Notes under the pieces: model-generated
Told to the model about the DNA's origin: nothing
The model's database searches: none
The model's input: the letters and a program-made list of their open reading frames with translations, nothing else
Source of the DNA: a virus
Reading direction: 5' to 3' (one strand)
DNA length: 64,000 nt
Virus record (IMG/VR): IMGVR_UViG_3300006919_000042
Span: 24,236 to 88,235 of that record
Program-made: the position numbers and the translations under genes
In this document: in pieces, positions 1 through 64,000 of the stretch
Position numbering within the stretch: the first letter of the stretch is position 1
Layout of the letters: each line of letters opens with the position of its first letter

Positions 1-2
1 AA

Positions 3-356
3 CCTAACAGTTTTATTGATGGACCTGAGAAAGTCGAGACTCACAAAACTGAGGCAACGACTGAGAAAGTTTCGCCATTGAAAGCACCAACATTAGAAGA
101 GATGAGTTTAGACCAGTTAGCAGCATATGTTGACAAGCAAGGTTTAGATGTAACCATTCTTCCAGATGATGCTGAGGCAGATGTCATTCAAGCAATTCGT
201 GACGAAGAAGCAGATCAAATTGGAGACGTTGCAGCAACTACACCAAATGCAGAAGCAGACGGTGAAAAAGCATGGGAGGATTTAACTAGTGATTCTGCAG
301 AAGAAGTTGTAGAGACTAGAAAAGCAAGAGGTACAAGAAGTACTCAACTAGATTAA
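3..356 (+). CDS. 3' end of an acidic protein truncated by the window edge (possibly an ssDNA-binding/recombination protein tail)
   Basis: Frame is open from position 3 to TAA at 354-356; very acidic; directly upstream of the recombination cluster. Confidence 0.45.
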   Translation, partial: PNSFIDGPEKVETHKTEATTEKVSPLKAPTLEEMSLDQLAAYVDKQGLDVTILPDDAEADVIQAIRDEEADQIGDVAATTPNAEADGEKAWEDLTSDSAEEVVETRKARGTRSTQLD

Positions 357-371
357 GAGTAGGAACCCTGG

Positions 372-405
372 AAAATGCCACCGCTGATTCATGTGGCATT
401 TTTTT
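372..405 (+). terminator. Intrinsic terminator
   Basis: AAAATGCCAC-loop-GTGGCATTTT followed by a T run. Confidence 0.7.
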
Positions 406-416
406 AAACTATCGTT

Positions 417-1454
417 ATGAGCAAACCGGTATTTACAATTATTACAGATTTACATCTTCAAGACGATAACGTCAATGAGGTTGTTTCAGTTGTTGAACAA
501 GCAATTGAAAAGACAGCACAATTAGGACTTCACTGGATTTTCTGTGCAGGAGACATTTTCAATTCAAGAAAGAGTCTGAGCTTCACAGTACTACAAGCGT
601 GGAGTAACCTATTAGAATACTGTATGTCACATGATGTGTGTATGGTAGGTATTCCAGGAAACCATGATAAATTAGATTACACTTCAAAAAGCAGCTATTT
701 AGACATCTTCAAGGACCATCCCAACTTTATGTTGTATGATGAGTACGGATGTAAGGAGATAGTTGATCAAGAAATATATGTTCATTTAATACCATACTTT
801 GATGAGAAATCAGAGTTTGCAAATCAATTTGCAAAAGTAAAGATGCAACCAAACGCAATGAACTACCTAATAACTCACATTGCAATAAACGGAGTAAGTA
901 ACAACGATGGTAGTGTAGTAGATACTGCAATCACACCAAACTCATTTCATAAATTTAAGAAGGTATTTGTTGGACATTATCACAACAAACAAGATGTACT
1001 ATCCAACATACATTACATTGGATCTATTAGACAGAATAATTACGGAGAGGACACTGATAAAGGAATGATAGTGATATATGAGAATGGATTTCATGAACAA
1101 ATCAAACTTAATTCAATTGAATATCACACAGTAAAGATTGATATTGATAAAGCAAGTGACGAAGAGATTACCAAACTATGCACCAAATGGGGAGATTCAC
1201 AAAACAATGTTAGGTTCAAGTTTGAAGGAACTAAAGCAAAAATTGACGCACTAGATAAAACCAAGTTCGATTTACTCGATATCGATGTTAAGTGCACTTA
1301 CAACGATCCGAATGTAGATTTGTCATATAAAGATGCTGTGACATTCACTGGATTTGATAAGGAAAGTATAATTGAAGAATGGGACGGATTCTGTAAAGAG
1401 AATCTTGAATTGGATCATAAATTAGGAACCGAATACTTACAAAAAATATTATGA
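417..1454 (+). CDS. sbcD: SbcD/Mre11-like (T4 gp47-like) metallophosphoesterase nuclease
   Basis: TDLH, GDIF, GNHD, THI and GHYH motifs; same cluster as the SbcC-like gene. Confidence 0.9.
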   Translation: MSKPVFTIITDLHLQDDNVNEVVSVVEQAIEKTAQLGLHWIFCAGDIFNSRKSLSFTVLQAWSNLLEYCMSHDVCMVGIPGNHDKLDYTSKSSYLDIFKDHPNFMLYDEYGCKEIVDQEIYVHLIPYFDEKSEFANQFAKVKMQPNAMNYLITHIAINGVSNNDGSVVDTAITPNSFHKFKKVFVGHYHNKQDVLSNIHYIGSIRQNNYGEDTDKGMIVIYENGFHEQIKLNSIEYHTVKIDIDKASDEEITKLCTKWGDSQNNVRFKFEGTKAKIDALDKTKFDLLDIDVKCTYNDPNVDLSYKDAVTFTGFDKESIIEEWDGFCKENLELDHKLGTEYLQKIL

Positions 1455-2416
1455 GTAAAGAATCAGCAATTGCAGACCTAGAAAAAAGATACGGTAAAGG
1501 GTCGATTGGAAAGGTCAAGGACTTTGAGAAGATTGATATACCGCGCATAAACTCAGGTCTATTGTCATTAAATCATCACACTGGTGGAGGATATCCTAGA
1601 GGAAGAATCATTGAAATTTATGGTCCTGAGTCATCAGGTAAGACCACACTATGTCTACATGCAATGGCAGAAGAACAGATGCTTGGCAATACCGTAGCAT
1701 TCATAGATGCAGAGCACAGTTTTGATAGAGACTACGCAGAAGCATTAGGTATGGATGTTGATGAGATGATTTTAGGTATCCCTAGTAATGGTGAAGAAGC
1801 AATGGAGCAAGTTCGTGGATTGATTGCTGGAGGAGGAGTAAGTTTAATTGTGGTTGATTCTGTAGCAGCAATGATACCTAAAGCTGAAATGGAAGGAGAA
1901 GTTGGTGATTCTAAGATGGGTCTTCATGCAAGACTAATGTCCCAAGCATGTAGAATGATATCGGGACCTGCTGAGAAAACTAAAACTACAGTAATGTTCA
2001 TTAATCAATTACGTATGAAGATTGGTGTGATGTTCGGCAATCCTGAGACTACCACTGGTGGTAATGCACTAAAGTTCTACGCATCAATTAGATTAGATGT
2101 CCGTGGAAGTACTCAGATAAAAGACAAAGAGGGAACATCAATTGCACGTAAAACTAGAATCAAAGTAGTTAAGAATAAAGTAGGTAAACCATTCGGAGGA
2201 TGTGAAATAGACATGACTTTCGGTCAAGGATTTGATGTTATTGCTGAGATGCTCGATATGGCAGTTGAGGCTAAAATCATAAATAAAAGTGGATCTTGGT
2301 TCAGTTATCAAGAGACTAAACTTGGACAGGGTCGTAATGCAGTAATAGAATTACTGCGAGACAACATCGAGCTTCAAGATGAAATAAGAGAACAAGTAGT
2401 AAAAGCAATCGTATAA
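1451..2416 (+). CDS. recA: Recombinase RecA
   Basis: GPESSGKTT Walker A, FIDAEH, VVDSVAA, FINQLRMKIGVMFGNPETTTGGNALKFYASIRLD. Confidence 0.98.
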   Translation: MSKESAIADLEKRYGKGSIGKVKDFEKIDIPRINSGLLSLNHHTGGGYPRGRIIEIYGPESSGKTTLCLHAMAEEQMLGNTVAFIDAEHSFDRDYAEALGMDVDEMILGIPSNGEEAMEQVRGLIAGGGVSLIVVDSVAAMIPKAEMEGEVGDSKMGLHARLMSQACRMISGPAEKTKTTVMFINQLRMKIGVMFGNPETTTGGNALKFYASIRLDVRGSTQIKDKEGTSIARKTRIKVVKNKVGKPFGGCEIDMTFGQGFDVIAEMLDMAVEAKIINKSGSWFSYQETKLGQGRNAVIELLRDNIELQDEIREQVVKAIV

Positions 2417-4308
2417 TGTGGCATGTTAAAAAATTATCGTTAATAGACTTCATGTCTCATCGTGATACCGTCCTGGAAATAGTCCAGGACCAAGCGACAA
2501 TGATATATGGAATCAACAAAACTAACAAAGGTCAGAGTAGTAATGGAAGTGGCAAAAGTGCAGTTCTTGAGGGAATTGTCATAGGTGTATTTGGAGAGCC
2601 ATTACGAAAAGTATCAACAAAAGTAATGGTAAGACGAGGAGGTCCTACTCATGCAAATGTGATACTAGAACTACATAACGACAAGTTAGATCACACCGTA
2701 ATCATTACAAGAACAGTATTCAAGAATACCAAGTCAAGTGAGGTAGACATTACAATCAATGGTATAGCACCACAAGGACTTCAACGTAATGGAGCAAACA
2801 AGTATGATGTTCGTGAAGCGAATAAGTGGATATTGAATCAAATTGGAATATCAAAAGAAGACTTATTGAATTACTTTTTGGTTAGTAAAAAGCAATATAA
2901 ATCATTCTTTGCATTAGGAGACGTTGCTAAGAAGGAAGTGATAGGAAGATTCAGTCAATCAAATCAGATTGAACCAGTGTTTGAAGTAATTAAATCAGAG
3001 ATCGATCATATAACTTCGAGTAAAACGCTGATAGAACAGAAAATTACCGCGAATAAAACAAAGATCGACGTGTACCAGGAGCAATTGGATAGATTTGATC
3101 TAAACGCGTTGCAAATCAACGATAAACAAGCCGAACTAACTTTGCAAGATAATCTACTTACACTTAAAGAGAAAACTAAGCCGCTTGAAATATTAATTCA
3201 AACACTGAATGGTACGTTAGATCAACTTAATTTGCAACTCAATACAATTCCAAAGGTTGAAGGCGATAGTACTAAGGATGAACAAACATTGAAAGAGTAT
3301 AACGCTGAGCTTGCTGGATTTACTACAGAGGCAAATGAGGTAATGAATAAACTGACTGAGTATGAGAATAATTTAAGAGGAGCAATCAACTGTCCGAAAT
3401 GTCAACATAAATTTAATCCAGGAAAGGTTGATGTCGATATGGAGAAGCAAGAAGAGCTTAAAGCAAAGGCGATTAAATTAGTTGGTGAGATTAATGTTGA
3501 TGTAACTGCAGTTAAGGCGGACATTAAAAAGGTTGGAGAAGCAATTAGTGTTCGTGATCAAAAATTGGCCGCTAGAAGAGCGATTGTCCGCGCGAAGCAG
3601 TTAGAAATTGATGATAAGACTGCAGAGATCACTCGTGAGACTAGAAACTTGACAAATAATAAAGCGTCAATAAAGTCAGTTGAAGACCAGATAGCAATCT
3701 TGAAGAATAAGGTAATAACTGATCCAACTGCAGATTTGGAAAAGAGTATTAGAGATCACACTAACGCTAATATGGAGCATCAAGGTAAAATTGATGCACT
3801 AGACATTAAGTTAGGTGATAAGAAGCAGTGGGAGAGTCATTTCATTCGATTTAAAACGCACTTATCGAACAAAACAATAGGTGTAATGCAGGCTCATTGT
3901 AATGAATACCTAGATAGAATAGGGACAGACCTATCACTGAACATTGAGGGGTACAAAGTTAATCGCGATAAAAGTATCCGAGAAAACATAACAACCAATG
4001 TTTTGAGAGATGGCGTTGATGAAGGAGTATTGGATGCTTTCTCAAGTGGAGAAGAAGCTAAAATCATCGTTAGTATGATATTGACGCAGCAGAAGTTAAT
4101 TAACTCAAGTTGCGCAAATGGAGGATTTGGCTTATGTTTCCTAGATGAAATAATCGAATCAGTCGACACCGTAGGTATATCTGGATTGATGACAGCACTA
4201 AACAGTTTAGGGCAAACAATTGTAGTTATCACGCACGGAACGTTCGACCAACAGTATGAAAATACACTAAGCGTAGTTAAGAAAAATGGAATCTCCGAAA
4301 TTAGTTAG
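2416..4308 (+). CDS. sbcC: SbcC/Rad50-like (gp46-like) SMC ATPase
   Basis: NGSGKS Walker A, long coiled coils, CPKC zinc hook, FSSGE signature, FLDE Walker B, ITH. Confidence 0.92.
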   Translation: MWHVKKLSLIDFMSHRDTVLEIVQDQATMIYGINKTNKGQSSNGSGKSAVLEGIVIGVFGEPLRKVSTKVMVRRGGPTHANVILELHNDKLDHTVIITRTVFKNTKSSEVDITINGIAPQGLQRNGANKYDVREANKWILNQIGISKEDLLNYFLVSKKQYKSFFALGDVAKKEVIGRFSQSNQIEPVFEVIKSEIDHITSSKTLIEQKITANKTKIDVYQEQLDRFDLNALQINDKQAELTLQDNLLTLKEKTKPLEILIQTLNGTLDQLNLQLNTIPKVEGDSTKDEQTLKEYNAELAGFTTEANEVMNKLTEYENNLRGAINCPKCQHKFNPGKVDVDMEKQEELKAKAIKLVGEINVDVTAVKADIKKVGEAISVRDQKLAARRAIVRAKQLEIDDKTAEITRETRNLTNNKASIKSVEDQIAILKNKVITDPTADLEKSIRDHTNANMEHQGKIDALDIKLGDKKQWESHFIRFKTHLSNKTIGVMQAHCNEYLDRIGTDLSLNIEGYKVNRDKSIRENITTNVLRDGVDEGVLDAFSSGEEAKIIVSMILTQQKLINSSCANGGFGLCFLDEIIESVDTVGISGLMTALNSLGQTIVVITHGTFDQQYENTLSVVKKNGISEIS

Positions 4309-4588
4309 AGAAAAATTATATGTTCATGCAGGGACGTTTGCTGAGTTTCAGCGCTACGCGAAAGCTAACATTGACTATGATTGTGAATATATTGTAGATG
4401 ACAATACTCTTCGTGGCAAGCAGCCTGGAAGAGTTATTCGTATTGACACCTATCAAGAGAAATGGAACGACCAGGCAATTGAAGAATCAATACAAACAGC
4501 ACTAGAACAGTGGGAAGCTAACGCACCACAAGGACCAATTCAAACTAATGAAGATGGTGAAGACATGACAAGTTATGGAGTCTCATAG
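4286..4588 (+). CDS. Hypothetical protein
   Basis: 100-aa ORF overlapping both neighbours in the operon. Confidence 0.6.
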   Translation: MESPKLVREKLYVHAGTFAEFQRYAKANIDYDCEYIVDDNTLRGKQPGRVIRIDTYQEKWNDQAIEESIQTALEQWEANAPQGPIQTNEDGEDMTSYGVS

Positions 4589-5135
4589 ATATATAGGAAT
4601 AGATCCAGGAAAGTCCGGTTATTGGGTAATGCTTGATGGAACTGGTAAGGTTGTTAATCACGACAAAACACCACTAGTTGGTAGAGCTTACGATAAACAA
4701 TCAATGGTACAATTACTTCAAGAATGTGCTGCTCTAACTAAGTATGTCAGAGTTCATGCAGTACTTGAAGATGTTCATGCGAATGTAATTGGAGGGAAGG
4801 CAAGTAACTTTGATTTAGGAAATGGCAAAGGACTCTGGGAGATGGCGCTGATGGCACTTAAAATACCTCATACAATGGTCACTCCAAAAGAGTGGCAGAA
4901 ATATATGTTTCAAGGAGCCAAGACTCAGTATCAACCAACCAAAAGAATAACCAAAAAAGGCACTGCAGTTAAAAAGGTAGACACCAAAGCAACCGCCCTA
5001 CTCGCAGCAAAAATGCTTATGCCGCAGCAAGACTGGAGAGTGGTAGGTAAGACTGGAAAATTTACAACAAAAATCGACGATGGATTTGTAGATGCGTATT
5101 TAATGGCGGAATATTGTAGAAGAAAATTTAAGTAA
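4575..5135 (+). CDS. ruvC: RuvC-like Holliday junction resolvase
   Basis: YIGIDPG, VLE, VTPKEWQK and DDGFVDA acidic motifs. Confidence 0.85.
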   Translation: MESHRYIGIDPGKSGYWVMLDGTGKVVNHDKTPLVGRAYDKQSMVQLLQECAALTKYVRVHAVLEDVHANVIGGKASNFDLGNGKGLWEMALMALKIPHTMVTPKEWQKYMFQGAKTQYQPTKRITKKGTAVKKVDTKATALLAAKMLMPQQDWRVVGKTGKFTTKIDDGFVDAYLMAEYCRRKFK

Positions 5136-5137
5136 AA

Positions 5138-5443
5138 ATGATTACATATAACTATTGTTGTATTCAAGATGATTGTGAAGTGTCTGGAATTATTCCTATT
5201 AAGAAGGAAGAAGAGCATGAAGACCGCGTAGAGTACTGTTATGGCTGCGATAAACCATTAAAGCATGTAGGTCAACTGTGTAATGTAGCTATTCGAGGAG
5301 ACATTCAAAGTAGAATGTTACGCAACCAAGCACACTTCAAGAGAAGAGCTAAAAGGCACTCAGCTAGTGAAGACCAACAGGCATTAAAAAAGAAACGTCA
5401 AGACGAGGAGTTCGCAACAATGGGACTTCATAAAAAGAAATAG
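5138..5443 (+). CDS. Zinc-ribbon protein (FmdB-like)
   Basis: MITYNYCC...C and CYGC cysteine pairs, basic tail. Confidence 0.5.
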   Translation: MITYNYCCIQDDCEVSGIIPIKKEEEHEDRVEYCYGCDKPLKHVGQLCNVAIRGDIQSRMLRNQAHFKRRAKRHSASEDQQALKKKRQDEEFATMGLHKKK

Positions 5444-5444
5444 T

Positions 5445-5756
5445 ATGCAACACGTAAAGAACAACGAGCACAGAACAATGATTGATTTCCTTGAGTTGCT
5501 CAACAGTATTGGTTATAATATCGTATCAATCGACAACACATTTTATATATTTACTGCCTTTCAAGAGGTAGATGATGTAATTAATGAAATTGAACTTACT
5601 GGCAAGAATGCTACATTCTTAATCGAGAATACAGTAGCAACTGCAGCAGCCAATATTTTAAAGAAGAACGAGCTTATTAGCAGAATCGACGAGATTCCTA
5701 GTAGAAGAAGAGTTTTTCATCCAAACACCTTATACGTAAAATATTTATCAAGCTAG
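5445..5756 (+). CDS. Hypothetical protein
   Basis: Tightly packed ORF. Confidence 0.6.
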   Translation: MQHVKNNEHRTMIDFLELLNSIGYNIVSIDNTFYIFTAFQEVDDVINEIELTGKNATFLIENTVATAAANILKKNELISRIDEIPSRRRVFHPNTLYVKYLSS

Positions 5757-5757
5757 A

Positions 5758-6030
5758 ATGCAAGATATTGTTATTAGGAATGTCCTAATTATTCAAAAGT
5801 CACAGTTAAAAGCATACGTTAGAAGAGAGATGTTAAAACGACCTGGCTTAATGAGTCATGTCACTAATCGATCAGTGTTAGAAGCACTTATATTCATTAA
5901 GGGATATGCTAGTGCAATTGAAAAGGACATAATGTTACCCGTAATCAAAGCTGAAGTTCAACAACTATTGTTGGAGCAAGGCCTAAAATATATAATACAA
6001 AAAATTGAATCGACACTTAAAAATTCCTAA
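5758..6030 (+). CDS. Hypothetical protein
   Basis: Tightly packed ORF. Confidence 0.6.
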   Translation: MQDIVIRNVLIIQKSQLKAYVRREMLKRPGLMSHVTNRSVLEALIFIKGYASAIEKDIMLPVIKAEVQQLLLEQGLKYIIQKIESTLKNS

Positions 6031-6853
6031 AGACTGTTTCCGTCGCTCTAAGGACCGCAATATCTTAACAGATGTTTGCTTCTACTATGAGCTTAAAACG
6101 ATCTCAGACAATGGCTTTTTCGCCAAAGGAACGTTGAATTCACTTCATAAAGAGCTAGAATATTCTCAATCTAATATATGGAAGAGACTTGCCCGTCTAG
6201 TTAAACTTAAACTAATAAAACAAAACGCCAATGGATATCAGGTCGTATCATACGACCAATTGTTTGAAGTGTTAGGATATGACCTAACACCAACCGAAAC
6301 ACGTAGAGGAACGTTTAAAATACATAGGGTTCCGCTACAACAATGCAAACATATAAAGGACTTGCTAGCTTTCTTAGAGATAAGAGACAACTTAAAAAGC
6401 CAAGTTTACAGAGCCTTCAATAATCTGAGACGAACGGATCAGTACACAGGACAAAAACTTTACTGCGCTAATAATGAGGATAGAAAGAAATATCTGAATG
6501 AATATGCGAACAAAAATTACGTACAGATGATTGTCAGTAACGATCAGAATATCGAACTTTGTAATATGTTAGAAGCATTTGGGAAAGGAAAGAGTACACA
6601 TTGTAATCCAGACGTTACATTATCCCTACAAGGGATTTGTAATCTATTAGGGTTATCTAATACTTCTTGCGCCCATTTAATTATCAACCGTTTAGTTGCT
6701 CAGAAGAGATTGACTAGTACTAGGAGAGAAGCGTTCATCGAAACCACTACTTTAACCTACACTGAATTCAAAGCAAAATATTCTGATCAATATACTATGA
6801 GAAACGGAATGATATTTAGAACTTTAAGTAATCAACTTACTTGTATCAATTAA
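6005..6853 (+). CDS. Putative DNA-binding protein with two winged-helix-like segments
   Basis: LHKELEYSQSNIWKRLARLVKLKLI and LSLQGICNLLGLSNTSCAHLIINRLV; TTG start. Confidence 0.5.
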   Translation: MNRHLKIPKDCFRRSKDRNILTDVCFYYELKTISDNGFFAKGTLNSLHKELEYSQSNIWKRLARLVKLKLIKQNANGYQVVSYDQLFEVLGYDLTPTETRRGTFKIHRVPLQQCKHIKDLLAFLEIRDNLKSQVYRAFNNLRRTDQYTGQKLYCANNEDRKKYLNEYANKNYVQMIVSNDQNIELCNMLEAFGKGKSTHCNPDVTLSLQGICNLLGLSNTSCAHLIINRLVAQKRLTSTRREAFIETTTLTYTEFKAKYSDQYTMRNGMIFRTLSNQLTCIN

Positions 6854-6905
6854 TAACACTACTTACCTCCCTGAGGTAGATAATAAAAGCTATATATAAA
6901 TCTAT

Positions 6906-7052
6906 ATGAATGATTTAGAATCAAAATATATATTTTTACCAGAACCAGAGAAGCCATTTGTTAGGTGTATACTCAACGAGACTATTCTAGTGCGCTACAA
7001 CACCAAAGCATGGGAACATCCAATCGAAATGAACACACTTTGTTTGAATTAA
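6906..7052 (+). CDS. Small hypothetical protein (48 aa, not in ORF track)
   Basis: MNDLESKYIFLPEPEKPF...LCLN* translated by hand; AT-rich start region. Confidence 0.45.
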   Translation: MNDLESKYIFLPEPEKPFVRCILNETILVRYNTKAWEHPIEMNTLCLN

Positions 7053-7074
7053 TTAGGAAATAATGCACCAAAAA

Positions 7075-7105
7075 GTTGCACCATAGATATATAATGGGTA
7101 TCTTT
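7075..7105 (+). promoter_or_regulatory. Repeated early-type promoter/operator, copy 1
   Basis: GTTGC-N5-AGATA-N9-TATCTTT. Confidence 0.75.
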
Positions 7106-7159
7106 ATCTCAGAATAAAGCACGAAGCCTTATTTGAATCACAACTTAAATCGGAATATT

Positions 7160-7300
7160 ATGAAAACTTTAAACAACATTTTAAACACAGACACAGTAAC
7201 AAAAGTAGGTTATTTAATCGCTGCTACATTAATCACATTAGCTATTACAGCTGCAATCTTTGCAGTAAACAACCCTGAAAGAATTTCACTTTCATTTTAA
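7160..7300 (+). CDS. Small single-TM membrane protein (46 aa, not in ORF track)
   Basis: MKTLNNILNTDTVTKVGYLIAATLITLAITAAIFAVNNPERISLSF*; preceded by the AAATCGGAA leader. Confidence 0.7.
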   Translation: MKTLNNILNTDTVTKVGYLIAATLITLAITAAIFAVNNPERISLSF

Positions 7301-7327
7301 TACTGCACTAAAATAATGCACTTAAAT

Positions 7328-7357
7328 GTTGCATAGAGATATAAAATGTGTATCTTT
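7328..7357 (+). promoter_or_regulatory. Repeated promoter/operator, copy 2
   Basis: GTTGC-N4-AGATA-N9-TATCTTT. Confidence 0.75.
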
Positions 7358-7388
7358 ATGCAACATTAATCGTTTAAATACATATATT

Positions 7389-8237
7389 ATGTCACTACAA
7401 ATCGGATTCGCAACACAGTTCTTCACTCTTTGGAGCGTAGGAGAACCTTTCAAACATTTTTTTAATAAGTATGACTTTGAGTACAGAACAAGTATTCAAT
7501 ACCTTAGAAACCTTTCTAAGGATGAAGCTAAAGCAATTGACAAAGCAGTTAAATTTGGTGCTACAGATACATCAGTACATGAGTACCTAAGAGGTAAGAG
7601 TCAATCATTCACAGTTAGTGGATCAAAAGGAACTGATCGTCCAGATTGGGAATTTCCTGATGGGATTCATAGACATGGATTTGGTGATATCAGAAAATTT
7701 GGTATTGCTCAGGAAGGTGAAGATCCGATGACTAGGGGATTCGTTGAGAGAAAAGCTGATAAGATCAAAGCTCTATGGACTTTGTACTTGAAGAAAGAGA
7801 TACTTTTCGGTGAGAATAGTGCTCGTCCTGATTGGATTCGTCCATGCGTATATGCTAGAAGACAACTTATTAACTTAGGTGTAATCGTTAAGCATGATGG
7901 TCAGTATATGACTCCAGCACAAGTTGAGAAACATGATGCTAGAAAAGCACTTGAGGTAATAAAGAATACTGCAACTGCAGGTCATCACGAGAATGATGGT
8001 GATAAAGTTCAATTGAACCTGAAACAGATTGATTCATTTGGATTTGAAAGTCAATTCGGATACACTCACATCATTACTTATATCGACGACCAAAACCGTC
8101 TATTCAAATATATGGGAGCTTCTGCACCAGGAATATCTACGGAGAATTTCTCAACAATAAAATGTACAATTAAGCACGCTGAATATAAAGAGGTCAAAGA
8201 GACTAAGATTCAGAGAGCTAGAGTATTAACTAAATAA
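7389..8237 (+). CDS. Hypothetical protein, possible C-terminal OB-fold
   Basis: Start moved to ATG 7389 because the track start lies inside the promoter; C-terminal beta-rich FESQFG...TIKH...ETKIQR. Confidence 0.6.
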   Translation: MSLQIGFATQFFTLWSVGEPFKHFFNKYDFEYRTSIQYLRNLSKDEAKAIDKAVKFGATDTSVHEYLRGKSQSFTVSGSKGTDRPDWEFPDGIHRHGFGDIRKFGIAQEGEDPMTRGFVERKADKIKALWTLYLKKEILFGENSARPDWIRPCVYARRQLINLGVIVKHDGQYMTPAQVEKHDARKALEVIKNTATAGHHENDGDKVQLNLKQIDSFGFESQFGYTHIITYIDDQNRLFKYMGASAPGISTENFSTIKCTIKHAEYKEVKETKIQRARVLTK

Positions 8238-8248
8238 AATCGGAAATC

Positions 8249-9073
8249 ATGTCAGACGAAAAATTATTAGACAAAATTAAAAAATTAATCACCCTTGCAA
8301 ATGATGCAGGGGCAACGGAAGCAGAGGCAGATACTGCAATGAGTATGGCCAACAGACTGTTATTAATGCACAACCTTACAATGGCTGATGTCAAGTTAAA
8401 GCCTGATGCTAAGTTTGAACGTAAGGATGGCGCAATCATCATTGGTGAGGGTCATCACGAAGGTAGTTGGGAAGATGCATTGATGGCAGTATTATGTCAA
8501 TTCAATATGTGTTCAAGTATTATTCATAGAACAAAAGGTCTTCGTAGAGCTGGCATTACTATTATTGGTGCCAAAGCTAATGTTGAGATCGTACTATACT
8601 TATTTGATAGTGCACGTAATATGTATAGAGGACTTGCAAGTAAACGTTACAGTGAATACAGTAAGGCTATTGTTAATTTGTTCAAGCCACATGGTTATGA
8701 TAGAAAATCACTTTACAAATTGACTCACAACGACCTTTATTCTAACGGTAATAAGGACCGAGTTTTAGAACGTAGAGGTGTTTGGAGACCACAATACCTA
8801 AAAGGATGTGTATGTGGCCTGCAAAACAAGTTACAAGCGCAAAAAGATGAGATGATGCAACAAGAATATGCTGGAGGTATGGAATTAATGTTAGTTGATA
8901 ACATGAAAGAGCTTGAAGAATTTGTTAAAATGGAATTTGACAATCTTAAACAAGGTAAGTCAAGACAGATGCCAACTAGAAAACAGGCATTCTCAAAAGG
9001 AGTTAGAGATGCTCGTGAAACTGAATTGGTTCAAGGACTAGGAGACTTCACTCCATCAGAAAAAATTGCATAA
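8249..9073 (+). CDS. DUF2786-domain protein
   Basis: N-terminal EKLLDKIKKLITLA...EAEADTAMSMANRLLLMHNL. Confidence 0.8.
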   Translation: MSDEKLLDKIKKLITLANDAGATEAEADTAMSMANRLLLMHNLTMADVKLKPDAKFERKDGAIIIGEGHHEGSWEDALMAVLCQFNMCSSIIHRTKGLRRAGITIIGAKANVEIVLYLFDSARNMYRGLASKRYSEYSKAIVNLFKPHGYDRKSLYKLTHNDLYSNGNKDRVLERRGVWRPQYLKGCVCGLQNKLQAQKDEMMQQEYAGGMELMLVDNMKELEEFVKMEFDNLKQGKSRQMPTRKQAFSKGVRDARETELVQGLGDFTPSEKIA

Positions 9074-9077
9074 AAAA

Positions 9078-9108
9078 GTTGCACTAAAGATATAGGATGT
9101 GTATCTTT
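9078..9108 (+). promoter_or_regulatory. Repeated promoter/operator, copy 3
   Basis: GTTGC-N3-AAAGATA-N9-TATCTTT (7-bp arms). Confidence 0.75.
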
Positions 9109-9132
9109 CCGTAGAATTAAAATCGGAATATC

Positions 9133-9384
9133 ATGGAATACATTGTAATTTTAGGAAAAGGATCAGTTAAAGGAACAACAATTCCCACGTCATTAAAGGT
9201 GTGGTCATCTAAATTCAATCGTGAGGTTGGAGATAAGATCACATTTGAAGGAGAAGTTTGGACAGTGCAACAAGCAGAGCTTTCATCTAAACAAGAAGCT
9301 ATTGAATTGAAGAATAGCATCATCGAACTCTTTATCGAGAAAGGATATTGGAAATCAGTAAGAACATTTAGAACAAAATTTTAA
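9133..9384 (+). CDS. Hypothetical protein
   Basis: ORF preceded by the promoter and AAATCGGAA leader. Confidence 0.7.
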   Translation: MEYIVILGKGSVKGTTIPTSLKVWSSKFNREVGDKITFEGEVWTVQQAELSSKQEAIELKNSIIELFIEKGYWKSVRTFRTKF

Positions 9385-9402
9385 TAATAAAATCGGAAAA
9401 TC

Positions 9403-11580
9403 ATGAAATTAGTACAAGAATCGTTTAATGACACAGTAATGGGATCTGAAAAAGAGATGAATTTCTCTATCAGTGACGATAATCCTATCATCTTCGAAAT
9501 CCTTAGAGATAAGATGTATAGCAATAAGATCGGTAGTATCTGTAGAGAAGTATCTTCAAACTCACGTGATGCTAATAGAGAAGCTGGAAATGCTGATCTA
9601 CCAATTGAGATCACAATTATCAAACCATCAGATAAGATTAATATCAACGCATTAGTTGGTCACTTGAGTATATCATTCAAGGATTATGGTGTTGGAATTA
9701 CTCCTGACCGTATGGAAAACGTATTCGTAAAGTATGCTGCGTCAACTAAAAGAGATACAAATTCACAAACCGGTGGATTCGGATTAGGTGCAAAGACACC
9801 ATTCGCATATACTGACACTTTCACAATCGTTACAATTTGTAATTGGGAAGGAAAACTTCAGAAATTCACATATACTGCAATGATTGATGCTAGTAGAAAA
9901 GGTAAGATGATACTTTTTGAAACTGAGGATGCTCCAGATCAATCTACTGGAACTCAGATAATTATACCAATTAACACTCCAAATGACAGAGCACAATTTG
10001 AGAGAGAATGTGTAAACTACACATCATTCTGGGGAGTTGGTCAGGTTAAGTACAATGGATTTGAGAATGAGCCTAGTGTAAATGCAATCATTCAAGACAC
10101 AGATCAGTTCACGATATATTATAATGAAGACCTTGACAAAAGGTATAAGTTACTTATTGATGGTGTGCCTTATCCACTTGACAGAGACTACGTTAAAGTT
10201 AGTCGTTTAGGATTAGGTAGTGGATATTGCTTAGCTCTAAAATTTGGAGTTGGTCAACTGAATATCAGTGCAAATCGTGAGTCAATCCAATATGATGACG
10301 CTACAGTTAAGAAAATCAACAAGTTATATGCTGATATCAAAGCTGATATCCTTAAAATGTTTGTTGAGAAATTAAGTAGTGCAGACAACTATTTAGAGGC
10401 TTGTATCAAACATGCTACAGTTAATGCTAAGTTTCATGATATCAGATACATTGAAGATATTGACACTCGATTAATCGCATATGCATTTGCTGATGGTGGA
10501 TATGGTAGTGAGAGAGGAATTCTTTGGGATTGTAAAAGACAAGTGTTGAAATCAAATGATTATGAAGGGAAGAAGATAATCACTAGATTTCAATTCAAAC
10601 ACCATAAGGTGATCTTTGTTAAGAATCCAGGCACTTATGATAAAGTGAAGTACGCAGAGACTTCATCATTTGGAATTAGCCCACGTAATATCAAGATTGC
10701 AAAATACTACGGGGACAAGAAGAGAAACATCAGAAGAAACCGCACTATTTGGGATGAGCAGATTGCCAATGAAATGGATACATTTATGTTAATCGTTCCA
10801 ACCGGCGATGATGTTAAAGGTCAGAATAATGAAATGCTTGCATTTCAAGATGTTGGATTTGAATTCAAGATGTATGGTGATGTGCCAATGAAGAAGGGTG
10901 ATTCAACTTACAGTAAGTACGTTAAACAACCTAACGTTTGGGTTAAATGTAGAGAATTCAACAGTAGCATTTATAACGATAATGAGAGCTTTGATTTAGA
11001 TATAGACAGAGCAACGTTGAAAATTAATCCCACACAAGGAAAAACCAAAGATTTTGTGTACTATATGATTGATACATTGAAGGACGCAAATGAGGTTTGT
11101 TCGTGGAGAAAACATACTATGTTCAAAGCGCTAACTAAGTTAGGTGGAAAAAGAGTGATATTAGTCAATGAGAGATCACATAGAAACTATATTTCTAAGA
11201 TGAAGATGCAAAGTGCAGACGATGCATTTAAGGCTCTTAGAACGAAGCATTTGGCTGCTTGGACGGTACAGAGAGATTTGAAAGCAATCAAACGATTCTC
11301 AAGAGATTGTGGCTTTCCTGAGAAAGGAATTGAGAAGCTCCCTGAGCTGTTTCCAAAAGTATTGGTTGAAGCACTAACAACTGATACAGATAAACATCAC
11401 AATTTCAATGAGTTATGTGGAGATAAGATTCCAGCATTAGATATCAATAAGATGAAAGAGGACATTAATGCAATGAATAAAAAGTATCCAATGTTGAAGC
11501 CATTCATATATAACAGAGGAAGTGGAATCACAGCAGAAGAATTAACTCACGTCAGAAATTACATTAAGACAGTTGTGTAG
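9403..11580 (+). CDS. rIIA: RIIA-like protein (GHKL/Hsp90-like ATPase N-terminus)
   Basis: IFEILRDKMYSNKIGSICREVSSNSRDA, DYGVG, STKRDTNSQTGGFGLGAKTPFAY, SANRESIQY; followed by rIIB. Confidence 0.9.
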   Translation: MKLVQESFNDTVMGSEKEMNFSISDDNPIIFEILRDKMYSNKIGSICREVSSNSRDANREAGNADLPIEITIIKPSDKININALVGHLSISFKDYGVGITPDRMENVFVKYAASTKRDTNSQTGGFGLGAKTPFAYTDTFTIVTICNWEGKLQKFTYTAMIDASRKGKMILFETEDAPDQSTGTQIIIPINTPNDRAQFERECVNYTSFWGVGQVKYNGFENEPSVNAIIQDTDQFTIYYNEDLDKRYKLLIDGVPYPLDRDYVKVSRLGLGSGYCLALKFGVGQLNISANRESIQYDDATVKKINKLYADIKADILKMFVEKLSSADNYLEACIKHATVNAKFHDIRYIEDIDTRLIAYAFADGGYGSERGILWDCKRQVLKSNDYEGKKIITRFQFKHHKVIFVKNPGTYDKVKYAETSSFGISPRNIKIAKYYGDKKRNIRRNRTIWDEQIANEMDTFMLIVPTGDDVKGQNNEMLAFQDVGFEFKMYGDVPMKKGDSTYSKYVKQPNVWVKCREFNSSIYNDNESFDLDIDRATLKINPTQGKTKDFVYYMIDTLKDANEVCSWRKHTMFKALTKLGGKRVILVNERSHRNYISKMKMQSADDAFKALRTKHLAAWTVQRDLKAIKRFSRDCGFPEKGIEKLPELFPKVLVEALTTDTDKHHNFNELCGDKIPALDINKMKEDINAMNKKYPMLKPFIYNRGSGITAEELTHVRNYIKTVV

Positions 11581-11602
11581 AACATATATAGTAAGTATCT
11601 TT
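11572..11602 (+). promoter_or_regulatory. Repeated promoter/operator, degenerate copy 4
   Basis: GTTGT-N5-ACATA-N9-TATCTTT. Confidence 0.55.
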
Positions 11603-11631
11603 AAACAATAATAATCGTAAAATAATTCACC

Positions 11632-13137
11632 ATGAGTAAAAAAATCAAAGCAATCGTAAGTGAGAAAACAATCGTTATCCACTACGACGGGAAAAAAGTT
11701 AACATCCAAAAACAGACGGATCAAACACTATTCCAAGAAGTATCTCTGTTGATTGACAACAAAGATGAAAAGGCATTAATTGCCAAATTCAAATCGATCA
11801 AAGAGATCGCAGAAAAATTCTCCAACAAGATGATTGAAGTTGATAATGATGGCAAAGCCACTCTGAAAGGAAGTGACCGAGTTATTCCACCTGCAGTGAT
11901 TAAGAAGATGTTAGAGCTTGAAAAAGACCAACAAGACTTCTTACCACTAATCAGATTCTGGAGAAAACTTCAAAAGAACCCTAGTACTAATTCACGTGAA
12001 CAACTTTATGGATTCATGCTTGCCAATCATATTCCGATTACAGAGCAAGGTGACATAGTTGTTGAAAAAGGAGTTAGTCAAAAACGAGGTGGAGTTCCAG
12101 GTCATTTAATTGACGGACACTCAGGAACAGTTGATAATAGTGTTGGACAGACTGTAGAAATGCCTAGAAGTGGTGTCGTTGATGATCCAAAACAAACTTG
12201 TAGTCGAGGACTTCATGTTGGAGCACCTGACTTCGTTAGAAATCACTGGAACCAAAAGATCATCATTGAATGTGTAGTTAATCCTGAGGACGTAGTATCT
12301 GTTCCAGTTGATTATAGGAACACCAAGATGAGAGTTTGTAAGTATAAAGTAATGGGATATAGTTCTAAGAGTGAGAGAACTAATCAAGTCGTTGCAGTAT
12401 CCGATTTTGTTACACTACCAAGTGAGGCTGTATTGAAACTTCTTAAAGATGGTGTTGAAGGTGGAAAAGAGCAGAATGAGCCTAATGAGAAGCAGGCTGT
12501 AGTTACTAGCATTAAAGTCAATAAATCAATTACAACTACCAATGAGTATGTTGAAACATTGAGTAAGATGACTGCAGGTAAAATCATCACACACGTTGAG
12601 GAGGTTACAGGAACGAAGATTACCCTTAATCCTAAGAACAAGAAAGCCATCATCAAGAAAGGTGCTGAGTTACTTGAGATATTCCACACCACTAAACAGA
12701 TTGCTGCGACGCAAGAAACTCAAGATGAAGTAATTGCTACTGTCAAGAAGCAAGAAACTGGTCCTTGGAGTGTAAGAATGACAAGTGCTGGTAGCAGTAA
12801 ACTTGCAGTAGCTAAACTATATGTTGAACAATTCAATTGTGGTTTAAGAGCTGGTAAGCAGATGATTGATAAAGCACCATTCGTTATGATATCAGGTGCT
12901 AGTAAAAGATTTGCTGAAAGATATGTAAAGCTGTTTACTGAGGTTGGTGCTAAGATGGAGACGTTCAAACCGAATGTTGATAAGAAAGAGATCGTTCTTT
13001 CAAACCACACAATTCCTCAACTAATTGGAATGGTACAAGCTAAATTCAATGAGAGAATTAAGAGTAGAGCGCCTAGAACAGAGGTTGAATCTATCACAAG
13101 AAAGCTGTATGAAAGTGCAGGTTATAAAGTAATCTAA
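11632..13137 (+). CDS. rIIB: RIIB-like protein with C-terminal ribosomal L7/L12-CTD-like domain
   Basis: FWRKLQKNPS...LYGF...PITEQG, NSVG...MPRSGVVDDPKQTCSRGLHVG, VNPEDVVSVPVDY...KMRVCKY. Confidence 0.88.
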   Translation: MSKKIKAIVSEKTIVIHYDGKKVNIQKQTDQTLFQEVSLLIDNKDEKALIAKFKSIKEIAEKFSNKMIEVDNDGKATLKGSDRVIPPAVIKKMLELEKDQQDFLPLIRFWRKLQKNPSTNSREQLYGFMLANHIPITEQGDIVVEKGVSQKRGGVPGHLIDGHSGTVDNSVGQTVEMPRSGVVDDPKQTCSRGLHVGAPDFVRNHWNQKIIIECVVNPEDVVSVPVDYRNTKMRVCKYKVMGYSSKSERTNQVVAVSDFVTLPSEAVLKLLKDGVEGGKEQNEPNEKQAVVTSIKVNKSITTTNEYVETLSKMTAGKIITHVEEVTGTKITLNPKNKKAIIKKGAELLEIFHTTKQIAATQETQDEVIATVKKQETGPWSVRMTSAGSSKLAVAKLYVEQFNCGLRAGKQMIDKAPFVMISGASKRFAERYVKLFTEVGAKMETFKPNVDKKEIVLSNHTIPQLIGMVQAKFNERIKSRAPRTEVESITRKLYESAGYKVI

Positions 13138-13142
13138 TTCAC

Positions 13143-13169
13143 AAAAGGGCCATTAACGTGGCCCTTTTT
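13143..13169 (+). terminator. Intrinsic terminator
   Basis: AAAAGGGCCA-TTAACG-TGGCCCTTTTT. Confidence 0.85.
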
Positions 13170-13182
13170 AAATTCACAAAAC

Positions 13183-13395
13183 ATGATAGTTTATAGAGAA
13201 GAGAAAGGTGGACTGATTACATTAGATGTATCAACACTGACGGCTGAGGAACTGACTGAGGAAGTCTTAGACAGATTCTATGTAATAGTAAGAAAGAAGT
13301 GGTGGGAGTCTCATCGTAGATTCTTGAAGAGAATTGCTAAAGTTTATAAGCAAAAGTCAAACACAATGGTAACATATAAAGGAAAAGTATTATGA
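13183..13395 (+). CDS. Hypothetical protein
   Basis: ORF coupled to the kinase gene (ATGA overlap). Confidence 0.6.
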   Translation: MIVYREEKGGLITLDVSTLTAEELTEEVLDRFYVIVRKKWWESHRRFLKRIAKVYKQKSNTMVTYKGKVL

Positions 13396-14003
13396 TAATA
13401 GCAATCTCCGGTAAGGCTGGATCAGGAAAGGATGAAGTAGGTAAGATTATTCAATATCTTACAAGTCCAAGTGCAATATCAAAAGGAACTTATACACATT
13501 GTCAACAGTACGGTCACGTATATGACGTTGACTTTGTAATTCATAAGTTCGCTGCAAAGCTCAAATCAAGTATCGAGCATAAGTTTCCAAACGATTTCAA
13601 TGCATTCTTGTGGGAGACCTCAGGATCTGAATATCGTGATGAAGTAATTAAATGCTTAGGAATGACTCGTAGAGAGTTGTTGATTGATGAAGCAATGGCA
13701 CTCAGAGGGATTAATAAGGATTATTGGGTAGCAGCATTGATGGGAGAATACACTCTAGCAAGAAAGTGGTTGATAACAGATATGAGATTTCCAAACGAAC
13801 TTGAAGCTGTTGTTGAGAAACAAGGGTTCTGCTTACGTGTAGAACGTCCAGGAGCAAAGTTAATCGACTCAATCTCAGAAACTAGCTTAGACCACATCGT
13901 AGGTCAAGGAAAAGGCTTAGATGACGTAATCATCAATGATGGAACTATTGAGCAATTAGTTCAGTGCGTTCGTCATTGGATGATAGAGAGAGAGTTGCTT
14001 TGA
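13392..14003 (+). CDS. Deoxynucleoside monophosphate kinase
   Basis: ISGKAGSGKD P-loop, FAAKLK, ITDMRFPNE, SETSLD, NDGT. Confidence 0.9.
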   Translation: MIIAISGKAGSGKDEVGKIIQYLTSPSAISKGTYTHCQQYGHVYDVDFVIHKFAAKLKSSIEHKFPNDFNAFLWETSGSEYRDEVIKCLGMTRRELLIDEAMALRGINKDYWVAALMGEYTLARKWLITDMRFPNELEAVVEKQGFCLRVERPGAKLIDSISETSLDHIVGQGKGLDDVIINDGTIEQLVQCVRHWMIERELL

Positions 14004-14494
14004 ATTTAGTGACAATACATACTGACGGAAGCGCAGTCAATAACAAGACTGTACACAACTCAGGCCATGGAGGGGCTGGTGTGGTATTTCATCATGGTGA
14101 AAGAGAAGTGACTCGACATTTTGGGTCATTCAGAAATACCACATCCGCACGCATGGAAATCTTCGCAATCATTAAAGCACTCGAACTAACACGTCCAGGA
14201 GTTTTGATTAAATTATTCACAGATAATCAATACTGTAGTAATACAATAAATCATGATTGGTACAATAAATGGATCACTACTCAAGCTGATAAAGCCAATA
14301 TGGATCTGTGGAGACGATTCAAAAAGATATATCAAACACATACATGCAACGGTAGTAGGATTGAAGTGACTTGGATAAAAGGTCACGCAAAGGGAAAGTA
14401 TATTCATAATGAGACAGCAGACCGTTTGGCCACTAAGGGTCGCCTAAAAGTCCGCGAGATTGTTGACAACCGAGATGGATTCAAAAATTGTTAA
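14000..14494 (+). CDS. rnhA: Ribonuclease HI
   Basis: TDGS, TSARME, TDNQY, NMDLW, WIKGH, NETADRLA; TTG start at 14000 overlapping the upstream stop. Confidence 0.92.
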   Translation: MNLVTIHTDGSAVNNKTVHNSGHGGAGVVFHHGEREVTRHFGSFRNTTSARMEIFAIIKALELTRPGVLIKLFTDNQYCSNTINHDWYNKWITTQADKANMDLWRRFKKIYQTHTCNGSRIEVTWIKGHAKGKYIHNETADRLATKGRLKVREIVDNRDGFKNC

Positions 14495-14578
14495 AAAATA
14501 CAATCGAATAACCCATTCAAGAACTAAAGATTGTTAGTATTTTTATACTTCAATTTCAAAAAAATAACACCCACCAAC

Positions 14579-16573
14579 ATGGCGAGAAAATTCAAACTCA
14601 AGCAAGCATTTATAGAGCAATACAAAACCAAAAAGCCTCCATTCGGATTTAATGGCTTGGGAGAATTAACATACATCAGGACATATTCAAGAGTAAAAGC
14701 AGATGGGACCAACGAGGTTTGGTATGAAACAGTAAGAAGAGTAGTCGAAGGTACGTACAGAATTCAGCAGCGACATATTGAAAAGTATGGACTTGGCTGG
14801 AGTGAGTGGAAAGCTAATAATTCAGCTGAGGAGATGTATGATCGAATGTTCTCAATGAAGTTCCTTCCTCCTGGAAGAGGACTTTGGGCAATGGGAACAG
14901 CACTAACTGAGGAGCGAGATTTGTTTGCAGCATTAAACAACTGTGCATTCGTATCGACTGAGAATATTGGTTATAGTGGCGATGAAGCAGTTAAGCCATT
15001 TACATTCCTGATGGATATGAGTATGTTGGGAGTAGGAGTAGGATTTGATGTTCATGGAGAAAATAAGATTATTCTTGAAACACCTGATACAGAACAAATT
15101 ACCTATAAGATTCCAGATACACGTGAAGGTTGGGTAGAGTCAGTTTCAATACTACTCAAGAATTATTTCATGAAAGGACAGAAGCAAGTAGAATTTGATT
15201 ATTCAGACATTCGTCCATATGGAACGCTAATTAAAACGTTTGGAGGTACTGCCTCAGGACCAGATCCATTAATAGAACTACACAATCAGATCCGCAAGAC
15301 ATTCTCAGATAGACAAGATGAAAGAATCACTCAAACAGATATCGTTGATATCATGAACCACATTGGTTGCTGCGTAGTTGCAGGTAATGTCAGACGTACA
15401 GCTGAAATAGTATTTGGAAGTCCTAAAAGTGATGAGTATTTGAAGCTTAAAAGTTACACATACAATGCAGAAAAGGGTATTTATGAAGGAGAAATGGCTC
15501 ACAGAGCTGATTATGGTTGGACATCAAACAATAGCGTTTATGCTGAATTAGGAATGGATTATTCCAAAGTAGCTAATCAAACAGCACGTAACGGAGAACC
15601 AGGATATGCATGGCTACAGAATATGCAAAAGTTTGGAAGAATGGTTGATCCACCAAACTGGAAAGATAAGAAAGCTAAGGGAGCAAATCCTTGTGTAGAA
15701 CAAACACTAGAATCATTTGAACTATGTTGTTTGGTTGAAACTTTTCCTACACTACATACTGACATGGAAGATTACCTAAAGACGTTAAAATACGCTTATT
15801 TATATGCCAAAACAGTAACATTAGGGAAGACTCACTGGAGTGAAACTAATAAAGTGATGCTACGTAACAGAAGAATTGGAACATCACAAAGTGGAATTGC
15901 ACAATTTGTTGAGAAGCACGGATTAGAAACTTACAGACAATGGTGTAATAATGGATACAATACAATTCAAGCATACGATGAAGAGTACAGTGATTGGTTA
16001 TGTATTCCAAGATCGATCAAAACAACTAGTGTAAAGCCAAGTGGAACAGTAAGTCTGTTGCCAGGAGTTACACCAGGAATGCACTATCCTGAGGCAGCTT
16101 GGTATAAGAGAAGAATCAGAATAGCTACAACCAGCGCACTTGTACAGAAATGTATTGATGCTGGATATCACGTTGAGCCTGATGTAGTTAGTAGTAAAAC
16201 AATGGTAGTTACAGTTCCTGTTCACATTCCAGGAGTGAGAACAATTGATCAAGTGTCGATGTGGGAACAACTGTCATTAGCTGCATTCATACAGCATTGG
16301 TGGGCAGACAATCAGGTAAGTTGTACAGTAACTTTCCAAAAAGAAGAGGGATCGCAGATTAAAGCTGCGTTGAACTACTTTCAATACAAGCTAAAAGGGA
16401 TCAGTTTTCTACCAAAGACGGAAGCAGGTGCGTTTGCACAGATGCCTTACGAAGAGATAACAGAACAAGAGTATGAAGATAGCGTCAAAGGGATTAAAGC
16501 ACTAGACTTTAGTGGTGTTGGAGAGGATAGTACTCCAGAGAAGTATTGTGACTCAAGCAGTTGTGAGATATAA
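14579..16573 (+). CDS. nrdJ: Class II (adenosylcobalamin-dependent) ribonucleotide reductase, monomeric RTPR type
   Basis: RTYSR, PPGRGLW, NNC, GNVRRTAEI, NPCVEQ, TSVKPSGTVS, C-terminal CDSSSC. Confidence 0.93.
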   Translation: MARKFKLKQAFIEQYKTKKPPFGFNGLGELTYIRTYSRVKADGTNEVWYETVRRVVEGTYRIQQRHIEKYGLGWSEWKANNSAEEMYDRMFSMKFLPPGRGLWAMGTALTEERDLFAALNNCAFVSTENIGYSGDEAVKPFTFLMDMSMLGVGVGFDVHGENKIILETPDTEQITYKIPDTREGWVESVSILLKNYFMKGQKQVEFDYSDIRPYGTLIKTFGGTASGPDPLIELHNQIRKTFSDRQDERITQTDIVDIMNHIGCCVVAGNVRRTAEIVFGSPKSDEYLKLKSYTYNAEKGIYEGEMAHRADYGWTSNNSVYAELGMDYSKVANQTARNGEPGYAWLQNMQKFGRMVDPPNWKDKKAKGANPCVEQTLESFELCCLVETFPTLHTDMEDYLKTLKYAYLYAKTVTLGKTHWSETNKVMLRNRRIGTSQSGIAQFVEKHGLETYRQWCNNGYNTIQAYDEEYSDWLCIPRSIKTTSVKPSGTVSLLPGVTPGMHYPEAAWYKRRIRIATTSALVQKCIDAGYHVEPDVVSSKTMVVTVPVHIPGVRTIDQVSMWEQLSLAAFIQHWWADNQVSCTVTFQKEEGSQIKAALNYFQYKLKGISFLPKTEAGAFAQMPYEEITEQEYEDSVKGIKALDFSGVGEDSTPEKYCDSSSCEI

Positions 16574-16626
16574 CTGTGGAAGTCTGATGTAGGATCCGTA
16601 TATTTAAGCTCTTTAAAACATAACCT

Positions 16627-18165
16627 ATGAGTCGTTATACAACGAAAGCAAAGGAATTATCGAATGAGATAAAACCGCTAGTAGAAGCAAATCCACTCTT
16701 ATCAAATGTTAAAATAGCACAACTGATGGTCCTTAACGGGAATACATCAGGAGCTCAATACTTACGACACATCGTAGGAGCATGGAAAGCAATGCAAGGG
16801 CTGTCAGATCAGGCACTACCACAAGCAAAAGCAATACCACCTGATACAATTGGTAAAGTAGCTTCACCAACAGCTCCGAAGAAAGGAATTGAGATTAGAG
16901 GAGACCATATTGTTGTCAATTGGGATACTCAAACAATTATAACAACACTAGGAGATTGGGGTACTTACGTATCATCCTTCGATAGACATAGTTTAATTCA
17001 GAGAAAATATGTGTATTCGCATGGCAACGAGACAGCTGCGATTGTTGCAATGGAATTTGACTTTCCTCACACCAAAGCAGTTTATGTCTATGCAAGACTC
17101 CACGGATTTAGTAAAGCGTCTCCAGGACAAACTGACCTAGAATTTGAATTAGGTAAGAGTGTAGAGGACGCAGTTGAGGAGAATATCCAGACAATTAAGC
17201 GTAGAGTTTATAAAGGGACCAAAAAAGCTGAGTGGAAACAGACTCAAGAAGCTGCAACTAAGTGGTGGAACTTAGAGAATACATTACTAGAATCAATTGA
17301 AGTACTAGCTGCAGAACTTAAAGCTGAGAAGCCGAAACAACTACAATTCATCATACCTGAGACTGACTATCAATTCGCAGCATTTGTAGGAATTACAGAC
17401 GTACATTATCTCAAGATGTGCTATGACCATGCTGGAGGAATCACTTACAACAGAGAAATAGCAAAGACCAGACTTGAAGACCATGTAGTTAAATTAGCTG
17501 CAGAGGCTTCGCGTTACGGAAGACCTGAGAAGTTCTTTGTTACGTTAGGTAATGACAATATTCATGTAGATGGTATTCATCAATCAACAACTAGATTAAC
17601 AAGTCAACATGAAGCGAGTGATGGGATTTGGAGATTGGAGTTGAAGAACTACATACGTATTCAAATCGACCTAATTAATTACTACAAACAAATAGCACCA
17701 GTCACTGTGATTCCAGTTAAAGGTAATCACGATTACGAAACATCAATAGCAATCCAAGCATTCATTGACCTATATTATGAAAATGATGACCAAGTTGATG
17801 TGATTACCTGTCATGATGCACGTGCATATGTTCAGTATCATCAAGTATGTTTAATAACTACACATGGAGATGAGCTCAAATCTATAAATAACTTGGAAAG
17901 CCAAATACACAAGTTAATAATGGGTGAGGCTAAGAATCAAGGAATTGATGTGATGGAGGTTGAGTATTACATCATATTTCACGGACACGAGCACGTTGGA
18001 TCTACAAGAGATCTTAATGGTAGAGTACAGAGAATAGGACTAAGCTCATTGAGTGACATAGATGATTTCTGGCACAAAGCTAACGGGTATGTTGGTCGTC
18101 AACAAGAAAGTCAGATTATAATTATAGATCCAAAAAGAGGAAGAAAAGCAATTATGTACGCTTAA
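16627..18165 (+). CDS. Calcineurin-like metallophosphoesterase with N-terminal extension
   Basis: TDVH, GND, GNHD, HGD and GHEH motifs. Confidence 0.8.
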   Translation: MSRYTTKAKELSNEIKPLVEANPLLSNVKIAQLMVLNGNTSGAQYLRHIVGAWKAMQGLSDQALPQAKAIPPDTIGKVASPTAPKKGIEIRGDHIVVNWDTQTIITTLGDWGTYVSSFDRHSLIQRKYVYSHGNETAAIVAMEFDFPHTKAVYVYARLHGFSKASPGQTDLEFELGKSVEDAVEENIQTIKRRVYKGTKKAEWKQTQEAATKWWNLENTLLESIEVLAAELKAEKPKQLQFIIPETDYQFAAFVGITDVHYLKMCYDHAGGITYNREIAKTRLEDHVVKLAAEASRYGRPEKFFVTLGNDNIHVDGIHQSTTRLTSQHEASDGIWRLELKNYIRIQIDLINYYKQIAPVTVIPVKGNHDYETSIAIQAFIDLYYENDDQVDVITCHDARAYVQYHQVCLITTHGDELKSINNLESQIHKLIMGEAKNQGIDVMEVEYYIIFHGHEHVGSTRDLNGRVQRIGLSSLSDIDDFWHKANGYVGRQQESQIIIIDPKRGRKAIMYA

Positions 18166-18167
18166 TG

Positions 18168-18199
18168 GTTGCTAGATAGATATATAATATGTATCTTTG
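18168..18199 (+). promoter_or_regulatory. Repeated promoter/operator, copy 5
   Basis: GTTGC-N5-AGATA-N9-TATCTTTG. Confidence 0.8.
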
Positions 18200-18228
18200 A
18201 CCATTATAAACAATTAAAATCGGAAATC

Positions 18229-18762
18229 GTGAACAAAAATGTAATAGTTATCACAAAAAAAGAGCAAGTACTGTTGAACAACTTTCCACAGTATCAGCCA
18301 ATTAAAGGAGATCAATTTCATGGAGCAGTAACTGTTGCTTCTGCTAATCCAGCAAAATTTATTGTCAGTGTAGACGACGATGTAGTAATGTCTGAGGAGA
18401 CATTCACTTCAATCTACGACAAAAGTAGTCTTAGAGCTGGATGGATTGATAGTACATTAACTATTCGCAGTCTTGAATTAATTAGACAAGAACTGATATC
18501 ACTTCAAACAAAATACATCAACAACGACATCGATATAATTATATTGACTTACGGTTATAATGAGTTATTTGCAGACGTTAAGAATGCAGACATCATCAAA
18601 CAAACCGGAGATTTAGTTCGTTTATGGAAGAAACAAACCAAACAATTAATGGGATTTGATATTCCTGTAGTTATTCAGATCAAACGTAGAGTAAGTTTGC
18701 TGTCAACTGAGGAAGAACAGAAGATAGATCGGTTGTTATTAACACATTTGAGTCATGAATAA
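18229..18762 (+). CDS. Hypothetical protein (GTG start)
   Basis: Start reassigned to the GTG directly after the AAAATCGGAAATC leader. Confidence 0.65.
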   Translation: MNKNVIVITKKEQVLLNNFPQYQPIKGDQFHGAVTVASANPAKFIVSVDDDVVMSEETFTSIYDKSSLRAGWIDSTLTIRSLELIRQELISLQTKYINNDIDIIILTYGYNELFADVKNADIIKQTGDLVRLWKKQTKQLMGFDIPVVIQIKRRVSLLSTEEEQKIDRLLLTHLSHE

Positions 18763-18979
18763 ACTGTATTTAAAAGCACTATGTACAGTTAATAGCTGTA
18801 GAAATAGAGAACAATTAGTTAGTGCATTGAGATATGTTGAGCTAATTAGAAAGATAGATCACTTTACGTGGATTAGAGCAAAGGCTTATGCAGAGTCGGT
18901 GTTAAAATCATATGACAAGACATATAAAGGAAAAATACATTCACAAACAAAAACACATGATAATAGCAATAGATTTTGA
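18755..18979 (+). CDS. Hypothetical protein
   Basis: Overlapping operonic ORF. Confidence 0.55.
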   Translation: MNKLYLKALCTVNSCRNREQLVSALRYVELIRKIDHFTWIRAKAYAESVLKSYDKTYKGKIHSQTKTHDNSNRF

Positions 18980-19352
18980 TGGAACGATATTTGAGGCTGA
19001 GTGGCCTGAGGTAGGATCTATAAGACTCAACGCAAAGAGAATTATAAACAGACTATTCAAAGAAGGTCACACAATTATTATCAACACGTGTAGAAGTGGT
19101 AGAGCAGAAGAATTAGCTATATTAGCACTAAACAAGAATGACATTGACTATCATCATATTAATGAGAACTGTCCAATTAGGCAGGCTGAATATCAAGGTG
19201 AAGATTGTAGAAAAATCAGCGCTGATGTATATATTGACGACAAGTGTGTAGGAGGATTGCCAACATGGAATCAAATCTACTCAATAATAGATAAATTAGA
19301 AAATCCTGAGAATTATAAGACCTCAGGTAAGCGTAAAATGAATAAATTATGA
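18957..19352 (+). CDS. HAD-superfamily phosphatase (BT0820-like)
   Basis: MIIAIDFDGT, INTCR, KISADVYIDDK. Confidence 0.88.
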   Translation: MIIAIDFDGTIFEAEWPEVGSIRLNAKRIINRLFKEGHTIIINTCRSGRAEELAILALNKNDIDYHHINENCPIRQAEYQGEDCRKISADVYIDDKCVGGLPTWNQIYSIIDKLENPENYKTSGKRKMNKL

Positions 19353-19936
19353 AAAAAATCGTAACATTGGCACTAATCCTATTATGGATAGGACCTGTCA
19401 CAGCACAGTTTAAGTATGGAAAGAAAGATCCAGCACACTACTTTTACACAAACCTATCAGTTGATGCCAATATGGCATTTGGCTTGAAAGACAATAGCAA
19501 TACAGCAGCACCTGATCGAGGATTTGATTGGGACTTAGAGGTAGGAGTTAGAACAGATGAAATCGTTGGAGTATATATATTCTATGGTAGATTCAATGAA
19601 TTTGATTACCAAAACTATGGAGCTGGTGTTGATGTATATATTCAACCACTGAGAGACTTTGGCATTGACCTACACAATCCGTTTAATGGCAAGAGACTAT
19701 TCAAAGTATTTGATGGCATTGAAGCTAGTATAGGAGCTTACTACTCAGCAATACTTAGAAAAGACGGTAATGGTAATTGGGCAAGTGGTACATCATGGAT
19801 AAGTCCCAAAGCTCAAATAATCTTTTGGAATGGTGACTTAGGTTTCACATTGAGTGGAAAGTTTCAAGGAAGACCTGAGCTTGGTAAGAGAGTGTTTGAA
19901 GGTCAGTTTGGACTAACACTAAAATTCGATAGGTAA
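19349..19936 (+). CDS. Putative outer-membrane beta-barrel protein
   Basis: Sec signal MKKIVTLALILLWIGPVTA-Q; alternating aromatic/Gly strands; ends FEGQFGLTLKFDR. Confidence 0.6.
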   Translation: MKKIVTLALILLWIGPVTAQFKYGKKDPAHYFYTNLSVDANMAFGLKDNSNTAAPDRGFDWDLEVGVRTDEIVGVYIFYGRFNEFDYQNYGAGVDVYIQPLRDFGIDLHNPFNGKRLFKVFDGIEASIGAYYSAILRKDGNGNWASGTSWISPKAQIIFWNGDLGFTLSGKFQGRPELGKRVFEGQFGLTLKFDR

Positions 19937-20166
19937 TGGATATCAGACAACAAATATGGGAGGCTCGTAATGCACACTTCAACAAGAATAGGCACGATCC
20001 GACAATAGTAATAATGACACCAAAGAATTACGCTGAACTTATCAGAGAACTTGCTGGCGATCAAAGAATTGGAAGTGATATGATTAATGGAGAACTCACT
20101 CAAATTTTTGGACTAGAACCATTCAGATCACACGACGTTGAACAAAATAAATTTATAATAAAATGA
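19936..20166 (+). CDS. Hypothetical protein
   Basis: Coupled ORF. Confidence 0.6.
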   Translation: MDIRQQIWEARNAHFNKNRHDPTIVIMTPKNYAELIRELAGDQRIGSDMINGELTQIFGLEPFRSHDVEQNKFIIK

Positions 20167-20462
20167 TTACACAATTAATTAAGATTTTAGTATTAGCGTT
20201 CATCCAGAACATTAGCTTCACGTTAGTAAGTAGAAGTAGAAACCGTGACAACAAGAGATACCATGTAATTGCTGCAGTATTTTCAAACAGTATATGGTTC
20301 TTAACGTTTAGGGAATTAATCCTGGGAGACATGAACTACATCCTTTTTGTGCCGTATGTAATTGGTACAGTACTTGGAAGTGTATATGGAATGACCTTAT
20401 CAATGAAGATTGAGAAGTGGTTAGGAGCATCTGCAGATGGACATTTATCAAAGAAAAAGTAG
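20163..20462 (+). CDS. Small three-TM membrane protein
   Basis: Three hydrophobic stretches, YVIGTVLG motif. Confidence 0.7.
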   Translation: MITQLIKILVLAFIQNISFTLVSRSRNRDNKRYHVIAAVFSNSIWFLTFRELILGDMNYILFVPYVIGTVLGSVYGMTLSMKIEKWLGASADGHLSKKK

Positions 20463-20466
20463 AAGT

Positions 20467-20622
20467 ATGACTCAAGTAAAGAGCTTTACTGAAATTAACG
20501 CAGAACAGAAATGTAATGAGTTTCTCAAGAAGATAGGAGACGATGTCATTGCAGTATTTCCACAGTATAGCGCACTGTTAGGAAGATTAGTTTACACAGT
20601 ACATTACACAGTAACACAATAA
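20467..20622 (+). CDS. Small hypothetical protein
   Basis: MTQVKSF...EQKCNEFL...VHY; start moved to 20467. Confidence 0.55.
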   Translation: MTQVKSFTEINAEQKCNEFLKKIGDDVIAVFPQYSALLGRLVYTVHYTVTQ

Positions 20623-20625
20623 AAG

Positions 20626-20787
20626 ATGTATCACACATTAGGACAATTATTAGTATTAGGATTGCTTGCAGTATTCATACTGATTTGTGCTTTGATAGTT
20701 ATTCAAGTTGTCAAAGGAATCATTCAAATCCTTTATGAGATAATTGACCTTATCAAGTATCTAATCAAAGCGATAGTAGGAAGATAA
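20626..20787 (+). CDS. Small hydrophobic membrane protein (53 aa, not in track)
   Basis: MYHTLGQLLVLGLLAVFILICALIVIQVV... Confidence 0.6.
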   Translation: MYHTLGQLLVLGLLAVFILICALIVIQVVKGIIQILYEIIDLIKYLIKAIVGR

Positions 20788-20912
20788 TGGCAGATCCAAA
20801 TAGACCACCACTATCATTAAAGGTAGAAAAGAAACTAGAGCCGAAACTCACTCGTAGACAAAGAAGAGAGCTCGGACGCAAACTAAATAAGAAAATACGT
20901 GATGGAAGATAG
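20787..20912 (+). CDS. Small Arg/Lys-rich protein (41 aa, not in track)
   Basis: MADPNRPP...KLTRRQRRELGRKLNKK; TAATG coupling. Confidence 0.5.
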   Translation: MADPNRPPLSLKVEKKLEPKLTRRQRRELGRKLNKKIRDGR

Positions 20913-20981
20913 AATAAAAGGTAAAATAATAGCAATAGCAATCTGGATGATTGCACTGTTAGTAGCAGCAATCTGGATAGG

Positions 20982-21155
20982 ATGATACAAACAATTCAAG
21001 ACGTAAAAGTAGGAGATTCAGTTAGTAATGCAATCAAAGGAGATGGTATAGTGATTAAGACAACTCCAAGAACAATAACAATCAAATTCGATAAGAGTAC
21101 GTCTAAGCTGACATACAGACATAAAGACGCATACTTTTATCCATCAGACTTTTAA
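20982..21155 (+). CDS. Small SH3/KOW-like protein (57 aa, not in track)
   Basis: VKVGDSV...GDGIV...ITIKF. Confidence 0.5.
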   Translation: MIQTIQDVKVGDSVSNAIKGDGIVIKTTPRTITIKFDKSTSKLTYRHKDAYFYPSDF

Positions 21156-21157
21156 TT

Positions 21158-21415
21158 ATGGAAGCAATAACAATTGAATTACCATTATGGGCACACTTAC
21201 TGGTATTAAGTGCATGTGGATATACTATTTTTTCGTTGGTACGTTCGTTAGTAAAGAGAGATCAGCCGGCCGATGCACTGGAGACATTGGAGACGGTAAC
21301 CAGAGTAGAGGTCATCGATAAGAGCGGAAGAGCATATGTTAAGATGAATACTGGAAAGGTGCAGTTGAGTATGCAAGATAGAGATAAGACGCTAAAGGTA
21401 TTCATATCAAATTGA
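21158..21415 (+). CDS. Hypothetical membrane-anchored protein
   Basis: N-terminal TM; VTRVEVID..GRAYV...SMQDRDKTLKVF. Confidence 0.65.
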   Translation: MEAITIELPLWAHLLVLSACGYTIFSLVRSLVKRDQPADALETLETVTRVEVIDKSGRAYVKMNTGKVQLSMQDRDKTLKVFISN

Positions 21416-21487
21416 CCCTAGGGACATACCAAAAGGTCCCATAGGGACATAAAATTAATGCGTATCTTTATTTGGTAAATAGGGACA
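21416..21487. repeat. Three TAGGGACA direct repeats with palindromic arrangements
   Basis: TAGGGACA at 21419, 21442, 21480; CCCTAGGG at 21416 and GTCCC-ATA-GGGAC at 21436-21448. Confidence 0.75.
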
Positions 21488-21506
21488 CACCATAACAATA
21501 GGCACC

Positions 21507-22658
21507 ATGCAAGAAGAGGTACATAAAGATGTAGATAAAAGGGAGCAAGAAATACTTGCTAAGCCTGAGGGCGCACTATTAGTGGTGCCAGAGTCGGTTA
21601 TCGATGTAGAATCATATAAGAAATATAGGGCACTCAAGGATAGTAAAGCGTTATTGTTACCTGAGCGCTTGATAGAAACCAGCGACATTCATACGGTGAT
21701 TGACCCGATGGCACATTACGTTGCCAACACCAAGAAGATAGCACACCTACCGAGTGATGAACAAGATAACATCATCAAACGTATGAAGTCAATCAAGGTG
21801 TTATACCTGCGAATTGGCGCGTTGAAGAAGTCTGCGTTTGGTTTAAAAAGAAGAAAGCACCATCCGTCCCTACTTATGGGACTACTTGATGAAAGAGGTG
21901 GGGAGCTGATTGAATACTTCGGACAGATGTTAACCGACGAAGAGGTGCATAAGATTGTCAATAAGGAATGGGGTTATGAAGCGTCCCTACATTCGATTAA
22001 GAAATTCCGGTTAGGGAACAAAGAGTTAATTGACCAAGCTAAAGATAAATTTGTAAAAGACTTCAGTTCTCTGCGACTATCGCATAAGAGAGGACGGTTA
22101 GAAGAGCTTCAAAAGATATTCATTGCACGAAAGTTAAAGTGGGAAACCACCAAGAATCGTGAGGATGAGAAGATGTTGGTTGGGATACTTAGGGAGATCC
22201 GTAATGAGACTGAAGACAAGACCCTACGCATTGATGCTAACATAAATGCAAACATCAATGTATCAATTCAGCACCACATTGAGAAAGAAGTTATGAATGG
22301 CCTGACCATCAATGATATCATACTGGCTAGGGCAGCGAGTAGAATGCAAGTCAACCCAGGATTCTTAATAAGTAGGTTACACAATTCAATTTATGCTAAG
22401 TTCAGTGGTTTCGCACCAAAAGACGAAGGTGTGGTAGAGTACCCATCTGCAATGGTGTATAATTGGAAAGAGATTAAAAAGCAGCATGATGAAGTTGGTG
22501 ACTCTGACACAGAACTTACTGAGTGGGAAGATGTAACTGACGAAAAGAAAACTGAGGCACTAGATATTAAAGATGTCCTACTTGCAAAATTACGTCAGAA
22601 AAAGGACGATGTTAGTATCGCCAAAGATAGAGTACAACAAGCTAAAAAGAATCAATAA
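21507..22658 (+). CDS. Putative terminase small subunit-like (DUF2280-like) protein
   Basis: HTH-like EVHKIVNKEWGYEASLHSI, then FVKDFSSLRLSHKRGRLEELQ...ILREIRNE, resembling DUF2280. Confidence 0.5.
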   Translation: MQEEVHKDVDKREQEILAKPEGALLVVPESVIDVESYKKYRALKDSKALLLPERLIETSDIHTVIDPMAHYVANTKKIAHLPSDEQDNIIKRMKSIKVLYLRIGALKKSAFGLKRRKHHPSLLMGLLDERGGELIEYFGQMLTDEEVHKIVNKEWGYEASLHSIKKFRLGNKELIDQAKDKFVKDFSSLRLSHKRGRLEELQKIFIARKLKWETTKNREDEKMLVGILREIRNETEDKTLRIDANINANINVSIQHHIEKEVMNGLTINDIILARAASRMQVNPGFLISRLHNSIYAKFSGFAPKDEGVVEYPSAMVYNWKEIKKQHDEVGDSDTELTEWEDVTDEKKTEALDIKDVLLAKLRQKKDDVSIAKDRVQQAKKNQ

Positions 22659-22837
22659 TGGAAGCAATACCATATCAAAAGTGCCCTAAATGTGATGGGC
22701 AAGGCTGTGTAAGCAAACCACCACACGTTGCTGGTGATGTTTATCAATGGACTAGTACAGCAACATCATTCATTTGTGATGTGTGTGCTGGAAGTAAAGT
22801 AATTTTAATGTTTAAACCACAAGAAGATGTGGGATAA
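22658..22837 (+). CDS. Small DnaJ-type zinc-finger protein (59 aa, not in track)
   Basis: CPKCDGQG ... CDVCAGSK. Confidence 0.7.
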   Translation: MEAIPYQKCPKCDGQGCVSKPPHVAGDVYQWTSTATSFICDVCAGSKVILMFKPQEDVG

Positions 22838-22951
22838 TCCATTTTATAGCAATCCAGCAGTAGATCTACTTGAACGTAAACGTATTGCTGCCAAGAAAAA
22901 GCATAATGCAACTTGTGCTCGCAACCGAGCTAAACGAAAAAACAAACGCAA

Positions 22952-23407
22952 ATGAGCCGTTCAATAGACATACCTACTGATAAGTTCCAAGATTTATATT
23001 TGGAGTACTTACAAGACGGATTTAACTCATTCAATGGATGGTTGCTAACACTAAGTGATGAAGAGTTCTTAGAACTACACCCTAAACTTAATTTAGATCC
23101 AGATAATTCAACTGATGATGAGGTAGATTATCAAGGCAACTTCATTTACATCACGTTGACTAAAAGTTCAGTAGTAACCGAAGATATGGTTCAGCGACTG
23201 TCATATGGCGACTTAATTGACAAATGGGACGAATTGTATGGAATAATAATGGCATCAGTTAATTTGATCTACTTATTAAAGAATGGGTATATTAAAACAG
23301 TACACAGATCAGATATCGATAATGATTGGAAGTTCGAGTTGACTGACTTAGGACACAATCAATTAAATCTTCCTGGAGAAGGTTTTCTCAAATTTAGCAA
23401 AAATTAG
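22952..23407 (+). CDS. Hypothetical acidic protein
   Basis: 151-aa ORF. Confidence 0.6.
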   Translation: MSRSIDIPTDKFQDLYLEYLQDGFNSFNGWLLTLSDEEFLELHPKLNLDPDNSTDDEVDYQGNFIYITLTKSSVVTEDMVQRLSYGDLIDKWDELYGIIMASVNLIYLLKNGYIKTVHRSDIDNDWKFELTDLGHNQLNLPGEGFLKFSKN

Positions 23408-23514
23408 CATGAAATTAACAATCGTAGTAATAATAGTTGGAGTGATTATAAACATATGGTTACTATCACAAGCAGAAGATTATGATGATGATATACAAGA
23501 CAGACATAAGTAAT

Positions 23515-23652
23515 ATGCAGAAGATCCGAGCGATCTTCAGTGGTTATATCTTCAGGAGAACAGCTGATGGAGTAGGATACGTTAAATGCTCACAGAAACA
23601 GCATGACAGAATACTTCGACACAACATTTCATTAGAACTGGTTGCTCAATAG
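23515..23652 (+). CDS. Small hypothetical protein (45 aa, not in track)
   Basis: MQKIRAIFSGYIFRRTADGVGYVKC...LVAQ*. Confidence 0.45.
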   Translation: MQKIRAIFSGYIFRRTADGVGYVKCSQKQHDRILRHNISLELVAQ

Positions 23653-23672
23653 ATATAAAGTAAGTATCTTTG
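23641..23672 (+). promoter_or_regulatory. Repeated promoter/operator, copy 6
   Basis: GTTGC-N5-AGATA-N9-TATCTTTG. Confidence 0.8.
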
Positions 23673-23695
23673 TGTCATATTAAAATCGGAAAATC

Positions 23696-24052
23696 ATGAA
23701 AAATGCAATACACCACATCATCAACGTACGGTCAGGACAACAACCTTTGTACTACGACCATTTAGGTAACGACTACATCCCAACAATCAAAGAGCTACAC
23801 ACAGACGTGCAGAGTATGATATGGGGAATAGAGTTTAAAGAAGGTTACTTCTTTTCAATGATCGGAATCGCTGATCAGAGAGACTTGACTAAAGCTGAGT
23901 TTAACAAGCTATCACACGATTTTAGACACTACGAAAGAGAGATGCACCTTCACAATGAAGAACAAGGATTTGAGATGGATATGTCAGGTGATTGTAGAGA
24001 GCCAGACTTGAATCCTGGAGGAGGACCATATAACGTTGCAGATTGTATATAA
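23696..24052 (+). CDS. Hypothetical protein
   Basis: Preceded by promoter and leader motif. Confidence 0.7.
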   Translation: MKNAIHHIINVRSGQQPLYYDHLGNDYIPTIKELHTDVQSMIWGIEFKEGYFFSMIGIADQRDLTKAEFNKLSHDFRHYEREMHLHNEEQGFEMDMSGDCREPDLNPGGGPYNVADCI

Positions 24053-24311
24053 ACGATGAAAGCACGAACTAGAACATTATCACCCAAACAGATGAGAGAG
24101 AAGCTCGCAACTAAAATGAGGCATGCTGAAATGCTATCAATTAGTGAAGTGAGAGCTCATTATCATAACCTATTCAAATCATTAAACCAGTAACATTAGA
24201 AACATTAATAGCAGATCAGAAAGATCGAATCGATAGATGTAATGCCAAACCAGGAGACAATGCTGTGATGGACTACATCAACGATATAAATGATGAATTA
24301 AAACAATCGTA

Positions 24312-24593
24312 ATGAAAAAACTAACAACACTATTCGTATTAGCACTAGCATTGAGCTGTGCACCCGACTCATTAGATGACCCGACAATATTCGAAAGGTT
24401 TGATCAGTCATATATTTCAGTAAGTGATGTATCTAATCAAGAAGGTCTTTGGACAGGGACAATGCAAGAATTTATTCAATCACCACTATATGTGTCAGGT
24501 AACAGTTATCACTTCGACATATACACGTTAGATTGTATACAACCGTGTGAAAGCTACAAATATTGCTGTTCATTCATAGAAACCATACAGTAA
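24312..24593 (+). CDS. Putative lipoprotein
   Basis: MKKLTTLFVLALALS-C lipobox followed by acidic residues. Confidence 0.7.
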   Translation: MKKLTTLFVLALALSCAPDSLDDPTIFERFDQSYISVSDVSNQEGLWTGTMQEFIQSPLYVSGNSYHFDIYTLDCIQPCESYKYCCSFIETIQ

Positions 24594-24757
24594 TGGCACG
24601 CAACTATCATGGTAAACCGAACTATGACAATGATGGCTTTGAACCAAGTGTCATACCAGCATTGAAGCGTATGAACATACCACACCGCACAATAAAGGTG
24701 GGCAATAAGACTAGAGTAAGAGTAAAAGTAAGATTATCAGATGAAGAATTTTATTAA
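24593..24757 (+). CDS. Small hypothetical protein
   Basis: TAATG-coupled start. Confidence 0.5.
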   Translation: MARNYHGKPNYDNDGFEPSVIPALKRMNIPHRTIKVGNKTRVRVKVRLSDEEFY

Positions 24758-24873
24758 CAAATTCTAATGAATCAGCGATATAAAACAAAATACAGACCAC
24801 GTAAACCAAAGAACGTAAATAAAGGTTCTAATGCTGCATTTCAATTGAGCATAGCTGAAAAAATGGTAAAGAA

Positions 24874-25146
24874 ATGAATGATCTAAAATACATAATCGTA
24901 AACATGAAAGGATGGCGCAAAGACCAAGCGAGAGCAATCATCTTCAATGGAATGGTTACACACAGTACAGTGGTACCTCAAGACTTTGAGTGCATTGGTG
25001 CTGGATTTATGATATTAGGTAACATAGATGGAAAGCTCGCAGCAAAGTGTTGGGGTAAGTCAGTGAGTTTAGATATCAAGAGCGACCCTATATTTGATGC
25101 ACAGATCATTAGAAAGACATTAACAAGAACACACCCATACATATAA
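24874..25146 (+). CDS. Hypothetical protein
   Basis: KYIIV...AIIF...H...GAGF...CWGKSVSLDIKS..D pattern typical of small phage ORFs. Confidence 0.65.
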   Translation: MNDLKYIIVNMKGWRKDQARAIIFNGMVTHSTVVPQDFECIGAGFMILGNIDGKLAAKCWGKSVSLDIKSDPIFDAQIIRKTLTRTHPYI

Positions 25147-25294
25147 TCATGAGTAGAGTATTCAAAGATGAAAAGGAAAAAGAGTTTGTTTGTAGGCAAT
25201 GCGCCACTTTCTTAAACGCGAATGAATTGATGAAAGGGAAATGTCCTAATTGTGACAACGATGAAGATGTGTTTTTAAACGAAAATGAGGGATA

Positions 25295-25492
25295 ATGGCA
25301 TTTTACACAGGAAGAGGAGTACCAGGCGACCCAGACTTTGAAATTGAAGAATTCAAAGGATTTCCGGTTAGTAAGTGTGGCAATTATTGGGGCAGCACTC
25401 AGGAGATTGCAGATAATGCATGGAGATCGGATGTTAAGTTGACAAGACGTGAAAGAAGAGCTCGTCAAAGAGCAAAAATATTTGGTAAATAG
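25295..25492 (+). CDS. Small hypothetical protein with Arg-rich tail
   Basis: LTRRERRARQR. Confidence 0.55.
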   Translation: MAFYTGRGVPGDPDFEIEEFKGFPVSKCGNYWGSTQEIADNAWRSDVKLTRRERRARQRAKIFGK

Positions 25493-25511
25493 ATATGAAC
25501 AACATATCTTT
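25481..25511 (+). promoter_or_regulatory. Repeated promoter/operator, copy 7
   Basis: TTTGG-N5-AGATATG-N5-CATATCTTT. Confidence 0.7.
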
Positions 25512-25531
25512 AAAACATTAAAATCGGAATT

Positions 25532-25741
25532 ATGAATACACAAGCATTATTATCATTGTACGACTACTTAGGCCACGCAGCTGGATCTGAATTAGGTAAA
25601 AGAGTAAATAACTTCGCAATGTCTCGAAATGAAGAGAATGAAACACGAGATGTTAAGACACAGAGCTATGAAGGTAAGATTCAACTATACCGTAGAGAGT
25701 TCTTAGATGAGTTCTTCGCAGCAAATCCACAAGACAGATGA
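25532..25741 (+). CDS. Hypothetical protein
   Basis: SLYDYLGHAAGSELGKRV...YEGKIQLYRREFL; leader motif upstream. Confidence 0.7.
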   Translation: MNTQALLSLYDYLGHAAGSELGKRVNNFAMSRNEENETRDVKTQSYEGKIQLYRREFLDEFFAANPQDR

Positions 25742-26064
25742 TACTCAAAGCAACATTAATAAAATATAATCAAGTAGATAGTGATGGCAACATCTTCTTA
25801 CCAGGAAGCATCAACTGCGGTAAAACGTGTTTTCCGATTACGTTAGCATTTGATGCTGGTAAGATGATTGGCATTGGTATGGAGCTTGAGAACACTAAAG
25901 ATGGTGTAGAAGGAGAGCTTCACATAACTGACGCAGATCAATATAGGTTCGCACACCTACTTGAGCCAGCAATTGGAGGAATAGTCAGAGAAAGAGATGG
26001 AAACAAGATTGCCAAATTCGACTTGAGAACAGTTGGTATGGTACCTAAACAAGATAAGTCATGA
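25738..26064 (+). CDS. Degenerate prohead-protease-like protein, probably inactive
   Basis: VDSDGNIFLPG ... PAIGGIVRERDGNKI aligns by eye with LDADGEYLDP ... LSIEGKVVERDANNK of the 54890 protease. Confidence 0.5.
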   Translation: MILKATLIKYNQVDSDGNIFLPGSINCGKTCFPITLAFDAGKMIGIGMELENTKDGVEGELHITDADQYRFAHLLEPAIGGIVRERDGNKIAKFDLRTVGMVPKQDKS

Positions 26065-26552
26065 AAAAGAATATTGGATCATTATTAGCAATGGCGCTGA
26101 TGGCAGAGGGAATAGGAATGGGTATGGAAGGTGGAATACCAAATACATCATCAAAACGTGTTCGTGACCATAATAGAGTGAGAGTACCAGCCAAGAAAGT
26201 GATTCCAAAAGGATGTAAACAATATTTCTTCAATCAAAATGGATATTGGGACAATACAAGTGGTGAGAAGAACAGCTACTTTACATGCATTGCATCAAGT
26301 GATAAGGTTGCACACAAGAAATTCAACAAGTATCAACTAATCTTAATTAAACAATCATTTGATAATCTGATACACATTGAGTGCTTACGTACTGGTAAGT
26401 GTCAGGAGACAGAAGGTCTAGTTGGCACCGAATACGAAGGAATATCTGTGTGTGACGATGGCTGTGTTCAGTTCAATCCAAGAACGAAAGGAGCAATATA
26501 TATGCAAGCATTAGGAGATCGAGTATATTATTGCAATAATGTAAAGGACTGA
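26061..26552 (+). CDS. Hypothetical protein
   Basis: Coupled ORF; IPKGCKQYFF...FTCIA. Confidence 0.6.
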   Translation: MKKNIGSLLAMALMAEGIGMGMEGGIPNTSSKRVRDHNRVRVPAKKVIPKGCKQYFFNQNGYWDNTSGEKNSYFTCIASSDKVAHKKFNKYQLILIKQSFDNLIHIECLRTGKCQETEGLVGTEYEGISVCDDGCVQFNPRTKGAIYMQALGDRVYYCNNVKD

Positions 26553-26649
26553 CAAAATCGACGGTATGTGAGAACCCATCATGTCCAGATATGCCGTGCT
26601 GTGGGCAACCAAGAGAGATATGTGAAACTAATTGTAAAGGCAAATAGAT

Positions 26650-26877
26650 ATGGCAATTCAAACAATTGAAATCAGAGATGTTGGTGATGAGGTAGTCGTT
26701 TTATCAAAAAATGGAGTTGAGAGAGGGATAGTTGCACATCGTGATGTACAGAAAGACAATGCAGTCAAATATGCTATTAGAACTGAATCTCAACGTAATA
26801 ACACACACCGATTATCACAAGAGGTGTTTGATGACATAGATCAATTATTAACGTACTATAAAGACAAATTTGCATGA
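26650..26877 (+). CDS. Small SH3-like hypothetical protein
   Basis: VGDEVVVL...GIV. Confidence 0.6.
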   Translation: MAIQTIEIRDVGDEVVVLSKNGVERGIVAHRDVQKDNAVKYAIRTESQRNNTHRLSQEVFDDIDQLLTYYKDKFA

Positions 26878-26879
26878 AA

Positions 26880-27001
26880 ACAATCGCAGATCACAATTAC
26901 TCTGCAATCGATGTTCGCAACAGAAAATAAGGTGTAGAGTTTTTTTTCCGATTTCTTTACATTTACATTAGTCCCTGCGATTTTAAGTTGTGGGGATTTT
27001 T
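26880..27001 (+). ncRNA. Candidate antisense small RNA (hairpin loop complementary to the AAAUCGGAA leader)
   Basis: 10-bp stem 26930-26939/26955-26964 with loop UUUUUUUUCCGAUUU, followed by a terminator. Confidence 0.45.
26970..27001 (+). terminator. Intrinsic terminator
   Basis: AGTCCCTGCGA-loop-TTGTGGGGATTTTT (several G-U pairs). Confidence 0.7.
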
Positions 27002-27032
27002 GTTGTTTAATAGATATATATAAGTTATCTTT
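27002..27032 (+). promoter_or_regulatory. Repeated promoter/operator, copy 8
   Basis: GTTGT-N5-AGATA-N9-TATCTTT. Confidence 0.75.
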
Positions 27033-27062
27033 AGTCATTATTAACATATTAAATCGGAAATT

Positions 27063-27824
27063 ATGCCAAGAAAATCAATTGTTACACCAGAGAACATCGC
27101 AGCATTGCGAGACTTCCTATTGAAGGTTAGAGCGACTAACCACGATGGCTTAAAGCCAAAAGTAACATCTCAGCAAGGAAGAGACTTCCTTAAAGAGTAT
27201 GACATTCCAAATCCACAAGGAGTATGGAAAATCTTAGTTAGTGAAGGATTCGTTAGAAAACGTTTGAAGTCACTTAGAGGTGGTATAGTATGGATCAATC
27301 CAGTAGTGCCATGTAATCAAATGGCTAAGAAAATCTACAAAGAAGCCACTGCATTTAGAGCTACTCAGAATCAGAAATCTCTTCAGAAGAAGAACACACC
27401 AGTTGTAGTTGTTCAAGGGAATCAAAAGCAGCCACTTACTATCTTAGATCAGAGAGTGTTAGATGTATTGTCACAATCATTCACTATTGAGCAAGCATAT
27501 GAATGTGGACAAATTTTCAACCTTAATCGTTCGTCAATTGATCGATTAGTTCGTAAATTAATTGACGCAAGTAAGATTGTAAGTAATGGTACACGCTCAT
27601 GGGTTAAAGTTCCAAAAGACGTTGAGGTGGAGGCAACGGGAACATTAGTATCTAACCAAGAGGTTGAAAGTGTTGATCTAAACACTACTTACAAACAATC
27701 ATTGAAGAATTCAATCAAGGTACTATCTGACAAGATGGAGAAGGACAAAATCCTAATCGAAGAACTCAAGTTGGAGTATATTAATAACCAGATTGCATTG
27801 CTTCAATTGAAAAAGTTGCAATAA
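27063..27824 (+). CDS. Hypothetical basic protein with possible wHTH segments and coiled-coil end
   Basis: IFNLNRSSIDRLVRKLIDASKI. Confidence 0.6.
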   Translation: MPRKSIVTPENIAALRDFLLKVRATNHDGLKPKVTSQQGRDFLKEYDIPNPQGVWKILVSEGFVRKRLKSLRGGIVWINPVVPCNQMAKKIYKEATAFRATQNQKSLQKKNTPVVVVQGNQKQPLTILDQRVLDVLSQSFTIEQAYECGQIFNLNRSSIDRLVRKLIDASKIVSNGTRSWVKVPKDVEVEATGTLVSNQEVESVDLNTTYKQSLKNSIKVLSDKMEKDKILIEELKLEYINNQIALLQLKKLQ

Positions 27825-27887
27825 GCTCCGCAAAGCTACTTGCTGGCCACAGACGTGTGTAGATCAGTATTGTTAGCCTAAGAGTTT

Positions 27888-27922
27888 AAGTCCCTACATT
27901 ATATCGATGTAGGGATTTTTTT
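27888..27922 (+). terminator. Intrinsic terminator
   Basis: AAGTCCCTACAT-loop-ATGTAGGGATTTTTTT. Confidence 0.85.
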
Positions 27923-27928
27923 ATTAAA

Positions 27929-27958
27929 GTTGCTAAAGAGATGTAAAGACCATATCTT
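27929..27958 (+). promoter_or_regulatory. Repeated promoter/operator, degenerate copy 9
   Basis: GTTGC-N5-AGATG-N9-TATCTT. Confidence 0.6.
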
Positions 27959-27988
27959 CGAGCCTCATTAATATAAAACAATGTAAAA

Positions 27989-28456
27989 ATGAAAAAAGTA
28001 TTATTAGTATTAGCATTGTGCTTCTCTGCGATGATCGTAGTAGCACAAGAAACAGTAAACAAGGCAGATATAATTGATCTAGCTGTGTACAAAACGTTAG
28101 ATGCCGGAATGGGTACAGATATCTTCTTAGCTGAAGTAGATGTGACTTTAGTAGGTATCAATACATCGGTAGGTTATATGTTTGCTGGTGGAGAGTCTAC
28201 CAAGCAGATATCGCTAGGTTTAGGTAAATCAATTGATGTAGGAACATTAACTCTTACACCGTCTATTTATGGAGCAACTCTTATCAATACCGGAGGAGGC
28301 GACTACATTTACGGTTTAGATGGAGAACTCGACGTCAAAGTATTTAATTGGTTGGCAGCAACTGGTAAGTATCAATGGACACAAAACAACAGTCAACCCT
28401 TTGCGCTGGATAACTTTGGAGCCAATTATTTGGTAGGAGTTAAGGTCACGTTATAA
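27989..28456 (+). CDS. Putative small outer-membrane beta-barrel protein
   Basis: Sec signal MKKVLLVLALCFSAMIVVA-Q; amphipathic strands; ends YLVGVKVTL. Confidence 0.6.
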   Translation: MKKVLLVLALCFSAMIVVAQETVNKADIIDLAVYKTLDAGMGTDIFLAEVDVTLVGINTSVGYMFAGGESTKQISLGLGKSIDVGTLTLTPSIYGATLINTGGGDYIYGLDGELDVKVFNWLAATGKYQWTQNNSQPFALDNFGANYLVGVKVTL

Positions 28457-28476
28457 AGAGAGACATAAATTATTTG

Positions 28477-28511
28477 AAATCCCACATCTTAATTGGTGTG
28501 GGATTTTTTTT
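28477..28511 (+). terminator. Intrinsic terminator
   Basis: AAATCCCACATC-loop-GGTGTGGGATTTTTTT. Confidence 0.85.
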
Positions 28512-28521
28512 GCACTAAAAA

Positions 28522-28552
28522 GTTGCTCAATAGATATAAGTTGGTTATCTTT
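28522..28552 (+). promoter_or_regulatory. Repeated promoter/operator, copy 10
   Basis: GTTGC-N5-AGATA-N9-TATCTTT. Confidence 0.8.
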
Positions 28553-28577
28553 AGGCATAATTAAAATCGGAAAAATT

Positions 28578-29132
28578 ATGAAAACTCAATTAACACCTCA
28601 AGAAAGAAAAGCAGCCAAAGCTGCAAAAGAACGTCAACATCAGTTAGATAAAGCGTTCAAATTCCTTAGCAAACAGACCACTTTAATGAGAGAGCGTTAT
28701 TATAACGCTGCTATCTCATTTGGTACACGTCAGATCGAGAATGCAATTACTGATATGGAACAGCAGATCGCAGAGCATGGTATGACAGATAATAGAAAAC
28801 ATTGGTTGAAACTACGTATGGATAGAAGAAACTACATTACTACTTCAAGTTGTGGTTGGTTGAAAGACGCAGAGGAAGTGTTCGACTCACGTTTAATTAA
28901 GATGTCAACAAGATTAGAAGAATTCGGATTCTTGAACAGTAGATTATATATGAAAGTAGCTAACGTTAATAGTGAAGACTCAAGAGAATTCAGTTTCGAG
29001 ATTGATATCACTAAGTACGAACATGGTAAGACAGAACCAACTAAGGTAGGTACAGCTCACGCTCGTTTAATTTGGGTTGAGTGTACTGAGAAGACTTCAC
29101 ATTGGAGATTCATCTGCACAAAAAGAAAATAA
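28578..29132 (+). CDS. Hypothetical protein
   Basis: Leader motif upstream; C-terminal HARLIW...HWRFICT. Confidence 0.7.
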   Translation: MKTQLTPQERKAAKAAKERQHQLDKAFKFLSKQTTLMRERYYNAAISFGTRQIENAITDMEQQIAEHGMTDNRKHWLKLRMDRRNYITTSSCGWLKDAEEVFDSRLIKMSTRLEEFGFLNSRLYMKVANVNSEDSREFSFEIDITKYEHGKTEPTKVGTAHARLIWVECTEKTSHWRFICTKRK

Positions 29133-29188
29133 TATTTATTATTAATCGAGTGCATCCTATAAGATGCACTCACAATACATCGGAAATT

Positions 29189-29551
29189 ATGAACAAAAAG
29201 ATGATTTTAGTAAGATTCGCATTCGGTCCAAGTATCGAGGTGAATAAAGTGTTGGTAGAGCACATGACACAGAGAGGAAGTATGACAGTACTTCCAGGAG
29301 TTGTAGTAACTGTTTTTGACACAGATAGTACAATTGCTCAGATTGATACAGATCTACGTGCAATCGACGTATTTTACACTTTAAGTGAAATGAATGATGA
29401 AACATTCAAAGGTAACGTTCCAGGATTGGATGAAGGACCAGATCAAATCGGTGCACCTGAGATGTCACTTGAAGATCAACTTGCAGCTGCAGTTGCAGAA
29501 CAAGATTATGAGAAGGCTGCATTACTACAAAAGCAGATATCTGCGCAGTAA
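29189..29551 (+). CDS. Protein with C-terminal UVR (UvrB/UvrC) coiled-coil motif
   Basis: LEDQLAAAVAEQDYEKAALLQKQI; start moved to 29189 after ATCGGAAATT. Confidence 0.75.
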   Translation: MNKKMILVRFAFGPSIEVNKVLVEHMTQRGSMTVLPGVVVTVFDTDSTIAQIDTDLRAIDVFYTLSEMNDETFKGNVPGLDEGPDQIGAPEMSLEDQLAAAVAEQDYEKAALLQKQISAQ

Positions 29552-29567
29552 TCAGTAAGTTAAGTAT

Positions 29568-29596
29568 AAAAGGCTCCACATTGGGGCCTTTTTTTT
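29568..29596 (+). terminator. Intrinsic terminator
   Basis: AAAAGGCTCCA-CAT-TGGGGCCTTTTTTTT. Confidence 0.85.
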
Positions 29597-29627
29597 GTTG
29601 CAAGAAAGATATATAAAGTGTATCTTT
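29597..29627 (+). promoter_or_regulatory. Repeated promoter/operator, copy 11
   Basis: GTTGC-N3-AAAGATA-N9-TATCTTT. Confidence 0.8.
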
Positions 29628-29657
29628 ATGTATTATTAACAGTTAAAATCGGAAATC

Positions 29658-30800
29658 ATGAGAAAATCAGTTAAATTTTTATACAATCACAAGCAAGTTT
29701 GCGTTGAGAACATCGCAGATAGTAGTTTTAGTAAATCACCATTGAAGCCTATGCTTTATATGAAGGATGTTGTAGCACGTTTAGGTAAGTCAGGACTAAT
29801 TGACATTATATCGAACTTCAAGCCATTCAGAACACGTGACTTTAAGAACGCACACACAGATGAGTATGTCAACGATTTCTTCACAGGAGGTCCTAAAAGA
29901 GAGTCGAACAGTATTCCTTGGAGCAAGAAACTTGCCAATTCAGTTAAGTGGACAAACAGTAGTCTTTACAATGCAGTTGAACAATCATATTTAGATCCAA
30001 ACAATCTTTATGTTAGTCCTACAAGTGGCTTTCATCATGCTGGACCAAACGGAGGTATGGGATTCTGTACATTTAGTGGTCAGGTGATTGCTAGTTTGAA
30101 GATGTACCGTAAATATGGTGTTAAAGGTGCTTATTTAGATTTAGATGGTCACTATGGTAACAGTATCGGTGATTCAAGAGAATTTGTTCAAAACAAATAT
30201 GGTTGGAACCTAGATGATATCATTCAAATGAACATCAACCCAAGAGGAACGGGATCTCAATATATTGATGATTTCGTGATGAGCTTAGGTACATTAGCTA
30301 ATAAGATCCGTCAAGGTGACGTTGATTATATCGTATGGTGTCATGGTGCTGATTCTCACAAGGATGATGACTTAGGTAGCCAATTAACTACCAATGAGTG
30401 GAAGAGCGTTAGTTCAATATTCTATACTTGGTTAAACAAATTAGAGCTTGAACTTGGACGTAAGATTCCTTTGACATTATCGTTATTTGGTGGGTACAGA
30501 AGAGATGATTATCAAAGTGTTATCAACTTACATCTTAGTGATTTGATGATAGGTATATCAGTATTGCTTGGGAAGTTCATGCCAATCGATGATTTAGAGA
30601 TTAAAGATAAAGTCAGAGTAGTTGACACTACCATCTACATAGATGAAGGTGACTTAGCTGATATGATTGATATCACAGGATTGAGTAGAAGCGTTTGTAA
30701 ATCAGCTCTAGTGAATGCTAAAGGTGATTTCGAAGATGCATTCAAAGCTCTTGATGAAAACAAAGTTGAAGGCAAGCAAACAAAATTGGTGTTATTTTAG
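29658..30800 (+). CDS. Zn-dependent histone-deacetylase-family (HDAC/AcuC-like) protein with C-terminal UBA-like domain
   Basis: AHTDEYV, SGFHHA, GFCTFS, YLDLDGHYGN, GADSHKDDDLG and GGY motifs. Confidence 0.9.
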   Translation: MRKSVKFLYNHKQVCVENIADSSFSKSPLKPMLYMKDVVARLGKSGLIDIISNFKPFRTRDFKNAHTDEYVNDFFTGGPKRESNSIPWSKKLANSVKWTNSSLYNAVEQSYLDPNNLYVSPTSGFHHAGPNGGMGFCTFSGQVIASLKMYRKYGVKGAYLDLDGHYGNSIGDSREFVQNKYGWNLDDIIQMNINPRGTGSQYIDDFVMSLGTLANKIRQGDVDYIVWCHGADSHKDDDLGSQLTTNEWKSVSSIFYTWLNKLELELGRKIPLTLSLFGGYRRDDYQSVINLHLSDLMIGISVLLGKFMPIDDLEIKDKVRVVDTTIYIDEGDLADMIDITGLSRSVCKSALVNAKGDFEDAFKALDENKVEGKQTKLVLF

Positions 30801-30824
30801 TAAATTGCCGAAAATTAATTCGGC

Positions 30825-32555
30825 ATGAATATTGACAACATACAAAAAGGAGATTACATTTTCATTGATGGTCCGCTAGATAGTAAAGCTGTAGTAAACA
30901 GACTTGCCAATTTAGGGGACCTTCCGACGTTCATTGAGAGCGTCGATGTAATAAAGGCATTTGGAGATATGAATCAAGATGTCACAGATCTTGTATCAAA
31001 GGCTAGAAACATCGGAAATCTAGTTGCAGTTAAGCGTATGATGGTTAGTAAGAATGGCCGAGCATACATGAAGACTGTTTATGTCAAGAAAGAAGAGATT
31101 GAAGAAAGTCCGAAAACCAAACGATTCTTAGAGCAACATGAAGCTGAAATGGGATTGAGTGCTGGAGATAAGGTTACAGCTAAGTTCGTTGGATACAGCA
31201 CTGGAACTAAATATGAATTTGAGCACTTCAAAGTAAAAACAATCACTGCAGATAAAGTGACGTTAGAATTCACTAAGCCATTTACAGCAAACAGAAACTA
31301 CACATATTCAGTAGGAGCAGAAATAGTAGTACCAAGATCGAGTTCTCCTGATTGGAACCCAGACACATCATTCGCTAAACCTAAAGTGGTGGCACCAACA
31401 CCAGTTGTAGCTGATATGAAGGTAGTTGAGTCGATTGATGATATATCAGTAGGTGACGAAGTATTAGTTAAACAAAGAGGTGATGCACCAGATGTACCAG
31501 GAGAGATCCGCTACATACATCCTGCAGGTAATTTTATCGACATCAAAGTAGGCACCAAAGTATTGCGTAGAAAACTAGGTAGATTTTCAATTGGTAATAT
31601 ACCAACAGCACAGCCATTAACCATTGCTGGAATAAGTGATTTAACACAACATGGAATTGTTGTTAGTTTACCAGGTGTGCGAACCATTCCACGTATTGAT
31701 AGAAATCGCGTTATAGGAACAGAAGATTATCAAGCAACAATTCGCGTTGACAGATTCGGCAATCCAAATGATAGAGGGAGAAGTAGAGCAACGGTTACTA
31801 GACAACGAAACACATACTATTCAAGAACAGATGCTGAGATGGCAGCACTACAAGGTTCACAGACCTCTGATGCACTTGATAAATTCAATGAAGCATTTCC
31901 AGGAATCAACCTAGAGCAATATGCAAACGAAACCAAAGCCGCTTTTAGAGCAGCTTATCCTGGTATCAGTGATAGTTCAATTGGTGAGATTAAGATTGAT
32001 ATCAACAGAGACGGTGGGTTTGGATTAGCTATTGATAATAGCAAAATAAGAATGACGCGTAAGTTTAATGCTACAGCTAAGTCAGTATATCATTCATACT
32101 TCGTAGTTAAAGGTGGCACATCTGCACAAGGAAATGGAGTAGGTAAAGGTTTATTTAGAGCACTTTATAAACAATATAAGAATATGGGAATCAAGAAAAT
32201 CTCAGTTAGTGCTAATATTAATGTTGGTGGTTATGCTTGGGGAAGATATGGTTTCACAGCAGGAAATGCACAAGCAGAAAGGTATGTTCGATCATTTGAA
32301 CAAAATGTTGGTCGTGAGAAAGCTGGATACACAATCACTCGAGAAGATGCTCAGACAGCAAGACGTGTTTATGAGGATTGGACCAATGCAAATGGATCTG
32401 ATGCTAGATTTCCAATGAACTTACTGTGTTGTATAGGAACGAATAATAAAGCAGGGAAAGGAATACTACTTAACACAAGTTGGAGTGGTGAATTAAACCT
32501 AACTAACACCAGACAGAGAACACACTTTGAGAATTACATAGGATTTAGTGGCTAG
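30825..32555 (+). CDS. Multidomain putative virion-internal protein with C-terminal GNAT acetyltransferase-like domain
   Basis: N-terminal IQKG/VIKA/VSKA sites, two SH3/KOW-like barrels, QGNGVGKGL (motif A), ISVSANINVGGYAWGRYGF. Confidence 0.72.
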   Translation: MNIDNIQKGDYIFIDGPLDSKAVVNRLANLGDLPTFIESVDVIKAFGDMNQDVTDLVSKARNIGNLVAVKRMMVSKNGRAYMKTVYVKKEEIEESPKTKRFLEQHEAEMGLSAGDKVTAKFVGYSTGTKYEFEHFKVKTITADKVTLEFTKPFTANRNYTYSVGAEIVVPRSSSPDWNPDTSFAKPKVVAPTPVVADMKVVESIDDISVGDEVLVKQRGDAPDVPGEIRYIHPAGNFIDIKVGTKVLRRKLGRFSIGNIPTAQPLTIAGISDLTQHGIVVSLPGVRTIPRIDRNRVIGTEDYQATIRVDRFGNPNDRGRSRATVTRQRNTYYSRTDAEMAALQGSQTSDALDKFNEAFPGINLEQYANETKAAFRAAYPGISDSSIGEIKIDINRDGGFGLAIDNSKIRMTRKFNATAKSVYHSYFVVKGGTSAQGNGVGKGLFRALYKQYKNMGIKKISVSANINVGGYAWGRYGFTAGNAQAERYVRSFEQNVGREKAGYTITREDAQTARRVYEDWTNANGSDARFPMNLLCCIGTNNKAGKGILLNTSWSGELNLTNTRQRTHFENYIGFSG

Positions 32556-32578
32556 AAAGATATAAAAGATGTATCTTT
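32548..32578 (+). promoter_or_regulatory. Repeated promoter/operator, copy 12
   Basis: GTGGC-N3-AAAGATA-N9-TATCTTT. Confidence 0.75.
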
Positions 32579-32602
32579 ATTGATTATAAATACAATACAA
32601 TT

Positions 32603-32809
32603 ATGAATAACAATGAAGTTTCAGTTGAACTCGCTGGCGACAATGGGTTTACGATAGAGACACAAGCAGCAGAAAGCTACGCTGACTATGAGGCGTACTT
32701 AGAATTGAAGAAATTGCAGTTTTCCGATGAAGATGCAGCAGCCCATATGGGTATGACTGTAAAGAAATTAAACATCATTATAGAAGCATACGATCCAGGA
32801 ACAGAATAA
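32603..32809 (+). CDS. Small acidic protein with HTH-like segment
   Basis: FSDEDAAAHMGMTVKKL. Confidence 0.6.
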   Translation: MNNNEVSVELAGDNGFTIETQAAESYADYEAYLELKKLQFSDEDAAAHMGMTVKKLNIIIEAYDPGTE

Positions 32810-32844
32810 TTACTATCTTTGAGACAAAATTAAAATAGAAACAG

Positions 32845-33309
32845 ATGACAGACCAACAATTATTTTATCAGTTGATTCAATCAATATCTTCCGAGACTAG
32901 CGTTTCAGTCAACACAACAGAAGCAGAGCAGCTTTCAGTAGTAGCTCAATTTTTATCGAAGTTAAAACCACAAAAGACAATTGCAATGAACATAAGTCAA
33001 AGTGGTGGAGCAGTTGCTCCGGATATGATTATGGTACTCAACGAAACAGAATATCAAGTTACGTGGACCTATGTAGCGGTAGGCTCGTATGCCTTCGTAT
33101 TACCAGGAGACCTAACAAGTAAGGCGTTGTGGATAGTTGGAGGAGGATATGAAAGTTCTCAATCTCAAATCACAGCATCAATAGTCTATTCTTCAAAAAC
33201 CGACGAGACATCCTTTGGGGTATCGACGAGAGAGGGCGCTGGTTGGCCGTTAACGTCAGCAGAAGGTCTGTTAGACCTACTTTCTTGTAAGTTAGAAATC
33301 TACGAGTAG
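32845..33309 (+). CDS. Hypothetical (structural-like) protein
   Basis: Beta-rich, VTWTYVAVGSY; TATCTTTG upstream. Confidence 0.6.
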   Translation: MTDQQLFYQLIQSISSETSVSVNTTEAEQLSVVAQFLSKLKPQKTIAMNISQSGGAVAPDMIMVLNETEYQVTWTYVAVGSYAFVLPGDLTSKALWIVGGGYESSQSQITASIVYSSKTDETSFGVSTREGAGWPLTSAEGLLDLLSCKLEIYE

Positions 33310-33794
33310 TGGATTATAGTGAAAACAGTCGTAGGTATAAAGAGTACTTAAAACAAACATCACACTTAATAGATAACAATAGAGAAACTACGTATTGGGG
33401 CAATATTCCAGTACGTAGTCGCTTTTTAAGACCACTACACTTAGCATATAAGAGTGGAATGCGATTCGTTGATTTAGGATGCGGAGCAGGCAATGTATTG
33501 CGATTTGCACACAATATTGGCTATCAAGTTACAGGAGTGGAGATTGACGGTAAATTTATTGAATATATTGATGATTTTGAGTGGTACATTACCAACATGG
33601 AAGACTTAGAGCCAGCGTTTTATAAAAGGTTTGATGTAATATACAGCTACTTACCAATTAAGGAGGGAAAGCAACAATATTTAGACAAGATAGTCACTCA
33701 CATGAACGTCGGATCATTCATACTTACACCTGACACACACATTAAAGATAAAAGATTGATTAGATTAGAGGAGTATTTTTACAAAAGGATCTAA
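33309..33794 (+). CDS. Class I SAM-dependent methyltransferase
   Basis: FVDLGCGAGN, TGVEID, FDVIYSYLP; GTG start. Confidence 0.88.
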   Translation: MDYSENSRRYKEYLKQTSHLIDNNRETTYWGNIPVRSRFLRPLHLAYKSGMRFVDLGCGAGNVLRFAHNIGYQVTGVEIDGKFIEYIDDFEWYITNMEDLEPAFYKRFDVIYSYLPIKEGKQQYLDKIVTHMNVGSFILTPDTHIKDKRLIRLEEYFYKRI

Positions 33795-33871
33795 TTTACC
33801 ACTGAACTCGTGGGGACTTTTTTTTGGGTCGCAATCCAATAATAAGTACCTTTAGACAAATTATCACACAC

Positions 33872-35167
33872 ATGGACTTAGAACAACAAATCAGGAATCA
33901 AAGAGTAGAACGAGCAAATCAATTACGCAAATCAATGTCATCTGACATATCCAAAGGAGGGGCCTTAGGTCAGGAAGGTGAAGTAAGAACATACGCAAAT
34001 GGGAAAAAGTATAAGAAAACGGGTAATAAGTGGGTTGAAGTGGGCTCTGATAAGAAGTCTAAGAAGCAAGATGAAAAGGGCGGTGAGAAGAATAAAGCGC
34101 AGGCTGGAGAATCTTCTGTAGATCGACACGAGACAGCTCAACTTACGCACATGAAATCATTAGTTGAGAGTGGAGATCATGCAAAAGCATATGAAATCTA
34201 CCAATCACTATCTCCAGAAGCTCAGAACGCTGTGCCTCAAAATATTGTCAATGATATGGTTAAGGATGGTCACTCTGAAAAGACTGATCCAGCTAAAGAG
34301 ATATTTGAAGACAAAAAAGACGTAAAGAAGGAAGAGAAGCCTGCTGAAAAACCTACTGAGAAGAAAGAATCTCTCAAAGTAGGAGATACATTTGATATGT
34401 ATGGAAGAGAAGCTAAAATTCTTTCAATTGATGGAGATAAAGCTACAATTCAATGGGGTAATGGAGATCCTATGACGCAAGATAAAGCAGGTTTAGAAAA
34501 AATGAAGAATGAAGGACCTGAGTTACAAAAAAAGATTGATGCGATAGATGAGAAGAATAAGCAAAAAGAGCAACAGAAAAAAGAAATACAAGCATCTGTA
34601 AAAAATGTAATAAAAGAAGCTCTTGGAGGCGATTTGAGATTAAGTTCAGTTTCAGAAAGAGGAGGAAGATATAGTCAAGGAAGCGTCACTCCAGAACAGA
34701 GAGCTAAGGTATTATCTGCGTTCAAGAATGCAGATAATTCAGTTAAAACAGATGCAAAAGGAACGTATGATGGAGATACTGGATATTTAGATTTTGGATC
34801 TCATACAGTACATTTAATAAATGCACGAAATAAACCAGAGGAGAGAATTGCATTTGAGATAAGGCCTAAGCGAGACGTTCAAATCAAAAAGGCTTGGGAT
34901 ACATTAGGTTTTACTAAAGCAGAAGACCTTAAAGGTGGTCTTGCAGACGGAATGTCATGTGGAGATATAGCTAAGAAGCATGGTGTAACAAAAGAGGCTA
35001 TTGAAGCGCAATTAGCAATGGGGATTAAAGTGGAAATGGAACACACCAACGATAAGAGTAAAGCATCAGAGATTGCACACGATCACTTATTTGAAGATCC
35101 AAAATACTACACCAAACTCGCTAAGATGGAGAGTGTAAAGAAATCATTTAAAATACTAGGACTATAA
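33872..35167 (+). CDS. Putative virion-internal protein with C-terminal DUF5661-like domain
   Basis: LRKS/ISKG sites then GEVRTYANGKKYKKTGNKW; C-terminal QLAMGIKVEMEHT...IAHDHLFEDPKYYTKLAKME. Confidence 0.7.
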   Translation: MDLEQQIRNQRVERANQLRKSMSSDISKGGALGQEGEVRTYANGKKYKKTGNKWVEVGSDKKSKKQDEKGGEKNKAQAGESSVDRHETAQLTHMKSLVESGDHAKAYEIYQSLSPEAQNAVPQNIVNDMVKDGHSEKTDPAKEIFEDKKDVKKEEKPAEKPTEKKESLKVGDTFDMYGREAKILSIDGDKATIQWGNGDPMTQDKAGLEKMKNEGPELQKKIDAIDEKNKQKEQQKKEIQASVKNVIKEALGGDLRLSSVSERGGRYSQGSVTPEQRAKVLSAFKNADNSVKTDAKGTYDGDTGYLDFGSHTVHLINARNKPEERIAFEIRPKRDVQIKKAWDTLGFTKAEDLKGGLADGMSCGDIAKKHGVTKEAIEAQLAMGIKVEMEHTNDKSKASEIAHDHLFEDPKYYTKLAKMESVKKSFKILGL

Positions 35168-36363
35168 TGGACCAAATTAGAAAAGCGATATTACAACAAC
35201 AGCTTGAAAGAGCTGAGAACATAGCTGAAACCTTCGAGAAGGGTCAGGCACTTCCTAATGGTACTATACGTAGAAGACCTAATGGCAACTTCATCAAAAC
35301 ACCTGCAGGGTGGAAGTATCATTCAAGTTTGAGTGCTAATAGTTCAAATGCTGTTGAGAGTGCTAATAATGCACAAGCAGTGAGAAATGCACCAGCACCA
35401 CAACCACAATTGTTGGGGATAGTTGATAATCAAAAAGTTTATAATATGCCATCTAGTCCGGAAAAAGAGTCCGCTGAATATGTTGGATTAGTAGAAAGTC
35501 AGAGAGCATATAAAAGAATAGCAACTAAACCTTCAATGCCTAAAGTAGGCGCTAGTGTTAAAATCAGTCAGCAAGGAGCTAAGCTGATATCACTACAGCC
35601 ATTTGAAGGAAAAACTCTTACAGTAGAAAAGATTGTTGATACCGGACTGATAAGTGAACCTCAACAAGTTAAGGTGACTGATGGTAAGGGAAGTTCGATC
35701 ATTGTTAGTGTAAAAGACCTTCAACCAGTAAAGGAGGCTACTAAAGCTGCATCAAAAGAAAAGATTACTACATTCGCTAATATGAGTGATGAAGGCAAGA
35801 AGGAATTAACAAAAATTGTTACCGATCCAAGTTTAGAGAAATTAAGCTCTTGGAATGGTGACCGAAACAATAAGATAATAGAGATGGTCTCAGCTAAATT
35901 TAAGCTCGATCCATCAAGAGAAGCTAAAGAGCAGGTTGTTGCTTTATATAAAGAAAGAAGTGCTGTAAAGAAACTTGCAATAAGTGCAATTTTAGATAAG
36001 TATCGACCTAATCACGGTAAGCCTATAACTAAACAAGCTGTTAAAGAGGCTATGCAAATCGACCCAAAAACTGCTCAGACGTTGATGAATCATAAGCTCA
36101 GAGCGGCGAATTGGGAATCGAGTGGCAATCCATCAAGTCATCAAACAATCAAAGGAGACAAATTAATAATCAGAATGCCAAGAGGATCTCGTGATTGGGA
36201 TAGACCGAAAGGGAATGATAAGACTCAGATGAAAACAATTATGAGTGACTTAGGATTTAAGTTGTTGAAGGAAGATTTGACTGATCCGTATGAATGGCAA
36301 GATGATAAGGGAGGTTCGGGAACGTCGAGAGATGATCAATTCACATTCAAAATGCCTAAATAA
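35167..36363 (+). CDS. Putative virion-internal protein
   Basis: MDQIRKA...FEKGQALPNGTIRRRPNGNFIKTPAGWKYH. Confidence 0.7.
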   Translation: MDQIRKAILQQQLERAENIAETFEKGQALPNGTIRRRPNGNFIKTPAGWKYHSSLSANSSNAVESANNAQAVRNAPAPQPQLLGIVDNQKVYNMPSSPEKESAEYVGLVESQRAYKRIATKPSMPKVGASVKISQQGAKLISLQPFEGKTLTVEKIVDTGLISEPQQVKVTDGKGSSIIVSVKDLQPVKEATKAASKEKITTFANMSDEGKKELTKIVTDPSLEKLSSWNGDRNNKIIEMVSAKFKLDPSREAKEQVVALYKERSAVKKLAISAILDKYRPNHGKPITKQAVKEAMQIDPKTAQTLMNHKLRAANWESSGNPSSHQTIKGDKLIIRMPRGSRDWDRPKGNDKTQMKTIMSDLGFKLLKEDLTDPYEWQDDKGGSGTSRDDQFTFKMPK

Positions 36364-37625
36364 TGGACGATATACAAAAAGCAAACCAAGCACAACGATT
36401 ACAAGTACAAGAAAACGTAGAGACGATGTCTAAGGGCGAATCTCTACCCGTTGGCACAACTCGTACTCATGGAGGTAGAACTTTCATTAAAACGCCAGGA
36501 GGATGGAAATATCATGGTAAAGGAGCTGCAAGTGTAAAGTCAGGTACTGATGCGAAAGCAGCTAGTACATCACATACATCTTCAGTTGAGAAAGTAAATG
36601 ACATTACATTTGTGGTTGATATTAAAAGTCAATATGGAACAACTCGTCAAACATATTCAAACGTTCAAGAAGCGAATAGAGCTAAGAAGCAAGTTGATGA
36701 TGCATTCAGATCAGGTAGCATCAAATCAACAGGTGATGTAGGTAAAGTACTTAACAGTAGTGGTAATTCAGATAAAATATACGGCGATTTATACAAATTG
36801 AAATCATAAGGAAAGATCACTCAACAAGAATGGGCTGGAATGAAGAATGACGTTGCTGCTGGAAAGAGTGAGAAGGTCAATAAGATGATTGCTGCGATTA
36901 ACACTAAATCTAAGGGAGCTGGTCAAGGAAAGCATATAGGTGATATGACTCCAGCTGACAAACAGAAGTGGGCAGCTCAATTAGGAGTTGATACTAAAGG
37001 CAAAAGTGCATCTCAAATCAATAAACTACTTGTTGAAAAGAATGTCGACAGACAGATTGCTAATTTCAAAGCAAGTAAGAACGATAAGATGTTGGATGGA
37101 TTATCTATGGCAGCGAGAATGAGAGGAGATAAAGATTCAGCAGCTCAATATCAAGCTAGAAAAAACAGACCTGCAAGTGAACGTAGGCCAGTTGGTAAAC
37201 GTGAACCAATGACATTCAGAGAGATACTTGCTGACCCTAAAGGGAAAGCGATATTTGAATCAATTGAAGAATATATTGTTGATCTACGAGATGACCCAAC
37301 AAGAAAAGAGCATTTAGATGGTTTAAAAGATGCGGTACAAGAACTTGAAAGAGGTAGTGGTTACAAATACGACATCTCAGAGCAATTAGCAGCAGCTAAA
37401 GACAGTAAAACTAAAAGTAGGACTGAATTAGATAGAATCAGATCAGTCTCTCACAATCTATCTGCTGGAAATCATGCAAGTAGTGCCAATAACTTGACTA
37501 GAAAGATAAAGAACCTTCAAAGAGAAGATAAGACGAGACCATCAGGTCAGAAGAGAACACTTCACATTAAAGAATTACAAGCAAAGCTGAAAATTCAGAC
37601 AGCACTTTATAACGAGAAGAAGTAG
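36363..37625 (+). pseudogene. Virion-internal protein paralog interrupted by one in-frame TAA (36807-36809), or two in-frame ORFs
   Basis: 36363-36809 and 36840-37625 share a frame, and the gap reads GKITQQEWAG. Confidence 0.6.
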
Positions 37626-37655
37626 GTTAGGGACATTTGGTTGATTAGTTGATTG

Positions 37656-37691
37656 AAGTAGGGACATCTTTCGGGACGTCCCTACTTTTTT
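37656..37691 (+). terminator. Intrinsic terminator containing TAGGGACA
   Basis: AAGTAGGGAC...GTCCCTACTTTTTT. Confidence 0.85.
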
Positions 37692-37708
37692 GTTGGTACC
37701 TTTACCGA

Positions 37709-38164
37709 ATGAATTTAACCACGAAACAACTTGAGCTCGCTGTGATCAGTTATGAGAAGCAGGCTGAGCTGAAAAGCGTTAGAACGTCCCTACCATGGGA
37801 GTGTGACGTTTTAACTGTTTCAAAAAGTAGGTATGCAACCGAATGGGAGATCAAGAGGTCCCGCTCAGATTTCAAAAGTGATTTCAAGAAACCAAAGCAC
37901 ATCAAGTTCAAGAGAGGGCAAGGTGGTCACATCAAGTATTTCTGGTTTGTGGTACCTAAAGGATTGGTTCGTGAGAGTGAAGTACCATCGTATGCTGGCC
38001 TAATGTATGTTAATGATGAGATGGTGTGTAGTATAGTTAGAAGACCTAAGCGACTGAAGTGCAAGAAGATAGGTGATGCTACTATGAGAAAATTGTACAG
38101 ATCTATGATGTTTCGATTTTTAAAGTTGAACTTCGATGGAATGAAAACAAACTTTTTATTTTAG
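37709..38164 (+). CDS. MmcB-like PD-(D/E)xK nuclease-fold protein
   Basis: ECDVL...EWEIKRSRSDFKSDFKK...YFWFVVP...VPSYAGL. Confidence 0.75.
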   Translation: MNLTTKQLELAVISYEKQAELKSVRTSLPWECDVLTVSKSRYATEWEIKRSRSDFKSDFKKPKHIKFKRGQGGHIKYFWFVVPKGLVRESEVPSYAGLMYVNDEMVCSIVRRPKRLKCKKIGDATMRKLYRSMMFRFLKLNFDGMKTNFLF

Positions 38165-38194
38165 TTGCATAAGAGATATAACTTAGTTATCTTT
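38164..38194 (+). promoter_or_regulatory. Repeated promoter/operator, copy 13
   Basis: GTTGC-N5-AGATA-N9-TATCTTT. Confidence 0.8.
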
Positions 38195-38224
38195 ATGTCA
38201 TGTTAATCATTTAAAACCGTAATT

Positions 38225-38464
38225 ATGTTTACCAAAGTAATAGGAAAATTCAAGAAAAGCAGAGAAGACGAAAGGAACATGGTCATTGCAGGTATTGTCA
38301 CGACAATAACTGACAACGTAGTACAGTTCACTCACGAAGAGATCGCAGATATTATTCAGAGATCAACTGATAGAGTGATTCAAGTACAGAAGGATAGAAG
38401 AGCTGCAGTTAGAGCAGAGCTTAATTCACTAAACTCAACAATCAAACAAATACAAAACAAATAA
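38225..38464 (+). CDS. Hypothetical coiled-coil protein
   Basis: ORF after promoter. Confidence 0.65.
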   Translation: MFTKVIGKFKKSREDERNMVIAGIVTTITDNVVQFTHEEIADIIQRSTDRVIQVQKDRRAAVRAELNSLNSTIKQIQNK

Positions 38465-38466
38465 TC

Positions 38467-38949
38467 ATGAAAACCATAAAAGGAGATTTAATCAAACTAG
38501 CACTTCAAGGTGAGTTTGATGCAATAGTGCACGGATGCAACTGTCACAATGTGATGGAAGCTGGAATTGCTGCACAGATAAAAAGATACTTTCCAGCAGC
38601 ATATCAGGCTGATGAGGTGTTTGCAGATGGTATCTCAAACTATAACAAATTAGGATGCTTATCATTTGCAGACATTGAGGTTCATGGCGATGAAGATGAT
38701 ATTACTACAGTAACCGAAAGATTCACTGTTGTAAATGCATACACACAATATGATTTGGGACGTAATCTTGATGAAGATGCACTAATAATGTGTTTGAAGA
38801 AGATTAATCACTACTATAAAGGAAAGAGTGTAGGGTTGCCTCAAATAGGTTGTGGAATTGCAGGAGGCAATTGGGCAGTAGTTAGTCAACTAATAGATAA
38901 ATATACACCGGATTGTGATGTCACAGTAGTGATGTACGATCCGAAATAG
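38467..38949 (+). CDS. Macro-domain protein (ADP-ribose binding/hydrolase, Poa1p/TARG1-like)
   Basis: KGDL, IVHGCNC..M.AGIA, VNAYTQ, LPQIGCGIAGGNW. Confidence 0.92.
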   Translation: MKTIKGDLIKLALQGEFDAIVHGCNCHNVMEAGIAAQIKRYFPAAYQADEVFADGISNYNKLGCLSFADIEVHGDEDDITTVTERFTVVNAYTQYDLGRNLDEDALIMCLKKINHYYKGKSVGLPQIGCGIAGGNWAVVSQLIDKYTPDCDVTVVMYDPK

Positions 38950-38959
38950 CATAACAGTG

Positions 38960-39100
38960 AGGGTGATGGATGCAGTAGAACCTGGTCAAGTTCACATCAG
39001 GTCTGAAATACGTCTGCTACGATCAACAAAGAGTTCCCTAACAGCCCATTGTGGGTGATTTAATTACTCGTTGATTCATGGTCAAGGAAGATTCATCAGG
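38960..39100 (+). ncRNA. Candidate structured non-coding RNA
   Basis: Nested stems identified by eye in a 270-nt intergenic region before a terminator. Confidence 0.35.
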
Positions 39101-39138
39101 AGAGAGCATAACTTCTAAAGACGTTTTAAGTGAATATT

Positions 39139-39165
39139 TGCCCCTGAGAAATCAGGGGCATTTTT
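39139..39165 (+). terminator. Intrinsic terminator (GAAA loop)
   Basis: TGCCCCTGA-GAAA-TCAGGGGCA-TTTTT. Confidence 0.9.
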
Positions 39166-39166
39166 A

Positions 39167-39199
39167 TTGGTGTGAATTCAACTTAGTTTCGTATCTTTG
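39167..39199 (+). promoter_or_regulatory. Bacteroidota-type promoter lacking the AGATA half-site
   Basis: TTGG...TATCTTTG (perfect TAnnTTTG -7 element). Confidence 0.6.
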
Positions 39200-39222
39200 C
39201 AACGAATAAAATTCAGAAAAGA

Positions 39223-39591
39223 ATGAAACCACAAGTTAGAAATTCCGGAAATATAAGCACTGGAGAACATCACTCGTTTGAGTTCAACCTTGCAGATGAA
39301 GCTCCGAACAAAAGCATATCAATTCCAGCATTAGGATTCAATCAAGCATCATTGAGTTTACTTACAATAGGTGCTACAGGAACAAGTGGTACTGCAGTAG
39401 TTGAACAAACAGTAACTAATGGAGGTGTTCAAGGAGCATTGCCAACGCCAGTATCATTGATATTAGGAGCTGGTGTAAGTTTACAAGCATTCGGAATAGC
39501 TTTTAGTGGACAAAATCTTGTGATTGATTTCACACCTTGCACATTTGGGGTTGTTGGGAAGATTAAGTTTGACGTAGTATTGAAACGATAA
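39223..39591 (+). CDS. Hypothetical beta-rich (structural-like) protein
   Basis: Gly/Thr-rich strands. Confidence 0.6.
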   Translation: MKPQVRNSGNISTGEHHSFEFNLADEAPNKSISIPALGFNQASLSLLTIGATGTSGTAVVEQTVTNGGVQGALPTPVSLILGAGVSLQAFGIAFSGQNLVIDFTPCTFGVVGKIKFDVVLKR

Positions 39592-39616
39592 TAATTTTTA
39601 ATCCCTACAAGTATCT

Positions 39617-39937
39617 ATGGATGAAGGTAACAACACTATGTTAATCATAGGCGCAATTGCTACGATTGTCGGAATAGTAGCAGCACTATTAAAGATTTAC
39701 TCCGACAATAAAACTCAAATCAGAAAAGCAGCTGAAGTTGAGCAAAGAACGAAAAATGAAATCTATAACAATAAAATAAAGGTTGAGAGACTTGAAAAAG
39801 ATGTGGATAAGTTAGAAGTGCAAATAACATCAAACAATTCAAATTTACTACAGAAGTTTAGTCAGATGGAGCTACGCATAGAAGCTAAGTTTGATAAACT
39901 TCAAGAGACACTAATAGATATTTTAAAAGAAAAATAA
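39617..39937 (+). CDS. Single-TM coiled-coil protein (holin/lysis-associated candidate)
   Basis: N-terminal TM followed by heptad repeats. Confidence 0.55.
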   Translation: MDEGNNTMLIIGAIATIVGIVAALLKIYSDNKTQIRKAAEVEQRTKNEIYNNKIKVERLEKDVDKLEVQITSNNSNLLQKFSQMELRIEAKFDKLQETLIDILKEK

Positions 39938-39938
39938 A

Positions 39939-40289
39939 ATGGAAAAGTTTTTAGAACAGTTGTTAGGTCAACACGGATGGGAGATTTGGATCGCAGGATT
40001 GATTTGGTCACTATTAGGAATAGCTTTGATAAAAATATACTTCTATGATAAGACTGTTAGGTTTAGCTTGAAGTTCTGGTTGAACGATAATTTCCGAGAT
40101 GTATTGTTAGGCATTGTAGCGAATTTAATCTTATTAAGATTGGGTGATTATGGTATTCAGCTTCTGACCGAGAGGTTTGGATATGATATAGGTACCACTA
40201 GTGACTTTGTTGGATTGATGATTGTCGTTAGTGCATTCATTCAATACAAATTACATAAGAATAGAGAAAAATTGAAAAAATCAAAATAA
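39939..40289 (+). CDS. Three-TM membrane protein (holin candidate)
   Basis: Three hydrophobic segments, basic C-terminus. Confidence 0.55.
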   Translation: MEKFLEQLLGQHGWEIWIAGLIWSLLGIALIKIYFYDKTVRFSLKFWLNDNFRDVLLGIVANLILLRLGDYGIQLLTERFGYDIGTTSDFVGLMIVVSAFIQYKLHKNREKLKKSK

Positions 40290-40290
40290 C

Positions 40291-43200
40291 ATGAAAAAGC
40301 ATATTCTATTACTTGCTCTGCTTTTAGCTACTACATTTGGCTTTTCGCAGGCAAAGAAGACTTTCAAGACTGAAGTAGCAATTGAACAAACGCCCGCAGC
40401 TGTACCAGCTACGGATTTTGTGTTATCAATACAAGCTGATGGAACATTAACTAAAACAGCAATTTTAGTAACTGATGTACAAACTGGCGCATTTTCCTTA
40501 GAAGGATATGATGAGAGTGGCACTAAGGCTGGATTGAACTTGATTGTAGGATTAGGTGATTATAGCTTAGCTGGTAATGGTACTGGAATCACACTAACTG
40601 ATGCAACTGGACTTACCCAATTACGTAGTAATATATGGGAGTTCCTTTCAAATGTTTCTGGATTTAAGACAGATATAGATGGTGATGGCCTCACAGCAAA
40701 TAGGACATTTACACTTCCTAACGCAAGTGGGATCCCAGCATTAGATGTTAATGGTGTTGCTTCTAGTACAGTAGGAAGTATAACATTAACCACACAAAAT
40801 TTAACTAATGATGGTGAAGATGGTATTAATAAGTACATAACACTTTCAGACATCTATCAAGGAAATACGTTAATCAACGGTGATTATTATCATGATACAG
40901 GATTTACTTATCAAGCATGGGCTGATTTATATATAATTGACGGAGTAGTTTATAACACACTGATTTCAGATGCAGTGACACTATCGCCTGCACACGCTAC
41001 ATTAGATAGGATTGACGTAATTGTTGTTAATAATAATGGAACCATTACAGCAGTAACTGGCACAGCAGCAGCTAATCCAGTTAAGCCTGAGATTGATTTA
41101 GATACTCAAGTCGAGATGACATTCGTGTTGGTTCAAGCCAATACAACTACACCAGCCTCAGTTACAGAGTTATTGGTATATGATGAGAATGCTGGTGATC
41201 CAACAGAGTGGGACTCAGCAACTTCAGACGGATCAATTACTTTAGCAGCTACTGGAACAACACAAAGTGGCACTAATGCAATTCGATTCAATACAGCAGC
41301 AGTTGGTGATCAATTAACTTTAACAGACCTAACAACAATATCTTCTAGTGATTACAATAAAATAATCTTCTACGTCAAATTAGACAATGTACTTGATCAT
41401 AGAATACGACTAACTCTTAGTAATACTGGTGGTTCAGATGTATCTAATACAGCTACACTTCAACATGGTAGTTATGGATTAGACACATCAAACACATCAA
41501 CATATCAATTGATAATTATTCCAGTCAGTGATTTGGCGATAGGAGTTCAAACATATGATAGGTTAACAATTTACAATGACAAAGCAACTGCATCATTTTA
41601 TGTAGATAATATGATACTGCAGACTGGAACTAATCCAGTTGCTGGACCTACAATTACAAACACATCACAGTTAATCAATGACGGTCCTGATGGAGTCAAT
41701 CCATACTTAACGTCACTAACTGAAAGTAACATATATAACTCAGATGGCACAATTACAGTAAACAGAGTAATTGATGCTGATGGCAATTCCATCTCAATTG
41801 ATAATGCGAACGGAGATACGATGTTATTAATTGATACGACCCTTGATGCAGAGGTAGCAAAGATCGGCGCAATAAACCCTGCAAATGGAGGAAATGACGC
41901 TAGCTTTGAAGGAAGTACTTCAGCAACATTATCGACATCTACAACACAAGCAGATTATGATAACGGAACTCAGACGGCAAGTCAAACTTTAGCAGCCAAT
42001 GCAGGAAGTTCTTCAATAACAGCACAAGCAACCAACATAACAATTCAAAATGAAGCTGGATTAAATAAGGTTGAGATTGACGGAACTAAAGTCAATGCAT
42101 TAGCTGGGGCTAATGGACTGAAGGCATTAAGTGCAGGGACAACTGATCTCGTTGGTTTGAATGGATTGAGACTTAAAATTGGTACTGGAGGAGTAGAAAC
42201 ACCTTCAGTGGTAGGATATGTACCAACAGCAACTAATGTCAATGGCAATGTTACATGGCAGCCTGGTGGAGCAAGTTCAATATACAATGCAGATGGATCA
42301 TTAGCTGGTAATAGAATAATGTCACTAAACGGCAATACATTAAGGGTGAATGATGCAGCTGGTAATTCAGCATTAGAAATCGACCCTACAATAAATACAG
42401 AAACAACAGTAGTAAGTGCAAATAACGCAACTGGTGGAGGGAATGAAGCAAGTGTAGATCTTTCTACCACAGACACAGACGTAGTAAGTGAACTCAAAGC
42501 ACAGTTCAATGGTGGAGCTAAGCAGGCTAGTATATTACAGCAAGTAGATGTAACCGAATCATCAACTGAAATAACAACAGATGTATTGAAAGTGGTGTTG
42601 CCAACACCACCAACAGTTGGACAATTCCTTCAAGCAACAAATGTTGATGGCACAGTAGATTGGACCACATCATTAATACGTGAAACATCAAATAATTTAT
42701 TTGGAGGGTCAACAGCAGGTGCAAACATCGTTATTGATGGTGGTAATACAGGGTTTGGAGTTGCTGCTTTAGAAAGTTCAAATGCTATAAATAATAGTGG
42801 ATTTGGGTTTGAAGTACTACGAGAAAATGCAGGTCAAAGAGTTAATGGATTTGGGTTATGGGCTGGTAAGCGGAATACTGCAGATGATGGTAATTTCTTT
42901 GGTCAAGAATCAGGACAATTTAATAAAGGAGCTAGAGTTGTAGGATTTGGTGGAGAAACAGTACAGAATAACCAAGGAGACGATGTTGTAGGCATTGGAA
43001 ATGACGCTTTAATTTATAATGAAGAAAATCAAAATACAGCAGTAGGTTCTGAATCGTTTGTATTTTTAACAAATGTAGCTGGATTAAAAAGTTTCGTATC
43101 TGGTGATGTTACAGCAGGTACCGATAGAATAGCAATAACCGCTCATAACTTTGGCACAACGGGTGCTTTTGTTAATCTATTATATTCAGGAGTTACTGGA

Positions 43201-46200
43201 GGTATTACTAATGGAAAGATATATCAATTTGAAATAATAGATGCTAATACCATTGAATTAATAACAGATTCAACATTAGATTTAGACGGCACAGAAGATG
43301 GTGATTTAACACCTCAATACACTTATACAAATGCAACTACAATAGGCTACAACTCACAACCAACTGCTTCTAATCAAGTAACTTTAGGAAACGCGACAGT
43401 AACGGAGGTTGATACATATGGAGCATTAAGAGCAAGAGCATACGGTGCTGGCACACAAACTGGAACAGCGACTTATAATTTAGTAGTTGATGTTGATGGA
43501 AATGTAATTGAAGAAGTGTTAACACCACAGCCAATATTAGCCATTGATGAAGGAAATGGAGTTGGATATGTGTTGGGAGACTCAGATAGAGCTAATTATG
43601 GAAATGTAGGATTAAGTGCAGTAGATTTAAGCTATAATGGCTCACCTTCTACTACTAAAGGAGCAGGAGGAGATTATTCATTCGTTGCAGGAGAAGCTCA
43701 ACAAATAACGGGAGGAGTTGCTAGTTGGGGCGCCTATACAATAGGTACTGAAAATACAATAGGTGGTACAAATACAACAGCTGCAGGGGCATTAGGTGCT
43801 TACAATACAATATCTAATGGGTATGCTACTACAGCAATAGGGGCTTATAATACAATAAACACTGCTGACAACGGGTTTGGAGCAGCAATTGGAATGAATA
43901 ACGTTCTATCTAATACAAATCCAGCAGGGACTTTCGGAACAGCATTAATTTCTAAGTCAAGACACACACTTGCTGTTGGAGTAGCAAATGTAGATTACAC
44001 TGAAACAGGAAACGAAGCAACTAGACCAATATTTGTAGTGGGAAATGGAACAACAACCACACCTGCAGGCGCATGGGCTGCATCAGTTAGAAGTGATGCT
44101 CTTAGAGTTGATTGGGATGGTACAATTACAGCACCTAGCTTTTCAACTGCTGAAATAACTACTGCAGGAAATGCCTCATTAATCACAAAAGAATACGCAG
44201 ATGCGAATTACTCAACTGGTGGTGATGTAACCGCAGCCTCTAATTTCTCAGCAGATAATACTGTTATATTGAGTGATGGAACTGGTAAAGGAGTAAAGAA
44301 TAGTACAATTGCAAATTCTACTTATAATATAGCTGATGCTTGGGATGGATATGCTGCAGTTCCTGATACATATGGATGGAATGGAATAGCTGGAGGTGAT
44401 GGTGCATGGGTAGCTACTTCTTATAATGGAACAAACAGAGTTATGTGGTCTGATGATAATGGGCAAACATGGACTAATGTAGCTTCATCTAACGATGCTA
44501 ATCAATGGAGGCACGTATCTTACGGTGGTGGAGTATTTATAGCTTTGTCTACTAGTGGAACTAATAGAGTTATGAGATCTACAGATGGAGGCTTAACCTG
44601 GACAGGGATAGCTGCAGCAGTAGATACTAGTTCATGGAATTCTGTAGCATATGGTAATGGAGTATTTGTGGCAGTAGCTAGTTCTGGAACTAATAGAACT
44701 ATGTATTCTACCGACTTAGGATTAACTTGGACAGCAGTAGCTGCAGCTGTTGATACTAGTTCATGGCAAGCAATAGCTTATGGTGGAGGTGTATTTGTAG
44801 CAGTATCTAGTGATGGAACCAATAGAACTATGTGGTCTGACGATTTAGGTTTATCTTGGACTGCTGTAGCTTCGGCAGTTGAGACTAATCAATGGTTTTC
44901 TATAGCCTATGGAGATGGGAACTTTGTGTCTGTTTCAATAGATGGAACCAATAGAGCTATGATATCAGATGACCTAGGATTAACTTGGAGCTCTTCAACT
45001 ACAACACCTTCAAATACTAATGTATGGAGAGATGTTGTATATGGTAACGGAACTTGGATAGCAGTAGCTAACTCAGGCACTAATAAAGTATCTAGGTCGG
45101 TTGATAATGGTGACACTTGGACTGCAATAACTCCTAGTGATGATTTGAATACGTGGAGAAACGTAGCTTATAGTGGAGGAGTTTTTGTATCAGTTGCAGA
45201 TAGTGGGACTAATAGAGTTATGACATATTCTCCTGGAGCTAATGCTTTACTGAACACAAATAGTACTGTAGATGATATAAACGCCTCAGCTACTGGATTT
45301 GAATACACTACAGTTGATTGGGTCAATGCTAAGATAACAGAGACAAGCCCAGATTTATCTAGCCACGTAACCAAAACAGGAACACCAGCAGCTAATCAAT
45401 TGTCTAGATGGACAGGAGATGGAGTATTAGGTGCCATCCCTGAAGCAACTTGGGACGGTTCTAATTTTACTTTTGGAGATATAAATGGAATACTTACACT
45501 TAGAAACCTAACTGGTTACTCAGACATATATGCTTCTAATAGGTTAGATATAGAAAGTAATGAAGGGCTTAGAGTAAACAACATAGGAAAAACTCAGCAC
45601 GTAACAATAATTCCTGGAGCAGGAACATCTACCTTAACAGCACCCACTTCTAATGGAATTATAGCAACTACTGCATACGTAACCTCAAATAGTATAGATA
45701 ATGTACTAGAAGACATCACTCCTCAATTAGGAGGGAATTTAGATGTATTGACAAGAGAGATAACTACAAGCACAGTTAACGGAGACATTGAATTATCTCC
45801 AAATGGTACCGGTAGAGTCTTCATAAACACTGGAAGTGATTTAGAAATAGGAGACGGTGGAAGTCTTTCAGTATCAAATCTAGGAACAGGAGATGCAGTA
45901 GCATCATTCACAGCACCTAACTTTGATACATGGGCTATTGGTAATGATGATAGTGCAGCTGCTTTTGTAATTGATAATGGGTTTACTTTAGGAACAAATC
46001 CTCCACTTTCAATAGATCACACAACTGGAGATGCTACTTTTAATGGAGACCATACTATTATTAAGAATGATGTAGAAACTACTACACCTATTCTATTATT
46101 AGATCAAACTAGTACTGGAGATGCTTTTCAAACATGGACTAATGCTACTAAGTCTTATTCAATGGGAATTGATAATTCAGCAACAGAAAATTTCTTCATA

Positions 46201-46809
46201 TCACATGGAACTGATCTAAGCACTAATCCTATGTTAGAGTTTGGTGATAATGGAGAGGAGGCTTATTTTAGAGTTAATAACATCTATCATTTTACCGATA
46301 GATCAAATACAACGACAGGATGGTATATGAGCAATGTTGGAACGGGAGACATAAAAGTGACTTTAAATGCTGGAGCTGAAACATACAGTTTTGGTGTTGA
46401 CAATAGTGATGGAGACAAGTTTAAAATATCAAACACAAATGTTGTAGGAACAGAAGATATGTTATCATTTACTCCAGGTACATATGACGCAGAGTTTACA
46501 GGCGAGCTAGAATACTCTAAAGGAGTTGCAGACGACACAACGACAGCTTATGAATTAGTATTGGGCGATAGATCTGGAATAGTGACGATGAACAACGCCG
46601 CTGCTAACACGCTAACAATCCCAGCAAATGCATCTGTAGCATTTCCAATAGGAACTGAAATAGTGATTATTAATAAGGGAGCTGGAGTCACAACTGTAGC
46701 AATTACCACAGATACATTAAATCAAAATGTAGGAGGATTAACTCTTGCTCAATATGATAAGAGAACATTGACTAAAATAACAGCTACTAGCTGGATACTA
46801 GGTTACTAA
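40291..46809 (+). CDS. 2172-aa tail-fibre/adhesin-like protein with N-terminal Sec signal peptide and 7-repeat beta-propeller
   Basis: MKKHILLLALLLATTFGFS-Q; RTFTLPNASG, beta-helix-like repeats, PQLGGNLD, C-terminal TIPANASVAFPIGTEI...WILG. Confidence 0.75.
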   Translation: MKKHILLLALLLATTFGFSQAKKTFKTEVAIEQTPAAVPATDFVLSIQADGTLTKTAILVTDVQTGAFSLEGYDESGTKAGLNLIVGLGDYSLAGNGTGITLTDATGLTQLRSNIWEFLSNVSGFKTDIDGDGLTANRTFTLPNASGIPALDVNGVASSTVGSITLTTQNLTNDGEDGINKYITLSDIYQGNTLINGDYYHDTGFTYQAWADLYIIDGVVYNTLISDAVTLSPAHATLDRIDVIVVNNNGTITAVTGTAAANPVKPEIDLDTQVEMTFVLVQANTTTPASVTELLVYDENAGDPTEWDSATSDGSITLAATGTTQSGTNAIRFNTAAVGDQLTLTDLTTISSSDYNKIIFYVKLDNVLDHRIRLTLSNTGGSDVSNTATLQHGSYGLDTSNTSTYQLIIIPVSDLAIGVQTYDRLTIYNDKATASFYVDNMILQTGTNPVAGPTITNTSQLINDGPDGVNPYLTSLTESNIYNSDGTITVNRVIDADGNSISIDNANGDTMLLIDTTLDAEVAKIGAINPANGGNDASFEGSTSATLSTSTTQADYDNGTQTASQTLAANAGSSSITAQATNITIQNEAGLNKVEIDGTKVNALAGANGLKALSAGTTDLVGLNGLRLKIGTGGVETPSVVGYVPTATNVNGNVTWQPGGASSIYNADGSLAGNRIMSLNGNTLRVNDAAGNSALEIDPTINTETTVVSANNATGGGNEASVDLSTTDTDVVSELKAQFNGGAKQASILQQVDVTESSTEITTDVLKVVLPTPPTVGQFLQATNVDGTVDWTTSLIRETSNNLFGGSTAGANIVIDGGNTGFGVAALESSNAINNSGFGFEVLRENAGQRVNGFGLWAGKRNTADDGNFFGQESGQFNKGARVVGFGGETVQNNQGDDVVGIGNDALIYNEENQNTAVGSESFVFLTNVAGLKSFVSGDVTAGTDRIAITAHNFGTTGAFVNLLYSGVTGGITNGKIYQFEIIDANTIELITDSTLDLDGTEDGDLTPQYTYTNATTIGYNSQPTASNQVTLGNATVTEVDTYGALRARAYGAGTQTGTATYNLVVDVDGNVIEEVLTPQPILAIDEGNGVGYVLGDSDRANYGNVGLSAVDLSYNGSPSTTKGAGGDYSFVAGEAQQITGGVASWGAYTIGTENTIGGTNTTAAGALGAYNTISNGYATTAIGAYNTINTADNGFGAAIGMNNVLSNTNPAGTFGTALISKSRHTLAVGVANVDYTETGNEATRPIFVVGNGTTTTPAGAWAASVRSDALRVDWDGTITAPSFSTAEITTAGNASLITKEYADANYSTGGDVTAASNFSADNTVILSDGTGKGVKNSTIANSTYNIADAWDGYAAVPDTYGWNGIAGGDGAWVATSYNGTNRVMWSDDNGQTWTNVASSNDANQWRHVSYGGGVFIALSTSGTNRVMRSTDGGLTWTGIAAAVDTSSWNSVAYGNGVFVAVASSGTNRTMYSTDLGLTWTAVAAAVDTSSWQAIAYGGGVFVAVSSDGTNRTMWSDDLGLSWTAVASAVETNQWFSIAYGDGNFVSVSIDGTNRAMISDDLGLTWSSSTTTPSNTNVWRDVVYGNGTWIAVANSGTNKVSRSVDNGDTWTAITPSDDLNTWRNVAYSGGVFVSVADSGTNRVMTYSPGANALLNTNSTVDDINASATGFEYTTVDWVNAKITETSPDLSSHVTKTGTPAANQLSRWTGDGVLGAIPEATWDGSNFTFGDINGILTLRNLTGYSDIYASNRLDIESNEGLRVNNIGKTQHVTIIPGAGTSTLTAPTSNGIIATTAYVTSNSIDNVLEDITPQLGGNLDVLTREITTSTVNGDIELSPNGTGRVFINTGSDLEIGDGGSLSVSNLGTGDAVASFTAPNFDTWAIGNDDSAAAFVIDNGFTLGTNPPLSIDHTTGDATFNGDHTIIKNDVETTTPILLLDQTSTGDAFQTWTNATKSYSMGIDNSATENFFISHGTDLSTNPMLEFGDNGEEAYFRVNNIYHFTDRSNTTTGWYMSNVGTGDIKVTLNAGAETYSFGVDNSDGDKFKISNTNVVGTEDMLSFTPGTYDAEFTGELEYSKGVADDTTTAYELVLGDRSGIVTMNNAAANTLTIPANASVAFPIGTEIVIINKGAGVTTVAITTDTLNQNVGGLTLAQYDKRTLTKITATSWILGY
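44377..45228 (+). repeat. Seven ~43-aa BNR/Asp-box propeller repeats (~129 nt)
   Basis: W..VAYG.GVFVAVS..GTNR.M.S.D.G.TWT x7. Confidence 0.9.
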
Positions 46810-47231
46810 TGAAAGATCAAATCAAAAACATATCAGTTACAATAGGAGCGTGCGTTACCATAATAACTGGTATATGGTACTTTACTCAACCTATATTTGA
46901 ACAAAAGGTCGAAGACGTTGTGATTGAGTACATTGATAGCAATGAATTCAAGATCACAGAAAGACAGATTATCAAAGAAGTATCAAAAGAGATATTCATT
47001 GAATTTCTCAAGAGTGAAGAATTTAATACTAAGCTAGATGAATACTTAGATCGAGTTAATTCCAATAGTGTAAGTCTAAGAAAACTCCTTTCAATCAAGA
47101 TGGGAGTGCCTCAGGAGACTGTAGCAGACAAGTTATCTGATTTATATACCAAGGACGCCAAGCGACTTAGAAACCTCCTTAGAGGGATTAATAATATGTA
47201 TCCCGAACTTAATGTTTGGGAAATTGATTGA
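46809..47231 (+). CDS. Single-TM hypothetical protein
   Basis: ISVTIGACVTIITGIWYF. Confidence 0.65.
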   Translation: MKDQIKNISVTIGACVTIITGIWYFTQPIFEQKVEDVVIEYIDSNEFKITERQIIKEVSKEIFIEFLKSEEFNTKLDEYLDRVNSNSVSLRKLLSIKMGVPQETVADKLSDLYTKDAKRLRNLLRGINNMYPELNVWEID

Positions 47232-47264
47232 TATTTACAGAAACCCAAATAAAACCCAAATAAA

Positions 47265-47465
47265 ATGACAGTAAAAGAAATTTTCAGAACGATTGAAGGG
47301 ATAGCAATGTTAGTAGCTTTTGGAATGGTGATCTTCACAGGAGCAAAGATGTTCGCGTGGTTAGGTTTAGCAGCATACGTTATTATCAACTTACCAGGAG
47401 GAATCAAGAAATTTATTTCTGTGATCAAGTGGATAGGACGCAAGTTGGAAATAATTAAAGCATGA
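47265..47465 (+). CDS. Small two-TM protein (holin candidate)
   Basis: Two hydrophobic helices, basic tail. Confidence 0.55.
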   Translation: MTVKEIFRTIEGIAMLVAFGMVIFTGAKMFAWLGLAAYVIINLPGGIKKFISVIKWIGRKLEIIKA

Positions 47466-48190
47466 TCAAATTCCTAATATATTTCGCAGCGTTTTATCTA
47501 ATAACGATTTTAACGCTGTTTTTAACGCATTCAAAAAGAGACGCACTTACTCATATCAGATTCATTAATAGACACGTCTTATTTCAGATAATCGCGTTGT
47601 CGGCTTATGTAATAGCTCCAATTGCAATACAATTTTATAGATGGAACATAAATGTGCTTACTTGGTACATGGATGATTCGAGATATGATAGATTTCGTGA
47701 AAGTGGGTATGCAGTAGACTATGAGAGTTGGTTGAATGATAGGGGTGGTAAAGAAACGTTTTGGGTACTTTATCAATGGCACACTCGTAATAGAATGTGG
47801 AATGTGTATAAGTTCATCAATATTCCTATTGATAAAGAGTACATCGAGCGCATCATTACAAACACAGCAATACTTAGAGACAAACCAATACAAATTGCAG
47901 ATGCAACTGGATTTATTAGACATGAGAATTCACCAGGACTAAAGTTTTTTGATAAAGCTGGTAATAGTGGATGGAGTATTAATTCAGGAACAGTAATTGC
48001 ATGGGACTATACAATAGTAGGGACAATCAAATACTATTTTACAATAAATGATCAATTATTTTTTAGATACGGCACTTGCTTCAAGCTAGTCACAGCATTT
48101 AAAAGGGATTGGTATATCAATTTTGGGTACGGTACTGGTAGAGAACGATATAAAATATCATTTAAAATTCAGCCTACGAAGAAAATATAG
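47462..48190 (+). CDS. Hypothetical membrane protein
   Basis: Two N-terminal TMs; WYMDD...YQWHTRNRMWN. Confidence 0.6.
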   Translation: MIKFLIYFAAFYLITILTLFLTHSKRDALTHIRFINRHVLFQIIALSAYVIAPIAIQFYRWNINVLTWYMDDSRYDRFRESGYAVDYESWLNDRGGKETFWVLYQWHTRNRMWNVYKFINIPIDKEYIERIITNTAILRDKPIQIADATGFIRHENSPGLKFFDKAGNSGWSINSGTVIAWDYTIVGTIKYYFTINDQLFFRYGTCFKLVTAFKRDWYINFGYGTGRERYKISFKIQPTKKI

Positions 48191-48235
48191 TATGTTTATC
48201 ACTTAATAGTAAAACAACAATTTAAAACCGTTAAA

Positions 48236-48619
48236 ATGGAAAAAGTAAAAGATGACGTGGTAGGCACAGTTGATGAAGTAAAAGACATCAAGCAACCTTC
48301 AAAAGAAATTAAAGTAGAAATCGTTCAATCAGAGAATGGAATGATTACACTACAAACTTTTAGTGATTTGCCAGTTAGTGTAGCTCATTTGGTTGGTATC
48401 ATGGAAATTGCAAAAGTAGATTTGCTACACAATACAGTTGATAGTCAAAAAGAAGATGTAGTTGAAATGACAGTTGATGAACTTGACATAAAGTTAAATC
48501 CTGGAGCTGAATTAGTGTTGGGAGATACAATTAAAATTCCAAGAACATCAGCACTTTTAAGAGATCAGATGCGTAGAGAGGCGTTATCAAATACAGAAGG
48601 ACCTAAGGTAGAAGCATAA
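48236..48619 (+). CDS. Hypothetical protein
   Basis: LVGIMEIAK motif; followed by a terminator. Confidence 0.65.
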   Translation: MEKVKDDVVGTVDEVKDIKQPSKEIKVEIVQSENGMITLQTFSDLPVSVAHLVGIMEIAKVDLLHNTVDSQKEDVVEMTVDELDIKLNPGAELVLGDTIKIPRTSALLRDQMRREALSNTEGPKVEA

Positions 48620-48640
48620 AAATCAAATAGATAAATATTT

Positions 48641-48668
48641 AAAAGACCTCATTTGAGGTCTTTTTTTT
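48641..48668 (+). terminator. Intrinsic terminator
   Basis: AAAAGACCTCA-TT-TGAGGTCTTTTTTTT. Confidence 0.85.
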
Positions 48669-48695
48669 GCTTAATAGATAAGGAATTAATATCTT
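48667..48695 (+). promoter_or_regulatory. Repeated promoter/operator, copy 14
   Basis: TTGC-N5-AGATA-N9-TATCTT. Confidence 0.65.
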
Positions 48696-48713
48696 CACAT
48701 AAAATCATATTAA

Positions 48714-49061
48714 ATGAAAGAACAAATCGAACCGGTTGTTAAAGACCAAATTAAAATTGTAGCTCAAAAGGAAGTTGATAAGAAGCAAAAGTACGTTGGG
48801 AAAATTAGAGTAATCAAAGGACTTACAATGTATAAGTTGAATTTGAAAACTGGTCATATAACTAAAGTACAATTCGACTCCGCAGTTATCGATATCAACA
48901 ATCCTGACAAGATTAAGAAGAAAATGATTCAAGAGCCAGGATTCATATATACTCAAGCATTAAATGACAAGAATGCTAAACGCAAATTTACTAAACAAGT
49001 AGCACAAATAATCGCAGCAAATAAATCGAAACATGAAAACCCTATTCGCCCTACCCTTTGA
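48714..49061 (+). CDS. Hypothetical basic protein
   Basis: GLTMY...YTQALNDKNAKRKF. Confidence 0.65.
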   Translation: MKEQIEPVVKDQIKIVAQKEVDKKQKYVGKIRVIKGLTMYKLNLKTGHITKVQFDSAVIDINNPDKIKKKMIQEPGFIYTQALNDKNAKRKFTKQVAQIIAANKSKHENPIRPTL

Positions 49062-49401
49062 GACATATGAGAGTTCTAAGACTGAAACTGGTGTAATCTA
49101 CAATTTAGTGGATCACGAAATGACAGCAGTACTACAAATTTGGGTCACTCACAGACCATATGCAGATCATGATTTGTGCATCAAAGAGATGACACAATGC
49201 CCTAGTAATGTTCGTAATGCAGCAATTGCTATTTTAGACGTCCTATTCGATAAGAAGTGGAGAGTGCTTACTAAATTTACTGCATCTCAAGTGAGACAGT
49301 CAACTAGATTACAAGCATTGCAGTATGGTGAACGTTGTGTATCGCTATCGTATAGTAAAGACGCACGAAAGTTAATCCAAGGACCACCAAAAATGCGATG
49401 A
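49033..49401 (+). CDS. Hypothetical protein
   Basis: Overlapping operonic ORF. Confidence 0.55.
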   Translation: MKTLFALPFETYESSKTETGVIYNLVDHEMTAVLQIWVTHRPYADHDLCIKEMTQCPSNVRNAAIAILDVLFDKKWRVLTKFTASQVRQSTRLQALQYGERCVSLSYSKDARKLIQGPPKMR

Positions 49402-49589
49402 AAATAGTTCTTGTTCGATATCGATTACACCTTGAGATATTCTACAAAGACCTTAGATTGTCGATAAAAAAGTCTACAGTTGAAGATGAGGAATTACTCA
49501 ATAAGTATATTAAAAGATACTTTGAGCTTAACTACAGAAATCCAGTAGTAACAGCCTTCTTCGTATTGAAAATTTTGCGCAGTAGGTAA
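49398..49589 (+). CDS. Small hypothetical protein
   Basis: ATGA-coupled ORF. Confidence 0.5.
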   Translation: MKIVLVRYRLHLEIFYKDLRLSIKKSTVEDEELLNKYIKRYFELNYRNPVVTAFFVLKILRSR

Positions 49590-49647
49590 ATTGCTTGGTA
49601 GTCTAAATCAAAAAGCTGAGATTTAGGTACTCTAAATAACATTCACA

Positions 49648-50214
49648 ATGGATCAAATTAAAAAACATCACAACGCCGTATTACAGTCAATTACTAAAGA
49701 TTTCAAAGTAGAAGACACAGACACCAACATTGAGAAAGGCACCGTTGCTGAGATGTTAACGTACGGAGGAGCTGCAATTCCAATGAGCAAAACTGGCAAA
49801 GATATTTTGGCAGGTGTCGATAAAAAGATCGCTGAATGTAAGGTAAAGAAAGAGCATTGTCTCAAAGAGATGTTGGAATATTTAGCTAAATGCAATAAGG
49901 TCCCTACTCAGTCAGTAGATGACTATCAACTTAAAGGATGTACTTTAGAGAATGCTCCAAAATCATTTCCGTGGAGAGATGTTGAATCTTACGATTCGCC
50001 AAAAAACAAGCAGTATGTTGATACTGTAGTAATCTCAGAAACTAAGGAGTCAGAAGAAAAATCTGAAAATCCATTCAGAGAGTATAATAAGTATCAAAGA
50101 AAATATATCGAGCATTGTGTTGATGTTTGTTATTTAGAAACAATTCAAGGTGGATTAGATCCAAAGAAGCAATATCAATTAACGATTAAGCAGTGTGTTC
50201 AATTAGGTCTATAA
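49648..50214 (+). CDS. Putative head-associated protein
   Basis: MDQIKK... N-terminus like 35167, IEKG site; directly upstream of the portal. Confidence 0.55.
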   Translation: MDQIKKHHNAVLQSITKDFKVEDTDTNIEKGTVAEMLTYGGAAIPMSKTGKDILAGVDKKIAECKVKKEHCLKEMLEYLAKCNKVPTQSVDDYQLKGCTLENAPKSFPWRDVESYDSPKNKQYVDTVVISETKESEEKSENPFREYNKYQRKYIEHCVDVCYLETIQGGLDPKKQYQLTIKQCVQLGL

Positions 50215-50227
50215 ATCACTAAGTTAA

Positions 50228-51916
50228 ATGTCATACATTAATAGCAATCAAATTATAAACACTCAGCCACTAAGCTCAATTGATGAGCAGCTTAAACAGT
50301 TGCAGATTGAGAAGGGTAGAGTTGCTCAGAAAGAATATCAGATTGTCAGTAAAGCATTATCATCGGATAATCCAAATGACATCATGAAAGCCAATACGTA
50401 TTGGGAAGATGTTCAAACCAGACAGTCAAGTGGACTGAAGACTGAATTAGTTGATCCAACTCAATGGACACAAGGTGCTGGTTACAAATACAAAAGATTT
50501 ACATTAAGCTACGATATGATGAGACGTATGGTTTCTACCACACCAATCATCAAATCAATCATAGGAACACGTCAAGCTCAAGTTAGTGCGTTTAGTTCGC
50601 CTCAAAAGAGTAAGTTTGATACTGGATTTGTTGTTCGTAAGAAACGCGCATACTATTCAGATGAAGACCCTACAACAACTGCAAAAGACAAAAAGCAGAT
50701 TGACTACATAACAAAATTCCTACTTGATGGTGGTGATAAGTCAAATGCGTGGAGTGGAGATACTTTCGATATGTTCTTGAAGAAATTAACCGCTGATAGT
50801 TTAACGCTGGATCAAGGAACGTTTGAAGTGGTAAGAAATAGAGGTGGTGCACCAGTTGAATATCTTGCAGTAGATGGTGCAACAATGAGAATGGCAGATA
50901 GTATTAATGACGATGACAATTCATTCAACGAACAATCGAATTATATGGGTGAACCACGTAAGAAGATTCGTGGATACTATCCATCATACGTTCAAGTAAT
51001 TGATGGAATCATAGAGAATGAATACTACCCATGGGAATTGTGTTTAGGTATCAGAAATGCTACTACAGACATTCGTTCAAATGGATACGGTAAGAGTGAG
51101 ATTGAAGAGTTAGTAAGCATAATCACATGGATGTTATATGGAGATACATACAATGGGAAATTCTTCTCACAAGGAAGTAGCCCAAAAGGTATGTTGAAAG
51201 TCGCAAGTGGCGTTAATAGAAACAGATTAAATGAATTCAGACAACAATGGTTAGCTATGGTTGCTGGAGTTCAGAATGCGTGGAAAGTGCCAATTGTTGA
51301 AGGTGACGTTGAGTGGATTGATATGCAGAAAGGTAATAAGGACATGGAATTTAGTAAGTGGCAAGAGTATTTGATTCGCGTTGCTTGTGCTGTGTTTAAG
51401 ATTGCACCTGATGAGATTGGATTCAAACTAGACAACGGAAGTGGTGGTTTAGGTGGAGAGAATGATACTGATGTTAAAATCAGATATTCAAAAGATAAAG
51501 GATTAAAGCCATTATTGAAATCAATGGAGTTTTGGATCAACAAGTGGATTGTTCAAGCAATCGACGATGAGTTTGAATTCAAATTTGTTGGTTTGGATCA
51601 AGATGGCGAAGACAGAGAAACTGACTTACTCAACAAGAAAGTTGGTATGGGTATGGGAGTTAAAGAGTGGAGAAAAGCACAAGGACTTGATCCAGAATTC
51701 GATGAAGGTGATTTCCCATTAAATGCAGTATGGGTTCAGCAACAAGCTGCAGCCGCATTTGGAGAGCAAAGTGAAGATAATACACAAGGAATTGATGAAG
51801 GTCAAGTAGAGGATATGTGGTCAGATCTTGGCAAAGCTACTCTATCGTCACAATTTACACAGTATGAGGACAATCCAATGATGAAAGATGCAATGGATTT
51901 GCTACTAAAAGGATAA
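50228..51916 (+). CDS. Portal protein
   Basis: DSLTLDQ, AVDGAT, YGKSEIE, YNGKFFSQGSSPKGML, NAWKVP, DMEFSKW, PDEIGF, SKDKGLKPLL. Confidence 0.93.
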   Translation: MSYINSNQIINTQPLSSIDEQLKQLQIEKGRVAQKEYQIVSKALSSDNPNDIMKANTYWEDVQTRQSSGLKTELVDPTQWTQGAGYKYKRFTLSYDMMRRMVSTTPIIKSIIGTRQAQVSAFSSPQKSKFDTGFVVRKKRAYYSDEDPTTTAKDKKQIDYITKFLLDGGDKSNAWSGDTFDMFLKKLTADSLTLDQGTFEVVRNRGGAPVEYLAVDGATMRMADSINDDDNSFNEQSNYMGEPRKKIRGYYPSYVQVIDGIIENEYYPWELCLGIRNATTDIRSNGYGKSEIEELVSIITWMLYGDTYNGKFFSQGSSPKGMLKVASGVNRNRLNEFRQQWLAMVAGVQNAWKVPIVEGDVEWIDMQKGNKDMEFSKWQEYLIRVACAVFKIAPDEIGFKLDNGSGGLGGENDTDVKIRYSKDKGLKPLLKSMEFWINKWIVQAIDDEFEFKFVGLDQDGEDRETDLLNKKVGMGMGVKEWRKAQGLDPEFDEGDFPLNAVWVQQQAAAAFGEQSEDNTQGIDEGQVEDMWSDLGKATLSSQFTQYEDNPMMKDAMDLLLKG

Positions 51917-51919
51917 ATT

Positions 51920-52546
51920 ATGTTAGCATTATTGAAAATTGAGAATCTCAAAACGTTTTTGATCGTAGGAGCAATCATAGCAGCTGTGATCTTCTGGAAG
52001 GACTACCAATATCAAATCGGAGAGAATAATCGTCAAACTGAGAATATGGAACAAGTGCGTAAGTTCGATAGCTTGAAGTTTGCTAGTCAGACATACACCA
52101 AAAAAGAGATTGATGAATATCTTGAATACAATAGAAGCGATTTAAAGGACTTTCTTAATAAGTACGACATAAAGACAAGGAGACTAGAAAAGATCATTAC
52201 ACAATCATTAGAGTACCGTGATACAACGTCAAACAACATTGATTTGAGTCCTATATTACAAGCAATCAAAAATAACACTAGAGAAATTTCAGTTCCGGTG
52301 ATTGATAGTACCGACTGTTTAATTGTAAAAGGATTTGTTATATTCAAGAATGATACACTATCACTAAACATAACTGATCGTAAATTCAAAAATAAGAGTG
52401 ATGTTGTTCAATATTGGGAAAGAAACCAATGGAACTTTCTAGGAATAAAAACTAGACTGTTCGGTAAGAAGAGTACAACAGTAATCATCAAAGATAGTTG
52501 TGGAAACACAGAAACATTTATTATTGATGCTAAAAAGAAATCGTAA
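51920..52546 (+). CDS. Membrane-anchored protein, spanin-like candidate
   Basis: N-terminal TM, coiled segment, C-terminal WNFLGIKTRLFGKK. Confidence 0.45.
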   Translation: MLALLKIENLKTFLIVGAIIAAVIFWKDYQYQIGENNRQTENMEQVRKFDSLKFASQTYTKKEIDEYLEYNRSDLKDFLNKYDIKTRRLEKIITQSLEYRDTTSNNIDLSPILQAIKNNTREISVPVIDSTDCLIVKGFVIFKNDTLSLNITDRKFKNKSDVVQYWERNQWNFLGIKTRLFGKKSTTVIIKDSCGNTETFIIDAKKKS

Positions 52547-53160
52547 TGGCAAGAACCACACCAAAGAAGCTCAAGGGAGATAAGAAATATGTCGACGCTC
52601 CTAGATTAAAGGCAATCTACGGTTATGAAGATCTGTTCAAGAAACAGTTTGGCAATGCACTTTCATTAGGTCTTTCAGACGTCAAGAAACAAATTCAAAA
52701 ACAAAGTAAACCACAATTACTATTTAAAGCAATGAATACACCTACATTCTCAGGGTGGAAGTTGCAAAAGAAGTATTGGTGGCAAGGACTACAAATATCA
52801 ATTGAGAATAAGAAGGGTAGTGTGCGTAAGTGGGAGACTGACACAGATAGTGGCAAGACTAAAATGTTGTATGATTATGGATACATTCGTCGTACATTAG
52901 GAGCAGATGGTGACCACATTGATTGCTACGTTAATAAAGATAATGAAAGTGAGAAAGTGTTTGTGGTACATCAAAATGACCCTACGACAGGAAAGTATGA
53001 TGAAGACAAAGTGATGTTGGGATTTGATACAGCTGCACAAGCAAAGAAAGCATATCTAGCACATTATGATTCTAATAAGTTTTTCGGTAGTATGATTGAG
53101 ATGACCCTAACCGAACTCAAAGCACAAGTAATTGGCAAAACAACTAAGAAGATAAAATGA
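52546..53160 (+). CDS. Inorganic-pyrophosphatase-like (polyvalent-protein InPase) domain protein
   Basis: ISIENKKGSVR, YGYIRRTLGADGDHIDCYV, VFVVHQ, YDEDKVMLGF. Confidence 0.85.
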   Translation: MARTTPKKLKGDKKYVDAPRLKAIYGYEDLFKKQFGNALSLGLSDVKKQIQKQSKPQLLFKAMNTPTFSGWKLQKKYWWQGLQISIENKKGSVRKWETDTDSGKTKMLYDYGYIRRTLGADGDHIDCYVNKDNESEKVFVVHQNDPTTGKYDEDKVMLGFDTAAQAKKAYLAHYDSNKFFGSMIEMTLTELKAQVIGKTTKKIK

Positions 53161-54122
53161 TATTCACTGCAGGCCAAATAGAACAGATCACTGGAGTACT
53201 TGATAGGTACCTCTTGACATTTGCTGCACATCATATTGGTATAAATGTATTGAGTGCTGTAGAGGTAGCTCAACTACAATCAGCCGGAGTCAATACTGCA
53301 GCAATCACAGCAGCTACATCAAATGTGTCCCAAGCATTCAAACTAGGACTACTCAGTAATGCGTTAGGTGATGCAGCAACCAAGAATATGACATATGATC
53401 AGTTCTTAAATTATTTGAGTACTGGTAAGATGTTCAAGTTAAATGCATTAGAATCATCTGCACTTCAAACATTACAGTACCAAGCGCTGAAAGACACCAA
53501 GAGAATGGGAGCTAAGATTAAAGATCAGATTGCTGATCGGTTGGTCCATGCAAACAAAACAGCAAACACAGTGACCCATAGCAAGTTGGTTACTGACGCT
53601 GCAAAAAAATCAATATTAGAGAGAAAGGGTATAGCCAGTGTGATATCAGACATAGGTCACGCAGAACCTAATTGGAACCGAGACTTCGGTAGAATAGCTG
53701 ATTTTGTATTACACTCAGCATTCGATGAAGGTCGCGCTAATGGGATACTAACAAGAACAGGACCCCAAGCGTTGGTTTACAAAGATGTTTATGCCGGTGC
53801 ATGTAAGCACTGTATAGAGAAATACCTCAAGGGAGGGATAATGAGTGAGCCGAAAGTATTTCAGCTGTCTGTACTACAAGCAAATGGCACAAATGTTGGT
53901 AAAAAAGTAGCTGATTGGCTGCCAGTTATCGGTCCTTTACATCCTTGGTGTAGATGTACCCTAATGAGTGTCCCTAATGGAATGACCCTAGTTGATTTAG
54001 CAAATGGCAAATGGGTATGGCAGAATGGTGACTTTGTTAGGGACCCGAAAAAGTGGGAGCGTAAAGTTCAACGTAAAAGTAAAGTGAGAGTAACTGTTAA
54101 TAATAAAACTACGGAAATATGA
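53157..54122 (+). CDS. MuF/SPP1 gp7-like head morphogenesis protein
   Basis: RDFGRIA, ACKHC, PLHPWCRC. Confidence 0.8.
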   Translation: MIFTAGQIEQITGVLDRYLLTFAAHHIGINVLSAVEVAQLQSAGVNTAAITAATSNVSQAFKLGLLSNALGDAATKNMTYDQFLNYLSTGKMFKLNALESSALQTLQYQALKDTKRMGAKIKDQIADRLVHANKTANTVTHSKLVTDAAKKSILERKGIASVISDIGHAEPNWNRDFGRIADFVLHSAFDEGRANGILTRTGPQALVYKDVYAGACKHCIEKYLKGGIMSEPKVFQLSVLQANGTNVGKKVADWLPVIGPLHPWCRCTLMSVPNGMTLVDLANGKWVWQNGDFVRDPKKWERKVQRKSKVRVTVNNKTTEI

Positions 54123-54337
54123 AAAAAGTAATTTTTAACTTCATGTATTGGTTACATGAAAGATCGTTTTTGAGAGCTAAGGTAGCAAAGCTAGAGGAGC
54201 AACTTGTTGAGAAAGACAAGATAATTATTAAAGCAGCTGCGATGTTAGATAGTGAAAGAATAAAAAGGACAGCAGATGTGTTGTCCCTACAAGTACACAA
54301 CAATTTATTAAAAGATAAGCTGAACGGTGTATCGTAG
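54119..54337 (+). CDS. Small coiled-coil hypothetical protein
   Basis: ATGA-coupled ORF. Confidence 0.5.
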   Translation: MKKVIFNFMYWLHERSFLRAKVAKLEEQLVEKDKIIIKAAAMLDSERIKRTADVLSLQVHNNLLKDKLNGVS

Positions 54338-54393
54338 AAATTATTATTGTACATTTAACAACTGAATATTCAAGTTTAAATAAATATTATAAT

Positions 54394-54888
54394 ATGAAAA
54401 CATTAATCTTTCAAGACCCAGCACAAACCTTACGAGTAGAGGCTAAAGTTGACATTATGGCGACTAACGCTGAATTACAAACAGCAGGATTCGATACTCG
54501 TTTCACCAACATGGAGATTGTTGACAATGATGCATCTAAGATTGCAGGTATTGATTTGACTGAGGTTGAATATAGTTGGATTGCAATAAGACAATTTGCT
54601 GAGGACAACGGATTTTCTCTTACTGTCATTGACATTAATGAGAACGCATCTGATGACATTGTTACTTGGACAGCAATCACTGGTACAGTAGCCGGAACAA
54701 TAGGATTGGCTGCAATCACTGGTACTGCTACTGATTTTGACCCTGAGTTAGATGTCGATGACGTTGTTAGTATAGACGGGTTCGTTTACACAATAGCAAC
54801 AAGAGCCGGTGCAGCTGATACAGCAGCAACGATCAATGAGACTTTCCAGACAACATTTACTGGAGTTCCATTATACATCAAGAACTAA
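54394..54888 (+). CDS. Hypothetical structural protein
   Basis: Thr/Ala-rich, ITGTATDF motif; lies in the head module. Confidence 0.6.
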   Translation: MKTLIFQDPAQTLRVEAKVDIMATNAELQTAGFDTRFTNMEIVDNDASKIAGIDLTEVEYSWIAIRQFAEDNGFSLTVIDINENASDDIVTWTAITGTVAGTIGLAAITGTATDFDPELDVDDVVSIDGFVYTIATRAGAADTAATINETFQTTFTGVPLYIKN

Positions 54889-54889
54889 T

Positions 54890-56437
54890 ATGAACAAAGA
54901 TTTCAAAATACACATCCCGATTGAGCTAATCAAGGGGAAGGATAAGTCTGGAGCAGCTACCATGAAAATGAGAGGTATAGCTTCAACCCCTTCGTTAGAC
55001 GCTGACGGTGAGTATCTTGATCCGAAAGGATTCCAGTCCGACTATTTTCTTAAACATGGGTTTATGAATTGGAATCATCAAACAAATAATGACCCATCTT
55101 CTATTGTAGGTCGACCTACATCAGCCAATGTAAAAGGAAAGGATTACGTTATAGGCTTTGATCTATTCCCCGAAAGCAAAAAAGCACAACAAGTATTCGA
55201 GTTACAACAAGTATTGGAAACACAAGGACTTGCGTTAGGCCTTTCTATTGAAGGAAAGGTTGTCGAACGAGACGCTAACAATAAGTCAAAGGTGACCAAA
55301 GCGCTAATTACTGGATGCGCTATTACTCCAAACCCAAAAAACAGGGATACAGTTGCTGAGATTATCAAAGGCAATACCACGTATAGTGCGTTGGTTGATG
55401 AAGACGAGAACGAGGACGACGACGAAGACAAGGAAGAAGAAAAGTCAATGTCTGCAGGCTCTTCAAGTGGTCAGGCATTGGCTTTGGAGTCATTAAATAG
55501 CGACACAAAAACGCTGGCATACAAGAAAAAAATTAAAAAGGGTGACATCTTAGAGAAAATTTCCCGAGATTTACCATTAATTAATAACCAGATGGTTTCT
55601 ACCATCTATGATTTAACAACAAAAATTCAAAAAGCGATGGATAACGCCAAAACAAACAACGAGGTTCCTGAAGTTACAGTAGAAAGTCTTGAGAAGGCAT
55701 ACGAAATTTTAGGTCTGACAGAAACAACCGAAGAAATAGTGCAAGAAGTCGTAAAAGGTGAAGACTCTACAGTATTGAATGAAATGACACCTGAGGCAAT
55801 AGCAGCTAAAAAAGCTGAACTTCAAAAATCTCTTGCAGATATCGAAGCACTTGAAAAAGGTGAAGAGGTTGAGGTAGTAGCGGAAGCTGCTGCAGAAGTG
55901 GTTCAAGAAATCATTAAAGGTGAAGAGGTTGTAGCAGAAGAAGTTGCAGAAGTTGTTGCAGAAGTTGTTACAGCACCAGTTGTTACAGCGCCAGTTGTTG
56001 AACCAACTGCACAAAATGAAGTAGTAAAAGCTATGACAGAAGTTTTCAAAGGAGAACTTGCTGGTGTAGCAGAAGCAAATAAAGAAAAATTCAAAGCCGT
56101 TGGAATGCTTGTTAAAGGTTTCCAAGAAGAGGTACAAGAGCTGAGAGGCCAAGTACAAGAAATGGCAGATGAAACTCCTGGAAAGAAAACAATCACTAAA
56201 GCACAAGTACTTAAAAAGTCATTTGATAATGGTGAAGGTGACGATAAAGGACTCAACTATGTGAGTATCAAAGCAAACAAATCATCTATTGCAAAAGCAT
56301 TGACAGATGATTTCTTCAAAGGTGAAGTTCAAGACGAGAAATTCAGAAAGAGCTTATTGAAGTTTGATCAATCAAGTGTTGCTGATCCAGCAGTAGTTGC
56401 AAAAGCAAAAGAATTAGGAATGACTCTTGTACCATAA
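54890..56437 (+). CDS. Prohead protease fused to acidic scaffold
   Basis: GIASTPSLDADGE, NWNH, LSIEG, CAITPNPKN; C-terminal part Glu-rich with many hydrophobic-x-K-[GAS] sites. Confidence 0.9.
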   Translation: MNKDFKIHIPIELIKGKDKSGAATMKMRGIASTPSLDADGEYLDPKGFQSDYFLKHGFMNWNHQTNNDPSSIVGRPTSANVKGKDYVIGFDLFPESKKAQQVFELQQVLETQGLALGLSIEGKVVERDANNKSKVTKALITGCAITPNPKNRDTVAEIIKGNTTYSALVDEDENEDDDEDKEEEKSMSAGSSSGQALALESLNSDTKTLAYKKKIKKGDILEKISRDLPLINNQMVSTIYDLTTKIQKAMDNAKTNNEVPEVTVESLEKAYEILGLTETTEEIVQEVVKGEDSTVLNEMTPEAIAAKKAELQKSLADIEALEKGEEVEVVAEAAAEVVQEIIKGEEVVAEEVAEVVAEVVTAPVVTAPVVEPTAQNEVVKAMTEVFKGELAGVAEANKEKFKAVGMLVKGFQEEVQELRGQVQEMADETPGKKTITKAQVLKKSFDNGEGDDKGLNYVSIKANKSSIAKALTDDFFKGEVQDEKFRKSLLKFDQSSVADPAVVAKAKELGMTLVP

Positions 56438-56512
56438 GAGTAGTACCACACAATAACACCATCGTAAGTTAAAGCATCGGAAGAAATTTAATAACAAAAA
56501 CAATTTTTTCTA

Positions 56513-58036
56513 ATGGAAAATCTATCAGTAAACTTAGATTCCTACAATCACGGAAGCGGTTTCGCAGGAGAAGCTAGCCAACAAGCAGACATTTCTTCTG
56601 AGCAATTAGCTGAGTTAGCAAAAGCTCTTGAAGCTGGCGCTCTACAAGGTGGTGATTTAGTAGGGTCACAAACAAATGGTGGCGCTTTAAAGACAGAGTC
56701 TTTGGAGAGTTCACTTAAATTAATCACGTTCCGTGAGTCGGATATTCGTTTTTGGAAGAGATTCCCAAAAACAGCTGCGTATAACACAGTTGAAGAATAT
56801 AACCAACACACTAGCTACGGTACAGAAAGAGGTGGTTTCAACAACGAAGGCGAATTGCCGGAAGAAGAAGATTCTAGCTATGTACGTAAGGCAGAGCACG
56901 TTAAGTACTTAGGTGTAACTAAATCAGTTACTCACCCAATGCAATTGGTTAGTACTAACGTTGGAAACATTGTTCAAAAAGAAACCACTAATGGAATTAT
57001 GTGGATCTTACGTAAAGCAGACAGAGCTTTGTTTTACGGTGATGAGAAAGTGATCGGCCAGGAATGGAACGGACTTTATGCTCAGCATTTGAATAACGAT
57101 CAATTCGCTAACTTAGAAGAGTATTATGCTTCTAACTTAGTAATCGATTTAAGAGGGGCAGCTTTAACTGAAGCGAACATTGAGACTGGTGCTCAAACGC
57201 TTTTAACTAAGTTCTCTCAACCTGATTTACTTGTTGGTCCTCCAATAGTATTCAGTGAATTTGCTAAAGGATTCTATGCTCGTCAAAGAATTCAAATGGG
57301 TGGAACTCAAAACGCTAATGTTTCCGGTGCAACAACTGGTCAGCACATTAGTAACTTCCAATCTATGTACGGCAAAATCGATTTCGAATATGATATCTTT
57401 GCAGCTAAGGGAGTAGGGAAATTATCTAGTACAGGAGCAAGTTCGCCAAAAGCCCCAGCGTCTCCGAACGTTGCAGGTGGTGTAGTAGTTGCTACTGGAG
57501 ATGGTTTATCAGCTTTCGCAGATGGAATTGGCGATTATTTTTATGCAATCGCAGCAACTAACCGATATGGTGAGTCAGCAATGGCACAGATTGGCGCTAC
57601 AATTACAGTAGCAAATGCAGATGATGCAGTTGATTTGACTTTCCTTGCAGGAGCAGGAGCTTATACTCCTAATGCATATACAGTTTACAGATCAGAAAAG
57701 AATCCAGGAAGTACTTTCGCTAACACAGTGATGTATCCAATCGCAACAGTTCCAGCTACTGGTACTGACGTTAAGAGAGGATCATTAGCAAATGGTGTTG
57801 ACGGTGGTGCAGCAGGAACAGTAAGAGATAGAAACAGAGTTTTACCAAACACTCAAGAAGCACTTTTACTTCAAGGTGACACAGACGTTATAGAGTTCAA
57901 GCAATTAGCTCCATTAATGAAAATGCCATTAGCGAAGTTAAGTCCAGCTGACAGATTCATGGTATTACTTTATGGTACTCCAATAGTGTACGCACCATCA
58001 AAAATGGTACGTTACGTAAACATTGGTTTAGCATAA
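56513..58036 (+). CDS. Major capsid protein (SPO1/Twort-like)
   Basis: ELAKAL cleavage-like site, GALKTESL, YNTVEEY, EGELP, LFYGD, LAPLMKMPLA, LYGTP. Confidence 0.92.
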   Translation: MENLSVNLDSYNHGSGFAGEASQQADISSEQLAELAKALEAGALQGGDLVGSQTNGGALKTESLESSLKLITFRESDIRFWKRFPKTAAYNTVEEYNQHTSYGTERGGFNNEGELPEEEDSSYVRKAEHVKYLGVTKSVTHPMQLVSTNVGNIVQKETTNGIMWILRKADRALFYGDEKVIGQEWNGLYAQHLNNDQFANLEEYYASNLVIDLRGAALTEANIETGAQTLLTKFSQPDLLVGPPIVFSEFAKGFYARQRIQMGGTQNANVSGATTGQHISNFQSMYGKIDFEYDIFAAKGVGKLSSTGASSPKAPASPNVAGGVVVATGDGLSAFADGIGDYFYAIAATNRYGESAMAQIGATITVANADDAVDLTFLAGAGAYTPNAYTVYRSEKNPGSTFANTVMYPIATVPATGTDVKRGSLANGVDGGAAGTVRDRNRVLPNTQEALLLQGDTDVIEFKQLAPLMKMPLAKLSPADRFMVLLYGTPIVYAPSKMVRYVNIGLA

Positions 58037-58058
58037 GAAAAAATCTTAAGCATATATC

Positions 58059-58090
58059 AAAAAGCCTTCCAATTCGGAAGGCTTTTTTTT
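58059..58090 (+). terminator. Intrinsic terminator after the capsid gene
   Basis: AAAAAGCCTTCC-AATTC-GGAAGGCTTTTTTTT. Confidence 0.92.
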
Positions 58091-58168
58091 GTTAGCTCAA
58101 AAAGTTTTGTTACCAATCATACTTTCAGTATATTTAGTGTCTATAAATAACATAAACAAACAATTGTC

Positions 58169-58648
58169 ATGGCAAAAGTAAAAACAAAACACTCGTGGGA
58201 ATTTGGTGGTACGCGAACTACTGGTTCTGGAGAAATCAAATTCGACAAAGAAGGATTGTCACAAGAGATTGATGATAACGTCGCACAAGCATTAGCAAAT
58301 GCATCTCCTTCATTAGTTGTCGATGGAGAAATTGAAAAACAAATTGAAGATATCAAACCGAAAGCAATCGTCGTTGAGACAAAGGATGATCCAGCAGACG
58401 ATTTAACTGGGGCTGATTTAGCTGCAGACGTTGATCCAGAAGATGTTGTAGTGCCAGGAGTAGATGCACCACAAGATGATGTAGTAGAGCACAAATCTGC
58501 ATTCACAAAAGAAGATTTAGTAGAGTTAAATATTGGTGAGATTAGAGCAATTCTAGTTCAAGCTGAAATTCCAGAATCAGAGTGGGAACACTTCAAAGGA
58601 AAAGACGCAAAAGATCCATTAATTGACTTTGTATTAACAAAAGTATAA
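58169..58648 (+). CDS. Acidic hypothetical protein following the capsid gene
   Basis: GEIKFDKEG; helical C-terminal motif. Confidence 0.65.
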   Translation: MAKVKTKHSWEFGGTRTTGSGEIKFDKEGLSQEIDDNVAQALANASPSLVVDGEIEKQIEDIKPKAIVVETKDDPADDLTGADLAADVDPEDVVVPGVDAPQDDVVEHKSAFTKEDLVELNIGEIRAILVQAEIPESEWEHFKGKDAKDPLIDFVLTKV

Positions 58649-58649
58649 T

Positions 58650-59432
58650 ATGGCCCAAATAGCATATTCATTACAATCAAGTAAGAATGATTTGTCAATT
58701 TCTCCCGAGGAGTTGGCAAATCGCTATTTCTTTGGCATTCCTATCAAGGACCAGTCAGGGAATGTGATGAGCAGTGATAATATCTCGTTCTACATAAGAG
58801 CGGCAACTGAATCAATGGAAGGGTTATTGAACCTCAAACTGACTAAACAAGTTGTTGCAGAGAACCTATCGTATATGCTAAATGAGTATAGAAGTTGGGG
58901 ATTCATCTCGACTTCATTTCCAGTATTAGCTGTAGGCGCTTTGTCCGGTTTCTTAGGGAAGACAGAACAAATCAAATTCCCAATTGGTTGGTTAGCAATC
59001 AAAACCAGTACAGATCCAACAGCAGCACAACGAATAGTCAATATTGTACCTACAGTCGGTCAAGTAGAATCAACAAGTGTAGTGTACAGTGGAATATCGC
59101 CACACGTAGGATGGTTCGGTCAACAAACCATTCCACGATATTGGACACTAACCTATTGTACATCATTTGATGTATTGCCTGAGGATATTCTTGATGCTAT
59201 TGGAAAATTAGCAGCGATGAACATATTTCATCAATTAGGAGATATCATTTTAGGTGCTGGTATAGCATCACAATCACTAGGAATCGACGGGTTAAGTCAA
59301 TCAATATCAACAACATCTTCTGCAACTAACGCTGGTTACGGTGCTAGAATTACAGGATACATCACCGACTTAAAGCAAGCCCGTACTGATCTAAAGAACA
59401 AGTATGATGGAATAGCTTTTACAGTAGGATAA
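58650..59432 (+). CDS. Head-tail adaptor/neck protein (Twort/SPO1-like)
   Basis: YFFGI, GDIILGAGIASQSLGIDGLSQSISTT. Confidence 0.75.
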   Translation: MAQIAYSLQSSKNDLSISPEELANRYFFGIPIKDQSGNVMSSDNISFYIRAATESMEGLLNLKLTKQVVAENLSYMLNEYRSWGFISTSFPVLAVGALSGFLGKTEQIKFPIGWLAIKTSTDPTAAQRIVNIVPTVGQVESTSVVYSGISPHVGWFGQQTIPRYWTLTYCTSFDVLPEDILDAIGKLAAMNIFHQLGDIILGAGIASQSLGIDGLSQSISTTSSATNAGYGARITGYITDLKQARTDLKNKYDGIAFTVG

Positions 59433-59433
59433 G

Positions 59434-60642
59434 ATGTCAGAACACAAAAAGAACGATAACGTATTAGTTTCTCAAACAGAGAATACAATCTTGAAGAAGA
59501 CCGGTAGGGTCGATCTTGTCAAGAGTAGCTTTGATGACTTAGTTCTTCAAAAGGGTTATGCTGCGTACGTAGATAAAGCTCTGAGATGTCCTTGTAGAAA
59601 TAAATTAGATTCACAACCATTAAGTGACTGTAAGAATTGCGGTGGTAGTGGATATATTTTTATTAACAGAACAAAGACCAGAATTGTCCTTCAAGGGATG
59701 GGTTCTAATGTTGATTACAAAGAGTGGAGTGAAACTGAAATGGGTACCGCAAAAATTACTGCGTTACAAGAACTTGAATTAGCATACATGGATAGAGTTA
59801 CTATCATGAATGGATTTGCAATTCACAATCAATCAGTATTCTGTCAAATAGTAGATGCGAAAGTTAAAGGAAAATTGATTTATACGCCGTTAGAGATTTC
59901 TGAGATCTATTTGTTCGAGGGATCTGCTGTTAAATTAAAGTTCTTACTACCTGAGACAGACTTTACTGTTAATGATAATGTAATTACATTAAATGATTCT
60001 TATATACCCTCTCACAGCGATGATAATCCTTTAACGCTATCTGTAAGATATAAACATAATCCTCAATATCATATAATTGATATCCCTAGGGACACAATTG
60101 CATCATATAAAAGAGATGCTGGTTCAGAAGTTAATCAAACGCTTCCTAACCACGCAATTGCGAGAAAGGCACATTATGTATTAGATGAGACTAATTACGG
60201 TGTAGAATGGTTGTTCAATAACGATTACACGCCAGAATGTAGTATTTGGCAAGCAAGCAATGATATTGTTACGATCATAAGAAAGACAATTAATGTTGAG
60301 AATAGTGATCAAACATTAGAAGAGCTGTTGTCGTCAGGTGCATTTTTGACAATAGTGTCAGAAGATACAGCAACTCAAACACTATTAAGTCAATATACAG
60401 TTGATCAAGTAGATGATGTCACTTCAGATGTAGTGATTTATGTAGGTAAGCTCAAAGGAGATTATCTTACAAGTGGTAAGTGGTTGATTGAGAAAATTAC
60501 AGTAGCAGAAAGTGGTGATGAGGATGAGGATGTAATTACAATTGAATATTTCAATGGAGATGTCATTGGTGATTATGCAACAAATTGGGATAATAGAGTA
60601 GGATTAACATATGTCGCTGATACAGCATTAACAAACTTATAA
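59434..60642 (+). CDS. Head-closure/neck protein (Twort/SPO1-like) with extension
   Basis: KALRCPC...CKNCGGSGYIF, GTAKIT, DRVT, SVRY. Confidence 0.7.
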   Translation: MSEHKKNDNVLVSQTENTILKKTGRVDLVKSSFDDLVLQKGYAAYVDKALRCPCRNKLDSQPLSDCKNCGGSGYIFINRTKTRIVLQGMGSNVDYKEWSETEMGTAKITALQELELAYMDRVTIMNGFAIHNQSVFCQIVDAKVKGKLIYTPLEISEIYLFEGSAVKLKFLLPETDFTVNDNVITLNDSYIPSHSDDNPLTLSVRYKHNPQYHIIDIPRDTIASYKRDAGSEVNQTLPNHAIARKAHYVLDETNYGVEWLFNNDYTPECSIWQASNDIVTIIRKTINVENSDQTLEELLSSGAFLTIVSEDTATQTLLSQYTVDQVDDVTSDVVIYVGKLKGDYLTSGKWLIEKITVAESGDEDEDVITIEYFNGDVIGDYATNWDNRVGLTYVADTALTNL

Positions 60643-62282
60643 TGGCAGCACCAAGCTATACAGAAGACTTAACAGACATTGATTTAGCAGAATCAGGAAG
60701 TACTGGATGGACAGCATTCAACATCTCAGGTGGTGGTGGTGGAGCACCAGCATTTGGAGCGGATTTAGGTATGCAAGGAGCTGGATGTTGGGATAAAGCT
60801 GCATCTAATGCAGAAAGAGGCTTGGCAGTTAATAAAACTCCAGGAGCAGGAACGGTAGCAGCAGGAGTTCACATATTTCAATGGGGGTTCGTAGCAACTC
60901 CAGGTATTACAGATGTTTATGCAACTAGAGGAGTTTATATTATAATAGGAACAAGCACAACTAACTTCATGCAATTTACTGTTGAAGGAAAAGATACAAT
61001 TGGAGCTGGTGGTAGAGTTGGGAAATGTTATCCAATTAGATATGTGACCACATCTAACACAGGAAGTGTTCCTTATAGAACTGTTAATGGTACACCTGGA
61101 GCAACACCTACTTATTTTGGGTATGGAATTAAGACAACAGCAACAGCTAAAGGATCTAATATGGGTGCGGATGCTGTAAGATATGGTACTGGTGCTTATT
61201 TAACTGCGGGAGAATTAATATCTGCAGGAGATGCTTCGGATGATCCTTGTACATTTACAGGATTTGCTACTCAAAACGATGCTGTAGCGAATAGATGGGG
61301 TATCTTATCACTTATTGGTGGATCATTTGAACTTCAAGGTACTTTTGCAATAGGACAAAATAACGCAGGAACAGCTACTTTAGCAAGATTTTTGGATTCT
61401 GACAAGAATGTCATTGTAGTTGATACAGTTCATAGTGAAGCTACATTCACTAAGATTATCATCGATCACGCATCTACAAGATGTGAGTGGAACTATATCT
61501 CAATTACAGCTTTAGGGACACATAATAGAGGAAGCATACTAGTAAACAATGCATCTACAACCTTTTTAGTGGTAGGTGGAATATGGACTGGTTTAAGTAC
61601 GGTAGTACTTGCAGCAGCTGCTGTACTTACGGGCGTTACGCTGAGAAGTACTGATTTAATTACCTTAGCTGGAGCAGAGCTTACAGATTGTAATATAGAG
61701 AACAGTCGAAACGCAACTTCAGTTCTTGCAACTACTTTAGATGATATCACTGGATGTAATTTTATCAGCGATGGATCTAATCACGCAGTTGAACTTAATT
61801 CTATTGGTGGAGGAGCAATGAGTTGGGGAAATACATTAGAAGGATACGTAGCAGGAACTGCAGCAAGTCCAGTAACACCAACATCAACTGGTAATGAAGC
61901 AATTTATGTCAATGTAGCAACCGCTTCAGACTTGACAATTAATGTAGGAACGGGAGCAACAATACCGAGTATAAGAGTAGGAGTAAGTTTTACAGGAAAT
62001 GTAAATGTTGTAAGTTCATTTACTCTTACAATTACAGATGTCCCTAGTGGAGTACAAGTAACGATAGTAAATAGTAGCACAAGAACAGAGTTGCAGAACA
62101 CAACATCAACCGGAGTAGACATCACGTATGCGCACGGAGGAGGAGAAACTGTAGATATTTTACTAATGTCTAATGATTATGACCCTAATTCTTCGGATAT
62201 TTATGATCTAACTCTGCCAAGTGCAGATACAAGTATCAAGATTGCAGTTAGTGATGACTTAAATTACGATAACCCAACATAA
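60642..62282 (+). CDS. Virion structural protein (beta-rich)
   Basis: Gly/Thr-rich, beta-helix-like middle, ends DLNYDNP. Confidence 0.65.
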   Translation: MAAPSYTEDLTDIDLAESGSTGWTAFNISGGGGGAPAFGADLGMQGAGCWDKAASNAERGLAVNKTPGAGTVAAGVHIFQWGFVATPGITDVYATRGVYIIIGTSTTNFMQFTVEGKDTIGAGGRVGKCYPIRYVTTSNTGSVPYRTVNGTPGATPTYFGYGIKTTATAKGSNMGADAVRYGTGAYLTAGELISAGDASDDPCTFTGFATQNDAVANRWGILSLIGGSFELQGTFAIGQNNAGTATLARFLDSDKNVIVVDTVHSEATFTKIIIDHASTRCEWNYISITALGTHNRGSILVNNASTTFLVVGGIWTGLSTVVLAAAAVLTGVTLRSTDLITLAGAELTDCNIENSRNATSVLATTLDDITGCNFISDGSNHAVELNSIGGGAMSWGNTLEGYVAGTAASPVTPTSTGNEAIYVNVATASDLTINVGTGATIPSIRVGVSFTGNVNVVSSFTLTITDVPSGVQVTIVNSSTRTELQNTTSTGVDITYAHGGGETVDILLMSNDYDPNSSDIYDLTLPSADTSIKIAVSDDLNYDNPT

Positions 62283-62304
62283 TAATTAATAAACAACAAA
62301 AAAG

Positions 62305-64000
62305 ATGGCAAAGTTAATAGATCCGGATTCGTATTCAATTGCAGTAAATGCAACTGCTACGACCGAAGAAGTCGAAGTTCAGACTGGTGCAAAAACCGTT
62401 GAACTGAGAATTGCAGGAAATTTAGATGACACAGCCCCTGGAAAGACTTCGGGTGGAACTGCTAAATCTGTCTATTCCTTTTTAAAAGAAGAATGGTTGG
62501 CTAATTCAACCCTAAGACGATTCAGATTCCCAATCAAAATGATTTTTGAGGGGTCTTTCATTTGGATCAACGGATGGGCACCAGCTGGTCAACAAACAAG
62601 AGATTTATTCAGAGATGCAGGTTTCCAAGAACAAGTTTCAGGAAACATTAATGCATGTATGATTTCTCTTGGTGCGATTAATGCACCAGGTAGTGATTTA
62701 CCTTATTACACTGGAGTGTTTGGTCCGACAGCAGCTGTAACCAACTATGATAAGACGGGAGAGTTAAATGAAAACATTGATATCACTGGTAAAACAACAT
62801 ATCAAAAATCATTTTTAAGAATTCAAGGAAAAACTTATTCTGAGTACGAGCTACTTGCAGAACAAGGTTTATCTGTAATTGGATTCCAAGCATACTCGTT
62901 CCCACTTACAAACTTGATTGATTCTAAGATTGTAGAAACTGATGGAAACATTGATACTCTTACTCCTTACACTAATATGGAGATCAACTATGTTAAAGGT
63001 GTAGGATTTACAACATTTGCTGATGCTACAGTATATCCAGCAGCAGCAGTTGTACTTGATGCCGCTACTGGACGTTGGTTCTTTACAGCAGCTGGTGGTA
63101 CTTCAAACAATACTACAGTAGCAACCGACACTGGAGTTACTGATTGGGTAGCATACGCAGGAGAGATTCTTATTGGATCTACATATTATGCATTCAACAG
63201 ATTAATTGATGCAGGCACTGGTACAGACACTGAAGCATATTCTTTTATGCAACGTGAATTACGTCAGACAGGAGATATTAATGATGATACAGTTACGCCA
63301 GTAGCACAAGGTGCTTTTGGATCTGTTAACGGTAACGTTGCTGAGCTATTAGCTGAATACGTAGGAGATACATTAAAAATGAAACCTGGAGTTGCGATCA
63401 TTAATTTTGATGCAAATTCAACAAACAACATTAATCACCAACCTATCACAGTTGATGCGGGTGGTCTTGACGCCAATGGAGTTCCATTAGGTTCTAGTCT
63501 TGTTTTATTCCCGTTTGTATCTGCAGGTAATTTTGTATTCTCTGCAAACTACGTTAGTCAACCTGATGTAGATACAGTTTATACAGTATATTTTGATTAC
63601 ACGAAAATACAGACAGAAACGACAATAGCAACCACAGCTTCAGCTTCAGACGTAACAACATTTACAGATTCAGGAAGTGGAATGAATATTGGAGTAGGAG
63701 AATATTTCTTAGTTTCAGGATTCACTACAAATCCAACAAATAACGGATTATATCTAGAAACTGGTGGTTCTCCAACAAATGCTTCAGTAACAGCAACTAA
63801 ACAAGATGGCGTTACTGTAATTGATGAAGTTGCAGGCGATTCTGTGACGATTAAAGGAAATCCATTTGAATCTCCAGGAGCAGTTATTGTGAACAATAAT
63901 GCAGGATCTCCATTAGATGCTCAAATCACAGCAGGAACAATTGCTTGGGATTTTGACTTCACTAATAATGTTCAAGGAGGAAGAACAGCAGCAACACCAG
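62305..64000 (+). CDS. Virion structural protein, truncated by the window end (not in track)
   Basis: MAKLIDPD...VYSFLKEEW...FRFPI...FRDAG; no stop noticed before the window edge. Confidence 0.7.
   Translation, partial: MAKLIDPDSYSIAVNATATTEEVEVQTGAKTVELRIAGNLDDTAPGKTSGGTAKSVYSFLKEEWLANSTLRRFRFPIKMIFEGSFIWINGWAPAGQQTRDLFRDAGFQEQVSGNINACMISLGAINAPGSDLPYYTGVFGPTAAVTNYDKTGELNENIDITGKTTYQKSFLRIQGKTYSEYELLAEQGLSVIGFQAYSFPLTNLIDSKIVETDGNIDTLTPYTNMEINYVKGVGFTTFADATVYPAAAVVLDAATGRWFFTAAGGTSNNTTVATDTGVTDWVAYAGEILIGSTYYAFNRLIDAGTGTDTEAYSFMQRELRQTGDINDDTVTPVAQGAFGSVNGNVAELLAEYVGDTLKMKPGVAIINFDANSTNNINHQPITVDAGGLDANGVPLGSSLVLFPFVSAGNFVFSANYVSQPDVDTVYTVYFDYTKIQTETTIATTASASDVTTFTDSGSGMNIGVGEYFLVSGFTTNPTNNGLYLETGGSPTNASVTATKQDGVTVIDEVAGDSVTIKGNPFESPGAVIVNNNAGSPLDAQITAGTIAWDFDFTNNVQGGRTAATP

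Follow-up and report, generated by a model that had tools for sequence, protein, structure and literature searches.

Base-pairing sRNAs of the CpxQ, SroC, DapZ and MicL type are derived from the 3′ UTRs of bacterial mRNAs. In phages, the loops of the C4 antisense RNA of P1 and P7 and of the P4 CI RNA pair with the ribosome-binding region of phage genes, and in temperate phages C4 serves immunity by controlling a single operon (icd-ant). RsaE and other Rsa RNAs, as well as the CcsR/Cuckoo RNAs, carry C/U-rich anti-Shine-Dalgarno (anti-SD) seeds that address many mRNAs. Pairing also occurs within a single message: the B. subtilis hbs mRNA has a 3′ UTR motif complementary to its own translation initiation region, and the icaR mRNA of Staphylococcus aureus reportedly pairs its 5′ UTR with its 3′ UTR. 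At the protein level, T4 RegA represses the translation of early genes through a shared start-codon element. Most accounts of temporal control in phages invoke promoters, sigma and anti-sigma factors and, in a few cases, protein repressors such as RegA. Bacteroidota, for their part, largely lack Hfq. Among published studies, intergenic and 5′ UTR-derived sRNAs are listed in phage 201phi2-1 (PMC11512511), another report describes a 3′ UTR-derived sRNA that acts on CTXphi (PMC13250501), and two others describe SD-independent translation in Bacteroidota (PMC6847099, PMC9976891). Our literature search found no class-wide anti-leader described for lytic or Bacteroidota phages.

The locus analysed here belongs to an uncultured Bacteroidota-type phage, probably lytic, represented by an 88-kb IMG/VR record (G000); the window, a stretch of 64,000 nt, comprises bases 24236-88235 of that record. 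Nearly all of its genes lie on the + strand, rIIA, rIIB and ribonucleotide reductase among them, and many early-region genes are preceded by a promoter of the form TTG-N6/7-AGATA-N9-TATCTTT, whose outer parts we take to fit the Bacteroidota −33/−7 type. The motif AAATCGGAA, hereafter the tag, occurs ten times on the + strand of the window and once on the − strand (26946-26954), where 0.33 copies are expected; 11 copies were reached in 0 of 100 shuffles. Each + strand copy ends 2-5 nt upstream of an ATG or GTG, marking ten genes between 7.1 and 29.7 kb. In G000 and two related sequences (G001 and L327), the spacing from tag to start codon is constant while the spacing from tag to promoter varies from 9 to 41 nt, and the tag also stands upstream of internal genes that have no promoter. 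Because the tag is tied to the start codon and not to the promoter, it appears to act at the level of RNA or translation. The same two features argue against a DNA-level site, in which the tag would bind a phage DNA-binding protein and the reverse copy would be the same site in the other orientation; the palindrome in the promoter does suggest a dimeric DNA binder, yet we regard this as the least probable reading of the locus.

Two further sequence classes were observed alongside the tag. A second leader class, AAATCGTAA(A), is found 2-6 nt upstream of the ATG of eight genes in G000 and ten in G001 (for example, at 11617-11628, 24300-24311 and 52535-52545 of the window, and also in G000 upstream of the window), mostly outside the early promoter set, and no complementary element was found for this class. 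The palindromic promoter itself, GTTG-N6-AGATA-N8-GTATCTTTA, has 14 copies in the window between 7075 and 48695 and recurs in at least 29 further, more distant IMG/VR records (G008-G036; phage records of 35-100 kb with 25-45% amino-acid identity to G000), many of which carry an invariant AGATAAACATTGTGTATCTTT five to six times per genome; a reversed control pattern gave 0 matches.

The sole reverse copy of the tag is located in the 185-nt gap between the stop codon of a 75-aa gene (26877) and the gene at 27063. The 75-aa gene ends an operon (25532-26877) that is headed by a promoter (TTG, AGATA-N9-TATCTTT) and the leader AAATCGGAA at 25521-25529 (together 25477-25531), and the reverse copy falls in the 3′ UTR of this operon. 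Folding of 26878-27010 on the + strand with RNAfold (ΔG −32.9, z −3.2) yields a 10-bp hairpin at 26930-26964, seen in the minimum free energy and centroid structures and in the base-pair probabilities, in which the 5′ arm AGGTGTAGAG (RNA AGGUGUAGAG, 26930-26939) pairs with the 3′ arm CTTTACATTT (RNA CUUUACAUUU, 26955-26964) through seven Watson-Crick and three G-U pairs. The enclosed 15-nt loop TTTTTTTTCCGATTT (RNA UUUUUUUUCCGAUUU, 26940-26954), here called the anti-leader, is the reverse complement of AAATCGGAAAAAAAA and has a predicted mean unpaired probability of 0.88. A weak GCAGA/UCUGC hairpin comes first in the fold and an intrinsic terminator comes last (26970-27010; a stem of 12-13 bp at 26970-26998, then a U-run), and the U-rich tail of the terminator overlaps the −33 TTG of the next promoter, which together with the leader AAATCGGAA at 27051-27059 occupies 27002-27062 and precedes the gene at 27063-27824. 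On the minus strand the hairpin does not form (z −0.97); its three G-U pairs, possible only in + strand RNA, make it specific to that RNA, which again speaks against a site in DNA.

An earlier note, made from the letters of this DNA, had described the hairpin with its seven Watson-Crick and three G-U pairs, the 15-nt loop as reverse complement of the leader motif, the terminator behind it and the lack of a start codon following the − strand copy of the motif, all of which the folding and the motif count bear out. Its placement of the element in a 3′ UTR ahead of a terminator, with the motif exposed in the loop, is likewise supported. Its GCAGA/TCTGC hairpin stood in part: it folds weakly on the + strand and is not conserved, lying in a spacer that is 32% identical in a relative and within a gene remnant. 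The label of a 'master' regulator was overstated, as the second leader class stands upstream of eight other genes and is unmatched by the loop. No result of the analysis connects the element with the palindromic promoter in the 'two-layer' shut-off that the note proposed.

Other identities for the hairpin were considered and rejected. It is not an ordinary intrinsic terminator, being A/U-rich with three G-U pairs and followed by ACAUUAG and not by a U-run. Nor is it part of a small protein gene: 33-codon ORFs run over the hairpin in both G000 (26870-26971) and its relative L316, reading CCG-ATT-TCT in the former and TCC-GAT-TTA in the latter, and because the frames differ, conservation of the hairpin is not due to protein coding. 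By eye, no promoter of the TTG/TAnnTTTG type was seen in 26800-26930 from which the element could be transcribed on its own. A cmscan of 26500-27200 against Rfam (E ≤ 1) matched no family, returning only ncr1575 at 24 bits (gathering score 60, E 0.33), and the C4 covariance model gave no match in the same region and at the same threshold. Within the terminator, the 5′ arm and loop hold CGATTTTAA (26978-26986), the complement of TTAAAATCG, which is the 5′ half of five leaders; as it is absent from L316, this match is probably due to chance.

The predicted pairing of the loop with the leaders consists of 9-12 A/U-rich base pairs at about −11 to −14 kcal/mol and covers positions of about −3 to −15 in G000 and in the relatives L327 and G006. 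The top predicted target is the leader at 28564-28572 (gene 28578; 12 nt, −13.8 kcal/mol), followed by those of rIIA (gene 9403; 9390-9398) and gene 23696 (23683-23691) at 11 nt each, those of gene 8249 (8237-8245), the GTG start at 18229 (18217-18225) and gene 29658 (29646-29654) at 10 nt each, and those at 7147-7155 and of gene 9133 (9120-9128) at 9 nt each. The leader of the element's own operon (25521-25529) also pairs over 9 nt, compared to up to 12 nt for other G000 leaders, and a partial tag ATCGGAAA upstream of an internal gene (29179-29186) pairs over 8 nt; the lengths given in the earlier note (9-12 nt with ten leaders, 8 nt at 29179) are reproduced. When the loop was compared to all start regions, a check that the note had proposed, 9 of the 10 best-pairing regions among 107 were tag bearers (−10.7 to −13.8 kcal/mol, against a median of −5.7). 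However, the case within G000 alone is modest. In a sense-strand duplex scan against the consensus leader, the site ranks about 6th at −11.6 kcal/mol, and five other sense-strand loci pair as well or better (−11.7 to −14.6 kcal/mol), so that complementarity by itself is not exceptional and the verdict rests on relatives.

Neither blastn nor tblastn of the region found a relative among cultured phages (rIIA was at most 37% identical), both flanking proteins had no matches in IMG/VR, and the 253-aa flanking protein matched only itself, on four contigs, among 5.8 billion proteins. A scan with the pattern TATCTTT..AAATCGGAA returned single matches only, mostly due to chance, and an rIIB scan of metagenomes gave no matches. 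In IMG/VR, the promoter-plus-tag pattern found G001, a syntenic record of 79 kb whose proteins are about 50-60% identical in amino acids and which shares the promoter and the tag; a capsid-protein scan added G004, G005 and G006; and in metagenomes the promoter-plus-tag pattern gave several true relatives among chance matches. The comparison is based on about five lineages.

The closest counterpart of the site is found in L316, a 2.7-kb metagenome contig that is syntenic with it. The contig opens with the last part of a 75-aa-gene homologue; then come a hairpin with a terminator behind it, a promoter with its tagged leader, and lastly a gene 27063 homologue (32% identity, E 5e-6). Identity between the two is 32% in the spacer after the stop codon, 73% in the hairpin block, 38% in the terminator and 70% in the promoter; the loop, at 14 of 15 positions, is the best-conserved piece of the intergenic region. 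Conservation of the loop in a relative that keeps the leader motif had been set in advance as a test of the proposal, and this is what L316 displays. In its minimum free energy fold the L316 anti-tag is partly paired (unpaired probability 0.64), and RNAalifold of the two sequences finds no consensus hairpin and no alignment-based covariation of the stem; their stem registers differ.

The compact arrangement of both sites, with a terminator, promoter and tagged leader within about 110 nt of the anti-leader in G000 and in L316, would also suit an insulator against read-through. The anti-leader would then pair in cis with the leader at 27051-27059, about 100 nt downstream, which is very unlikely, and gene 27063 would be translated only from transcripts of its own promoter, an equally improbable outcome. 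A strong terminator should allow little read-through to begin with, and in two other lineages (L327 and G004) no promoter or tag precedes the gene that follows the terminator.

The first of these, L327, is a G001-like contig that contains rIIA and rIIB (53% identity). The terminator of its rIIB gene has the sequence GGGGCGTAC-TTTCCGATT-GTACGTCCC and ends in a T-run, and the 9-nt loop TTTCCGATT complements AAUCGGAAA, with an unpaired probability of 0.98 for the anti-tag. Across 197.6 kb of genomes and contigs with AAATCGGAA leaders, the 8-mer TTCCGATT has three sense-strand non-coding copies, all of them in the loops of hairpins or terminators; 8-mers of the same composition (n = 840) average 0.17 copies, and 2 of the 840 reach three.

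In G004, the leader has a different sequence, (T)GGTGTAGAAATCAA in place of AAATCGGAA, and it follows at least eight promoters. The exact 15-nt complement of GGTGTAGAAATCAA occurs once on the sense strand in 97 kb, between the rIIB stop codon and its terminator; about 1e-4 occurrences of an exact 15-mer complement would be expected by chance in a sequence of that length. Its duplex (−24.1 kcal/mol) stands apart from the next best (−15.7 kcal/mol) and from the genome mean (−4.8, sd 2.1). There is no synteny between the G000 and G004 sites. In G004 the tag directly adjoins the −7 element of the promoter, where operators are typically found, which counts for a DNA-level site; against it, the reverse copies always reside in 3′ UTR loops or single-stranded stretches. 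In G006, several leaders, including that of rIIA, end in AAGAGAGA(A), while the apical loop of a long rIIB terminator reads UUUCUCUCUU, and TTCTCTCT has only two sense-strand occurrences; these matches weakly suggest a third, weaker version of the tag and anti-tag (p about 0.04). The covariation of loop and leader that the earlier note had called for in related phages is therefore seen, with G004 and G006, whose leaders differ, carrying the matching complement. The order of stop codon, anti-leader and terminator, which in G000 runs from 26877 through 26930-26964 to 26970-26998, is common to L316, L327, G004 and G006.

Further, an unbiased scan of nine genomes for sense-strand non-coding 9-mers complementary to three or more leaders returned the G000 and G004 sites as the matches complementary to eight leaders each; the rest either belonged to promoter palindromes or were A/T-rich words with fewer leader matches, mostly in the AT-rich G006. 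A cross-lineage duplex matrix has the expected diagonal, confounded by element length. The element is not universal. It is absent from the sequence present in the G001 record (76% complete and without the rII region) and from the distant relatives G008, G017, G029 and G030, and G005 has no shared tag, no significant complement and no enrichment of complementarity in its rIIB 3′ UTR. An apparent anti-leader in G005, CTACAGATT, was rejected because it matches coding GAA-TCT-GTA-GAA codons and not leaders, and AUUUUCGAUU in G001 (12019-12028), considered as a G-U-compensated copy, was dropped because it falls outside the 15 best duplex sites. Across 63 surveyed rIIB loci, complementarity was not enriched over a cross-locus null, though at low power, since each locus offered few start regions and the starts were called crudely.

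Two groups of conserved structures were also seen downstream of rIIB in other phages. Nine marine IMG/VR phages (L352, L356, L357, L367, L374, L377, L383, L387 and L400) have a conserved rIIB 3′ UTR hairpin whose apical part is GTTTCCTCCAT (CCUCC, anti-SD-like), within the first ~80 nt past the rIIB stop codon and mostly at about 6784-6860; no matching 7-mer was found in the start regions of these 12-kb loci. In L361-L366, L368-L371, L373, L376 and L403, a long post-rIIB hairpin, formed by CCTCACAAG...CTTGTGAGG around a loop rich in G and U (repeats of TGTTGTTGTT), lies within the first ~110 nt past the rIIB stop codon, is followed by a terminator and is conserved across many contigs.

Two readings in particular compete with an anti-leader acting on the tagged genes. 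The first is that the element contacts, in cis, the leader that heads its own operon, closing the message and tuning the translation or stability of that operon only; the partner would be 25521-25529 in G000 and the rIIA leader in L327, G004 and G006. Every transcript that bears an anti-leader does begin with a tagged leader, and three of the five sites follow rIIB in an operon with tagged rIIA first. Yet the own leader is the poorest match in G000, at 9 nt versus up to 12 nt for others, and in G004, where a bulged 9-nt duplex compares with 15 nt for five other leaders; G004 moreover has a second, untagged promoter between rIIA and rIIB. Judging from these predicted duplexes, the shorter pairing with own-operon leaders favours action in trans over a purely intramolecular 5′-3′ contact, and we consider the cis reading unlikely, if still worth weighing.

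The second is that the element has no function and is a relic of an inverted leader cassette, of recombination or of chance at a deletion scar, its likeness to L316 reflecting common descent. The surroundings lend this some substance. An 18-codon ORF (26874-26930, +; MKTIADHNYSAIDVRNRK*) overlaps the stop codon of the 75-aa gene (ATGA), holds the first hairpin and shares 8 identical residues with the first 13 of a 326-aa ThyX-like G001 gene, along with two 9-nt identical DNA blocks; in G001 that gene sits behind the homologue of the 75-aa gene, and a full copy is absent from G000. This stretch is likely a remnant of the ThyX-like gene, or deletion scar, adjoining the site as context and not as part of the element. 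Gene inversions are known in the clade: G001 34761-35373 (L144) is an inverted homologue of window 28522-29132, gene 28578, with its own promoter and a AAAATCGGAA leader, which indicates that promoter-leader-gene cassettes invert. Moreover, the hairpin 5′ arm GGTGTAGAG resembles the G004-type leader GGTGTAGAAATC, and the loop with the 3′ arm, CCGATTTCTTTACAT, resembles the G004 anti-leader TTGATTTCTACAC (L345 4175-4189), so that the G000 hairpin has the look of a leader and an anti-leader joined in cis, a resemblance that hints at common ancestry of the elements. The site is also thermodynamically not unique in G000, and several relatives lack it. A relic should nevertheless decay like its flanks, and the loop is 93% identical where the flanks are 32-38% identical; the exact 15-mer of G004 is too improbable to be a chance match and has kept no part of the promoter expected in a relic cassette; and three independent placements in loops or single-stranded 3′ UTR stretches are difficult to attribute to chance (p about 0.002). 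A functionless origin is therefore doubtful, and the resemblance of the arms is compatible with an element that may have arisen by rearrangement and was then kept.

Taken together, the lineage-specific co-variation of tag and anti-tag, their placement in 3′ UTR loops or single-stranded stretches and the G-U pairs of the stem argue for RNA-RNA pairing and not for a DNA site or a relic. From this pattern, the element probably functions as an anti-leader RNA, and we give about even chances to the more specific proposal that the hairpin acts on the tagged early genes by base pairing. According to this proposal, the anti-leader would form the 3′ end of the message of early operon 25532-26877, which would run from the promoter near 25490 to the terminator at 26970-26998, and the open loop would present UUCCGAUUU together with a U-run. 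Its partner would be the AAAUCGGAA(A)n tag, which in ten or more early-region genes, rIIA included, stands 2-5 nt ahead of the start codon; these genes are carried on other transcripts, and the pairing would mask the region where the 30S subunit binds. As the pairing covers the ribosome loading region, repression of initiation is the simplest outcome; the most likely effect would be less translation initiation, and possibly faster decay, of the tagged class. Accumulation of the 3′ end, protected by its terminator, could provide delayed negative feedback, or a timer, on the early class. The 3′ end might be processed into a small RNA, but as it has no promoter of its own, the element may act only as part of the mRNA.

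More tentatively, and as a possibility that we rate well below the anti-leader proposal itself, a private address on early mRNAs throughout the clade and its complement in the 3′ end of an early operon, often that of rII, may form a self-timed, lineage-specific switch. If so, accumulating terminator-protected 3′ ends would titrate the tagged leaders as a whole and switch off the class. The anti-leader proposal, for its part, would mean that a 3′ UTR RNA addresses a whole gene class via a phage-private tag, and that a post-transcriptional layer is added to phage development. It would also offer a first handle on how phages of Bacteroidota program translation in hosts without Shine-Dalgarno pairing, and compact orthogonal tag/anti-tag pairs for synthetic control in these bacteria.

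Compared to the known systems, the element is most like the bacterial 3′ UTR-derived sRNAs, with a seed just upstream of or inside the intrinsic terminator of an mRNA, no separate promoter, a seed more conserved than its surroundings and several targets at initiation regions; unlike them, the regulator and its predicted targets are all phage genes, and the targets share one private tag. With hbs and icaR it would have in common a 3′ UTR motif able to pair with the translation start of its own mRNA, but here the own leader is the weakest match in G000 and G004 and the sequence matched is a phage-specific tag and not a Shine-Dalgarno. The G000 loop shares with the anti-SD-seed sRNAs the use of one exposed motif against a sequence common to many start regions; those sRNAs exploit the universal SD, whereas the loop matches a lineage-private tag in a phylum whose ribosomes, according to the Bacteroidota studies cited above, ignore the SD. 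Like RegA, the proposed system would shut off early-gene translation across a class. A protein would not be expected to recognise the complement of its RNA target, however, and the reverse copies consequently point to RNA-RNA pairing. Finally, C4 RNA and the element of this clade both have a loop and target that differ between related phages and change together, while the G000 element, unlike C4, addresses about ten dispersed early genes and is a 3′ UTR hairpin in place of a processed leader RNA. If the self-timed switch suggested above exists, address and anti-address would co-evolve, so that translation in related phages would be under mutually orthogonal control, a counterpart in lytic phages to the heteroimmunity of P1 and P7.
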